Part shown: piece by piece, positions 1 through 64,000 of the stretch | How positions within the stretch are numbered: the first letter of the stretch is position 1 | Layout of the letters: every line of letters begins with the position of its first letter | Assembly: GCF_038025025.1 (NCBI RefSeq) | Contig: NW_027117348.1 | Span: 1,550,001 to 1,614,000 of the forward strand | Direction of reading: 5' to 3' | Source: Phyllosticta citribraziliensis | Lineage: Eukaryota | DNA: 64,000 nucleotides | The notes under the pieces: model-generated | The model's input: the letters and a program-made list of their open reading frames with translations, nothing else | The model's database searches: none | What the model was told of the DNA's origin: nothing | Position numbers and translations under genes: made by a program

Positions 1-2035
<2,035 letters not shown>

Positions 2036-3126
2036 GGCGGACCTCGTGCAGTCGAATCGAAGCTCTGGCAAGCGTTATAAGGGTCGTTCGAGGTTGTGGA
2101 GTCAGGGAGCCGGCAAGGGCAGGCGCGCGATTGCAATGTCAGCGCGTGGAAGCGCAGGATGGTCGTCAAGGATGGCCGGGGGCTGTGCAGCTTTCGAGGG
2201 CGACGGAAGGGCCAGGCGTCGGCCCGCAGGCTGGCAGGGTGGACAAGAATGCAGGCGTGCTTGGGACGAGGTACGTCTTGAGGTTGCGTGGCCAGGGTCA
2301 GTGGCAGGGCGTTGTGGGAGAGGGAGTGGTGGAGCTGGTCGTCAATTCTATCGAGTGTCGTCGACGAGACTCTGGGCGGCGGCGGCGGCGGCGGCGCGCG
2401 GTTTGGGCAAAGCGGCGGGGCCGACAGGGATCCGTGATCCCTAATCCGATCGAATCCAGAAGACAGACACGGCAACGCGAGGGCGAGAGAGGGCTTGCTT
2501 GACGTTGTGATGTGGACGAGCAGAGTGGACGACTGGGTCGTGTTGTGATGGACTGGACTTGGGGCAATGCAGTCTAGTGCGACAGCAGTTTCATGGCCAT
2601 CACGACGCTGTCGCAGGCAGCGTTTCCGGCGTTTGGCTCCCTCCAAAAACCGTCATCATGAACCGGACGTGAATGATGTAATTCATACAATCTGTACAGC
2701 CACAGCTCGACGCCCTGCCACATTGCTTGATTCTTCCCGTGCATCTCAGCTGCACTGCGCCCGCTGCGTCGACGCCTGAGGCTGCCCTCCCCTTTTCCTC
2801 GCCGTGCCATTCGCCGACTGCACCACCACCACGTCGCTCCGCCGCCAGCTTGCGTGTGGCATCGCATCTCGTTCCTGGAATAGACACGCCCGGCGACGTT
2901 GTCCGCATCCGGATCATCCTTGGCTCCTTCCGCCAAAATGTCAACGGAGCCTCAGTCTCGGCCGAATCAAATCATGTTTGCTGCCTGCCCGCCCGCCAAA
3001 ATCGTGTATTGCTTCGCTGCATCTATGGTCGTCGTCTATACTGAAAGAAGTGCCCACGCTTCTGCCGCCCGCCTCCTCCTATGTACACGCGAAGTTTCGT
3101 GGAAGAAACAAAGCGCTTACTCCAGC

Positions 3127-4962
3127 TTACATAATTGGGCGCATCCCGAACGCCCGCCGCAGCGCCAAATAGTATTCATAAAGCGTCAGCTTGACGTCCA
3201 CCCGCACGTACGACGTCCAAGCGCGCAGAAACTGGAAAATGTTGCCCAGTTTCAGCATGCTGCCTCTAAGCGACTCCATCTGCTCCTCGAAGACGGTGCG
3301 CGAAGCATAACGCGCCAGGATCAAAAACGTTCGCACGGGACCTTGCCGGGTGTGAAGATTCTCGTCCAGTGATCGAGCTGGAAACTGTCAGCGTGTTGTC
3401 GAAATCAGTCTTGGTCTACTCACTGAGGTCGTTGGTCTTCAAAATGAGCAGAATAACGCGGGGCACTTTGCCCAGCAAATCCACCAACTGCTGCAACATG
3501 CCCTCTCCGAGCGCCTCGGAAATGGCCTCCTTTTCTTCCTCATTCCGTGGCTTGTTGAGCCCTTGACGGACTGCTGTATAATCCCTGCCCGTGATGGCAC
3601 TGGCGAATAGCGGAAAGTACTGGTCTGATATCCCGGCAACCTCTTTTGCGTACTTGCGCATGCGCGGCTCGTCGGCGTCCAGTACTGCCAGCCAGAGCTT
3701 GGCATACGATCGTCGCAGCGACAAGGGAATGTCACGGTAGAGCCCGTGGTCATACAGAATGACATCGAAGTTGCCCTTGCCTCGCTTCGATGGGTTGTGC
3801 CGAATCGCCAGGTTGCCGCCGTGGGGATCGCAGTGCAAAGGAGCATCTTTGCCAAAAATCATTTCGTTAAAGATGCGCGCCAACGCGGCCGAGACCTCAT
3901 CGCGGTCGATCCCGTGAGAATCCAGATACTGCAAATCGTCTGGGCGGTGTCCCGTCACGTACTCCATAACCAAGAAGCGACGCTCTGCCCACAACACTTC
4001 CGGTATCACCAGCGGAGCACCCTTGACGTTGGCAAAATATCTCTTGGCGCGCATGGCGTTCTCTGCCTCGCGGCGAAAGTCCAACTCTTGAGGCAGGGAA
4101 ATGTCCATCTCCGAAGCAAGCCAGGTCAGGTCGTATTCTGGAAAGAAGCGCTTGAGCGTGGCGAACGTGAATCGTGTCAGGGCCAAGTCGAGCGGCGCCC
4201 ATTCGTCCAGCGTGGGATGCTGCACCTTGACGGCCACCCTTTGCCCGGTTTCCTTGATCGTTGCCAAATGTACCTGAGCCAACGACGCGGCGCCGATTGG
4301 CATAGACTCGAATTGCGAAAAGTAATCCATGAGCTCTTTCCCTGTATCTTTCTTGACCATGGCCTCGATCGACTCGAATGACGAGATGGGACACTTGTCT
4401 TGGAGCGGAATAAACGTATCGCACCACTCGCTGGGCAGGAGGTAATTCATGCTGCTGAGATGTTGCCCCAGTTTAATGAATATGGATCCATTCTTCTCGA
4501 GTGTGTCTAGTGTTCTCTCCGCGCAGCGCTTGTGACAGGCCTTGAGTAAGTCGGGGTAGCTCGGGTCCTTGTCGTCGTGTTTGAGAGTGACTCGATAGCT
4601 AGAAGCCGTCAGTTGAGAATACACGAGGTGGAAACCTGGACCAACTCGTTGATGCATACGAAGAGAGTGCCGACTACTCTTCCCGTCCGCCGCACAGCAG
4701 TATACGCGTGCTTCGCATCGTCGCTGACCGCCACCGCTGTCGCCAGTCCTCCTAAACTTGCCACCGCAAACACTATCCGCCGCCTTGGCCTGCCGTTTGG
4801 TTTTGCTCTTCTAGCATTTGACTGGGTCGCATAGTTGTGACTTGGCTGCAGAGGTTTCCGGAATAGTTGCTGCTGCGCTTGAACGCTTGGTCTGCATGTC
4901 CACGCCGAAGAGCGTGGGCTCCTACGGAGCAGCAAAGGGAAGGAGAAAGGGCCGGACATCAT
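3127..4962 (-). CDS. MCP2: ABC1/UbiB atypical kinase, ADCK1/Mcp2-like, probably mitochondrial
   Basis: Motifs NGSIFIKLGQHLS, PIGAASLAQVH, VAVKVQHP, LHCDPHGGN, LYDHGLY. Arg/Ser-rich N-terminus in ORF 4609..4962. Introns near 4600-4645 and 3380-3420 join it to the last exon ending ...FGMRPIM* at 3127. Confidence 0.88.
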
Positions 4963-5293
4963 CTGCGCATCTTGTAGAGTTGTGGAACCACCATATGGAC
5001 GTCAGCCACGCAAAGGGGCGTCGGCGGCTCGTAGTCTGCTTCCGGGTTGGTTGAAGGTGTTGTGGAGATGGATATTTTTCGGACATGACAGTAGCCCTAT
5101 CGGCAGGCTGCGCCTAGATTCCGAGGCATGCGCCTCAACACTGTGGCGCAGAACTTTTAACATGGATGTGGATCACAAATAAGGTCGTTGGATTCTGACT
5201 CTCCTACCCAGGCATCGTTGCGCATGTGGTCGCCGCAGCGCGCCGCCAGCGACGCCTGTTTTGCCCCCATCTTTCGCCGCCATCTCGCGCCAA

Positions 5294-5328
5294 ACATCTC
5301 ACATCTCACATCTCACATCTCACATCTC
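5294..5328. repeat. (ACATCTC)x5 heptanucleotide tandem repeat
   Basis: Read directly from the sequence. Confidence 0.9.
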
Positions 5329-5688
5329 GCGATCATCGCGCCGTCGCGCCGCTGCTCTCAGTAACTTTGGGAAGCAACACTGAACTTGCGCCGCACGCCA
5401 CCGCTGTCAAGCGCCCAGCTGGTCGTGCAGGTGAACTTGTTGGGGACGTTTCTATTACCGCCGACAAGCCAGATCCGCCATCAACACGACAAAGCACCAC
5501 ATGCGGAGTCGGGATGGAGGGGTGGATGGAGCTCCATAGTCGGCTCACAGGCTGCCAATTTGGTAGATGTACCCTATCAGCCCTCCCATCCCCGTTTCTC
5601 GCATCCTCATTTCCATCCCGCTCCTCCAATCCTTCTGCCCTGCTACCCCCTCTCCCTCTTGACACTCTATTTCCTTCGCCCCCATACC

Positions 5689-6434
5689 CTACTCAATTGG
5701 TGTAGCATTTCCTTTTGGCGAACACTCATCCTGTGGCTTGTCCCCAACCTGAAAGCCCGCGCGCGCCTTACTACAGACCCTTGGACAGCTACACATAGTC
5801 GTGGCATCATCAAGGTTTCTATAAGAGTTGGGGCGCTCCTTGCCAGCGCCGCAGTGAATGAACGGACTAAACTTCCGGCAGGTTATGATATAGGTGCAGG
5901 CCTTGTCATCGGGAGCCTGTCGAGCGAGTGAGCGAGCGCCAGAACAAGAAAGGATAGGCAGGTAGGATATGAGGGGGCATCGCGAGTGGTGAGTGTTTTG
6001 GGCACACGCACATAGCAAGCACACTTGCCCTTAATCTTCTTAGTCCCGCACTTGCCCGCCAGCACCTTGGACCACGCGCAGGAAATCGACTCGACGTCGT
6101 CCTTGTTCGCATCCTTTGGGGCCATCGCTTTGTATGCCTCTTTGTCCTGGCATGCGCCCTTCCCTTTGTCAGGGACGCCGGCGCACTGTTCGTCGGTGGT
6201 GCACTGCCAACGCGCACATCAGCCTCACTGAGCAAGGGAGCGAAGGAGGGGAGAGGAACAGCGTACGTCCACATTGAGGATGACTTCGGCGGCATGCACT
6301 CCATATGGGGAGCCGGAAGTCTCGCCGTCAACTTTGCGGTGGTCTTCGATCGCCGCTTCGTCTTCCTCGCCCGCGGCGAAGGGCGTGGCGGTTGCAAGGA
6401 CCGCGTAAATCAAGGAGAGAGTGACGAGCTTCAT
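5689..6434 (-). CDS. Secreted cysteine-rich protein, paralog 1 of 3 (195 aa, 14 Cys), effector candidate
   Basis: Exons 6434-6267, 6203-6012, 5916-5689 with phase-0 GT-AG introns. Signal peptide MKLVTLSLIYAVLATA. Mature part CTTDEQCAG...KCACY/APDDKACTYIITC...MCSCPRVC...DECSPKG. Confidence 0.9.
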
Positions 6435-7327
6435 TTTCGCACGGTGCGAAGAGGACACGAGAGTAAATGGATAATAGGCAAGATAGCAAACGACGCTGCC
6501 CACCGAACGGAGGATCCATTGTTTTTCATATACATGCCCAGCGCGCGCGCTCAATTAAACCAGAAGCTCGTTTCTGGATAGACTTGACGGCGATAGAAAG
6601 TAAGAAGAAGTTGAGATTACACGAAAGAGCTTCTTCGTTTAAACCTACCTACATATTGACATGCTTTCAACAGCTGCAGTGTTGACGGTAGGCTGGCACT
6701 TTTTCCTTTCCGCCAGTCAGGCAATTTTGGACGCTGGCAGACGGGGGAAACAGGACAAGCATCGTTCATGAGGCAAAACCCTACCTAGCTACTGATGTAT
6801 TTACTCAGCGTGTAGGCTGAATAAATGGGCCGAGCTTGGTAACTAGTTTTAAACTTCTCTCTCTGAAAGGGGTAGGTTTCGCCGACGACGACAACGAAAA
6901 TAATGAGAATAGGGAGGCCGGTGCGCCGCTCGCTTCCAGTGCAGGTGTCGTTAGTGGTAATTGGCATGGTTCGATTCGGTATCTTACCTACATATGTAGT
7001 TAGGCGCGTGTCTGCGCGCGCTCTCTCCTAGACAATACAACAACAACTACAAAGGTCTTCGTCTTCTTAAAAAACCGACGCCAGAGCTTTGGCCTTTGAG
7101 AGCACATTTTGGCGTCAGCTGAACCGTTGCATCACAACTGGATATCTGTCCCTATTTTCACATTGACCGTCGGATCTGAAGTGTGTCGCTGTCGCAGTCG
7201 TTGCTCTTCCTTGTACGCCCATCCGCCCGCTCGCCATCATCCCACTTCCGTTGGTCGTCCTAACCACACACCGCTACCCCCTAGACCTATCTCTCATCAC
7301 GCCCTCCCCCCTGCCTCACTCCCATCT

Positions 7328-8114
7328 TCATCCCCCCGCCTCATCATCATCGGCAGCCTTTCCCTTCGGCGAACACTCATCCTTCGGCTTCGGTCCCTTT
7401 TGAAAGCCCGCGCGCGCCCTCGCGCACACGCGCGGACAGGCGCATATGGTCGTGCGATCGTCGACATTGCGGTATGCCTTTGGCCGCTCTTTGCCCGGCC
7501 CGCAGTTTTCAGAGGTAATCTTTTTGCATGTGAAGATGTAGGAGCAGGCGGCGTCGTTGGGGGCCTATGTCGACGTGAGCGAGCGCCAAAATATGAAAGG
7601 GCAGGAGGCAGGTAGTGAGGTGGGTACGTAGGTGGGTAGGTAGCTTGGTAGGATGGAGGAGGCCACACGACGCCGGACGCACATAGCAAACGCACTTCTT
7701 CTCCTTCTCCTTCGTCTTCCCCTTCACGACATCGACATCCCCGCACCTCCCCGTCATCACCTTCGCCCACACGCAGGCGGTCGACTCAGCATCAGTTTGC
7801 GGCACGTCCTTCGGCACAATGGCCAGGTACGCGTCTTTATCTTGACACGCGCCCTTCGTCTTCGTCTTCGGGTCGCCGGCGCACTCGAGGTCGGCCGTGC
7901 ACTGATGGCGCCGTCACGTCTGTTGTCAGCCGGGGAGATCAAGGATACGAGGAGCAGAGGAAGAGCATACGTCTGTCTTTAAAACGATCGTGTCGTCGTG
8001 TATGCCGTACTCGGTGCCGCTGTTGTGGCCGCCGTCGCCGGTGGATTCCTGCTCTGCGATCGCGATCACGAAGGCCGCGTAGAAAGAGAGAAGAATGGCG
8101 AGTGTGAGCTTCAT
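7328..8114 (-). CDS. Secreted cysteine-rich protein, paralog 2 of 3 (199 aa, 14 Cys), effector candidate
   Basis: Exons 8114-7971, 7901-7683, 7564-7328, same intron positions as paralog 1. Signal peptide MKLTLAILLSFYAAFVIAIA. Mature part CTADLECAG...KCVCY/APNDAACSYIFTC...ICACPRVC...DECSPKG. Confidence 0.9.
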
Positions 8115-9171
8115 CTTCACGATGGACAAGAGAGTGTGTCATTAATGGGAAAGAAATAAAGCGAACATGAGCGAAGTAAGTACTCGTGCAAGAAGCCGTC
8201 GGACGTCGCTGGATCCATCTCCCTTTTTGTATACATCGCATATGAATACAGTGCGTGCTGACATTACGCACGCAGCTCAGGTCGACAAACTCAACGACAA
8301 ACCTACGCATAGATGCAGCCTTTCTTGTACAAATTACAAACGTAAGCGCGGCCCCAAGAGGAGTATTTATTCCACGTCCTCCCCCACGCGGTCTGTCTTT
8401 CACTCTTTCTTGGTACAAGCAGAAGCCGACACTTGCCTGTCCGAGCCGCTACTAGGTAGGTTGCTGGATCCGGGCGGTGTTTGATGGAGCCGGTCTTTGC
8501 AAGTTGGATCGAGACTCCTGGCTGCGTGGGTAATGGGGCGGAGGTTGAAGGTAGGTATGTATGGAGGTCGCACGTTTCGCGGTCACTTGCGCGGTGAGCG
8601 AGAAGGAAAGAGACAAATAGACACGCCGGCCGAGCAAGAAGATGGTATATACATGTATGTATGCATGAGCCAGACGCAGTGATCGACGACCAGTCAGCCA
8701 TACAAGGTACCTACCTACCGGTACCTTATCGAGCACATTTTCGCCCAATCCGGTAATTTCGCTCGCGGTGGCTAACCTGAAGGGAATGTCGTTCCTGACC
8801 TGAGCGCTACGATACGCGTGTAGGGCGCGTGCGATAGATCAAGCAAGCAGGCAAGCAAGCGAACGAGCATACTTTGCGCGGTAAACCTACGTACGTGCCT
8901 GAATAAGGTACATGTACCTACCAGGTTTCGCGCTGAAAGGGGTAGGCGACCCCGACGACGACGATGCGACGGCTGTGCAAGCGGAGGTAAGGTAGGTACC
9001 TAATGTAGGTTGCTGTTGTATGGATGGGTGCCTGCCTGCTCGCCCGCCCGCCTGTCCCCCCGCTACCATTCTACTTCCACGTCTCACCGCCGCACCGCCA
9101 CCGCCACCGCCACCCCCTTGCCCTTGCTCTCATGTCCCTTCTCTCTTCCTCACGTGCATTTCTACTCCCTC

Positions 9172-9948
9172 TCATCCACCCCTCACCCCTCCGCTTCCTC
9201 CACCCCCCGCCAACGACTGTCCTTTCGGCGAACATTCATCCTGCGGCGGCGGCCCCCCCTTCCAAAACCCCGCCCACGCCCTCTCACAAGTTCTCGGACA
9301 GCTGCAGAGGGACACGCCACTACGGTCGATGACGGAGTTAGGGCGCTCATTGCCAGAGCCGCAGTCAACGCCTGGAGGAAATTTCTCGCAGTGGTAGATG
9401 TAGGTGCATGCGGCGTCGTTGGGCGGCTACAGTGGTGTGAGCAAGCAGCAAGCACGAGAATAGGTGGGTAGGAGAAGGGTGGGAGTAGGATTTGATGGAC
9501 ATACATAACAAGCACACTTCTTCTTGCCCCCCTTTACCCCCACGACGCTGACGCACTCGCCCGTCAGCACCTTGGCGAAGGCGCAGGCGACCGTCTCGGC
9601 GTCGCTCGCCGGCACGTCCTTGGGCGTCACCTCCAGGTACGCCGCTTTGTTCTGGCAGAGGCCCTTTTTGCCGTTACCACCGCCGGCGCAGTCTGCGTTG
9701 GTCATGCACTGTTGTCGCCGTTGTCGTGTCAGTCAGCTAGTCACATAGCAAGAGCAAAGGGTGCAAGGAGGGAGAGAGAGATAGAGAGAGCTTACGTCCG
9801 GCTTGAGAAGAATATCAGGGCCTCGAGCTCCGTACACGACACCGCGCTCGTCTTCAGGCGCGGCCGCCGCGACGTCTCCTCCACCCGCAGCAGACGGCGT
9901 GCCGGCCGCAAGGACAGCGTAAACCAAGAAAAGAGTGGCAACCTTCAT
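9172..9948 (-). CDS. Secreted cysteine-rich protein, paralog 3 of 3 (203 aa, 14 Cys), effector candidate
   Basis: Exons 9948-9796 (alternative ATG at 9954), 9708-9505, 9426-9172. Signal peptide MKVATLFLVYAVLAAG. Mature part CMTNADCAG...KCACY/PPNDAACTYIYHC...LCSCPRTC...DECSPKG, then a Gly-rich tail. Confidence 0.9.
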
Positions 9949-10195
9949 CTTCATCTTGATGAAAGAACGGGACAAGAGAGAGTAGAGTGGCTACGAGCGA
10001 AAAGCGAATGTGTACCACCACGCGTGATGCCCCTGTACGGATGGATCCATCCCTCTTGTATGCATGTATATATGCACCGCGCACAAGCGCGAGCGCGCGC
10101 TTAATCAAAGCGTAAAACCTGAGATTTATCGGATAGACTCACTCACTCGACAGCAGTGGTAGAAAGCTACATGTCATGGACGCAATTGTAGTGGC

Positions 10196-10630
10196 AGCAG
10201 TGGTGGCACGCAGAGCGGAGACTCTTACCGACTTGGTGGCCAAGGCGGCAGGTCTGTCCATGCCTTTGTGCATTTGGTCCCTCCCCGCTCGTCTGAGGAG
10301 GCGCAGGTTGAAATAAGAGTGGAGGTACAGTCTTTGTTCCTCGTGTTGCTCCATACAATAATGATAGTGGAGCTTCTTGATACACGCAAGAGAAGCAGTG
10401 GCACGCGGAGCGGAGCCTCTTACCGGCCTTGTCAAGACTTGAGGCAGAGGCCGCAAGGCTTCTACTTCTACCCCCGGCTTCACTCTGCAGGTCTGTCTTT
10501 TCGGATACGGTATCAGGCGCAGGTCGGAAATGCAGGTACAGTCTTTGTTCCTTGTGCGCCACACCATGCCGATTGACCTTGCGCGGAGACACTTGCCGAC
10601 ATGGTCAAGGAGGCCGTCAGGCTTCTGCTC
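10196..10630. repeat. Degenerate ~200-bp direct duplication
   Basis: 10203-10230 and 10398-10425 match at 26 of 28 nt. AGGTACAGTCTTTGTTCCT is exact at 10323-10341 and 10534-10552. Confidence 0.8.
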
Positions 10631-11252
10631 CCCAGTTTTTCTCTGTGGCATCCAGTAGTCAGTAATCCAGTAGCCACGAAGAACCAAGTCCAGTTCGCAT
10701 CACCACACACCAATTCACGATTGCATCTCTTCGCTGTGGCAGAATCTGGCATTCTGGCTGGGTAGACTACCACCCCACCACCCCGTACCTCCTCACATCC
10801 GAATCCTACTCGAACTCTCATCCTACCCAGAACAGGGACCCCACTCTACCCTACCCATCATCACCATCATCATCATCATCAACATACGGCTCAACTCGTG
10901 CCCAACAGTCTGTGAGATGGCGCATGTGGCTGGCGTGCGCGGGACGAGGCGCTCAAGCGACCATTTCAAACCCTCGGTCCTCCTTCTCCTCCTCCTCCAC
11001 CTCCTCCAAAACCCACCTCTGTTAGATAGTGCCAGGCGAACGCAGCTTTCTGCTCAAGCTCCTTGCTGGTTCCGAGAGTCGCACTGGGCAGCCTGTTTCG
11101 GCAACATCCGGCGCGGGAGAATGGAATCCAATCAACTGGAGCAAGCAGAGGTCAAATGCCCAATCAGTCTGTCAAGACGGGCAAGAAGCCGGTCCTCAAG
11201 CACATCGGGCGAGCAGCTACCGCAACTGGGAACCACGGCCGACGCGGAAGCG

Positions 11253-14200
11253 TCACTCAACCTTTTCCCCGCCCTCGGCGACGTGCTGGCCGGGCCCAGC
11301 CGGGGGAGGCATTTGCGGGGGCATGGAATGGGCGGGCATCATGGGCTGGCTGTAGCTTCCGCTGGGCGTGCCTCGGTGCTGCTGGGGAAAATGGTGGTGT
11401 TGATGAGGGCTGGAGCCGTAGTGAGCTTGGTGCGGCTGCGGGTAGGGACCTCTCATTGGCGTCACTGAAAAGCTGGTCAGTAGCAAACTTTTGGTTGCTG
11501 CGTGTTGTTCTCTCACTTGATCCCTGAGGTGCTTGATGGTACACTGGATATGCGCCATTCGGCATGGGCATAAACTGCTGGGGGGGGTGGCCCTGCTGCG
11601 AGCCCTGGTGGCTCATCATTTGCGCGACGGGAGGACGTGGGCTAGGGAATCCGTTCGCGCCCATGGCCGGACCTGGCATTGGTCCGCCGTGATGGGGAAA
11701 GGCTTGGCCAGGCGCTGGCGAGTACACCATTCCTGGCATCTGTGGCATAGGCTGCATGCCTGGGTTTCCGTAGATGACGGGGCCGCCGTTGGATGGCTGA
11801 TTGACCATCATTTGACCGCCCATGGCTGGGCTTTGTGCGACGAAGCCGGGCTGACGAATTGGCACGGCTTGCACGTTGGGGCCCATGCCAAAGGCCGGCA
11901 TGCCCTGTGAGAATTGAGGCATATGTTGAGGGACTTGGTTATACGCGACAAAAGGCGGCATTCCCGCTCGTGGAGAAGGATGCACGCCCGAGTTGGACGC
12001 GGAAAACTGCATGTGGTGACCGTCAAAATGCGGTCCGTTGGGGCCGTGGTGAGGTTGGACAGGAGGATGACGCGGCGTGTGTTGGGGAGTGTGGACTGGA
12101 CCCATGCCGTGTCCACCTTGTTGCAGGTGAGGAGGAAGTTGGTGTTGGTGTGGGATGGGTCCGTTGTTGATGGCTTGCGGGGCAGACATTGGTTGCACGG
12201 TGATGGGCGCGCGCTCAAACATGTCGGCATAGCTCTTTTCGACATTCTTCTCCGGGACGTCCCAGATAGGGGGAGTGCGGTACGCCTGAGGGATGCCGCC
12301 GTTGAAGTTGTACTCCTTTATCTTGTTCTCAGTTTGGGCCTCCTTCTTGAGGCGCTTAATGGGGTTGAACATGTCGGTAAGCGAAGGACGCTCGGACGGC
12401 GGAGCTGGCTTTTGGTTTCCAAAGAAGCTCGAAGTGGGCGCCCGACGAGGCTCAGGGCGAGCCGGTACAGACTCTTTCTTGGGGCTTGACGAGTTGCTCG
12501 TGTTTCCGCCAGGAGTAAAAGTGTTCGCGGCCGGATTGGGGCGGAATTCCATAGCCTTGACGTTGAAACGAGTCGAAATGCTCGAGGTGGGTGTATGGGA
12601 ACCACTCGAGGGCGCCGTGGGCCCACTTGGTGGAACTCTCATGTCGCTGATGGGGACTGCGTGAGGCACATTCGGAATTCCCATGCCAGATCGATGCTGC
12701 TGCTGGGTAATGGCCAGGCGCTGGCTGAGATGGCCGGGTCCGTTCCGGAAGGGCATGCCGCCGTTGTTTTGAAAGTTTCTGTCACCCCGTGGTGCTTGGG
12801 GAAAGGCGCCTGGAGCAGGTCTGCCACGTTGGCCCAGTCGGTCGACTTGGGAAGCCGCTGGGGCTCCAGGAGCTTTAGGCTGCGTCTTGACGTCGGCAAC
12901 AGGCGCAGCGGGCTTGCGTTCCGGAGTTGGAGCCGTCTTGCGCTCTTCTGAGGCCTTTTGCGACTTTTGCTTAATCTCTTGCTGTTTGCTGGGGTCCTTG
13001 GCCAGGATGGGAATCAAGTCTTCTGGAATTGGCGCGCTGTAGTTGAAGTTTGCAGCAAACTTTTTGAGATCGTTCAGCTTGACATTCTTGTCATGCCGAG
13101 CCGCATGGCGCTGTCTCTCTTGTAGTCTCATCTTCTCGTTGGCCGAGAATTGCTTGAAAGCATCCACTAGGTCATGCTCGACCGTATTTCCGGTTCTGCC
13201 GGGCCTCTTTCCTGCCGCCATATCAGATGTGGTTTGTTGAAGCGAGGGAGTCTTTCGTGTTGATTCGGCATGAATCGTTGAGATATCACCAGGCCTGCTG
13301 GTTGAGGTAGTGGCAACGGGAGCCGCGGTCGGCTTGCTTTCCTCGTTGGACGCAGTCTGCTGAGCATTGGACTCGCTGGCAGGAGTTGGAGAGGGGTTTG
13401 CCGCGGGAGAAATGGGGCGGGCGAGGGACGAAGAGATGATGGCTGGATCGACAGGAGCACCAGGCACAGTGGCTTGGCCTGTTGGGGCTCTTCTGGCTGG
13501 CGGCGTGTATTTGTTGGGTTGGCCAGAGGACAACTGATGAATGTCTCGGCGAACACCGCTGTACTTGTCCTCTTCGTTCAGACCGCTGTCATCAGGCGCA
13601 ACGGCGCCACGCTCCTCGGCAACGTGAGAATTCATGGCCACGCCTGCCTCAATCTCTCTGGCAAGCTTCTCGGCTTGCGCAGCCTTTTGCCTGTACGTCG
13701 GGTCGTCCCGGTTGATCTTTGTGGTGTAGAGCTCTTCGTCATAGCTGCTGGTTGCGCCAAAGAGACGCTCATTTGCCTCGAATTGGTCCCATCCCGTGCC
13801 ACTATCTTCGAGAGACAAATCGACGTCCGTTTCGGCGGATGGAACCCACGGTTGAAGGTCGCGTTCGCGCATTTGAAGATTGCCCGAAATGTCGGCATCG
13901 GTCCTGAATCCAGCAGAAGCGCCTAAGAAGCTGTCAGCATTTGACGCTTCAGTGGCTCCTCCACCAGACTCACCATTTCGGGGCTTTGCTTGTGCCTTGT
14001 CCGTCGAAACGCCTTCGGCATTCAAGAGGACGACATCCTTGACATCAAAGGCCATTTTGTGCTCCGGACCGGCTCCACAGTATTCGGAGTGCGACTCGGC
14101 CGCGCCGTTGGTCTGGCCGCTCGAGGCAGGCAGTTTCTTGGTCATCTTGAGGACATATCGGGACTCTTGCTGATCCAACGAAGGAGCGGAAAAGATGCCA

Positions 14201-14994
14201 GTAAATCGCTCGCCATTCTTTAACGTGACCTTGGCCTCGTGGCCCTGCGGTTGTCCGTCAGCGTGTGCTACCTGCGTTGTCATGGCGCGCAAAGAGTCCT
14301 CCATATCATTCCACACTCAGCACACCGGACACTCACAATGAAGTTGCTCAGCAGATAAACCATGCGGTCGTGCGCATGTTGGTTGTTGTCCGATTGGGAG
14401 GACTCCTTGGACGTGGTCATGGCTTTTGCGCCAGCAGGACCTTTTGCGGCGCCGACGGCACCGTTGGGCAATGTGGAGTTGGAGGATCTTTGGGTAATGG
14501 GATTTGTGCCTGAGGTCCAGGCCTTGGGTGCGGGAGCTTTTCTGCAAAGGCCAGGTGGTTAGCTCAGTGGGTTTGCGACGGGGACGGATGACGCGAGATG
14601 CGGACGAGGGAAAAGGGACATGGCGGTGACCAGGTGCGCGATGATAACAAAAGGAGAGTGAGGCGTTGGTGGAAGCGGAGCATAGCCAATCGCCATTTTT
14701 GATGCGTGTAACGGCCAGTTTGGGCGAAGTGGAGATTCGAGTCGAACCACAAGCGCGGCGGGGACTCGGGGGAGGGTCTCGAGGTGACATTGTGGCACGA
14801 CGAGTCGGCGGGTGGAAGGGTGCTGCAGCAACGCAAATTGGGTCTTACCTCTGCGAAGCGTCAATGGGACTGGGCGACTGCTTGCGCGTGCCGTCCATGG
14901 CCTTGGCAGTGGTTGTTGTCTTTAGGTGAGCTTTGTGCGGGCCGGAGGGGAGCGAGGGCGAAGTCTTGCCATTCGCGGCGTTCAGCGACGCCAT
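11253..14994 (-). CDS. PBP1: Ataxin-2 / PAB1-binding protein (LSm and LsmAD domains, Q/P/H-rich low-complexity C-terminus)
   Basis: ATG at 14994 (MASLNAANGK), intron 14848..14542, then KAWTSGTNPITQR and HDRMVYLLSNFI. LSm region VTLKNGERFTGIF. LsmAD region GFRTDADISG, WDQFEANERLFGATSSYDEELYTT, EEDKYSGV. PAM2-like RFNVKAMEFRP. Last exon ends ...GGEKVE* at 11253. Confidence 0.93.
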
Positions 14995-16146
14995 GCTACG
15001 GGCGGGGGAGAAGCTCAATTGGTGCCTCGGAGCAGGAGGCAGACGAGCAGGGAGGACGACGGCGACCGGACGTGACGACGAGCGGCGCGAAGGGCCGGGA
15101 AGCTCTGGCCGGTGAGCGCCAAGTGAGGGTGGGGAGGGCGACGACGGCAGGCGGCGGTCGTGAGGGCGAGGAAGGGGCCGGTCGGGGGTCGAGGGCGCGA
15201 GGGTGACAGGCGGAGAGATGGACTCAAGGGACAGGCGTGGTGTGGAGAAGGGCTCGGTGGTGAGGTTGAGCCGTTGCTGAGGTCAGGTAAGGTCGGTACA
15301 GTAGGTAGCAGGCAGGTGGTAGGTTGTTGGCGTCCGGGTGAAACTACGCTAGCGGAGATCCCTGGCTGGGATGCGGCTTGGGGGAACAACAGGTCGAGTC
15401 GGCCAGAGGAGAGGGCACGGGTGAGGGAGGAAAATAACGACGCCAACGAGACAACAGACTGGAGGTGGATGGCGTGCGGTCGGTGAGCGACGGTGCGTTG
15501 GGCTGGCTGGGTGGATGCGTGGCCCAAGTGTGCTGTTTGGATGGATGCGCGTGTGGAGCTTCCCTGAGCTGCGCGGAGCAGTCGACCAACTGACAACAAC
15601 GGAACGAGGGAGGAGATGCGCGTGAGCGTGTTGTCTGCGTGATGGTCGGCCGTGTGTTGAGGTCGTTCTCAACGTGTGTCTGGCTGCGACCTGTACAGGG
15701 AGTGCCGTAGGTGGTGGGCGTGAAGCGCGACAGCGACAGCGACGACAGCTCCTCGGGGTCAAGTCAAGCATCAAAGTGGTGGCCGACGCGAACCAAGCCA
15801 CCTCAAATGCTTCAGCGTGCGGTTTCAAAAGACATCAATGCATTGCATCCCTCCCTCCACCTCCTCCTCCTCCTCCGCTGTCCTGCCATCTCTCCATGTC
15901 CCTCCCCCTTCCACGCTGACCTCATTTCTTGTCCGTCAACCCGACAGCCCGAGCCTCGCCTCAGGTCCTCTCGGAGCGGACTTGGCACGAGGCCAAGATC
16001 ACCCCCCGGCGTAAGCGACGGGCCGGGATCCCTGACGGCTGAACCACATCTCCAGCTCTGTATTGCTCCCGTCTGCTCGCCCGCCGTCTGTCAGATGCTC
16101 CTGGGCCTCCTTCGTCGCTGACCACGTCCGCTTCTCCCTCACTTCC

Positions 16147-19100
16147 ATGCAGAGCCCCTCGTCTTCCCTGAGATCGCACCGCTCCGGCTCCGGCACCACC
16201 GTCGCCTCCACCACCTCGGCCATGACGCACAACTCTGACGAGCCGGGGCCGCGAACCTCGTCTGCCTCGAACCGCTCCACCGGACAATCATCATCGCGCC
16301 GCGCGATGAATGTGAGTCTCGATTTTCTACACAGCGACTCCGACATTAGCCTCGACTCGCTCACCACTAACATGTTGCCTCTGCTGCAGCCCCAGCAGCA
16401 GCTCTCCCAGATTGAAAAGAGCGTCACCCACCTCCTCGTCGCGACCAAACAGCTCCTCGAGACCCTGACCCTCTGGTCCCGCGGAACCGCCACCGAAAGC
16501 GAAGTCTCCGACGTCTATGTGCGCCTTGGCTACGAGTTCAACATTGCTACAAGGGCCTTCAATGCCATCGGAGTGGAGACGAGCGACCTGGGCAATGTCC
16601 CTGAGCTCCTGCGCTCCATTCTGGAAGAGACCCTGAGCCAGGAGGCGTCTCAGTCAAGCTTGGATCGTTTCCTCCCTCGGATCCGTGACATCATCATCAA
16701 CCTGCTCCACGGATTGAAGAAGAAACAGCAGCGGCTGCGCCAGAGGAGTGGGCGCGATTCGGGCAGTTCCAATGGTACGAGCTCGAGACATGCCAGCCTT
16801 GGCGAGGAGGAGGCCACGCAAAGGCAGTCAAGCAGACCGTCGGCACGCCAGGGAAGCGCCGACTTCACTGCCGACAACTCTGAATTTGGGCCACGGACGT
16901 CATCCATCCCAGCAGGTAGAGGGTCACCCGGCAATCATTCTCTGCCGCCAGTCCCCCGAGGCAGTCGACGCGATACCAGCACAACAGATTCGTCGCTCTC
17001 CAGCAATGCCCTCCAAAACATACCCGTCATTGCGCCCTACCCTCCAGACGACAAGATGCCATCCCAACCAGACAATCGGCCCCAGCAGTTTGCAGACTTT
17101 CCCCCACCGCCGCCTCCCCCGAAACAACAAGACGCTCTCGCTGCGCTGCAACGTGGAGGTGAGCTGGAGCGCAGGGCCTCGAGAAGATTCTCGGCATATC
17201 AAATTCAAAAACATCTCGGCGCTGCGAATGGCATTCCCATGCTCCCTACCCAGACGACGCCTGTGCCCAACCGTGGGAAGGATGTGCGAGAGTCGATGAA
17301 TGCTGTTAGGAACAGGGGCTCCGTCATGCATAGCCGCAAGCAGTCGACACAACGTGCAGGCTTCGACGATTCGGCCAAGGCAAACAATTTGGCCGCTCGG
17401 AGAATCTCCGAAGAGAGTTCGGCCACTTCTTCGTCAGTTCCAGCGCCAGGCGAAAACGATGAAGGCTCTCGCATGCAGTCGCCAGAAAGAACTCGAGGTG
17501 ACGATGTCGACGAGGATGCGCCGACGTTCAATGCCACGGTTTCTAGTCCAGGGGAAGACGAATCAGGGACGTCACAAGGTGGGGATAAGTCGCTCTTTAG
17601 GCGTGGCACCATTATAACCCCGACGCGCTCTCCCTCTCGACGAGCGAAGCCCTCTACTCCGGAGCAATCTCAAGAGTTCATCCCGGAGCAGTCGCCTCAA
17701 CCAGGCAAAGAACTCACTCTGTTCCTGCAATACAAGAGCAAGATTAAAAAGTTTGTGCTTGCCGATGGATACAACGACTTGTCGATGGCTCGTCTACAGT
17801 TGGCTTTTATCGAAAAGTTTGCGTGGAATACGCACAATAACGGAGCAGATTTGCCCGACATTTACCTTCAAGATCCCGTGTCTGGCGTCAGGCACGAGTT
17901 GGAAGATTTGAATGACATCAAGGATCGCAGCGTCCTCGTCCTAAATGTCGAGCCGCTGGACGAGGTCAAGCGTCACTTTGACGACGGCATCGGTGATCTC
18001 CGCAAGCTCGTCGAGGGAATCAAGACATCCATTTCGGACCAGCAGTCCGTTATTGAACGCGTGTCAAACCGTCAACAAGATGCAGCAAAGGAGATTGCCA
18101 GCTTGGCTGCAGCTCCATCGGCGGGTTCGAGGGCCTCGATGCTCTCGCCAGTATCTCCTCTGCGTGGACCACCAAGCGGGGCAAATCTCAAGGGATCCGC
18201 TGCCTCGCTCGACGAGATTCAATCGCTTCGGCGGGATCTGGCAGTCGTCCGTCAAACTTACACATCGTTTGTCTCTGACGTCGAGGCAACCATGACCACG
18301 ATTCGTTCCAAGGCAGCATCGGTCAAGTCGACCGCCATCAAGGCCGAAATCCCGTCCGTCGAGGGTGAAAGTGGAAGAGCCTATGTTAACGCCGGGAAGA
18401 AGACCCTCAACGACGACTCGGAGAAGATTGTCAACCGCGTTGACGACCTTCAAGACTTGGTCGAAGACCTTCGCAAGGATGTGGTACAGCGAGGTGTTCG
18501 TCCCATCCCGCGGCAACTGGACACGGTCGCCAAGGATATTCAGAACGCTACATCAGAAGTCAAGAAGCTTCAAGACTTTCTCAAGAAGGAGAAGCCGATT
18601 TGGACCAAGATTTGGGAGCAAGAGCTGCAGATGGTCATGGAAGACAGGGAAATGCTTACGATGCAAGAGGAGCTCGCGCTCGACCTGCAAGACGACTTGG
18701 AGAAGCTTTCGGAAACCTTTGGTCTGGTTGAACAAGCCACCAAGCAACAGAACCTGCAGAGCGGCGGCAGCCGCACGACTAGCGGCAAGGGCATGCACGC
18801 CCTGCAGCTTGATGCCGCAGTCGATCCCCACAAGGCCAAGGACGGCATGCTCAATGAAGTGCGGGCTTTGCAACCAAACCACGAGAGCAGGCTCGAAGCA
18901 ATCGAACGTGCCGAGAAGCTGAGACAAAAGGAATTGGAAAGCCGCCGAGGAGGCGAGTTCCAGCAAGAACTCAGCAACTTTGTGGAAGAAGGCAAGCTCA
19001 AGAAGAGCGGCGGGTTTGAAGAGGTGGAGCGTCTCCGAATCGCCAAAGATGAAAAGATCCGCAAGGAGGTGTTTGAATTGCAAGCAAAGAGGGCCGCCGA

Positions 19101-19293
19101 GTTGGAAGCCAAGAGAGCGGCCGCAGCAGAGGCTCGCCGCAAAGAGGCTGAAGCCGCCGCGGCATCGGCTGCAGCAAACCCATCGGCGGACGTGGATGGG
19201 TCGGGCGATGCGCCATCGGGTGAAGACGCAACGGAGGCCAAGAATGAGCAGGCTCCCGCCACCGAAAACGGTGGTGAGGACGCAGCAACTTGA
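16147..19293 (+). CDS. BUD6: Actin-interacting polarity protein Bud6/Aip3
   Basis: IEKSVTHLLVATKQLLETLTLWS, SDVYVRLGYEFN, LFLQYKSKIKKFVL, DDLQDLVEDLRKDVVQRGVRP, EKPIWTKIWEQEL, LQPNHESRLEAIERAEK. Likely in-frame intron 16312-16389. Possible longer isoform ending at 19856 (see findings). Confidence 0.94.
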   Translation: MQSPSSSLRSHRSGSGTTVASTTSAMTHNSDEPGPRTSSASNRSTGQSSSRRAMNVSLDFLHSDSDISLDSLTTNMLPLLQPQQQLSQIEKSVTHLLVATKQLLETLTLWSRGTATESEVSDVYVRLGYEFNIATRAFNAIGVETSDLGNVPELLRSILEETLSQEASQSSLDRFLPRIRDIIINLLHGLKKKQQRLRQRSGRDSGSSNGTSSRHASLGEEEATQRQSSRPSARQGSADFTADNSEFGPRTSSIPAGRGSPGNHSLPPVPRGSRRDTSTTDSSLSSNALQNIPVIAPYPPDDKMPSQPDNRPQQFADFPPPPPPPKQQDALAALQRGGELERRASRRFSAYQIQKHLGAANGIPMLPTQTTPVPNRGKDVRESMNAVRNRGSVMHSRKQSTQRAGFDDSAKANNLAARRISEESSATSSSVPAPGENDEGSRMQSPERTRGDDVDEDAPTFNATVSSPGEDESGTSQGGDKSLFRRGTIITPTRSPSRRAKPSTPEQSQEFIPEQSPQPGKELTLFLQYKSKIKKFVLADGYNDLSMARLQLAFIEKFAWNTHNNGADLPDIYLQDPVSGVRHELEDLNDIKDRSVLVLNVEPLDEVKRHFDDGIGDLRKLVEGIKTSISDQQSVIERVSNRQQDAAKEIASLAAAPSAGSRASMLSPVSPLRGPPSGANLKGSAASLDEIQSLRRDLAVVRQTYTSFVSDVEATMTTIRSKAASVKSTAIKAEIPSVEGESGRAYVNAGKKTLNDDSEKIVNRVDDLQDLVEDLRKDVVQRGVRPIPRQLDTVAKDIQNATSEVKKLQDFLKKEKPIWTKIWEQELQMVMEDREMLTMQEELALDLQDDLEKLSETFGLVEQATKQQNLQSGGSRTTSGKGMHALQLDAAVDPHKAKDGMLNEVRALQPNHESRLEAIERAEKLRQKELESRRGGEFQQELSNFVEEGKLKKSGGFEEVERLRIAKDEKIRKEVFELQAKRAAELEAKRAAAAEARRKEAEAAAASAAANPSADVDGSGDAPSGEDATEAKNEQAPATENGGEDAAT

Positions 19294-22200
19294 GCCCCGT
19301 CGTTTCTTTCATCTGCTAATGGCTTGCAGCAGAGATGCCCAAACGTCGGTCCAAGCCCTCCGTGAAGCGCGGCGAGCCGTCAAACTACCAGACTCCGCCC
19401 GAATCGCCCTTGCAGCTCCTCAACCAGCCTCAGGGACGCCGCCACGGCAAGTCTCCTCTGGGATTCACGCCTTCTCCTGCAACGGCGCGGACGCTTCGCC
19501 ACTCGCCCACCAGCGCCATCCTCTCTGCCTCTCCCAGGTCGCCGCCGCCAAACGCGAAAAAGGAAAATCAGTCTCCCACCTCGTCGACCAAGAGCTCACC
19601 GCGCCAATACAAAGGCAGTCCGCATTCGCAATCGCGCGTCCGCGGCGTCGACGGTGACGCCGCGCTCAAGCGCCAGGCCTTCGCCAACAAGCACGTGCAG
19701 CAGCTGCGCGAAAGCCCTACGGGAAGCGCGACTGCACCGCCGCTGCGGCTGCGCTCGTCGACGCCTGATCTGCGCAAGCGGCGCTCCATCTGGGACAGTC
19801 TGACTGGGCTGGCGGGGTGGGGAGGCGCGGGAGGTGGTGGTGGTGCAGCAGATTGACGAGACATCCGGCGGCTCTGGAGCATCCATGGCAGTCTTTTCCC
19901 TCTCTCTCTCTTCGTCGTCTGGTCTTTTTCATGACTGCGACCGTTTGGCTTTGGAGATCCCCGCTCGCTCACTGCCTTTTTCGTCGTCACACCGATCCCC
20001 CTGTTGTCTCTTTTGTTGCCTTTCTTCTTTTCTTCCTCTTTTTCCAAGCGTCCTAGCGAGTAACTATGCAGGCAAGCGAGCGAGACGGCATGAGTAGTAG
20101 TAGACGTAGTAGTAGTAGTAGTAATCACGTAATCATAAATTCGACACTACCACGCTCTGTCAGTCGATTGCACTTTTTTTTGCGCCTTGGTTTTGGGTTT
20201 GGCCTTGGCCTTGGGTTTGGCTTTTGCGTCTTGTTGTTGGTCTTGGACTGCACTGCACTGGACCATTTGTACATACTTGCTTGCATAGCCTAGGCGCCAC
20301 GATTCTCCTTTATTCGATTTAATGCCATTTCCTCTCGCTTCTCTCTTCTTTGCTTATCTTTTTCTCCCCCTCATCTCTACCCCTGTGTCTGGCTGGCCCC
20401 GCTCTGCCTGCCGTCTCAATCAATGTACTCCGCACCTCCTCGCCTGCGCACCAGCGCCTCTATCGCTCAACAGCACGGTACAGTCCCGTGCATCAACCTC
20501 AACCAACGACGCACGCGCGGAGGCAGGGGTGGTGGGAATATCTCGTATGAGTACGCCGGGAGACGGCAAACCACAGTAAACAGAGGGAAAGCGATATATG
20601 AGGGCGCTGTGGAGACGGACAGACGGAGTAGTCTGCGTGTAAGCGGATCATATGGCTTGATGAGAGAGGGAGATGCGATGCGATGTGTGCATGCTGAGCT
20701 GCATCCCTTCGCGCTTTGTATTCGACTCGTCGGTTGTGATGGTAGTTTGTGGGGGGAAAACATGATGGACACGGAGAACATGTGACGGTGAGATGCAATG
20801 AGATGGGACGAGATGAATTAAGTGCAGGCGTAGAACCTTGACATTTACGGCTAAGCTTAAGCTTAATTCTGCGTGTTCTGCGTGTTGTGCTGTCGTTCTA
20901 CTCGGCTCGCGTTAATCAATCAACAGCCATATACTCCACTCCATAAATACACAAACAAATACAGATCCCACCCTTGCAACAACAGCACCATCTCCTACGC
21001 CTTCTCTGCAATAGATTCCATGCCTACCTACATGGCGCCGACGAGATCGACCCAGCACCACAGTAATCTATGTATGTGCGTAGTCGGCTGGCTGGACGTT
21101 TGGCCCCCACCACCACGCCATACGATCTCACGACACACACACCGCCCGGCCGGGCACGGTCGTGGTGTTGCCCTTTTGCCGCCTACGCTGCCTGCCTGCC
21201 TACCAGCCTGGTCTAGAACAGCCGCTGCTGCTGCGTGTAAGCGAGACACCCATGCGGAAGCACTAGCGACGCTCCCGCTGCAGGGGTACGGCGGAATGGC
21301 CTGAACGGGTAGGGCACGGTACGGTATGGTGGGAGGGTAGGAGTACATACGGCCGGTTGTGGTGGTGTGTGGTGTGTTCCTGCAGATGAGTACCTTGCGG
21401 TAGGGAGGGAGGGATGTGTATGTGGAAGATGGGGAGGCACCAGGGGGAGAAGGGGCCGGGAGGGCAGAGATGTCGAAAGTTTAGGGGTCTCGGTTGTTGG
21501 ATGCGCGAGTGAGTGAGTGATTGAGTTCTTGTCTCGCTGTCTGTCTGGCTGTCTGGCTCTCCGGGGTCCGGGCGCTTAAATGCTGCTTTTCACACGTGGA
21601 GAGACAGAGTCAGAACCAGAACCAGAACAAGAACCAGTGTCAGAATCAGGGAACGACAAAACAGCAACATCCCAATTCCGCGGCAGACATGAGAGAGTAC
21701 GTCAGTATCTAGACAATCGAAAGGGCAAAGCAGACCCTCGAACAGAGATAATGGAGCTACGGCGACGTGACAGCGGCTCTCGGCTCCCTGGTGCAATAAT
21801 AGAGCGGACTGGTGGCTCACCCGGGGCGGACGTGTGGCGTCGACGGGGCCCGCTGGCCGGTTGCTTGATTGGCCAGCGCACGGAGCCTTTTTGAGTGATA
21901 TTTCGATGGCGGAACGGAAAAGCAGGCGAGGCGGATGGGGGCCAGCCGGCTTTCTCCATCAAGATCCCGTTGTGAAAAGGCCGTGTTCTTGGAAAGACGA
22001 CGCAGTTGAGCCGTGGCCAGCTTGCTATGGGGCCATCAATGCTTGGTTGGAACAAGCTTTCCTGGACCCGGCAGGGTCGGTGGGTGGCGCGCGCCGGGCG
22101 TCTAGTCCACCACACAACCACCACCGCCGCACATGCAACCGGGCTGGCGACCTCAGCTCCAGGGCGAGACGGACGGGCAGTCCTGCTCATCACTTTTGTC

Positions 22201-22517
22201 CGGAACCAACCGCGGCGCCCCCCAAAAAGGATCGCAGACATTGTCTTTTCCGCATCAAGCCCAGGTTTGCCCCCTCAGTGTCGGCGCTTGTCCCTCTCCA
22301 ACTGCATGATACGAGATTCTAGAGCGCCACTGACTGCTGGTCCGGCTGGCTTTGCTGCCTGGGCTGGGCTGGCTGGCGGGCAGGAAGGATGACGGCAATT
22401 TTAAAATGACCGCCGCTGCGCTTTCTTAAGGGGTGCTGTTTGCCCTCTGCTGTAGTTATCGTGAACCCATTCTCTGGTCAGCTCTCTCGGAACATACCAC
22501 CACCACCCTCTCTCAAG

Positions 22518-23392
22518 ATGATGCGTTCTCTCCTCCTCGCATCCGCCACCTTGGCGGCCGTCGTCCTCGCCGACGACTACAAGCAAATCTCGTTTCCCTT
22601 CCCGGCCGTGGAGGGCGACGATGTGGCCGACTACCTGGGCTCCGTCATTGGGATCCAGCAGTCCCTGACGACCCTCAAGGTCGAGTGCAAGGACTCCATC
22701 TCGACGGGCACCAAGTCGTGGGCCGACATCGACACGACCGACATTTGCTACTTCACCGACCCCGTAACCATGACGGTTGGCCCCAGCACTTTTGCGTACA
22801 CGACCGAGTTGACGGGCGACGGCGGCACTGTCGATTTGACGGTCAGTGTTGGCTGCTCGCAGGGCAGCTCCCTGGTATGCGCCGTCAGCGAGGGAGGCCC
22901 GGGTGCGTGGGCAAATGTGTGCTACAGCTCCTACGTGGCGGGTGTAACTGTAAGTCTTTTACTTTCTGGAGGTGCCGGTGGATGGTCAGTTACTGATGCG
23001 CAACAGGGCGTCGCCTTTTCCAGCTGCTTGACGGCCAACAGCGGCACCGTCCCCATCACCACCACTGCCTTTGATCTCAAGGACATGAGCTCCATGACCA
23101 TTACCGTCACCGATGGCGGCCAGTCGCTGACGGCTGGCGCTTCTGTCGTTGCAGCCACGGCCACGGCGACCGACGTCTCCAAGAATGCCAGTAAGTCGAA
23201 CCGCACAATTGGATCTTCGTGTTCTTCGCTAATGAGGTGTCAGCTGCCAAAGCTACGGGTACCACGACGCACTCTGGTTCCTCGTCGCATACTGGCTCTT
23301 CGTCCGCCACTGGCACTGGTGCTGCTCCCAAGGTGACTGCTGGTATTGCGCTGGCCAATATTGCGGGATTGGTGGTGGCTGGCTTGTTGTAG
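22518..23392 (+). CDS. Secreted Ser/Thr-rich protein with probable GPI-anchor signal
   Basis: Signal peptide MMRSLLLASATLAAVVLA, Cys-containing N-terminal domain, S/T/G-rich stalk and hydrophobic C-terminus GAAPKVTAGIALANIAGLVVAGLL*. Two GTAAGT introns near 22950-23006 and 23191-23243. Confidence 0.82.
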
Positions 23393-24105
23393 AGATATAT
23401 GGGATAGAGATGATTGTACAAGACTGTATGAAAAGGTTGGGCGTTCATAATCAGACGGAATGTTTTTAAAGACGATAAAGGACGAATGGATAACCTGATA
23501 ATCGAGCATTTGTTGATTTGTTATTGTTTTCGAGCCACATTGAATGTTGAATGGTGAGACGTCTTGAAGGTGCAAGACAAGCCTGGTCTTTTGGAAAGTG
23601 AACCAAAACGCGAGCGCGGCCATCTTCGAGACCCGTCGGCTCCAGAAGAGCAGGCGATTTCGAGTGCCACTCCGAGGTCGCCAACGAGATAACCTCTGCA
23701 TGTTGGTGTGCCACGATTTCGGCGTCGAAGCACAGCAGGTGGTACAGTGTGGCGCCGTCGCATCGGCAAACGGCACTGTTCCTGGCGATCTCGTCAAGGC
23801 TGCATCACAGGGTCAAGTGCGCGTGGAGGACGGGGAATAACATGGGGGCGTTGTGGGGTGAAAAGTGTGGAGGAGAGCCAGGGTCCGAGCTGCCCAGATG
23901 ATCAAGCCGGACTGCTCCCTTCGTCATGCCTCTCTGTCTCACTCCTGTCCACCGCCTCCAACAGCACGACAACTCCTACGGCTCAACGGTCCGCGCTCTT
24001 CTTCCATGAAGCTTCCATGAAGCTGACCTCTTCGCCGGCAGCAGCACCTACGCCGCTTGAGATAACCCCGCGAATACTGCGACCAGCATAGACTACGAGC
24101 TAGAC

Positions 24106-25933
24106 ATGGCGCCGCTGCGTGCCGACTCGGCGGCCCAAGAGCCGCTGATAAACGACGCCCGCCTCCCTCTGTCGGACGAGTACGACAGCGACACGGCGCC
24201 GGACCTGGGCGACGACGACGATGTAGACGAGAGCAAACTGGTGTCGCCAGGCACCTTCATCTGGGCCCTGACCTTTTCGGCCGGGGTCAGCGGGCTCCTG
24301 TTTGGCTACGAGTGAGGGACGCTTTTGCCCCGCGGACCAGAGGGCTCTGGCTGACGTCTGTCCAGCACCGGTGTCATATCCAGCACGCTCGTGAGCATCG
24401 GCTCCGACCTCTCCGGCCGCCCTCTGACGACGCTGGACAAGTCGCTGATTACCTCTTGCACGAGCCTCTTCGCCCTCATTGCGAGCCCGGTGACGGGCAT
24501 ACTGGCGGACGCGTGGGGCAGGAAGAGGGTCATTCTGATTGCGGACGTGCTCTTCGTTGTGGGCGCGCTATGGCAGGCGTTCACGAGCACCGTCTGGGGA
24601 ATGATATGGGGCCGCAGCATCGTTGGGATAGCAGTGGGAAGCGCAAGCTTCGTCGTGCCTCTGTACGAAGCCTCCTGCGCGGTCTACATTGCTCGCTAAC
24701 CTTTCAAACAGCTACATTTCTGAACTGGCGCCTTCGCCCTTTAGAGGCCGCCTCGTCGTCGTCTCCAGTCTATTCATTACCGGCGGCCAAGTCGTGGCCT
24801 ATGTCATTGGGTGGATCTTTTCCATGCAACCGCATGGCTGGAAATGGATCGTGGGCCTCGGTGCTCTGCCGGCGGCCATCCAGTTCGTGACACTCGGCTT
24901 CATGCCCGAGACGCCCAGGTGGCTGGTCAAAGCCAACCGCAAGGAACACGCGCGCCGCGTCCTCAAGAAAGTGTACGGCGTGAATCAAGACTCGAAAGAC
25001 AGACTGGTCGAAGCGCTGCTCCGGCGCGTCGAAAGGGAGGTGCTCGAAGAGGAAGAAGCAGCCAGCAACCGTCGCAACCCGGACCTCCCCACCAAAGGCC
25101 TCCGCGCCAAAATGGCGTCCGTCAACGACGGCTTCGCGGAGCTGACCGTGGGCGGCAACAAGCGCGCTCTCATTATCGCGTGCATGCTGCAGGGCGTGCA
25201 GCAGGCGTGCGGCTTCAACGTGCTCATGTACTTCAGCGCCTCCATCTTCGCCATGATGGGCTTCGACTCGCCGACCCTGACATCGCTGTCCATCGCCGTG
25301 ACCAACTTTGCCTTTACGCTCGTGGCCTTCCACTGCATCGACCGCGTCGGCCGCCGCCGCATCCTGCTCTTGTCCATCCCGTTCATGGTTGCCGGCCTCG
25401 CCATGTGCAGCGTGTCGTTCAACTTCCTCGACCTGCCCGAGCAGGAGACCGGCGCGACGGCAGCGCACGCCCAAGGCGGCCCGTGGGCCGTCGTCATCCT
25501 GCTCTCCATGGTCGTCTACGTCGCCGGCTACGCCGTGGGCCTGGGCAACGTGCCATGGCAGCAATCCGAGTGCGTCTCCTCTTCCCTTCCCCTCGCCAGC
25601 ACCAACTAACACACAACCACCAGGCTCTTCCCCCTCGCGGTCCGCTCGCTCGGCTCCGCGCTCGCCACGGCGACGAATTGGGGCACCAATTTCGTCGTCG
25701 GCCTCACGTTCCTGCCGCTCATGGACGGCCTGTCGCCCGCCGGCACGTTTGCCCTGTACACGGCCGTCTGCGTCGCCGCGTGGGGCACCGTCCACCGCAT
25801 CTACCCCGAGACCGCGGGGATGGGCTTGGAGGAGGTGGGCGGCTTGCTGAGGGATGGGTGGGGCGTCAAGGAGAGCTTGGCGCGGTGGAGCGAGCGGCGG
25901 CGTGTGAGGGAGAGGGTGGGTGGGGTGGAGTAG
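24106..25933 (+). CDS. MFS sugar-porter family transporter, myo-inositol transporter-like
   Basis: SGLLFGYDTGVIS (spliced), DAWGRKRVI, YISELAPSPFRGRL, MPETPRWL, QQACGFN, IDRVGRRRILL, PWQQSELFPL (spliced), YPETAG. Three introns. Confidence 0.92.
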
Positions 25934-28161
25934 GTATGGTAGGACGGCCGTGATGTGGTGGTGAGCTTTGTTGGCATTAGATGGAATGGCGTTTTCTCGA
26001 GTAGCACTTCGCATTTAGAGAGAGATCTGTAGGCATATCGACCTTCCAATACTACAAACCCACAAAACATGCCCATCCTACCACACTACCCTCTGCTCCT
26101 TGTAGCAGCATCCTCTCATTCCCATCCCAAAGTATCCCCAAAGCTCCCAGTACCCGCGGCCTGCGATCTGTGGCATGTGGCACATGGCCTGTGGCAATCC
26201 CTCCCGCCCGTCCCTACCGTCTGCCGTCTGCCGTGTGCGCCACATCGGGCGACAGGGATGCAGCCTGTCCAGCTGCGTGGCTGCGCGTGCCGTTCCTAGC
26301 AGAGCAGTGGTGGCGGTGGCGGTGGGTGGCAGTGGCGGGGCGGGAGTGTATTTTAGGATTTGTTAGGAGAGGAGGAGGGAGGAACGCTTGGGCGAAGACG
26401 TCTCTCAGCGTATACATGAAGGAGAGGAGGTGGTGGAGGAGGAAAGGGAAGGAAAGGGAAGGGAAGGGAAGGAAAGGGAGGCAGTGAACCAAGCCTCAAA
26501 AAGGCCGACAGAGGAAAATGTAGCAGTCAGTCAGCCAGTCGACGCAATCACGAATCAACAAACCAATCAAGCAAGTCTACAATGTCTTCTGTTGTATAGC
26601 GTTGTATCGCGTCGCACGGACACAAGGCTGGACTGAACTAGACGAGGCGGCAGAAAAGAGGAAAAGAAGAGGAAAGAAAGGAAAGTGAGGCGGCATAGTA
26701 CGTTGGACTGACTGACTCCTTGAAGGCAAACACATCATGAGCAGACGCGAGGCGAAGCAGATTGTGCGTGGGGAGATTGCTGTGATACAAGGTTAGATGG
26801 TAGAGGGATATACAGCCAGTCACTGCATACACAGCCAGCCTCTAGTCTTGCAAGCTGGTCGACGGACAGAGCAGAGGCGAGCGGCGGTAGCTCAGAGGAC
26901 GAACTCGCCAACTCGCCAGCTAGCCGTGCGCGAAGACGAGCCAAGTATCGACTCGACCGAGCTCCATCTTCGATGACAGCGCCGGCAAAGCGATATAACA
27001 AGGCAAGGCAAGGCAAGACATGGCACGACACATCCCGCGATATACCAGCATGCATCTCCAGAACAGACAGCGGGAACCACTTCGACAACACCATGAACAA
27101 CGAAAACACACCCATCAGGCTTCAAAGCAATCAATTGGTAGACGCCTATGTAGATTTATTACACCTCCTATGCGCAAAGCAAGATGATACGGTACGGGGA
27201 TAACAACAACAGTGACAGCGATGAGTGAGAGGGACCAGAGGAGTGCATGGGATGGGTTGGAGGACAAAGAAAGAAAAAAGGAAAGGGAAGAAGAGAGAAA
27301 AAGGGGCGGATGGGTGGGAAACCAGTGTAGAAGGAGAAAAAGAGAGCCGGCAAAAAAACAAACACACGCACCGATGGAAATGAGGTGGGTGGTGGTCGGT
27401 GGTGGTGCCCGGGCTGGGGTTGACATGAGATGGGGAGTGTATGGGTTTGCGGACAGACGGACGGACGGACGGGCGGGGAGAGGAAGGGAGCCGGTGGGGA
27501 GGACAGGAAAGAAGTGGTGGCGGCGGAATAGTACCAAGAAGTCTCTCTCTCCAGAGCAAAAGCCAGCAACGTTGTCGGTTTCTGCTAGTTGAAAAGGGAA
27601 AGGGAAAAAAAAAAAAAAAAGAGGTGCCTCCAAATGTGCTTCTCCCCCCTCCCCGACCCAATAAAAAAAGAAAACCATACCAGACCAGGCACAACGAGAT
27701 GGATGGGATGATTGCGGGCGTGGGTGTGGTGCGTAAGATGTACTGGCGAGGAAAGGGAAGGGGCATGAGAGACCACAACGCAATCCTAACTTTCAAATCC
27801 GTGACCATAACACTCGCTCGCAGCTCAGCCAACCTGAGACATGTACCTTGTCCACCCACACATCCACACTCTCCCTCCCTCGAAAAGACCCCCCCCCTGC
27901 AGCCCGTCGTCAAAAACGGAAAGCCCAGCCAGCGCAAGATGAACGCCTCAGGTTGCCGAGAATGAGGAAGCTCTAATATGTGGGGATGGGCTCATTTAAC
28001 TGAGAGAAGCGTCCACGCTTGTCTTCATTCACCGTACTCCATGATTCGCATTCGAGCTTCGTTCGAGGATATCAGAGCCCAGTGTGTAAAAGCCACGGAC
28101 AAGTCCGACTCTGCATGCAAGACCCCAAGCAGCCGTGGCGGGTGGTGCGCTTGCGGGCAAT

Positions 28162-29108
28162 TTACAGGATGTCGCACTTCTTCTTCTCCTTCTTGCGGGT
28201 GAGCAGGGCGGCACGTGTTGCGTGCTCAAAGACTTCTCTGACGCCCTCGTTGGTCTTGGCCGAGCACTCGAGGTACTTGAGCGCGCCAATCTTCTTGCGA
28301 ACGTCCTCGGCCTGCGGCGTGTTAGTGTGGAGTCGAGAGGGAGATGGCGGCGTTGCATACCTGCTCAGGAGTGACGGGCTTCTGCGACGTCTTGTGCAGC
28401 TCCTCGATGGTCTTTTGGTCGTGACGCAGATCCTTCTTGCAGCCGACGAGGATGATGGGAAGGCCTTGGCAGAAGTGAAGGACCTCGGAGATCCACTGGT
28501 GGCGTGTTAGCAAGGGCGGCAACGAGGCAGACGACAGGAGGGTAGGCCGACCTTTTCCTGGACGTTGTCGAGCGAGTCGGGCGAGTCGACGGCAAAGCAG
28601 ATGAGGATGACGTGCGAGTCGGGGTACGACAGAGGGCGGAGACGGTCGTAGTCTTCCTGGCCCGCGGTATCCCAAAGAGCTAGCTCGACGTGCTTACCGT
28701 CGACCTCGACGTCGGCGACGTAGTTTTCAAAGACGGTGGGGACGTAGACCTGGAGGCGGTATCAGCATCGGACGTGCGACAGATGCAGCGACGGTGGGAG
28801 GGTTATCAGCGGAGGGGTGGGTGGGTGGAGTGGAGTGGTCGGCGGCGGAACGAAGGGCGAGGCGACGGTGTAGGGGATGGGATGGGATGGGATGGGAGCT
28901 GACCTCGGGGAAAGTGCCCTTGGAGAAGACGCTGCAGAAGAATGGGCGTCAGCATGGCATCCATCAGGAGGGTTGCGACGGGCACAGCACAGGCGGCGTG
29001 CGTGGCTGTTGCAGGCCAAACAAACGGGGGAGCAACTCACATGAGCAGACAGGTCTTTCCGCAGGCGCCGTCGCCGACGATAACGAGCTTGCGACGAATC
29101 TCGGCCAT
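28162..29108 (-). CDS. RHO1: Rho1 small GTPase
   Basis: [88 protein letters not shown], and a polybasic CaaX end [11 protein letters not shown]. Multiple short introns. Confidence 0.97.
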
Positions 29109-30682
29109 CTGGAGTCGTCAACGGGGGGACTTGGTAGGGTGGATGGAGTGGCGTGTGAGGAGGAGAGGAGGTGGGTGGTGATGATGTCGGTCGGGGGTTG
29201 CGAGAAGAGGTTGAGGGTTCGGCGGGTTGAAGTCGGAGCGACGCACTTTCTGGGGCTAACAACAGCAGCACAGCCGCAAAGGCGTCTACCTATGGGGGAG
29301 TAAGGGGGGTGGACGGGCGGTCAAAGCTGGCCGCGCGGGTGGCTTTGGCGGGATGGCGGTGCAGAGGAACGGTCGGCGGTCGAGTCGGGGAGTGTCGGGT
29401 ACAGTGGAGTGGAGTTGAAGAAGCTGAGTGGGAGGGAGAGAAGACAGTTGAGCGACGGTGGTAGTGGTAGTGGTAGTGGTGGTGGTGGTGGTGGGTGGGT
29501 GTGGTGTGGTGCGGTGCACGTAGCGTAGCGTAGCGGGTTGCCAGGAGCGCTGGGTGCCGGTGCTGGTGCTGGTGCTGCTGGTGCAGGCTGGGTGCTGGCC
29601 TCGTACTGGACTGGACTGGGCTGCCTCACCCTCTCCCCTTCGCCTTCGGCTAGCCCCGAACGAGCAGCCAGCAGATAACACTTCATTCAATTTCCACTCT
29701 CCAGCACCACTGTCTTCTCCTCGACTGCATTCACTCTGCAGCCCCGTGCATCCTCCTCCCATGCTGCTTTCGCGTCGCTGCTCGAGCACCGCCCTCTCGT
29801 GCTCCTCTTCCTTGGCCCTCTCAACACATGCGCCATGGCCAACCCACAACTGACTGCATCATCGTCCGCGTTGTACAGACCAGACGCGCTCCCAACCACT
29901 CTGCCTGCGTCACGCCCGTCCTCGTCATTGGTCGCGGCCTCCGGGAACAGGTGCATCTTGGCTCTCAGGCCTCAGCAGAGGCAATCGACAAGGCTGAAGA
30001 CCCACTGCTCTCATTGACTTCCCCAGTTTTTGGTGCGCCTGGCTCTCTGTTTGTCCATTTGCTCAGCTCGCCCATGCCTGATCGTCGCTGTCCATTGGCC
30101 CTGACCACTCGCGAGCCTTTGTCCTTGTATGTCCGTCGCTTTGTGCGAGCACTATACGAGACCAAGACGACAATCTTCTGCGACACCGAGAGCAGCCTGG
30201 TGCTTCATCGGGATTGCGTAGGTCGTGCTGCTCAGGGACGAGCACGCGACCACTGCTTGCCCCTGGGACTCATCCCCGCCCAAAGCATGCGTGATGCATA
30301 TCGCCATGCTGCTACGCCAGACAGCTGAGAGTCGACGATGATCAGATTGGTAATCTAGCACAACTGCTCCTGGATTCCAGCAGTGCGTGCTCGAATGCTC
30401 GGAGTTGATTCGCCGGCCAAGTTGATTTAGAAGGCGTCGACTTGGGGGCATATTGACGGAGCAAAACAAAACAGCGATAGGGAACAACTATTTGCGGCAA
30501 GCGGCCCTAGCTGCTGATAAGGTGAAATTACGACTGCAACAGCATTCGAAACCTTGACTTCCATGATATCCAACTTGTAGCGTTTGCCCAATTCTGGGTC
30601 GTTGAAATAGCCTCAGTTGGCGGAGACGAATGGCAGAATAGCATGTCACGATTCGACGTGTTTCGACTCTGCCTGCACGTTT

Positions 30683-30831
30683 CTGGTGACTGTAGGCTGG
30701 ACTATCACCTCCCGCGAGCTATGTCCTGCCATCAAAACCGGGGGATTCAAACTGTTTTGATTGTCGGTGAAAGGTACATTGCCTAACCGCCGCCAGTAGA
30801 AAACGGCTGCGTTTCTAGATCACCAGTTTTT
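30683..30831 (+). ncRNA. Candidate structured small RNA with terminal stem and T5 run (unassigned)
   Basis: Nested complementary segments: 30683-89/30820-26, 30693-97/30781-85, 30705-09/30766-70, 30731-38/30754-61 and 30789-92/30804-07. TTTTT follows immediately at 30827-31. Confidence 0.35.
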
Positions 30832-31137
30832 CTAAATATTCCATCCTCTACGCTACAGGTCGTACAGGGCCGGCGATACCATCAGCGCGACCTGCACGCG
30901 GGCTGGCTTTGGATGCTGCTCCGGCACTCGGCGACGCGGGCAGTCAGTACATCATCGCGCCCGCGGGCAAGCTGACCTTAGCATCCACTCGTCCTCATCG
31001 CCGACGTGGGTTGCTTGCTCAACACCTTCACATCCATCCAAACCCCCGCCATCGACCACGCATTCCCTCTACCGCCGCCATTTTTCTCCCACGCCGTCTC
31101 TTCCCCACAATTGCAACACGCCGTCATTTAGATCATC

Positions 31138-34100
31138 ATGTCTGACACGCAATCCGAAGCCGACAAGGTATCTAGCTCCGCCGCTCTGTGCGCCGTGTTT
31201 AGCTCACGTTCGTCAGATCCGCAACAAGCGCCTGGCAAAGCTGGGAGGAGGCACGCCCTCAGTCTCTGCTTCACAGTCCTCCATCGATCCCGCCGCCGCA
31301 CCAGGATCACCGTCACCAGGCCCCGCCGCACCCCAGACCGAACAGAGCGCACCCCGACCTGCGAGCATCGAAAGCTCCAAGGTCGCCACAGGCCCCGCCG
31401 CCAGCCCAACTTCACATCTCTCGCACAAGCCGGCCTCTCCTGCACCAGCGGTCGACATCTCACAGAAGCCATCGCTGCCTCAGAAGCGCGACAATGAGAG
31501 CGATACACCACAACGTCCGCGACCGGCGGCGCAGGAGTCTTTGGAGGTCTGGCAGCACAAGGCCTTGAGTCACATTTTCAGGGCAACCTTGGACGAGAAT
31601 ACCAAGCAGGACGCGCATGGAAACCGGCTTTCACATCTCCCGGGCGTCAAGTCGGACCTTGAGGACGCCGGCAGCCCATTGCTGCTGAGCACCAACGTGT
31701 TGGACCAGGCAATCTTGGAGGCGGCATCGAGCCACAAAAAGCCATTGGACTACCTGCTCGGATGCTGGAAGCGGGTGGCAAGACAGGCGCGGGGCGCGAG
31801 CACGGCAGACAAGAATGATCCAGGCCGTTCCGAGGTCCTGAAGGAGGCCCGGAGGCTTTGCATGAGCTATTGCATGTTCGCCGTGACGATGCCCGACATG
31901 TTTGGCATAGACTCGTGGCAGTCCAATCCCCTGGCTCCGCACCTCCTGGTCGACCCCGAAGACGACAGAGGCCTCTGCCACGACTTTTTGAATGAGGCGG
32001 TTTCCCGGTTCGAGGAGGACGAAAGCATCAAGGAAGCTTTGGTCGGGGCCATGGAGCAGCTGAGCATCGAGCTCGCGTCCAAAAACATGAACGATGACTA
32101 CAAGGGCTACGTCCTGGCTCTGCGAAACGTCTCGCAATACCCTCCACTCATCAAGGCCCTTGCAGAGTCGCCCAGATTTCTGCCCTCCGACGTTGATGGC
32201 CCGAGGCTTGAGACGGACACTCTGCTTGGCCCGTTCTTCAAGCTGTCTCCGCTCCAGGCCGAGACTGCCTTGACCTACTTTTCAGACGCCCGCGGCAGGG
32301 ACAAGTCGGTCACCTTGAACGCACAAAAGGCACTCCGCATGACCTTGTCCACTCATCATGACGAACTCTTCGAAGTCGCCAATCGCTTCATTCGCGTCAA
32401 GGACTCCCGGAGCAAGATGCTGGACTGGTTTGCGGCCACGGTGAACAAGAACCACAAGAGAAGGGCCATGCGAGTGGACCTGAAAAAGGTCTCGTCCGAC
32501 GGCTTCATGCACAACGTCACCGTCATTCTCGACAGGCTGTGCGATCCATTCATGGACTCGACCTTTTCAAAGATTGACCGCATCGACATTGGCTACTTGA
32601 AGAGAAACCCACGGGTCGACATCAAGGAGGAGACCAAGTTCAACGCAGACCAGCAGGCCTCGGATGAATTTTACGACATGAAGCTGGATGGCGAAAACAA
32701 CTTCATCACCGAGTGCTTCTTCCTGACAGTTGCTGCCCATCACTACGGCACAGAGGCGATCAAGAGCAAGGCCTCCCAGCTCCAAAAGGATGTCAAGTAC
32801 ATGGAGCGCGAACTGGAAAAGTTGGAGAAGGAAAGGCACAAGTACGCCCATGTAAGACGGCTCCACCCACTCCCCAAATCACCACTGACAATCCCAGAAC
32901 CCAATCTCGCTTCGACAGTTTGAGAATGCCATCAAAAAGTACAAGGACGCCATTGAGAGGGCCCACTGCACAATTTTGGCGACTCAAGGAGTTCTCCTCG
33001 ACGAGACTACCGAAGGACGCGCCATGCAGTTCATGCGCTACGTCATTGTCTGGCTGCTGCGCATCGTGAGCCCCGGATACCCACAGCAAAAGTTGAAGCT
33101 TCCTCTCCCCGAAGAGCAGCCAGAGGCCTTCAAGTTCCTGCCCGAGTACTTTTTGGAAGACGTGGTCGAGAACTTCAAGTTCATCACGCACATGATGCCG
33201 CACGTCATCACTTCGACGCAGTGCGAGGAGCTCATCGCCATTTGCATCACCTTCCTCCGCAGCTCGTCGTATATCAAGAACCCCTACCTCAAGTCTGGTC
33301 TCATCACCATCCTCTACTACGGGACTCTGCCATACTACGGCAAATCCAAGGGTGTCTTTGGAGACTTGTTGTTTGCGTGGCCGTTTGCGACCGACAACTT
33401 GCTGCACGCTCTGCTGCAGTTTTATATCGAGTGTGAGTCTACCGGCGCACACACCCAATTTTACGACAAGTTCAACATTCGCCTGGAAATCTTCCAGGTT
33501 ATCAAGTGTATCTGGGGCAACCCCATCTACCGGGAGCATCTGGCCAGGGAAGCGAACCACAACCTGAACTTTTTCGTCCGCTTCGTCAACCTGCTCCTGA
33601 ACGACGTCACCTTTGTTCTTGACGAGTCTTTTTCGGCGTTTACGTCCATCACCAACCTCACCAAGGAACTCCGGGACCCCTCGCATCTGGATGAGAATAT
33701 CCGAAAAGAGAAGGAGGAGCTCTTGGAATCTTCCAAGTCAAGGGCCAAGAGCTACATGAGCCTTACCAATGAGACTGTGGCCATGCTCAAGCTCTTTACT
33801 GAGGCCTTGAGCGACTCTTTCACGATGCCAGAAATCGTCCAGCGCCTGGCGGACATGCTGGATTACAACCTGGACGCTCTCGTGGGCCCGAAGCAGTCGA
33901 ATCTGAAGCTGGAGAACCCGCAGGAGTACGGCTTCAACGCCAAATCCATGCTTGCCGAGATTGTCGACGTGTACCTCAACCTCAAAGAAAAGGACAGTTT
34001 CCTCACAGCCGTGGCAAGAGACGGCCGCTCGTACAAGCCCGAAAACTTCAACAAAGCGGGCAACATCATGCGGCGGTTCGCCCTCAAGAGCGAGGAGGAA

Positions 34101-34466
34101 ATCGCCACGTGGGACCAGCTCGCAGGCAAGGTGCAAGCGTTCAAGGAGGCCGACGAGGAGGAAGAGGCCGACCTGGGCGAGGTGCCCGACGAGTTCCTCG
34201 ACCCGCTGCTCTTCGAGATCATGACGGACCCCGTCATCCTGCCCAAGAGCCGCATGACCATCGACCGCAGCACCATCCAGAGCCACCTGCTGTCCGACCC
34301 GCACGACCCCTTCAACCGCAGCCCGCTCAAGATTGAGGACGTCCTTCCGAATACCGAGCTCAAGGACCAGATTGCCGCGTTTAGGGCTGAGAGGAAGGCG
34401 GCGAAGAGGGCGGCTGTGGCTGCGACTGCGTCTGCGGGGGAGCCCATGGACACGAGCGGCGGTTAG
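31138..34466 (+). CDS. UFD2: Ubiquitin conjugation factor E4 (Ufd2 core plus U-box)
   Basis: MSDTQSEADK/IRNKRLAKL (intron 31168-31216), SSDGFMHN, NFITECFFLT, HTQFYDKFNIR, FFVRFVNLLLND, and U-box VPDEFLDPL...TIQSHLLSDPHDPFNRSPL. Second intron about 32852-32918. Confidence 0.96.
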
Positions 34467-34894
34467 TGGTTCCGCCAGGGGGATGTCGATTGGTTGGTTC
34501 GCATTATGGGGGCGTTCGGGAGTAGGAATTGGAGGCTGCGTTTTACAGCAGCGAATAATGCTCGCACCTATGCGCCCAGCAGAGGAATCGTACAGGTAGA
34601 CAGTCAAACGAGCAAAAGGCTAGAAGCCCCGATGGAATTTCTCAAGCAAGGTAGTCGGTCTTTTTCCCACCTATCCATCATCTCCATCCATCCTGCCTGT
34701 GTGCATGCGTGCCTGCCCGCCCGCCTCCCACAACGCCTGCAAATGCTCCCTCCCGTGCCTATCGTACAACATGCGCTGCCTTTTTCCTTTTTTCCCTTCC
34801 GTTCTTTCATTCTGCGCCGACGACTCAAGACGTGCCTCTTATGTGTATACCGTGAATGCTTCTCCTTCGTAACGTCTCAGTTCGACTGTCCGTC

Positions 34895-35507
34895 TCAATT
34901 CGACTCGCCGTCTTCCTGCTCCTCCCGCTTGCCAAACACGTACGCCAGGCCGCCGCCGACGACGTTGACGGCGCACAGCCCGACCGTCACGCCGCGCAGG
35001 ATGCCGCGCGCGCCGAACTTGGCGTACATTTTCTGATGGTGTGTGTGTCAGTCCAGCAGCAGTGTACCAACTCCACAAACTCCACCACCACTAAATTCAC
35101 CACGAGCAAAATCCAAAAGCGACATGCCCTGAGCACACATGCTCAGTGTGAAAAGCAACGCACCTGCTTCCGCCGCATCGCCAACACGGCATACACGCCA
35201 CTCCACGCGGCCGACATGCCGGCGGCGTCCTTCTTGAAGCCGCCCACGTTGATGTAGCTGGAGAGCAGGAGCAGCGGCGGGAAGAGCATGGGCAGCGTTT
35301 GGAAGGGGCGCGCGTGTTGCGCGAATATCAGCGCGGCCGTGACGGTGGGCGGGAACGAGTGCTCTGTTGTGTGTGCGTGGTGGGTTAGTTTGGGTCTGCG
35401 TTTGGAGGTTGGAGGTTGGATGGGGAGTGGTGGGAGCGGATTGTACCTCCCCATGCGCGCAGCATTTGCGCGGCGCTCTTGGGCGGCTCGCCGTCTGGTG
35501 TCGACAT
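34895..35507 (-). CDS. AIM19: Small membrane protein, Aim19-like
   Basis: Spliced product MSTPDGEPPKSAAQMLRAWG/EHSFPPTVTAALIFAQH...[60 protein letters not shown]...*. Two introns with canonical ends. Family name from recall of the DAAG..AAWS motif. Confidence 0.7.
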
Positions 35508-36060
35508 TTTGCCGGCGCTGGTTGTGTCGTGTGTCGTTGTTGTCGAGCTTGTTCTCCGGGCGAGAGAGAGAGAGAGAGAGGTACGGTAGACTTTCGTCAT
35601 ACGCGGCGGCAGCCAGCCAATGGCAGAGAGGGGCAGTGAGCCGGCGGGCGGGCGGGCAACGAGCTCCCGCCGGGCGGTGAAGCGCGAGACTGGACACGCT
35701 AGAACATTGAGAACACCTGCACCAACCGAACTACGTGCCCGCAAAAGAAAGATAACCATCCGCGTCGACGACTGCTGCTTTGACGCCCGACCGACCGCTC
35801 GACCGACCACTTCTCCGACCACTGCCTCGTTTGCTGAACAGCGATTAGGCCGCTGATTACAACAACCCACTACTTCTCTCCGCGTCTGGGGCCCCGCTGC
35901 GCCAACGCTCGCATCAACAACACTACCGACCTACCTACCAGCCAGCCAGCCAGCCCACCACGCCGCCCTGCGCGCAACAAACCACGCACCAACCGTCTCT
36001 CTCGCCTCACTCCCCCTCCACCACCACCACCACCCGCCGGCCCCCCTTCGTCCCACCTCC

Positions 36061-37308
36061 ATGTCGGCCAAGGCATCAGGCGCGGACGCCGGCACCAACG
36101 GCGAAGCACGCAACCGCGGCGGCGCCAGCGCCAACGGCCACCACGACGGCAGCGCCGGGCGGGCGTACACGGTGGAGCAAAAGGCGGCGGTGCTGCGCAT
36201 CAAGCGCTGCAGCCCGACGGCCTTCTACGAGATCCTGGGGCTGGAGGAGCGCCGCGCTACGTGCTCGGACGGCGAGATAAAAAAGGCGTATCGCAAGCTC
36301 AGTCTGCTCACGCATCCGGACAAGAACGGGTATGAGGGAGCTGACGAGGCGTTCAAGAGTGAGTTGTTCTCCTGTTGATTGTTGGATCTTGGGTGGAGGA
36401 TGGTGGAGGTTGATGGCTGATTGACTGACTTGCGTCGTCCTAGTGGTGTCCCGCGCATTCCAGGTGCTGTCGGACGCGGACAAGAAGCAAAAGTACGACA
36501 AGTTTGGCGGCGATCCGGACAACAGGTTCGGGGGCGGCGCCTCCGCGTCGGCAGAATCGCCCTTCAGCGGCTTCCGGACAAGAGGAGGTGGTGGGCCGCG
36601 CGGACCAATGTTCGAGGAAGAGATATCACCAGAGGAAATGTTCAGGCAGTTCTTTGGCGGCGGCATGGGAGGCTTTGGAGGCCCGTTTGGTATGCCAGTC
36701 CCCCACCCACCACTTGTCGACTGATGCTCGATATTCTGACACTTATCCCAGGCGGCCCCGGCATCTTCGACACCGGCCCCGGCTTCGTCTTCAACCTCAA
36801 CGGCGGGCCGGGCGTACGCGTGCACCAATTCGGCGGCCCACGCATGCGGCGACGACCGGCCAACGCCAACGCCGAGGCGGCCCCCAGCCTAGGCAGCGCG
36901 CTGCAATCGCTCCTCCCACTGCTCCTCCTCTTCATCGTGCCGCTCCTCTCGTCCCTCTTCTCTGGCGCCGGCAGCGGCACGCCGGGCCCCTCGATCCGGC
37001 TCGACTCGCCCGTGCCGCCGCACACGCACCAGCGCGTCTCGGAGCGCCTGCACATCAACTACTTCGTCAATCCGCACGAGATCGAGGACCTCTCGGCCCG
37101 CAAGCTGCGCGAGCTCGACCGCGAGGCCGAGGGCCGCTACATGCGCAAGCTCAACACCGACTGCGACGCCGAGTACGCCCGCAAGAACGACCTCTTCCTG
37201 GCCGCCAAGGGCTGGTTCTTCACCGACGAGGAGAAGCTGCGGCAGGCGCGCGATTTGCCCATGCCGTCGTGTGAGCGCTTGGCGAGCTTTGGGTATGCGA
37301 GGAGATGA
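36061..37308 (+). CDS. HLJ1: ER-membrane J-domain co-chaperone (DNAJB12/14, Hlj1 type)
   Basis: J-domain FYEILGL...[19 protein letters not shown]-rich region with [18 protein letters not shown] segment [17 protein letters not shown], and a DUF1977-like C-terminus ending MPSCERL. Two introns. Confidence 0.92.
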
Positions 37309-38108
37309 GGACGGCGAGGTTGGGGAGCGTGTTGAGGTGCGGACGCGGATGCATTGGCGTTGGCGTTGTGTTGTTTGGGTCGTGGGTGTGGTCGTTGTCG
37401 TTGGGATGGATGGAAGCGGTTGCTTCGTCGCCTTTCTTGTAATCATGCTGTGCCAGTGTGGTACTTTACCTACTATATTATCTCCATCCGTCTGTTCCCT
37501 GTTGTTTGTGTTTACCGACTATCACTTGAACTGGACGAGTCACTTGCATTCCCTCCCATCCCGTCTCCTCTCCTCCTTCACGCCTGGCCTGAGTTGATTG
37601 ATAGGAGGGGATCTGCGCGGGTATATATGTGCCCCCTTTTTCCCCTTGCTTTTCTCCTTTCCTCTCCACTACACCTCTCACATGCATAGCCTTACAACGC
37701 TACGCGTGGAGTAAGATATCTAGACTACGCCTCCAACTTCAACGTAAGTATCACAGGACACATAAGGGACGCAGAAGGAGGGCGAGGCGCTATGCCACAG
37801 CTGCACGTGTCAAAGCATATCCAGTTGCTAGCATATTGAAATGGAAGGCTTTTGTATCCCCGTGAATTGTGTTCTCTTCTATTGTGATCGAGTTCAAGCA
37901 GGCTCTGCTAATGAAAAGGAAAAGGCTTAGCTGGTTTATCGGCGTCTGTCTCTTTTTGTTGTTGTTTTTGCTGCTGCCACCGCCAGAGTTTCGTGTAGAG
38001 GGACAAAGGCTACCTACGCTGGATATGGAGAGAGGTAGGTAAGAGAGAGAGAGAGAGAAACGAGAAAGAAAACTTCTATTCAGCCCACGCGCTCGTCGAG
38101 CTGTGCGG

Positions 38109-39351
38109 TCATGCCTGGACGACCTCGCCCTTGCCGTCGATCAAATGGCTGTCCACACTGATGGGGCCCTCGCCCACGCCCGTCAGAATGACCCTGCTGA
38201 CGCCGTCCTTGAGCGCCGCCGCCGCCTTGTCGTCAATCTTGGCCAAGCCGTCCTTGTTCTCCTGCACAGCGGCGCCCCTGCTGCTGGCCCAGCCGTCCTT
38301 GTCGCCCAGCAGCGCCTTGAAGACGCCCGCGATTTCCTTCTCGTGCTCGGCGAGGTAGTAGACCACGGCGTTGGGGCCGGCGTCGAACGTGTAGGCGGCG
38401 ATGGTCTTGCCCGCCGCCGCGTTGATGCACTCGACGGCGCGCACCGCCGCGCGCGACACGTCGTTCATGTAGAAGATGGGCGGCTCCGTGTCGAGGCAGG
38501 TGGCGTGGAAGCTGTTGCTGTCTTTCATGGTGACCTTGCCGAAGGCCTCAAAGTCGCGGTTGCGCACGGCGTCCTCCATTTCGCGCATGCGCCGCGGCAC
38601 CGTCTCGTTTGCGCGCGCCGGGAAGAGACTCGAGGTCGCGACCGTCGCCTGCATGCCCGTCGTGCTGCTGACGCCCTTCTTGGCCGCGCTGACGACCAGA
38701 ATCACCGCCCGCATCTGCGGCCAGTGCGACGCCGGCGCCACCTCGTACGCCAGGCTGTCGCTGCCGTCGTCCAGGCTGCCCTTCTCCCACCCCACGTACC
38801 CGCCGAAGAGCGACCGGCATGCTGACCCGGACCCCTGGCGCGCGATGCGCGACAGCTCGGTCGCCGACGCCGGCAGCGCGTACAGGTCGGCGATGGCGCG
38901 CACCAGCGCCGCGAAGCCCGCCGCGCTGCTGGCCAGCCCGGCCGCCGTGGGGAAGTTGTTCTCCGACGCTATGCGGAGGGGGAACGTCGACAGCTTGGGC
39001 AGCGTTGCGTCGCTGGCTTCGAGGGCGCTGCGCAGAGCGCGAAGCTCGCGGAAGCAGGCCTGCGTGCGGGCACCGGACACGTCTTGCGGTGCGCCGTTGA
39101 GCAGAAGCGTGTCTGGCCCCGTGTAGCTGGTGCTGCAGGATGCCGTCGTGTGTGTGCGCAGGTCGGATTGCGAGAGCGTTACGGAGAGGGACGAATTGGT
39201 GGGAAGGTTGAGCTTGGGGTCCCGCTTGCCCCAGTACCTAGGGTCTCGCCGTTAGCCATTGTGGTCTGTTGAAAGGGATTGCGGCGTACTTGATGACGGC
39301 AATGTTGACGGGAGCGGTGGTGCTCGCGCGGTGTACGGTAGAGTCGGCCAT
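38109..39351 (-). CDS. ERG19: Diphosphomevalonate decarboxylase
   Basis: TAPVNIAVIK/YWGKRD, SENNFPTAAGLASSAAG, ARQGSGSACRSLFGG, DSNSFHATCLDT, AYTFDAGPNAV. One intron near 39237-39289. Confidence 0.97.
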
Positions 39352-39633
39352 GGCGGTTGGGCGTGGTGGTCAGCAGGACGAGGCGTGAGGTGGTGTTGAA
39401 GGGCGAAGAGACGGTGACGGGCAATAATTGTAACGTCGAGGGGTCAACCTAAACCAACGGTTCCAGTTCCGCTGCCAACGGGCGGACCCTGGCGTGCCTG
39501 CGTCCGGGATCTCGCCCTGGCCAAAGCTTGGCGCTGCTGCTTATTTCCGCCCGCATCGATTGTGTCATGGAGATTTTTTATCCGCCCTCCCATTGATCCA
39601 GTTCAACGCAACCACATTTCCCACTCCACCGCC

Positions 39634-40474
39634 ATGGGTGCCGACGGAGACGCAGAGCCGAGCGTGTGCCCGGTCGACCACAAGAGCCGCGAGGCATGGA
39701 TGGCCCAGGCCAAAGCCGCCGGCGCGCAGCAGCCCGACCAGCATCCACCGCATCCAATCCCTCCAGTGCCCGCAGCTCCCCCCAAACCCGCCGACCCAGG
39801 ATGCGATTCTTCCAAGATGGACCAGAAAGCCCCGGCGCAAACGGCAGGCTCAAAGGTCCTTGGAGCCTTGGGGTTGAGCCAGGACCGAGAGATTTCGACA
39901 ATCCCGCGGTCGTTCCCCGAAGCCAAAGTTGCGGCCGCTCCGGCAAACAACGAGCAAGAGTCTGGCGCGGACAAGTCGAGCGGCAACTGGATATATCCGT
40001 CCGAAGAAATGTTCTTCAATGCCATGAAGAGGAAGAACTTTGACCCCCGCGCCGAGGACCTGCACTCCATCGTCCCCATCCACAACGCCGTCAACGAGCG
40101 CGCGTGGAAGGAGATTAAGCAGTGGGAGGCCGGCAGGGGCTCCGACGTGTACGTTGAAGAATCGAGTCTTTTGTTTGCCATTGCTAACTTGCTACAGCTG
40201 CGGCGGCCCCAAGCTTGTTTCGTTCAGCGGCAACTCGCAAAAGCTCACCCCGAGAGCACGTCTCAACACCCTCCTCGGCTACCAGCCCCCCTTTGACCGT
40301 CACGACTGGATCGTCGACCGCTGCGGAACCCAGGTCGAATACGTCATTGACTTTTACTCGGGCAAAAACGAGGGCAGGCCTGGCAAGAGCCTGAACTTTT
40401 ACCTCGACGTCCGCCCCAAGCTCAACAGCTGGGAGGCTGTCAAGACACGCATGATGATGTTCATGGGGATGTAA
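39634..40474 (+). CDS. CYT2: Holocytochrome c-type synthase, cytochrome c1 heme lyase type
   Basis: Single CPVDH heme-regulatory motif, REISTIPR, NWIYPSEEMFFNAMKRK, IHNAVNERAW, PFDRHDW, YVIDFY, LDVRP. One intron about 40149-40197. Divergent from ERG19, with about 280 bp between start codons. Confidence 0.9.
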
Positions 40475-41272
40475 AGATATTTCTTCCGTCTTAGTTGCAT
40501 TGGCTGGCGTTTGGTTGGGCGCCGTCGGCTGGCTGTTTTGGAAAGAGAAAGGATACCTCCGCTCTGTGCTTGTTGGAGTTTTCTGGAACACAACGTGTTG
40601 AATCCAGATGATTTGAAATCTTGTTCTACTGGGTGGAGCTCATTATGTGTTCTAACATACACAAAACATCTCTTTACTCAATCTCTTGTGTTTCATTTCA
40701 AAAGTTGCTGAGACTCGAGTTTTCGACGTCGGAAAATCTCCAGCGTCGAGTACCGCAACCTTTTCTTTTGCATGACAAGCCTCTTCAACTTTGGACCTTT
40801 TGATCTTTCAAGTCTGATGTCCAGAGGACGTTTGAGTTTGCCTTTTGTATGGCTGACTTGCTCAACAGTGAAAGTCCGCATCACTGAAGGAGCGCGGACT
40901 GGAAGAAGTGAAGTCCTGGACGTCTCGAAAGGCGCGGAGCACTCAAGCCTCTCATCAGGATGGAAAATAAAGCAGTCAAGTCCTGTACACCCAGAATGTC
41001 AGGAATTGACCACAATAGTGATTGGGAGCAGCCAAGTCCGGGCGTTTGGACAACGAGCATCCGGGCCCTGCCGCTGGATGAACACAGGAAGCATTCAAGT
41101 GATCTTGCATGCCACGCCCTCACCGTCGAGTCCAGGCGCGCTACAACGGCGCCCGCAGGCGGCATGGGCGCCGTGGATACGCTCTGTTTATAAATTTTCA
41201 AACTGTCAAATTTCTGGCTCACTACACACTCTACTCTCTGCACGACACTTCACTACGGGTCTAGCAACCACC

Positions 41273-42446
41273 ATGCCCGCGCTCGAGTATCAGAATCACG
41301 TTCTGATGGATGGCCATCCGGAGCCAGTCTTTTGCACATTCTCCTTGACCCATCCGAGGATGCCCCAGCCGCCAGACGCGCTGCTTCAAGCCGACCCTCT
41401 CAAATACCTCAAGACCTTCCTCGTCCTCCTCCGCCCGTCCCGCATGCGCGAGAGCGAGCATGATTACAGCCCCATCAACTCGGACCTCATCTCCACCGAC
41501 GACCGCAAGCAAACCATCGCCTGGATCAGCCCCAAGCTCATCAGCATCATGAACGACAACGCGGAGCTGGAGCGCCAGGTCAAAAACCAAGGACCCCGGC
41601 GCACCAAGGTCCTCAGCTCCGACGTCTACCAGCCCATCACGCTGCACAAGATGCGCGCCGAGAAGTGGAGCGGCAGCGACTTTGCCTTTTGCCTCACCGA
41701 GGCCATGAAGCGCCTGCCCAAGGAGGAGATCAAGAACACGCGCTTCATGGTGCGTCTGGGCCGCAACCCGCTGAATGGCGTTGCTGCCCGCTGCGCCGCC
41801 GACACGACGAGCCACCTCGGCCTCAGTATGCGCGCCTGGATCAACGCCCGCTGCCTCAATGGCAACGGCTCGCGCATGAACCTGCTGTGCAAGCCCATCG
41901 ACGACCCCGACATACGCAACCACGCCCTCGCTCTGGAGGCCGCGCCGCAGCCGTCCCGTTCTTCATCGGCGCGCGCGTCGACTCCTCAACAGCTGCCCCA
42001 GGCCCAGCCTCAGCCTCAGCCCAAGTCGAAACCCCAGCCGCAGCCGCAGCCGAAGCCGAAGTCGAAGCCCAGAGGCAAGAAGAGGCGCTCCCTCGCTTCT
42101 AATCTCGACAGCGACGTCGACGACGACAGCGACCACGCCAGCGACTCGGACTACGCGCAGCCGCCGCGCAAGAAGACGGCCACGGCCACGGCCACGGCCA
42201 CTCCACCCAAGCCCAATCCCAAGTCCAACCCCAAGTCCAACCCCGTCAAGGCTCAGCAGCAGAAGCCGCGCGCCGGTCCTCGCGCTCCCGGCAGTCCAGC
42301 AGCCGCGGTCGCGCGTCCCACCTGCCCCTCGACGCCGGCTGGCAAGCAGATCCAGGTCAAGGAGGAGATGTGGTCGTCGTGCGTGTTTACACCTCCTATT
42401 CTTCTACGTGCGGGCAGTTGGCTAATGCGTTCGTTGTAGGGCTTGA
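41273..42446 (+). CDS. Hypothetical protein with low-complexity P/Q/K tail and NLS-like motifs
   Basis: ACCATG at 41273, downstream of TTTATAAA near 41187. GC3-rich codons. KPRGKKRR and PPRKK motifs. Probable intron 42379-42439 giving ...EEMWSSA*. No family recognised. Confidence 0.65.
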
Positions 42447-42808
42447 TTGCGGTATTGCTTTGCTCTCTGCATGTGTTGGCGGCGGCGTTGGACGAGGCCG
42501 TAGGCGCGGACGTTGGCGTTGGGTGGTGGGGTGTCAAGGTGTCGGCGCCACACGTTAAAGCGGTGACGGGGTTTTTTTCTCCTTGGTCTTGGGGAACGGA
42601 TTTGTGGTCCTTGAACACGGCATGGAGACCGGGAGTTTGGGGGTGCACGATTGGCTGCGCTGGCCGAATTGAAAGGAGTGAACGACGTTGGAGAAGGCGG
42701 CTCTGGGTATACAAGGTCTCTGCTAAATGAGGTGCGGTTCGAGTACTCAAACCAACTTTTGTTCCTTTCTTTACTTTTATCATCACGTCATTCGTGCAGC
42801 AGCCCGTT

Positions 42809-44095
42809 TCACGTCGAAGCCTTGAATTGGCCCGCCGGCCTGTCTCTGAGCAGGCGCATCACATCGGACACGAGATACAGACTACCTGCAACCACCATGG
42901 GCGCGTCTCCGCCGCTATTACTTGCAATCTTTGCACCCGTCTCCAACCCCCGCTGGACGTCAGGGCCCGCAGCAACGGCCTCGTCGAGCTTGACCAGCTG
43001 GTTTGCCGCAGAGACGACGTCCGCGGCAGGCGTGGGAGTGACCCAGGGCATCCCGTCTACGGGGCCGAACTCGACGGCTACGAGCGAGTCGCCGTCTTTG
43101 AGCAGCGGCCGGAACATTTCCGACACGTCCTTGCCGCGACTGACGGCGAGGACCCAGACGACGTGGCCTGGCCCCTTCTGCCGGAGCGAGTTTACGCGGC
43201 TTGCGAGTGCCAGGGCAGAGTCTGCGTTGTGGGCGCCGTCTAGCAGCACGGGAGCGGAGCGGCCGGTGATTGGGCTTAGATCGATGCTCTGCAGGCGTCC
43301 CGGCAACACCGTGTCTGTGAGGCCGTAGAACAGACTGAGTTCGTTGGCGGGCTTGCGGCCGAGGGCTTCCAGCGCAAGACAGGTAGCCTTGTGAGCACAG
43401 CCAATGTTGAGGAGCTCGTGCGGCGCATACGTCCTCGCCTGGAGAAACTTGGAGTACTCCGAGTCGCTCTGCGGCGCGCTGGGTAGGCCGTCGACCTGGT
43501 AGATTGGTCCAGCCAAAGTCTCTTTTGCGCGCTCCGAAATGACTTGCAGGACAGAGGGCGGATTGGTGCCAGCAACCACGCACGGCACGCCAGGCTTGAG
43601 GATGCCGGCCTTTTCGGCAGCAATCTTTTCAATCGTGTCGCCCAAAAAGGCCTGGTGGTCGAGGCCAATCTTGGCAATGACCGTCACCAAGGGGCTCTGC
43701 AGGACGTTGGTCGCGTCGAGACGGCCGCCCATGCCCGTCTCGATGACGCCCACATGGATGCCGGCGCGGGTGAAAATTTCAAAGGCAGTGGCCGTCAGAA
43801 CTTCAAACTCGCTGGCGTGGATGCCCTCTTGCTCGCTGCGGCTCTGGACCAGGCGCTCGATCTCGCGGAAGAGCGACTCGGCGACGGGCTCTTCGTTGAT
43901 GTTGATGCAGTCCCAGCGGTCGACCAGGTGCGGTGAGGTAAAGCGGCCGTGTGATACGCCAGCCCTATGCAGCATGGCCGAGGCTGTGGCGCAGATGGAG
44001 CCTTTGCCGTTGGTGCCGGCCACGTGAATGGCCTTCCATGGCAGCGGAGTGTTTGCAAGCAGCCGGGTGATGCGCGCGAGGCCCAGCTCAATCAT
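42809..44095 (-). CDS. FOL3: Dihydrofolate synthetase (FolC/FPGS family)
   Basis: MIELGLARI, IHVAGTNGKGS, FTSPHL, IETGMGGRLDATN, IGLDHQAFLG, LLDGAHN, VAGSLYLV. Intronless 428-aa ORF. Confidence 0.93.
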   Translation of the reverse strand: MIELGLARITRLLANTPLPWKAIHVAGTNGKGSICATASAMLHRAGVSHGRFTSPHLVDRWDCININEEPVAESLFREIERLVQSRSEQEGIHASEFEVLTATAFEIFTRAGIHVGVIETGMGGRLDATNVLQSPLVTVIAKIGLDHQAFLGDTIEKIAAEKAGILKPGVPCVVAGTNPPSVLQVISERAKETLAGPIYQVDGLPSAPQSDSEYSKFLQARTYAPHELLNIGCAHKATCLALEALGRKPANELSLFYGLTDTVLPGRLQSIDLSPITGRSAPVLLDGAHNADSALALASRVNSLRQKGPGHVVWVLAVSRGKDVSEMFRPLLKDGDSLVAVEFGPVDGMPWVTPTPAADVVSAANQLVKLDEAVAAGPDVQRGLETGAKIASNSGGDAPMVVAGSLYLVSDVMRLLRDRPAGQFKAST

Positions 44096-44424
44096 GTCTG
44101 GATTGTGGACACAAGGGCGGTGTTGTTTGGTGCCGTGGGTGCGAGAGCGGAGAATGGAAGCATCTGAGGTCGTCGAGCTTCCTTCCCGCTCCGGCTGTGC
44201 CTGAGTCAGGCTCGCGATTGGCCGGCGGTCCGTGCCAGGCTAGTCCCGTTTGGGCCGTCTCACCCCGGATTGTCGCTTGTCGCGATGGTTCGTTTCTCTC
44301 TACAATCTCCTCCCACTCCCCAGCTTCCATCCCCTTAGCCCGTCCTGCCCATCGCCTGCAGTCGCTGCATTGTCGCTCGTTTCTCCGCACCCCTTTGCGC
44401 CACCGAAGCCGCCGATTTCCAGCC

Positions 44425-46257
44425 ATGGGCCTTGAGTGAGTAGCCCACGCGCCTCGCGGGCCGGTGCACGCGCGTCGCGCGCAGCTCCAGCCTCACATGC
44501 GCTCCGCTCCGCCTGAGCGCATCCACTTCCATCAGCTCCGTGGCTGACATGTACTGCGCAGACTCTGGAGCTACTCCAACGACTCGCCGCGCAAGGCGTG
44601 CGCGACCAAAGCGGACCCGGCGGCCCTGTCGCGTTCCCCCATCCGTCGCCGCCATGCTCCGCCCGTGATCCGCCGTACCATCGATCTCCGCCGCATCCCG
44701 CCATCCTCATTCGTCTCTCCCTCCGTCCGCGACGCCTTGGCCGCTGCGGACGCAACGAGGCGCTCTCACAGTGTCGAAACCGCATCTCCGCCTGACTCGG
44801 AAGAGTCTGATGAGCCGCCGCGCTTGGAAGATGCGTCGGTCCGCCGCGAGCCTGCAGACCTCCATGTGGACCGGCGCTATCTTGGCATGGATTTGACTTC
44901 GCGCCCCTCGAGAGACTCCGACGCCAGAGACGTTGATGGACCTGCCCGGTCTTCACTCCAAACGGGTGGCTCTGCTAGGGCAACAAGCACCAGTGGCATT
45001 GGTCCTCTCCGGCGCGCCCGCCCGCTTCGTGACGACTCCCTTGAAATTGCCAGACGCGCCGTCAACAGGCGATCGGCTTACCTTTCAGGGCGTCAGAGAT
45101 TGCCGCGCCCACATTCCGACCACACTGGTGAAGAGGCGTACCGAGAACGCCGCGCTGCCAGGAGGGAGGCCAGAGAGATCGCAGAGATTCTCGAGAGGGC
45201 GCGAAGTAGTGTACGTCCCGAGAGATCCACAGCCCAAGTTTGGGTGCCGGAAGCCGCGGACTTTCCACCTTTGAGACGCATGGGTCGACGTCAAGTCACT
45301 GACGGACCACTACCTCCTAGCGGCTTGCGTCAGAGCTCTCTCCGCGAGTCTTGGGGTCCGGGCAACGTGGATGGCCTTGGTGACCGCGAGCGGAGCGTGA
45401 GCTCTCCCCCGTCTGACCACTGGGAGACGATGCTCACGACAATTACACCTGATCCCCAACTCCCAAGCGCACATTCGTCGTTCACGTCGGCCGCTGCGTC
45501 TGCTTCATTCTCTACATCCAACACGACTTCCCAGGCTGGGACTCAGTCTACGCGCTCGGCTTCGGATGGCTCTACACCGACTGACCTCACTGAGCCGATG
45601 ATACAAGGAGGCTGGGAGGAACAGCTGTTTTGCGAATCTGATGAAGATTATGACGGGCAGGTGGTTGAACGCTTTCCCGGGTTTGATGACCTCGATGATG
45701 ATCAAGGCTCTCGTCGCCGCACAGAGCAGCGAGACCGCAACGTCTGGACGGCTGCTCCCTCGCCTCCAGCCCGCAACCCCGGTCGTTACTCTTCGGATGC
45801 GCACTCGCGCTTGCGAGAAATCACCAACATCATCCAAAACTACAACACAGACCGTGCGCCATCTGCCTCTCGCTCGCAGTCCCCGAGATCGCGCAATCAC
45901 GTGCCCGACGTCGTTGACGGGTTCATTGACGCTCCGGCAAATGATGACAGACGCGACAGTGCGGCCGTTGTCCCCAATGTGAGCAGACCGGGGTCCGCTC
46001 AAAATGAGCGGAATGAGCGGAGCCGAGAGGCCACGGCGGAGCAAGAGTCGTTTGACATGTACATTGTCGACCCGGACGATCCAGACCAGAGGCCAAACAG
46101 GGTGCCGACACACTCGCTACACGCACCGGACGACCAACCGCGAGGGCGCGACTACCTGCGCGCAATCGCTGATCATCTAGGATTGGAGCACGGACGGCTC
46201 GCGCAGGAGGATCGCAGTGCAGATGACATACTCGACGAGATACTCGACGGAGCGTGA
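44425..46257 (+). CDS. Hypothetical, largely disordered protein
   Basis: ATG at 44425 (MGL), GTGAGT intron to about 44561, then in frame with ORF 44665..46257. Contains DGLGDRERSVS...WETMLTTITPDPQLPSAHSSFTSAAAS, a block I recall from uncharacterised Pezizomycotina proteins. Confidence 0.75.
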
Positions 46258-47666
46258 CCAGGCCGGTGTATGACTTTTTGACGGATTCTGATTCCGTTCG
46301 CAGCAGAGGCGTGGCGGCTCTGTGGAGTGGGAATAGGCCCCGGAGCCTACGGTTTGAATCGACCCAAATGGACGATGCTCATGCGGCAAGTCTGGGCTTT
46401 TGATCTTTCATCTTGCGGAACAGCAGGCGTCCTGAGAATGGTTTGCTTTTCTTGGTTTGTGTTGCAAAAGTTGATGGCCGAATGAGGTGCGGTCTTGGTT
46501 TTGCCTACCTATCAAAAGTTGCGATGCGGTAATTCACAGACGGCCTTGGACAACTTCATGTTGGTGGTTTTTTCATCGGGAGCGGTTTTGGGCGTTTAGA
46601 CATTGACCAGAGATTATGCCGATCCGACGAAGCTACGGCTTGCGAGCTTTTGAATAGCTGACGAACGAATGAGACGAATTGAGATTTACGCACGTCCTGG
46701 CCTTTCCTGAGCACGTTGGCTTTTGAATCTATGTATCCAAGATGGTCGTGCTGTATTGTAATTATGTGTCTTCCCAACGTAGGGGAGCTGAGAGTGGATG
46801 ACTGCTCAACCAATCAGGTTGCTCCATGGCGGCACGCTGGCGCTGCTGGCCAACGCAGGCGAGGGATGGGTCTCGATGTCACTTTGCGGAGCAAACTTCG
46901 GCTCTGGTTGGTTCCTTGAGTACATCGTGCCGTGGGGAGCGGGGTAAGGTAGAGCTTCAGCCACACATGACGTTCGTTGTTGGCGCTACTTCCCAGGTGC
47001 TTTCTGTTTGCACCGGCACCATTCAATTGCGGCTGGTGTTTGTGGGTGGCTCTTGTTTGTGTCTGGGCTGTCGAATAAAGAAAGGATGAGCCACGAGCTT
47101 TGGTTTTCTTTGGACTCTTTGGTGGATTGCAGTGGTGCGCGTGTTGTATGGATGTTTTGGGAGTGTGGGCTTTGTTGGTTGTGGTTCCGAAGAAGCTTCC
47201 AGCTCGCAAGCAAGGCACACCTCACTCCACTCAATCCACCTTGCCACGGCAGCCACAGACCAGCAAATGTCGTTTCATGGGATGGTGTCTGTGGTGCCGA
47301 GATGGCATTCCAGTCCAATCCACAGGCATCTTGTTCTGGACTAGCGCTGGGGCATCCCGAGTCCTTACCTGCTTGAGTGCCATTTCGTCATTGGCACGAC
47401 ATTGTCGCTGCTGTGGCTGAAAGGCTGGGGTGGCAGTACCGGTCTGGTACTGGTTGGTAGTAGTCATGATGGCATTTCCTTGAACGGACTGGCCTGGTCG
47501 GGGCTGGGCGGCTGTTGCGTCGTCGTCCTTCCTTCATAAAGACCGTCATTCTCGTCACTCCATCAACCACCATTGACCTCGTTGACCTGTCTACCTTCAG
47601 CCTCTCACGACCACCACCTCGCTGCTCTACGTTCGACACTCAAACAAACACTTGACCTTCATCATC

Positions 47667-48291
47667 ATGGCTACGCTCCACTGTACGCCGTCCCCCTCTC
47701 TCACCATCCCTTTGCCCACCCTCTCCATCACCTCAACCACGGCACACATCGCTAACAGCACGCCCAACAAACAGACCTCCCGCCCGTCAAGCCCAGCGCC
47801 ATCGCCTTCGGCACGGCCTACACGCACGCCATCTCGCTGGCGGTGCTCGGCCCCGTCTTCGGCTCGGCGTACCGCGAGGCGCAGCGCGCCAACACCAAGG
47901 AGGAGTTCTTCCGCAGCAAGGAGACGGCGACGGCGGCCGCCAGCTGGGGCAGCAGCGTGCTGGGCGGCGTCGTGCAGACGTACGGCGTCGCGGCCCTCAT
48001 CAATGCCACGGGCACTCTCAGCTACAAGGGCGCTGCGTACCTGGGCAGCTTGGTGTTTTTGGCCAGCTCTGGCCCCTCGGTAAGTCTTTGTCTTTTCTGT
48101 TTTTCTGTTCTTGTTCTTGTTCTGGTTTTTGCAAGTGCTGATGTGTGGTTTTGCAGTTGATCTCGGCTTTCATCACTGAGAAGCGTCCCCTCGACACCAT
48201 TGCCGTCGGCACCCTCACGCGCCTGGCCGAGACGGTCGGCCTCAGCTTGATCCTGACGTACTGGGGCACCCGCACCAATCCCTTTGACTAA
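47667..48291 (+). CDS. Small multi-pass membrane protein, DUF1761-like
   Basis: Spliced MATLHYLPPVKPSAIAFGTAYTHAISLAVLGPVFG...TLSYKGAAYLGSLVFLASSGPS/LISAFITEKRPLDTIAVG...WGTRTNPFD*. Two canonical introns. Confidence 0.8.
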
Positions 48292-50425
48292 ACGCGTGCT
48301 TGCGCAGTGACGACGGAGGAGGAGAATACCAAGGCAGATGGTGGTGGAACCTGCCGTTGCTAAATGAGTGAGAGGGTGGGTCTGGGATTTGCGGCGTTGT
48401 ACGAACATCAGGGAAATACATGCGATTCAAGAGTGCCATGCTGTCGATCTGCGAATGATGCTGCTTTGCCATGGCGTGATGACGGCAATGTGTGGTGCTT
48501 CGATCGATGGAGGATGAGGGCCGGTCCCGTCACTGCTCGTTCACCCTGACGTCATGGCTCAGCCACGCCACTGCCGCGGCGGGAGGAATCAAGGATCAAA
48601 ACGCTTCCGCAACATCATCCCCATTCAACCACCTACCTTGGCTAGGTTCCTAAAACCTATCCCTGCAGCCGCGGCAGCGCCAAAGACGACGCGTCGAGCC
48701 AAACTACATGTACCACATGTACGTGCAGCAGAATGCTTACGACGCGGCCGTCGCTAATCGAGACAAGTCGACCAGTGCTGTTGTTGGTGTTGTTATTCTT
48801 CGGTTGCACATGCCCCTTTCTCGCGCGCTGCCTGTGTTTTGCCGCCGTGATGCAATACCGGTAGGAGTAGGGGTTGGGGTAGCGAGCCGCGGCACAGTAC
48901 CGTACACGCGTACCGCAGCGCCTGTCGACCTTGCGCTACGCATTGTGAGACGGTTGCCGGGCGGACTAAGGGATGTAGGTAGGTGATTCGGTACTGGAGC
49001 AGGACGACGCAGATGGGGAGGCAGGGAGAAGCGCGCGGAGTCAGGAGTAAGGTAGGCAAGGTCGGTGCGGGAGTATTGCTTTAGGTACCCAGGTAGGAGT
49101 AGATGCAGGTAAGGAGTTGGAGAGATGAGGAGAAGCACGCGAGCAACAGCCAGCCGGCCAGCGCGGACAGAAGAGCGGCGTCAGCTCGCTCGCTCGCTTG
49201 TTTGCCTTGGTGAGCGAGCCATACGGCGGTGCCGTCTACTACGTGCGCAGGCAGCAGATAGATAGTGGCGATTTGAGGCGCGTACCGCGGTTAGTCGTTC
49301 GCGTGTTGGGGGTGGGTACATGTAGGAACCAGAGCGTGGATTTGGGAATGGAGCAGTAATGGCAGTGACAATAAGATCCAGAAATAGAGCCGATACTGTA
49401 TGCGCTCGTACGGCACAGGGGGGGGGCGTCTGCAGCTCGTGGCGTGTTCTGTACGAGTTCCGTCAGGTTCTTGTCTGAGCTGCATGAGGACTGCGGTACG
49501 GTGCGGTGCGGTGCGGTGCGGAGCCGCTGGCCGCGCTGCCTCCCTCCCACTCCTGACCTGACATGCCTGACCAGTGCAAGTAAGAGAGAGAGAGAGAAAA
49601 AGCAGGGCATGGCGCACGCACGCACAGCCTGCCCGCCTGCCTGTGCCAGCTCCTTTTTCGCTGCTGCGTATATAACCCACACATCCCCCCGGTCTTGATG
49701 ACTGCTCCGCTCTCCGTCTTTCCAGTCTCCACCACTGTTCCATCCGGCCTCCCTTCTCCTGCTCCGTCAACAATCATCATCAATACTACCACCATCCCGA
49801 TCCCCATCATCCTACGTCTGCAGATGCCGAGTGCCGCCCCCCGGATCCCACCACCGACGTCTTTTCCGTGGACCACAACTACGCCTTGAACGACCGCTCC
49901 TCGCCGCCGTTTGCTTACCTACTTTGTGAACGCAACGCACCTGAAATCCCCAAATTGCCGGCTCTCCTTGGACCGCTCTTCCCTCCGACCAGGTCATTCA
50001 AGGACCTGGATACCCATGGGCTGAGATAGACCCACCACCAAAAGGCCTCGAAGAAGAATCCAAACGACTCCCGATTCCGCGTCCACTACTCGAACGGCAC
50101 TCTGCTGCGTTGCCGCTCTAGTTCCCGGGTCCAAGCGTTTCATAACCTTTGCTGCCAGGCCAGCAGGTTTTTTTGCCAGACACTGTTTTTGGGTCATTCA
50201 GTTCGGCCCTTTTGCCCGCCCTTTTTCTTGTTCTCTCCTGAAACTCTCGACTGCGGGAGAAAGAAGGCAAGACATCACGCGACACGCTCGGAATTAGTTG
50301 TCCAGCGCCACAACTCGCAACGACAGCACGCAAGATACCTGGCACCACCATCACCATCAGCACACCAGCACATCACCTAAAAGAAAAAGAAACAATCTCC
50401 TCCGTTCCCATTGACCACCGCAATA

Positions 50426-50656
50426 ATGCCTCCCTGGACTTACCTCCCCGCCCTCCCCGTCTCCACCCCCATGCCCGCCGCCCACAAATCCTCAAAGATC
50501 TGGACCGGCAAGAAGACCCTGTCGCCTCCGCCGCCCGACGCTGCGCAGCAGCAGCAGCACCAGCAGCAGCGCGACCAGCAGCGCCCGGAGCCTGCCTCGC
50601 GCGGCGCCTCTGCCGACGACGACGCGGATGCGCGGCATGCTGGCGACGGCCGGTGA
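50426..50656 (+). CDS. Small hypothetical protein (76 aa)
   Basis: ATAATG start context, strongly C/G-ending codons, MPPWTYLPALPVSTPMPAAHKSSKIWTGKKTLSPPPP followed by a Q-rich segment. TATATAA lies about 750 bp upstream near 49669. Confidence 0.45.
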   Translation: MPPWTYLPALPVSTPMPAAHKSSKIWTGKKTLSPPPPDAAQQQQHQQQRDQQRPEPASRGASADDDADARHAGDGR

Positions 50657-51389
50657 TGCGCGAGTGAGCGAGCGAGCTGACCTGGCTGGGTGGCTGGGTG
50701 GCTGGTTCGGAGTGGAGTGGAGTTATTAATTGGATTGGATTGTGTTGGGGTGTCTGAAGTGCCGCTGGGGTGTGAGTCGTGCAGTGGAGTGGATTGAAGA
50801 TCAGGCCGAGCAGCGCCGCTACCGTTGCGGCACCTGTCCGGGTCGTGTCATGTTGTTTGGATCATTGAACGCAGGAGTCTGCGTCGTTGATCGTTGGTCG
50901 GTCGTCGGTCATTTGATGCATTTCGTTCTAGAGATTTAGAGTACTCAACGGGCGTACTTGGTTGTATGTACGTGCGCCAATTGGATGACGCAGCGGCTCG
51001 CCATCTCCTGCTCTGTGGTTTGTTTAGCTGCTGCTCGTCTTCAAGCCAGCCAGCCGGCCGTTGAGTGGACGGAAGATGAGAAAAGGAGAGGAGAGGAGAG
51101 ATCTGTCTGTCTGTGTCAGTTCATCAGCATTTCCACCACATCAACCCCGGCGTCAACCTAGAGAAGAAAAGCCATCATCCTTTTCATCCATTTATACTCA
51201 ACACCAAAATGCAATAACACTGTCCACAAACACCAACCATCAAGCAAAAACACAAAAACACAACCACCAAGCAGTCATTTGTCGTTCGCTGCTTCACCGC
51301 GACAGTCATATGTCGCCCTGCCTTCACCTGCAGGCGCGGCGGCGACGTGTGCTGGTTGCAGTGTGTTGAGGAGGGTGGGAGACGGGGAG

Positions 51390-51714
51390 TTTTATAGGTG
51401 GTGTGGTGGATGTGTGGCGTGCCGTGGGCGGTGGTGAGTGAGGACCTGATGGCGGGTGAGTCAACGGGGTCGTGCGCGTGGCATAGGCACGGGGAGGCAT
51501 GGGGAGGCACGTGTAAGCGCTGGGAGCAGTCATGCGCTGCGCTGTGCTGTGGTAGGCTTGGGGTATAAAACTACACCTCCTTGCGCCCATACCTTTCTCT
51601 CGTCAAAGTGACTTGCGGAGTTGGTCTAACTCACACCTCCTAGCGAGATGCCACTCTTCTGCTCTCTGCAGCATTGATTGCTGCTCGCAATGACTCTTTT
51701 TTCTTTTTTCCTTT

Positions 51715-51746
<32 letters not shown>

Positions 51747-54700
51747 GCTCTAAAAACCCCTGATTCCTCTTTTCTGCTAGCGGTGATCGTCATCTGATAG
51801 TGCTGACCAGCTCAAGTATTCCTTACAGCAGAGCAGCATCACTACACAACCATGACGAGTATCGCTGGAATGCCACGCTAGTGACAGCGGCTCCGGCTAC
51901 ACAAAAGCAAAGACGAAAGAAGCAAGTCGGCGATTGCGGCATGACGGAGCGAGGAAAGTAGCCACACTCCAGTGTCTTTGTCGCTCAACTCGCCAATTGA
52001 TGGTTGACGGATGCAGGCAGACAGCGCGGTCAGGATGGCAATTTATACCTGCCTCCCATGAGTTCTTCTTCACACGGAGAAATGGCGCGAGCGCATGCCA
52101 AAGCGGTCGTTAATGACGCAGTGGCGTCGGAATCAGTGGTATAAAAGTCTACCAGCCCGCCTCTTTATTCCTCTCATTGTGCTACTCCAAGAGTCACGAC
52201 CTCCACACATAGAGAGACATTGGTACTTTGCGCGCCCGTCGAAACTCTACAAGTTCTGCACTTTTTCCTGGTTTGTCTGGCTTGAAGATGATGGAATTGG
52301 AAAATCATTCAGGGGTCATGACGATGAGTACCGTGATTACTGCGCGAATGCACGTCAACACCGCAACAGAATAATAAAGAAAGTCGCCGCTGACCGCAGA
52401 GAAAGAGGAGGGAGCGAATATCTGCTGAAATCCAGTGCTCAAGAACACAGTGGCTCTCTTTCTGGGATATTTCCGATGGTTCATAAATCCACACCCTCCG
52501 TTTTGCGGGAAGCAGATGTAGGCAAAAGATAGAGCGACTAGGAGATTTTTATACCTCTAACTCAGCACTATCACAAGGAAAATGCGCGGCCACATGCCAT
52601 CGCGCCCTCTATGCGCCATCTGATCGCATCACGCGAGCGCGCTCTATCCTCTACGCTCAGTTTCCAACCCGGCAAGTATAAAAACAGACCCCCCTACTCT
52701 TGATCCTTTCCTCATCTCGCTGCCTTGAGTGGAATATCTAGGAGTAGGAAGAACTCACTGCTTGTTTCGCGCACAACTTCTTTCCTGGCGTCACTCTTTC
52801 TTCTTCCTGTTGGTCGCAGAAGTCTTTCCCCTCCAGCAGGAACTTTACCCCTGACTAGCATATACTGATGCTGTCGGCCACGGATTTGATGGATGCGTAG
52901 AAGCGCGGAACGTCGTTATTAGATGGTGACGGAGTACCCCTGAGTCTAGAGGAAAGAGGAAGTTGAATGTGTCCGGGAAACCCCCGAAACAACGAAAGTA
53001 GAAATGAAAGAAAAGTGGCGGCTCTTTTATACCTCTCAACAGCCGCTGGCACGTGGGAAAGGGGGCGAGCGCGTGTGCCGCCGACCTTCGCGAAAACTGT
53101 GATTGCCGTGGCAGTGAGCTTGTGATTAAGATGTGGAGTGGATATAAAACAACCCTCCCTGCCTCCTTGTCTCCTTGCTAATCGACCACTGATCCTGCTA
53201 GCCAACAAGACGGCTGAGACAATGTCAAGGAAAACAGGCGCACTGTGCTCCGGCTTGAGCTGTGGGTAGCGACCTTTTTTTGCGCCGCAGGACTCCAGAC
53301 GCTGAAAAATGTGCTCACTTACTTAAAAGCGGGCGCGTGGTGCTTGTGTGCAGCGTCAGGGGATAATGGCATTCCCCCCTTTCCACAGACAATTTTCAAC
53401 AGCATTGCCGTGCAGCGTCAATCTAGGCTCCCCCCAACGCTGCAGCAGACATAGAAACGGAGGAAAGGATCAAGGTCAAAAGACACAACACGCAGAAAAC
53501 AGTGTGTCGGAGTAACTAGTCTTCCCAAGTCAATTGTAGCCAAGGGGATGACCTCTGACTGCAGGACACTGCGCGCAAAAATCCAGCAGCGCGGGGAGGA
53601 GTACGTCTTTTATACCGCCCGCCTGTCAGAAGCAAGAGAAGAACAGAGGGACCACATGCTCGACGATGAGGCGGCACTGCGTCGCTGTCACGCGCTGACT
53701 GCGTGATCTGCGCGCTAGGCTCTAGTAACCGGCGAAGTATAAAAGTAACCTTCTCTATCCCTCTTTTCGGCTTTTGTCAACAGCGCAGTGAGCTTCCAAG
53801 TAGGATCCAGATGATTGACCTCTCTATACTGCTGCTCTTGCGCTGTAGCCTCGTAGCGGCATCCCTGACTTTTCTTTTGTGGTGGGACGCGCCCTGAGTT
53901 AAGGGTGAGTTCTGTCGAGGGAGGCTGTCACTTTTCCCCTGAGTAGAGTAGTATATGCTGTTACTCTTCACTATTAAAAGGTAAAAATGAAGGTATCCCT
54001 ATCGTCACGTAGCGCTTCTAATCATCACCAACAGAAAGTGAGAGTGCCGGCTTCAGACCAGGAGAAAAACAAGGAACACGAGTGGGCTGTTCGCGCGCAG
54101 GTAAAGCACGCCAAAGAGAAGAGTGCCAATTTTCTCGCAGATTAAGCCGCAAGACGCAATCGCCCATGTGGTCAGCCAGAAGACTCAGCAGTGAGAGGGC
54201 TTTTATACTCGCCTGACTGCGCTGAAAGGAAAGGCACATGTCGAAAGAAGCGCAGCAGCAGCGTCGTAGTCACGCGCTCTGGCTCCGTGCTCCAGGCTCC
54301 AACGTCTGCTCCAGCCGTCCACATATAAAACCAACCCCTCTACTCCTCACGTCTCCCTCTCAGAAGCGCAACAAGCCAAGTCGTTTGGCATGCCGGTCGT
54401 CTGCCTCCGCTCCTACTGGACTGTGTCCTGCGTCGGGGACAGGAGATACACATTCTACCCAGCAACTGCGCGTGTTTGTGGAGGGAGAGTGCGACGAAGG
54501 GCGGGGTGCGCTGGCCGTGAAGTCTAGAACTGTAGAGTTGCGTCGATTTCTTCGGCGTTCAGGGATGGCGATGAGTATCATTGCTCGAAGGCGTGTGTTG
54601 ACGTCGTCGCGTGGCAGTGATGGCTTTCAAGTATGCCGTCTTGCCAGGGGCGCGCGGCCAGAACGACGTGGGAAAGAAAAGGAGGAACAGTCATCAGAAA

Positions 54701-55601
54701 AAGTGACGACATAAAGTCGACCAGGGTCCAGTTCAATGAGCTCTGGACTGCAGGACGCTGGCTGGCCTGTTGCAGTGCTGCCATGGCCGTCGGAAGGCCG
54801 TCTTTTATACCTAGGAGTCAGTCAACCACAAGCCAGCGCAGCAGATCCACCCCATGCCCTGTCCAACCGACTGACACCTGCCACTCACATGCTCCTAGTG
54901 CACAAGTCGCGCGTCAGCTGTCTTGCCAGCACTAGGCTCCGCTTCCGCTCCCGGCTTCGTCATCGTCATGTGTCTGCTGCCTGCCTGCTGCCTACTCCCC
55001 CTTCACAGGTATAAGAGCCAGACCTCCCTCCACTCTGACTGCATCATCGAGCCAGTCGAAGCGGTACTGAAGAGTGCTCCGATTGGAGGCTCGACTGTCT
55101 TTGCGCTCGAGCCTGCAGCGTCCCATCACTGGCTGTGCCGGCGGGGCTGCGTGCGCTTGAGGAGAGGACGGGAGAAGGCGTGATGTGCTGCTGTGCTCTT
55201 CCTGGCTAGCCATCGGTATGTGATGGTGATGTTGAGTCGTATCTTGCCTTGAAGATGCGCTTCACCATGAAGTCGGCATGGCGTGCCACTGGAATATATC
55301 AGTGCATGGGCGATAGACAAAGTAGAAAGAGACCAGAGTGCTCGCGGCGTGAACAAGGGAGACGGCGCACCGAAGAAAGAGTTCCGTGGAGTACTGGGAG
55401 GAAGACCGAGGTTCTTCACACTCGGGGGTGGTTGAGCACTGCAGCGCCAGCATGTCTCTTCCATAGCAGCGCGAACAGTGTCTTTTATACCGCAGAACTC
55501 GCAGGTCCTCGGACCCCTGATCTGCCACATGCAGACTCCACAGTCGACACAATCACACGCTCCACTCTTGACTCACCTCGCCTCTCCCGCGGCGTATAAA
55601 A
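51390..55601. promoter_or_regulatory. Array of eight divergent TATA-box pairs (putative bidirectional promoter repeats)
   Basis: Minus/plus TATA starts: 51390/51564, 52042/52140, 52547/52677, 53025/53143, 53608/53738, 54201/54324, 54803/55010 (TATAAGA), 55483/55595. CACRTG lies inside seven of the eight pairs. Confidence 0.7.
51717..51746. repeat. (GCTT)n microsatellite
   Basis: About seven tandem GCTT units read directly. Confidence 0.9.
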
Positions 55602-55978
55602 ACTCTCTGCCAACCCGCCACAACTCCTCTCCATCAGCCACCGCTTGCCGTCAACACACGCCACCAACCCAACCACAGTCTTGTGGCGGCAACCATACGG
55701 CAAAGCTGTACTAATCTCCCTTTCGTGTCCTTGGGTCGGGATGCGGTAAGGAGCTGCTGGTGGGTCAGTCGACATGGAGACAAGTGTCGAGGCGAGGAGA
55801 TCTACAGCACTGTCTGTCAATGAAGATGAGAGGCGCAAAGGCGGTGTCGATTTTCATTTCGCGATGCTGTCTTGTCTCTACGCAGGAGCGGCAGGCAAGA
55901 AGGGCGGCTTGAGCTTAGATAATGCGGGCGTGCAAACCGTGAGCACCCATGAGGCGGTCTCAGTCTGCCTCGCTTTCA

Positions 55979-57556
<1,578 letters not shown>

Positions 57557-58201
57557 GGTTGTGTCGGGGTGGAGGGAGGGAGAGTGGCGTGGCGGGGATG
57601 CAGCTGCAGCTGGTGCACATCTTGATATGCTGGCCCAAGCGCGGCGGGCGTTAGGCGGGCTGGTGGACTGCGGTGCCAACAGAGCCTCTTTGTCGACAAC
57701 GAGAACAGCTGGATAGTGTCATGGTGAACATGGAGTCTGGCACGGTTTCTGTCACCGCCAGGACCTGCCGTCTATCTTTGTTGTTTAATTTCTGGCAGCA
57801 TGCTGCGCTCGGGCCATGGAATTTTGCCAGGCATTGGTATGGCTGAGGCCATGGTCGAGACTCAAGGGAGCATCAGATAAACGTCGCAGCCACGCACGCA
57901 ACCAGGCGGGTCTCTCCTCTCAAGATACGGATCAACTCCACACGCCCCTCAACAACAAAAAATCATCGTCAGCTTCCCGACACCGGAAGAGGCCATGGCC
58001 AGCCGTTGACTCGAAACAAGCCAGCAGTCGGGCCCGCCTCGACGCCGATACCGATAAACCACCCCGATACTCGGAGACGTCATCGCTGCACCTCTGCCAT
58101 TCGACACCTCCTCGATGCGCATCTGCTTCCACCGCCGGCCCCCTTAAATTGCCCCTTGTCCCTCCTGTTTCTTTCTTGAGAGTCTAGACATGAGATGAGG
58201 T

Positions 58202-59182
58202 ATGCCACGTCTGGCCCTGCTCCCGCGATCCTGCCACGCTCGTCCGCTGTGCGGCCAGCAGCAGCCTCTACCACCACCATCATGTCCTCGCGCCAGGAAC
58301 TTCAGATGCTTCCATGCCTCTGCCCGGCAGAACGAGGCTTTTCCTGATCATTACAAGACCCTCGACCTGCCCGTGACGGCGAGCGCGGCCGAGATCAAAA
58401 AGTGCGTTGCCACAACCAAACCATGCACCCCCGCTCCCCGCACATCGTATACAACTCCACAGCTAACCACCTCCCCAAGACAATTCTACACCCTCTCCAA
58501 ACAACACCACCCGGACCGCAACCGCGGCGACCCGTCCGCCTCGTCCCGCTTCGTCGCCATCAGCGCCGCGTACCACGTTCTCGGCTCGCCCGCCAAACGC
58601 AGCACCTACGACGCGCAGCTGTCCTCGCGCTCCTCTCCCTCCTCCTCCTCCTCCTCACCCTACGCCTCCGCCGCATACTCCGGCCCCGCCGGCTCGCGCC
58701 CCGCCTCGGGCCTCAGCCGCCGCCGCACCACCTTCAAGGGCCCGCCCCCCAGCTTCTACCGCAACGGCGCCTGGGGCGCGTACAGCGCGAAGCGCGCCTC
58801 GTACGCCCCGCGCGGCGACCCCAGCGGCGCAAACTACGACGCCCCGCAATCCGAAGACTACACGGGGAGCCCGTACAGCAGCGACTCCTCATCTTCCAAC
58901 GGAGCGGGAGCAGGAGCAGCCGGCGGCGGCTTCGGCCCCGGCCAGGCCTGGCGCGGCGTCGACACGGCCATGCCGCACTGGGACCGCGAGGCCCACATGC
59001 GCACGCACAGCGAGATCGCGGCGCGCTTCCGCGCCCGCGCCCGCGAGCGCGGCTGGGACGCCTCGACAAACGACATGAAGAACGGCGGCGGCGGCTGGAG
59101 CCTCGTCGCCAATTTCCTTGCTGTGAGTGCTGCCATTGGCCTGGCGACCGGCTTGCCCGCCGTGCTTGTCGGCTGGCGGTGA
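58202..59182 (+). CDS. J-domain protein with mitochondrial-type presequence and C-terminal hydrophobic segment
   Basis: RCFHASAR presequence end, DHYKTLDL...AEIKK/QFYTLSKQHHPDRN (HPD motif), AYHVLG, RPASGLSRRRTTFKGPPPSFYRNGAWG. In-frame intron about 58402-58479. Confidence 0.85.
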   Translation: MPRLALLPRSCHARPLCGQQQPLPPPSCPRARNFRCFHASARQNEAFPDHYKTLDLPVTASAAEIKKCVATTKPCTPAPRTSYTTPQLTTSPRQFYTLSKQHHPDRNRGDPSASSRFVAISAAYHVLGSPAKRSTYDAQLSSRSSPSSSSSSPYASAAYSGPAGSRPASGLSRRRTTFKGPPPSFYRNGAWGAYSAKRASYAPRGDPSGANYDAPQSEDYTGSPYSSDSSSSNGAGAGAAGGGFGPGQAWRGVDTAMPHWDREAHMRTHSEIAARFRARARERGWDASTNDMKNGGGGWSLVANFLAVSAAIGLATGLPAVLVGWR

Positions 59183-59563
59183 TAGTGTGACGTTGTTGAT
59201 TCTGAGATTCTTTTTTTCTGAGCAGAAGCAGATGGAGGGGTTGAAATAGACAAACAGATTTAGGGTGCTGGCGTTCGGGTGGTTTACGGGAACATTTTTA
59301 GGGTCAAGGGATTGGTATTGGATTGGCATGTAGAGAAGAGGGCTCGGTAAACGATTGAGACTTGCGGGCAAATATTGTTGCAAGTAAATACAAACACGCA
59401 TTTCACACAACACGCAGAGCTAGAAAGAGTCCGTGAAGAGCTTAAATGCATCTACATCCACTTCCTTTCAGCACCAAGAGAGGCCAGAGACGCAAATCAA
59501 GCTGCCAATCCTTTTCATCGTCTCGTCTACGCAGAGAGCAGCAGCGTGGTGGTATCAATAGGT

Positions 59564-60851
59564 TTAACCCTCAAAGGTGAACGAGGCACCAATCTGGACC
59601 TTGTCAGCAAAGCTCTCACCCTGCACATCGAATACATACCTTGTGGCCGGCCTCGTTGAGCTTCTGGGTGTCGAGCGAGGCACCGATGCCAAAGGTGAAG
59701 CCCTGGTTGATCTTGGTGTTGTAGGCAATCGAGGCGATACCGCGGTCGTTGATCTTGGCCTGTGTGTTTTCAAAAATCATCAGTCACGTCCTGTGTTTGC
59801 GCAATCGCTCGCAAAATTTCTCACCTTGGCAAACGACAGAGGGTCCAGCTTGTACTTGCTGGCAAGCTCAATGCCGACGGCAGAGCCAGCCTTGGCGTCC
59901 CAGGAAGCCTTGGCGCCAGTCTCGACGGCCGAGTTGACCTTCTGGTAGTACGAGGCGGTGAAGAGGTTGAGGTTGTTGGTCGCGGTGATGGCGGCGCTGT
60001 AGAGGGGGGTCTGGTAGCCAACGGCGGCCGAGTAGCGGGTGACGGCGGCCTTTTGGACGTCGTAGCCAGCCTCACCACCGACGAGGAAGCCCTCGTGGCC
60101 GACGACACCGTCGACGACGGCCGTCAGGTTGCCGGCGGCCGAGTAGTCGAAGAAGGCGCGCGTCTGGAAGATGGGCTGCTTGAAGATCAAGTTGAGCTTC
60201 TGGCCCTTGTTGCCCGAGGCGGGAGCAAAGACGGAAGACAGCTCGGCCTTGAGACCCTTGGAGAAGGTGTCGGCGAGCTCAACCTTGGTGTTGAGGACAT
60301 TGGCGGTGCTCCAGGACTCGGTGACCGTGATGCCTGGTTGTCGATATTGTATTAGTCCCTGAATGCTCAAGGGAGGTCCTGGCACGCCGTATACAGCCAG
60401 CGCGCAGCGGAAGCCTCGTTGCCTTTGCGGCGTGACGGGAAGAACGAGAAGGAAATTGTGCAGATATATACCGTTGGAGAGAGCCTTCTTTCCCTCGACC
60501 TGCAAATGCCGTCAGCGTCGGCCTGGGGTTTGTAAAACGCAGTGATGCATACCGAGCCAACGATGGGACCCTCGTGGGCAGAGGTGCCCTTGGTGGTGAC
60601 GGCGACGCCGTTGGGGGACGCAAGCTTGACCTCGAGGGCGGCTATACAGTTGTGTAAGCTCAAATCACAGCCGACGGCCGGCCTTGGACCACTTGCCAGC
60701 AGAGTTGTGGTAAAAGTCCTTGTTCAAGAGCTGTGGATGATGGTCAGCTGGGCGGCTGCGACAACAGGAGATGTAATGGCGCAATTGCGCAGCGCGCCAA
60801 ACCTACGTCGTTGGCCGCCTTGGGGATGTCGCTGAAGGCCGGGACGGACAT
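59564..60851 (-). CDS. POR1: Mitochondrial outer-membrane porin (VDAC)
   Basis: MSVPAFSDIPKAAND/LLNKDFYH, micro-exon VEGKKALSN, GITVTESWSTAN, GHEGFLVGGEAGYDVQKAAVTRYSAAVGY, SYYQKVN, KYKLDPLSFAK, ...GASFTFEG*. Many short introns, one GC-AG (60696..60642). Confidence 0.95.
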
Positions 60852-61524
60852 GATGACGGTCGGTCGAGAGAAGAATGGAAGCTGTGGAAGCGGAGTCTGG
60901 GGCGAGGGTTAGCTGCAGGCGACGAGGAGCGATGGCATCGAGGGGGTACGCACGGCGCGGGATGGATGAGAAAACAACAATGAAGAGGATAGGGTTGAGG
61001 GACTGCCGTGGAGCTACGGATAAGTTCTTGACGTCCAGTCCCTTCCTGTCCAGTCGCGGCCGCTTCTGCGCCGGCGCCGAGGAGCTCGGGCCATCCACGT
61101 GCGCGAGCTCTAGTCACCCTGTCGTCTAAACTCAACAACTCCACTTTTGCCCGATTCGTCCCTCCGCCGTCGACCTCAGCCCGTCACTGAATGACGTCTC
61201 GAGAGCTTGGGCAGACGCACTTTTTCTTTCTCGTCAACAGCTGCGATGGAGGAGACGGATAACCCACGAGCAGGCATGTCCCGGACCAAAACCCACCGGG
61301 ATGAGCTCTGTCAAGTGTAAACAAACCACTGGAACGGTTTGAATCAAAACAAACAGACAACAATCCAATCCGCCCAAGACCAGAACGGCAAGACATGACC
61401 AATCCTCAAGCATCAAATCCAACAACATCCCGCGATAAGAGCAGCGAAAAGCCCACCAAAACAGTGACCCAGCACCACCCAGCGCCCCGGCCACGGACAC
61501 CCCTGATCTGCAGTCCATCCCATC

Positions 61525-64000
61525 TCACCTGTGGCCCCTCCTAGTCGCCCGTCCTTGCTCCTCCGGATCCAAATCTTCAGAGTCCCCCCTCGGCTCATGA
61601 GCCCTGCCACTGCTCTCGGCGTCACGATGACCACGACCAGAAGCATTCCTGCCACTGGTGGCCGGCGAGCTGGCAGCTGAAGCCTGTCTAGCGCCACGCT
61701 GTTCGTTAATCCGGCCCGGCCCGCCGCTGCTGCCGCTGCCACGACTTCTCGATGCTGGCGCTTCTGTTCTGGATTGTCTGATCGAGTTGCTGCGGGCTAG
61801 CGACGCCGTCGTGGCCATTTGCGAATGCGGCACCGGTCGAGGCGGCCGCGCCGGCGCTGGAGGTGCTGGACCTGGCGCCGATGCCGCAGGAGCTTGATGT
61901 CTCGAGGCTGGAGCTGGAGCTGGAGCTGGAGCTGGAGCTCTGGCGGGTGTGCTAAGCGCTGGTTGGCGCGGCTGAAGCGTTACCTGCTGCGTCTGTTGGA
62001 CGCGAGGTTGTGTCTGGCTCTGGTATGGCTCTGGTGCCGGCGCGGGCTGTGACTGGGATTGCTGGCGAGCATTAGCATTCAGTACAGGTCGCGGCCTCGG
62101 TATCTGGGAAGCCATTGGTGTCCTGGGGCTCGAGTTCGTGCCCACGGCACCGGGCAAATCCAAAGAGCTCCGACTTCGTGGGATGGGGTTGGGATCGGGA
62201 TCCTGCTGCGACTGCTCATGGCTGCTCGCACCCGTCACAGTCGCCGAACGCTGTAGGGGCTGCACAGGCACCGGTTCAGGAGTAGCATCCCTCGGTGCAG
62301 CCTCTTCAAGCAGCGGCTGCGGAGCAGAGTCAGACGCAACTGGATCCGGCGCAGGTTCCGACTCCAGAGTGCTTGCGCGCGAAACCCGCGCTTTCACCCG
62401 CCGCAACAAGTGCTCGAGCGGCTTCGTGCAGCTCTCTGCTTCAAAAGGCGGCTCCTCTACCTCCAAAACCGTGCCCAAATCCGTGGCGAAGCGCTGGTAC
62501 GGAGATCCTTTGTCAAACCAACAGTACGCGCTCGAGCGGCCGCCCAAGAACGGTATGCGGTAATCTGTGTCTGGGTAGTACCGCTCTGTAGGATCTAGCT
62601 CGTCGTCGTCGTCGTCGTAGGTCTCCCCGTCTTCGTATCTCTCCCCGTCTTCATATCTCTCCCCGTCTTCGTATCTCTCCCCATCGTCGTAAGCCTCCCA
62701 CGTCTCGTCTGCCTGTGGCTCATCCGGCTGCGGAGCAATGGGCTCAGGGGGGAGCACTGATGTGTTGTTAGCCTAATAATTCACTGATAGAACCGGCAGT
62801 AGAGAGAGCTTACAGTAGCCCTCGTTTACATGCAGCGTGCTGCCTCCAAGAGCGCCATGCATATATGGCCCTGTCCCCATGTCTGACCCAAATTCCGGGT
62901 CACTGTCAAAGTCGGGGCTCCCCGAACGTGAATCTGACGGCGAATTCGCCTGCGTCGCCACGTCCTTATTGGACGGCGCTTCCTCTGCAGCTCCATCCGC
63001 GTACGAGTGGTCGTTTGGCGCTTGCTGTGTCTCTGAAGCCCAAGCCGCCAACTCCTCGTCGTTGGAAATCCTCACCGTGGCTGGCCGCGCAGCGGGGTGA
63101 GGAAGCGGTGCCCCCGCAGGGAGCGGTGGTAGAGGCTGATGTGCGTACATGTCCATCACGCTCAGGGAATTACTCCTGGGCATGTCATGGCCCAGAGTGG
63201 CTGGCAGCGGGCCTGCATTGCTCTGTGCATAGTCCACCGGCGGGTAGGTTCCCAAGTCACTCTGAGGCCGCGCTCTTGAAACCGTATTCGTTCTCGATGC
63301 GGGCTCAACTGGCGCAGTTTGATGCGTGGGAGCTGGCTGCCAGCCGTCCGGCGCCGTTGGATGTCCGTGTTGGTCGTCTGGAGCCCATACGACGTGCCTC
63401 TCGCGCCGCCGGTGAACATGTTCCGTGTCTTGCCCGCTTCGGCGGTCTCTGTAGTCAGGGCTTCTTTGGCGTTGCCTTCTTCTTCCATCGTCGTTCTCAT
63501 CGTGTCGATGGTCCTCATACCGATGGTCCTCTCGTCGATCCTCTCGTCGATGGTCCTCTCGTCGACGGCCCTCATATTGATAGTCCTTAGGTCGATAGTC
63601 CTCATCTCGATAATCCTCACGTCGATACTCCTTATATCGGTAGTCCTCATACCGACGGCTGTCGTAATGCTTTCGCGACGATTCCGAGCCATGGTAATAG
63701 GACTGCTCATCCCAATCATACCCCCTCCAATTCTCACAGTCCCGTTTATGTACCTCGGGCCGGAAAGGCGACCTACTCGACTCTCTACGGCGCGACCTCT
63801 TCCGCTTCCTGTGGCTGCGCGCGCCCGAAGAAGTGGCCTCTCGCAGCTTCAGCTCCAGTTCGACTGCCCACCCGTTCCGCGCCCACTGCTGCTTGCTGGC
63901 TTGCAGTCGGGCTTTCTGGAACAGCTCTTCGGTGTTTCGGTGGCGCCTCTTGCCAGTCAGCGGTAGGTAGCAGCGGCCGCACCGAGGCGTGTCTTTTGGG
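61525..64000 (-). CDS. Hypothetical low-complexity protein, 5' end outside the window
   Basis: One frame is open from the right edge (PKDTPRCGRCYLPL...RKRKRSRRRESS...RRYEDYR...REDHRRED...) into ORF 62773..63255. A GTAAGC..CAG intron (about 62813-62757) joins it in frame to ORF 61525..62757. Confidence 0.7.
62616..62692 (-). repeat. Coding 18-bp minisatellite, about 4 copies (YEDGER)
   Basis: TCTCCCCGTCTTCGTATC-type units at 62622, 62640, 62658 and 62676. Confidence 0.9.

Follow-up and report, generated by a model that had tools for sequence, protein, structure and literature searches.

A periodic array of eight opposed TATA-box pairs between two convergent transcription units in Phyllosticta

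Divergent bidirectional TATA promoters are familiar from the histone H2A-H2B and H3-H4 gene pairs and from GAL1-GAL10 of yeast. In the type-I 21U-RNA (piRNA) clusters of Caenorhabditis elegans, a small conserved upstream motif accompanies a payload that is free to vary, and to our knowledge fungi have no PIWI pathway. Engineered convergent dual-promoter cassettes are used for RNAi in fungi, and the tandem repeats of yeast promoters include promoter minisatellites with TATA boxes. The loci known to produce disiRNAs are ordinary convergent gene pairs. One account of these loci in Neurospora crassa describes how convergent transcription leads to Dicer-independent small RNAs and to dynamic DNA methylation (PMC3764098).

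The locus described here is an intergenic array of eight TATA-pair units in Phyllosticta, which occupies positions 51390-55601 (4,212 of 64,000 bases) of the stretch of DNA that was analyzed, called the window below. The array fills the approximately 4.5 kb between two convergent transcription units. Each module is bounded by a minus-facing and a plus-facing box, and successive modules are separated by spacers. The features of the region are as follows.

49668-51467, plus strand: left neighbor, with a GTATATAA box and pyrimidine tract at 49668; a contig of public run X2 (about 49692-51467) enters module 1
51190-51197, minus strand: one further minus-facing box, the 17th and a variant (GTATAAAT), located 200 bp to the left of module 1
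51390-51570: module 1, minus-facing GTTTTATAGG (as read on the plus strand) to plus-facing GTATAAAA, boxes 174 bp apart; CACGTG at 51508
51571-52041: spacer 1, with inward-facing boxes at both sides; non-coding; (TTGC)8 microsatellite at 51715-51746
52042-52146: module 2, variant minus box TTTATACC (TATAAAT) to GTATAAAA, 98 bp; CGCATG at the E-box position
52147-52546: spacer 2, non-coding
52547-52683: module 3, TTTTATACC to GTATAAAA, 130 bp; CCACATGC at 52590; TCACGCG at 52629
52684-53024: spacer 3, non-coding; the shortest
53025-53149: module 4, TTTTATACC to ATATAAAA, 118 bp; CACGTG at 53050
53150-53607: spacer 4, non-coding
53608-53744: module 5, TTTTATACC to GTATAAAA, 130 bp; CCACATGC at 53652; GTCACGCGC at 53687
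53745-54200: spacer 5, non-coding
54201-54330: module 6, TTTTATACT to ATATAAAA, 123 bp; CACATG at 54235; GTCACGCGC at 54269
54331-54802: spacer 6, non-coding
54803-55016: module 7, TTTTATACC to variant GTATAAGA, 207 bp, the longest; CACATGC at 54886
55017-55482: spacer 7, non-coding; carries the sole splice joint seen
55483-55601: module 8, TTTTATACC to GTATAAAA, 112 bp; CCACATGC at 55525; TCACACGC at 55553
55602-55914, plus strand: region to the right of the final plus box, turned toward the MAP2 3' end; no coding signal; covered by contigs
56009-57468, minus strand: right neighbor, the gene for methionine aminopeptidase 2 (MAP2), with its stop codon at 56066-56068; runs toward the plus-facing boxes (convergent)

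Several known systems resemble this arrangement in part. As in the histone and GAL1-GAL10 promoters, two outward TATA boxes lie 100-200 bp apart with shared elements between them, but those promoters drive conserved protein genes, singly or in conserved arrays, whereas the Phyllosticta pair is repeated eight times with a payload that is non-coding and unconserved. The 21U-RNA clusters likewise hold many mini transcription units per region. This is an analogy of logic only: the kingdom, motif, and pathway are different, the 21U units measure tens of bases rather than 0.5 kb, and they are not tandem-periodic. Dual-promoter RNAi cassettes, where a short insert between inward promoters yields dsRNA, reproduce the geometry of each spacer; they are artificial, whereas the Phyllosticta array would be natural and eight-fold. 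Promoter minisatellites also place repeated TATA boxes in non-coding DNA, but their repeats of 10-50 bp are highly identical and belong to one promoter, whereas the array units span 0.5-0.7 kb, are nearly unalignable, and carry two opposed boxes each. Unlike the gene pairs of disiRNA loci, the locus is a periodic array of what would be dedicated promoter modules, in a Dothideomycete, and is known from sequence and contigs. It is like the N. crassa loci, where small-RNA production is proposed to be triggered by overlapping transcription of both strands in gene-rich DNA (PMC3764098), in that putative inward promoters flank every spacer and an intron indicates use of the minus strand.

The TATA-box array is real and lies far beyond chance. 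All seven TATAAAA heptamers of the window fall within it (51564, 52140, 52677, 53143, 53738, 54324, and 55595), as do seven of the eight copies of TTTTATA (51390, 52547, 53025, 53608, 54201, 54803, and 55483; the other is at 33420). The remaining two array boxes are one-off variants, TTTATAC at 52042 (TATAAAT on the minus strand) and TATAAGA at 55010. Together these make 16 boxes in strictly alternating orientation, and the original prediction of eight alternating minus/plus pairs was therefore borne out, with 14 exact heptamers and the two variants. Its remark that few such boxes exist elsewhere in the window also holds, with a single outsider among 15 heptamers, whereas the first minus box, reported as CTTTTATAC, actually reads GTTTTATAGG.

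The binomial chance that at least 14 of 15 heptamers would fall within 4,212 of 64,000 bases is 4e-16, and the chance that 16 oriented boxes would alternate strictly is 3e-5. When one mismatch is allowed on both strands, GTATAAAA has 29 matches in the window, compared with 9.92 +/- 3.02 in dinucleotide shuffles (none of 100 reaches 29); 16 of the 29 are array boxes, and all 11 exact copies in the window lie in the array. The period is 478-680 bp between minus boxes and 466-686 bp between plus boxes, with modules of 98-207 bp and spacers of 348-479 bp. An ordinary density of TATA boxes does not account for these counts. A background set of 29 fungal-type loci with GC of at least 0.5 (196,237 bases in all) yielded seven heptamers, or 0.036 per kb. 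The 4.2 kb of the array holds 14, a density approximately 90-fold higher, and the octamer counts of the window shuffles were likewise far lower.

What surrounds the boxes is consistent with the usual fungal core-promoter layout. The consensus GGTATAAAAG is found in each box, with a pyrimidine tract of about 30 nt outward of it, and the extended consensus gaGGTATAAAAg is common to both orientations and precedes a pyrimidine-rich run to about +32. Against a window mean of 50% (sd 12%, in 45-nt windows), C and T make up 78% of the first 30 nt behind plus boxes and 65% of those behind minus boxes on their own strand, in keeping with the expectation of C/T-rich tracts behind boxes of both orientations; the tract is weak (47%) at minus boxes 7 and 8. 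A CA dinucleotide lies approximately 29-33 nt past all eight plus boxes. A second pyrimidine-rich zone is present 90-150 nt downstream in both orientations (plus 0.60/0.59, minus 0.60/0.70), giving a mirror-symmetric composition, and similarity between the minus and plus core regions extends past the box itself (52524-52557 and 53734-53767 are 71% complementary over 34 nt). The promoter of the left neighbor has the layout of the array boxes, with GTATATAA and then a C/T tract. Judged by sequence, all eight modules have the makeup of a bidirectional Pol II core promoter, with two opposed TATA boxes and an outward start region.

Each module is a GC-rich island between AT boxes, with 61% GC compared with 53% in the spacers. 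E-box-like CAC(A/G)TG occurs on the plus strand inside seven of the eight modules and 30 times in the whole window. The heptamer GCACATG, with at most one mismatch, is present in all eight module interiors, a number reached by two of 60 shuffles. TCACGCG is not above chance: it is found in seven of eight modules, yet 26 of 60 shuffles reach at least seven. The interior of module 7 is represented by a divergent haplotype in metagenome run X3. Folding of modules as closed by their two boxes gave z-scores from +0.52 to -3.34, a mostly weak signal that the built-in inverted repeat would produce anyway.

The spacer payload is supported as non-coding by every test that was run. Open reading frames beginning with ATG, 10-112 aa long, can be read downstream of every box. 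Several of them would encode hydrophobic or Cys-rich peptides (35 aa at 51690, 28 aa at 53811, 41 aa at 51309, and 39 aa at 51942), as might be hoped for in a cluster of very short, fast-evolving genes for micropeptides or small secreted peptides, with one or two per spacer. We consider this interpretation very unlikely. The ORFs behind the 16 boxes have no peptide, length, or position in common, and the first ATG lies anywhere from 25 to 245 nt from the box. Among spacer frames of at least 45 codons, GC3 does not exceed 0.68 (the sole higher value, 0.75, is inside module 1), compared with 0.86-0.88 for MAP2 and 0.81 for DnaJ nearby, and a micropeptide function is disfavored because these spacer frames lack codon bias. 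None of 11 ORFs reaches the Pfam cut-off (best E 0.083), and a search with the longest minus-strand ORF, of 134 aa, turned up no relative.

Structured RNAs fare no better as the payload. Fungi do have independent TATA-driven small RNA genes, and a unit of this size could accommodate one or two small RNAs, such that a cluster of snoRNA, snRNA-like, or hairpin-precursor genes with their own TATA promoters might be imagined. This possibility is largely refuted and we regard it as extremely improbable. Rfam searches with permissive filters returned only two chance-level matches (E 4.1 and 6.1), both to vertebrate lncRNA models. A scan of 51000-56100 for box C and box D with a terminal stem yielded no candidates, RTGATGA being present only once in the region; the array accordingly shows no match to a box C/D snoRNA cluster, snoRNA clusters having been named earlier as a possible match. 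Spacer folding z-scores of +1.30 to -2.20 reveal no excess of RNA structure over shuffles, the module values are not clearly better, and no conserved short word in the spacers rises above the null. Pol III units with a TATA start and a T-run stop were ruled out by eye, given T5+ runs early in spacers 1, 2, and 4. A scan for bacterial-type promoters and terminators, using a model unsuited to a fungus, gave chance-level results.

Comparisons among units reveal strong divergence. Spacer-against-spacer blastn detected no significant similarity (best E 0.013 over 25 nt), and the highly diverged spacers without a common peptide that had been described earlier are indeed seen. Mean column identity in MAFFT alignments is 40% for whole units and 37% for modules, well short of the head-to-tail units alignable at approximately 70% or more that define a satellite, and the modules retain residual similarity beyond the boxes (three repeat families). 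The units look like tandem copies that have diverged until nothing but the promoter-like module can be recognized, which supports the proposal of an old tandem amplification. Tandem Repeats Finder (TRF) reported only microsatellites, but it could hardly detect the unit array because its maximum period of 500 is shorter than most unit periods (466-686).

It might be argued that the array is a functionless, decaying relic of a gene-pair duplication, a satellite, or a MITE or solo LTR, whose boxes were kept by chance or gene conversion. The spacers are certainly randomized, and the 10-nt inverted repeat that bounds each module and spacer is MITE-like. Nevertheless, no target-site duplication was read in the flanks, and neither the rest of the window nor 79 related loci contained a further copy of the unit, which speaks against the LTR or MITE origin raised at the outset. 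The boxes recur periodically, and the array lacks a RIP signature: TpA/ApT is 0.82 (threshold > 0.89) and (CpA+TpG)/(ApC+GpT) is 1.28 (threshold < 1.03), with 0.58 and 1.24 for the whole window. In addition, 14 of 16 boxes persist as perfect heptamers amid spacers that no longer resemble one another at all. Neutral decay would leave no such contrast, and a relic of this kind is most improbable. The survival of the boxes beside such spacers suggests that they may be under selection.

Transcript evidence comes from public runs (X1, X2, X3, and X5) that were compared as contigs, not reads, and contigs carry no information on where transcripts start, on their strand, or on their level. The array is covered over its full length, and contigs of X1 and X2, which derive from the same organism, cover or bridge it. 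None of the runs is on record as RNA; that X1, X2, and X5 hold RNA we infer from a joint resembling an intron and from contig depths that differ widely. The joint corresponds to the following feature.

55289-55370, minus strand: 82-nt GT..AG intron (GTGCGC ... CTGAT ... CAG) in spacer 7, seen in X1 and X5

This joint reads CT..AC on the plus strand, and CTGAT is a branch-like motif. In X1 the spliced form has a depth of 453.8 and the unspliced form 296.3, and the spliced form is also present in X5. Given the full contig cover and the minus-strand intron, the array locus is probably transcribed. Gaps in X2 cover (51468-51810, 53032-53447, 54431-54875, and 55915-56008) are not evidence of silence. 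In the left neighbor, the sole notable ORF is 77 aa long (50427-50657) and has no Pfam match.

The main rival interpretation is that the array consists of eight head-to-tail mini-genes on the plus strand, each starting at GTATAAAA and ending at (C)TTTTATAC(C). If the "minus TATA box" is a plus-strand 3'-end or termination element, the alternating orientation reflects nothing more than starts and stops in turn. The plus boxes do have the better core-promoter layout, in both their pyrimidine content and their invariable CA, and TTTTTATA is cited among yeast terminator features in one study (PMC7334043). Furthermore, the contig of the left plus-strand neighbor stops 77 nt past the first TTTTATA, and the end of one X2 contig, at 53031, falls within the TTTTATAC of module 4. 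By analogy with the MAP2 contig end at 56009, the orientation of its adapter hints at a plus-sense fragment end, although reading strand from the adapters at the X2 ends 53031, 53448, and 56009 relies on single records and an assumed library type. A T-rich terminator, however, would need neither the full 10-nt plus-box consensus that the minus boxes carry nor the pyrimidine tract that they partly share. The mirror-symmetric spacer composition, the minus-strand intron, which shows the other strand to be used too, and the contigs that bridge boxes also count against the mini-genes, which we judge unlikely.

The bridging contigs have a second implication. Contigs span modules 2, 3, 5, 6, and 8, and thus some RNA runs through the supposed promoters. 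Similarly, the spliced minus-strand contig of X5 reaches 55521, approximately 30 nt upstream of the module 8 minus TATA box, and therefore this spliced RNA does not start there. Such observations would suit a DNA-level element, in which TBP/E-box modules serve as a chromatin boundary, nucleosome-free buffer, or factor sink and the RNA is a by-product or read-through. This interpretation could also draw on the position of the array in the 4.5 kb that separate two convergent, well-expressed genes, on the GC-rich modules with AT boxes at their edges, and on the unconstrained payload. Oriented pyrimidine tracts with a downstream CA start region are the marks of firing promoters, however, rather than of mere binding sites, and no fungal precedent for such a boundary was found in the literature searched. 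We therefore regard a DNA-level element as quite improbable.

The interpretation that we tentatively prefer is that the array is specific to its lineage and consists of short non-coding Pol II units, whose bidirectional promoters would generate convergent, overlapping transcripts. The array would comprise eight old, strongly diverged tandem copies of a 0.47-0.69 kb unit, set between two convergent genes, the plus-strand left transcript and MAP2 at the right. Within each unit, selection would keep only the GC-rich module of 98-207 bp with its two outward core promoters, each ordered as GGTATAAAAG, about 30 nt of pyrimidines, and a CA-type start region, and with an E-box-like CAC(A/G)TG inside most modules. 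The unstructured, non-coding payload between modules would evolve freely. Should initiation occur at the boxes, each module would fire divergently and every 348-479 bp spacer would consequently be transcribed from both sides, which would produce short overlapping sense and antisense RNAs. Function might then reside in the act of transcription or in possible dsRNA, and not in an encoded product. The boxes, their order, their common consensus, and the non-coding payload are directly shown, and RNA-like cover and one minus-strand intron provide indirect evidence of transcription; initiation at the boxes, convergent overlap, and any downstream role are inferred.

A more specific version of this preferred interpretation, which we put forward as speculative and on balance doubtful, is a natural multi-cassette dsRNA factory. 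Each spacer of about 0.4 kb would be a convergently transcribed insert giving rise to a set of dsRNAs or small RNAs, with the payload free to change and the promoters under selection. If correct, the array would be a fungal equivalent of small-RNA clusters that are defined by their promoters, and Phyllosticta, being plant-associated, could use it to feed endogenous or cross-kingdom silencing.

The distribution of the array was assessed in 79 metagenome loci that carry MAP2 relatives of 61-83% identity. No box array lies beside MAP2 in any of the 33 loci of at least 3.5 kb or in the shorter ones, and none resembles the Phyllosticta array; these loci are distant and thus say nothing on the genus itself. 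No description of such a paired-TATA array was found in the open-access literature searched.

Whatever its mode of action, the array is a compact natural collection of 16 versions of a single strong core promoter from a Dothideomycete fungus. If the boxes are silent, their conservation at the DNA level is a puzzle, and the persistence of 14 perfect heptamers amid randomized spacers would nonetheless be unusual. If the boxes fire, the locus would be a clean natural case in which selection holds promoters and ignores the transcribed sequence. It would then bear on the origin and persistence of non-coding transcription units, on dedicated fungal source loci for dsRNA or small RNA that are defined by promoter architecture, and on buffering between convergent genes.

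The array comprises eight units at 51390-55601, each with a module that runs from a minus-facing box of the TTTTATA type to a plus-facing box of the TATAAAA type (the paired boxes are written as GGTATAAAAG). Modules are numbered 1-8 from left to right, and the DNA between neighboring modules is called the spacer. The features of this region are as follows.

47667-48290, plus strand: small two-exon gene with a C- and A-rich 5' leader, encoding a hydrophobic, probably membrane, protein
49668-51467, plus strand: left neighbor of the array, an apparent transcript of ~1.8 kb
51390-55601: the array
Right of the array, minus strand: methionine aminopeptidase 2 (MAP2)

Boxes were counted over the 64-kb window, and 50800-56400 was read directly. 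All seven copies of TATAAAA in the window lie within 51564-55595, as do seven of the eight copies of TTTTATA within 51390-55483. The scarcity of boxes elsewhere, noted in the original prediction, is therefore evident: only one of the 15 heptamers in the window is outside the array. The eight alternating box pairs are likewise borne out, given the binomial chance of such clustering (4e-16) and that of strictly alternating orientation among 16 boxes (3e-5). Fourteen of the 16 predicted boxes are perfect heptamers, and the other two are single-base variants (TATAAAT at 52042 on the minus strand and TATAAGA at 55010). Boxes are separated by 98-207 bp inside pairs and by 348-479 bp between pairs, with array periods of 466-686 bp. 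When one mismatch to GTATAAAA is allowed, both strands of the window yield 29 matches compared to 9.9 ± 3.0 in shuffles. The array boxes account for 16 of these, and all 11 exact matches are inside the array. The background sampled has no such density: the two heptamers together occur seven times in 196 kb (29 fungal-type loci with GC of at least 0.5, originally collected for another purpose). A 17th minus-facing box, the variant GTATAAAT, is present at 51190-51197, 200 bp to the left of module 1.

The modules have a layout that can be compared on both strands. Aligned box to box, each read on its own strand, the 16 boxes have the consensus gaGGTATAAAAg, after which a pyrimidine-rich stretch continues to ~+32. 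The predicted C/T-rich tracts are readily seen in the first 30 nt after the box, where pyrimidines constitute 78% at plus boxes and 65% at minus boxes versus a window mean of 50%. At all eight plus boxes the tract is closed by CA, ~29-33 nt beyond the box. In modules 1-4 the minus boxes resemble the plus boxes, whereas in modules 7 and 8 they do not (47% pyrimidine). The left neighbor is laid out alike at 49668, where a C/T tract accompanies GTATATAA, and this is the appearance of putative strong promoters in this genome. That neighbor is well covered (contig ~49692-51467 of X2, a public sequencing run), and its GTATATAA box is followed by a ~735-nt leader and a sole, Pro/Gln-rich ORF of 77 aa (50427-50657) with no Pfam match. 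This transcript, too, may be non-coding. The region upstream of it (GACATGCC ... GCGCACGCACGC ... GTATATAA) has a loose likeness to an array module.

Module interiors have a GC content of 61%, compared to 53% for spacers. Word enumeration revealed GCACATG with at most one mismatch in all eight interiors, which was matched by 2 of 60 shuffles, and exact CACATG in five of the eight. The pattern CAC[AG]TG is present on the plus strand in seven of the eight modules, mostly 43-52 nt from the minus box. A second inner motif seen by eye 28-54 nt before the plus box, TCACGCGC, did not exceed chance in word enumeration. Particular module pairs also keep residual similarity (families D2, D13 and D15), which fits tandem duplication from a common ancestor.

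Spacers cannot be aligned (MAFFT mean column identity 40%), and the best blastn match between any two is 25 nt (E 0.013). As predicted, they are diverged and hold no common peptide: ORFs behind the 16 boxes have no peptide, length or position in common. Micropeptides encoded in the array are quite improbable. The only frame with elevated GC3 (0.75) sits inside module 1; all spacer open frames of at least 45 codons have GC3 of at most 0.68, compared to 0.86-0.88 for MAP2 and 0.81 for the DnaJ gene. None of 11 ORFs exceeded the Pfam cut-off, and a search for relatives of a 134-aa minus-strand ORF found none. Structured small RNAs are extremely doubtful; Rfam gave two matches, both at chance level, the array holds no box C/D candidates, and spacer folding energies on either strand are no different from those of shuffles (z +1.3 to -2.2). 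Word enumeration against shuffles found no enriched short words in spacers. Judged by sequence alone, the spacer payload neither encodes protein nor has structure. An inverted match of 15 nt without mismatch, CTTGATCCTTTCCTC / GAGGAAAGGATCAAG (52699-52713 versus 53460-53474), connects the leader after plus box 3 with the purine tract in spacer 4; roughly 0.01 would be expected in random sequence, and more under C/T and G/A bias.

We tentatively favor, at somewhat less than even confidence, the reading that short non-coding Pol II units were amplified in tandem long ago, and that selection then held the bidirectional TATA core promoter while the transcribed DNA drifted. Neighboring modules would fire divergently, and thus each spacer would be transcribed from both sides. 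Three observations argue for constraint on the boxes: 14 perfect heptamers survive beside randomized spacers, boxes of either orientation have one and the same extended consensus, and spacer composition is mirror-symmetric. That the array is a relic without function, or a mobile element, is most improbable; it has no detected similarity to the remainder of the window and carries no RIP signature. The tests run speak against satellite, MITE, LTR, snoRNA cluster and coding family alike, including the three identities (LTR, MITE and snoRNA cluster) proposed for checking in the original prediction.

Four public runs (X1, X2, X5 and the metagenome X3), none recorded as RNA, were compared as contigs, which do not resolve starts, strands or levels. 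X1 and X2 have one organism label in common, and their contigs are identical to the window with very uneven depths. In X1, a path skipping 55289-55370 (depth 454) exists beside an unspliced path (depth 296), and X5 has the same joint. On the minus strand, the skipped 82 nt start with GT and end with AG, with CTGAT 12 nt ahead of the AG. This joint is taken as splicing, a DNA deletion variant being the other possible reading. X1, X2 and X5 are consequently taken as RNA, and therefore the array as a whole is probably transcribed. X1 contigs cover the array, with the sole breaks at the splice branch and at a (TTGC)8 microsatellite in spacer 1 (51715-51746). One unbroken 3,571-nt contig spans 51754-55289, which argues against further introns there. 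In X3, a second haplotype of the module 7 interior (54812-54977, ~165 nt, depth 2.6-4.6) with 19 substitutions and two single-base deletions coexists with window-identical contigs, so a diverged module 7 is present in a related strain or species.

The interpretation as an old tandem amplification that kept a bidirectional promoter is supported in part, as it agrees with the residual module similarity and unalignable spacers. Two observations do not fit promoters of a simple kind. Modules 2, 3, 5, 6 and 8 are each crossed by contigs, and the spliced X5 contig extends to 55521, ~30 nt upstream of the module 8 minus box, so this RNA does not start at that box. The main alternative, itself unlikely, is a set of plus-strand mini-genes with TTTTATA as their terminator. 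Two plus-side contig ends are located at or just past TTTTATA boxes, and TTTTTATA is given among yeast terminator features (PMC7334043); against this alternative, the extended consensus is the same in both orientations. The array also lies between the plus-strand left neighbor and minus-strand MAP2, where it might be a DNA-level buffer separating two convergent genes, a reading that we consider rather improbable.

A protein cluster named from Phyllosticta citribraziliensis matches the main exon of MAP2 at 100% identity, and this exon has 96% identity to the P. capitalensis protein over the aligned part. This places the window in Phyllosticta, a genus of the Botryosphaeriales (Dothideomycetes). 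No box array was found among 79 metagenome loci that encode relatives of MAP2 at 61-83% identity and are too distant for dating the array.

In C. elegans, 21U-RNA clusters keep their promoter motif while the payload can vary freely, a likeness to the array in logic only. Bidirectional TATA promoters serve divergent gene pairs, and the array is also similar to these. Closest in its predicted working are loci of convergent transcription, such as the Neurospora disiRNA loci (PMC3764098). Where tested, the array shows neither of the latter two classes in full; all eight modules have the oppositely oriented box pairs of bidirectional promoters. In keeping with the predicted lack of precedent, a search of one open-access literature collection found no periodic array of paired TATA modules. 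Overall, this array is real and statistically extreme, and it is likely a non-coding locus that is probably transcribed, with promoter activity predicted for its modules.
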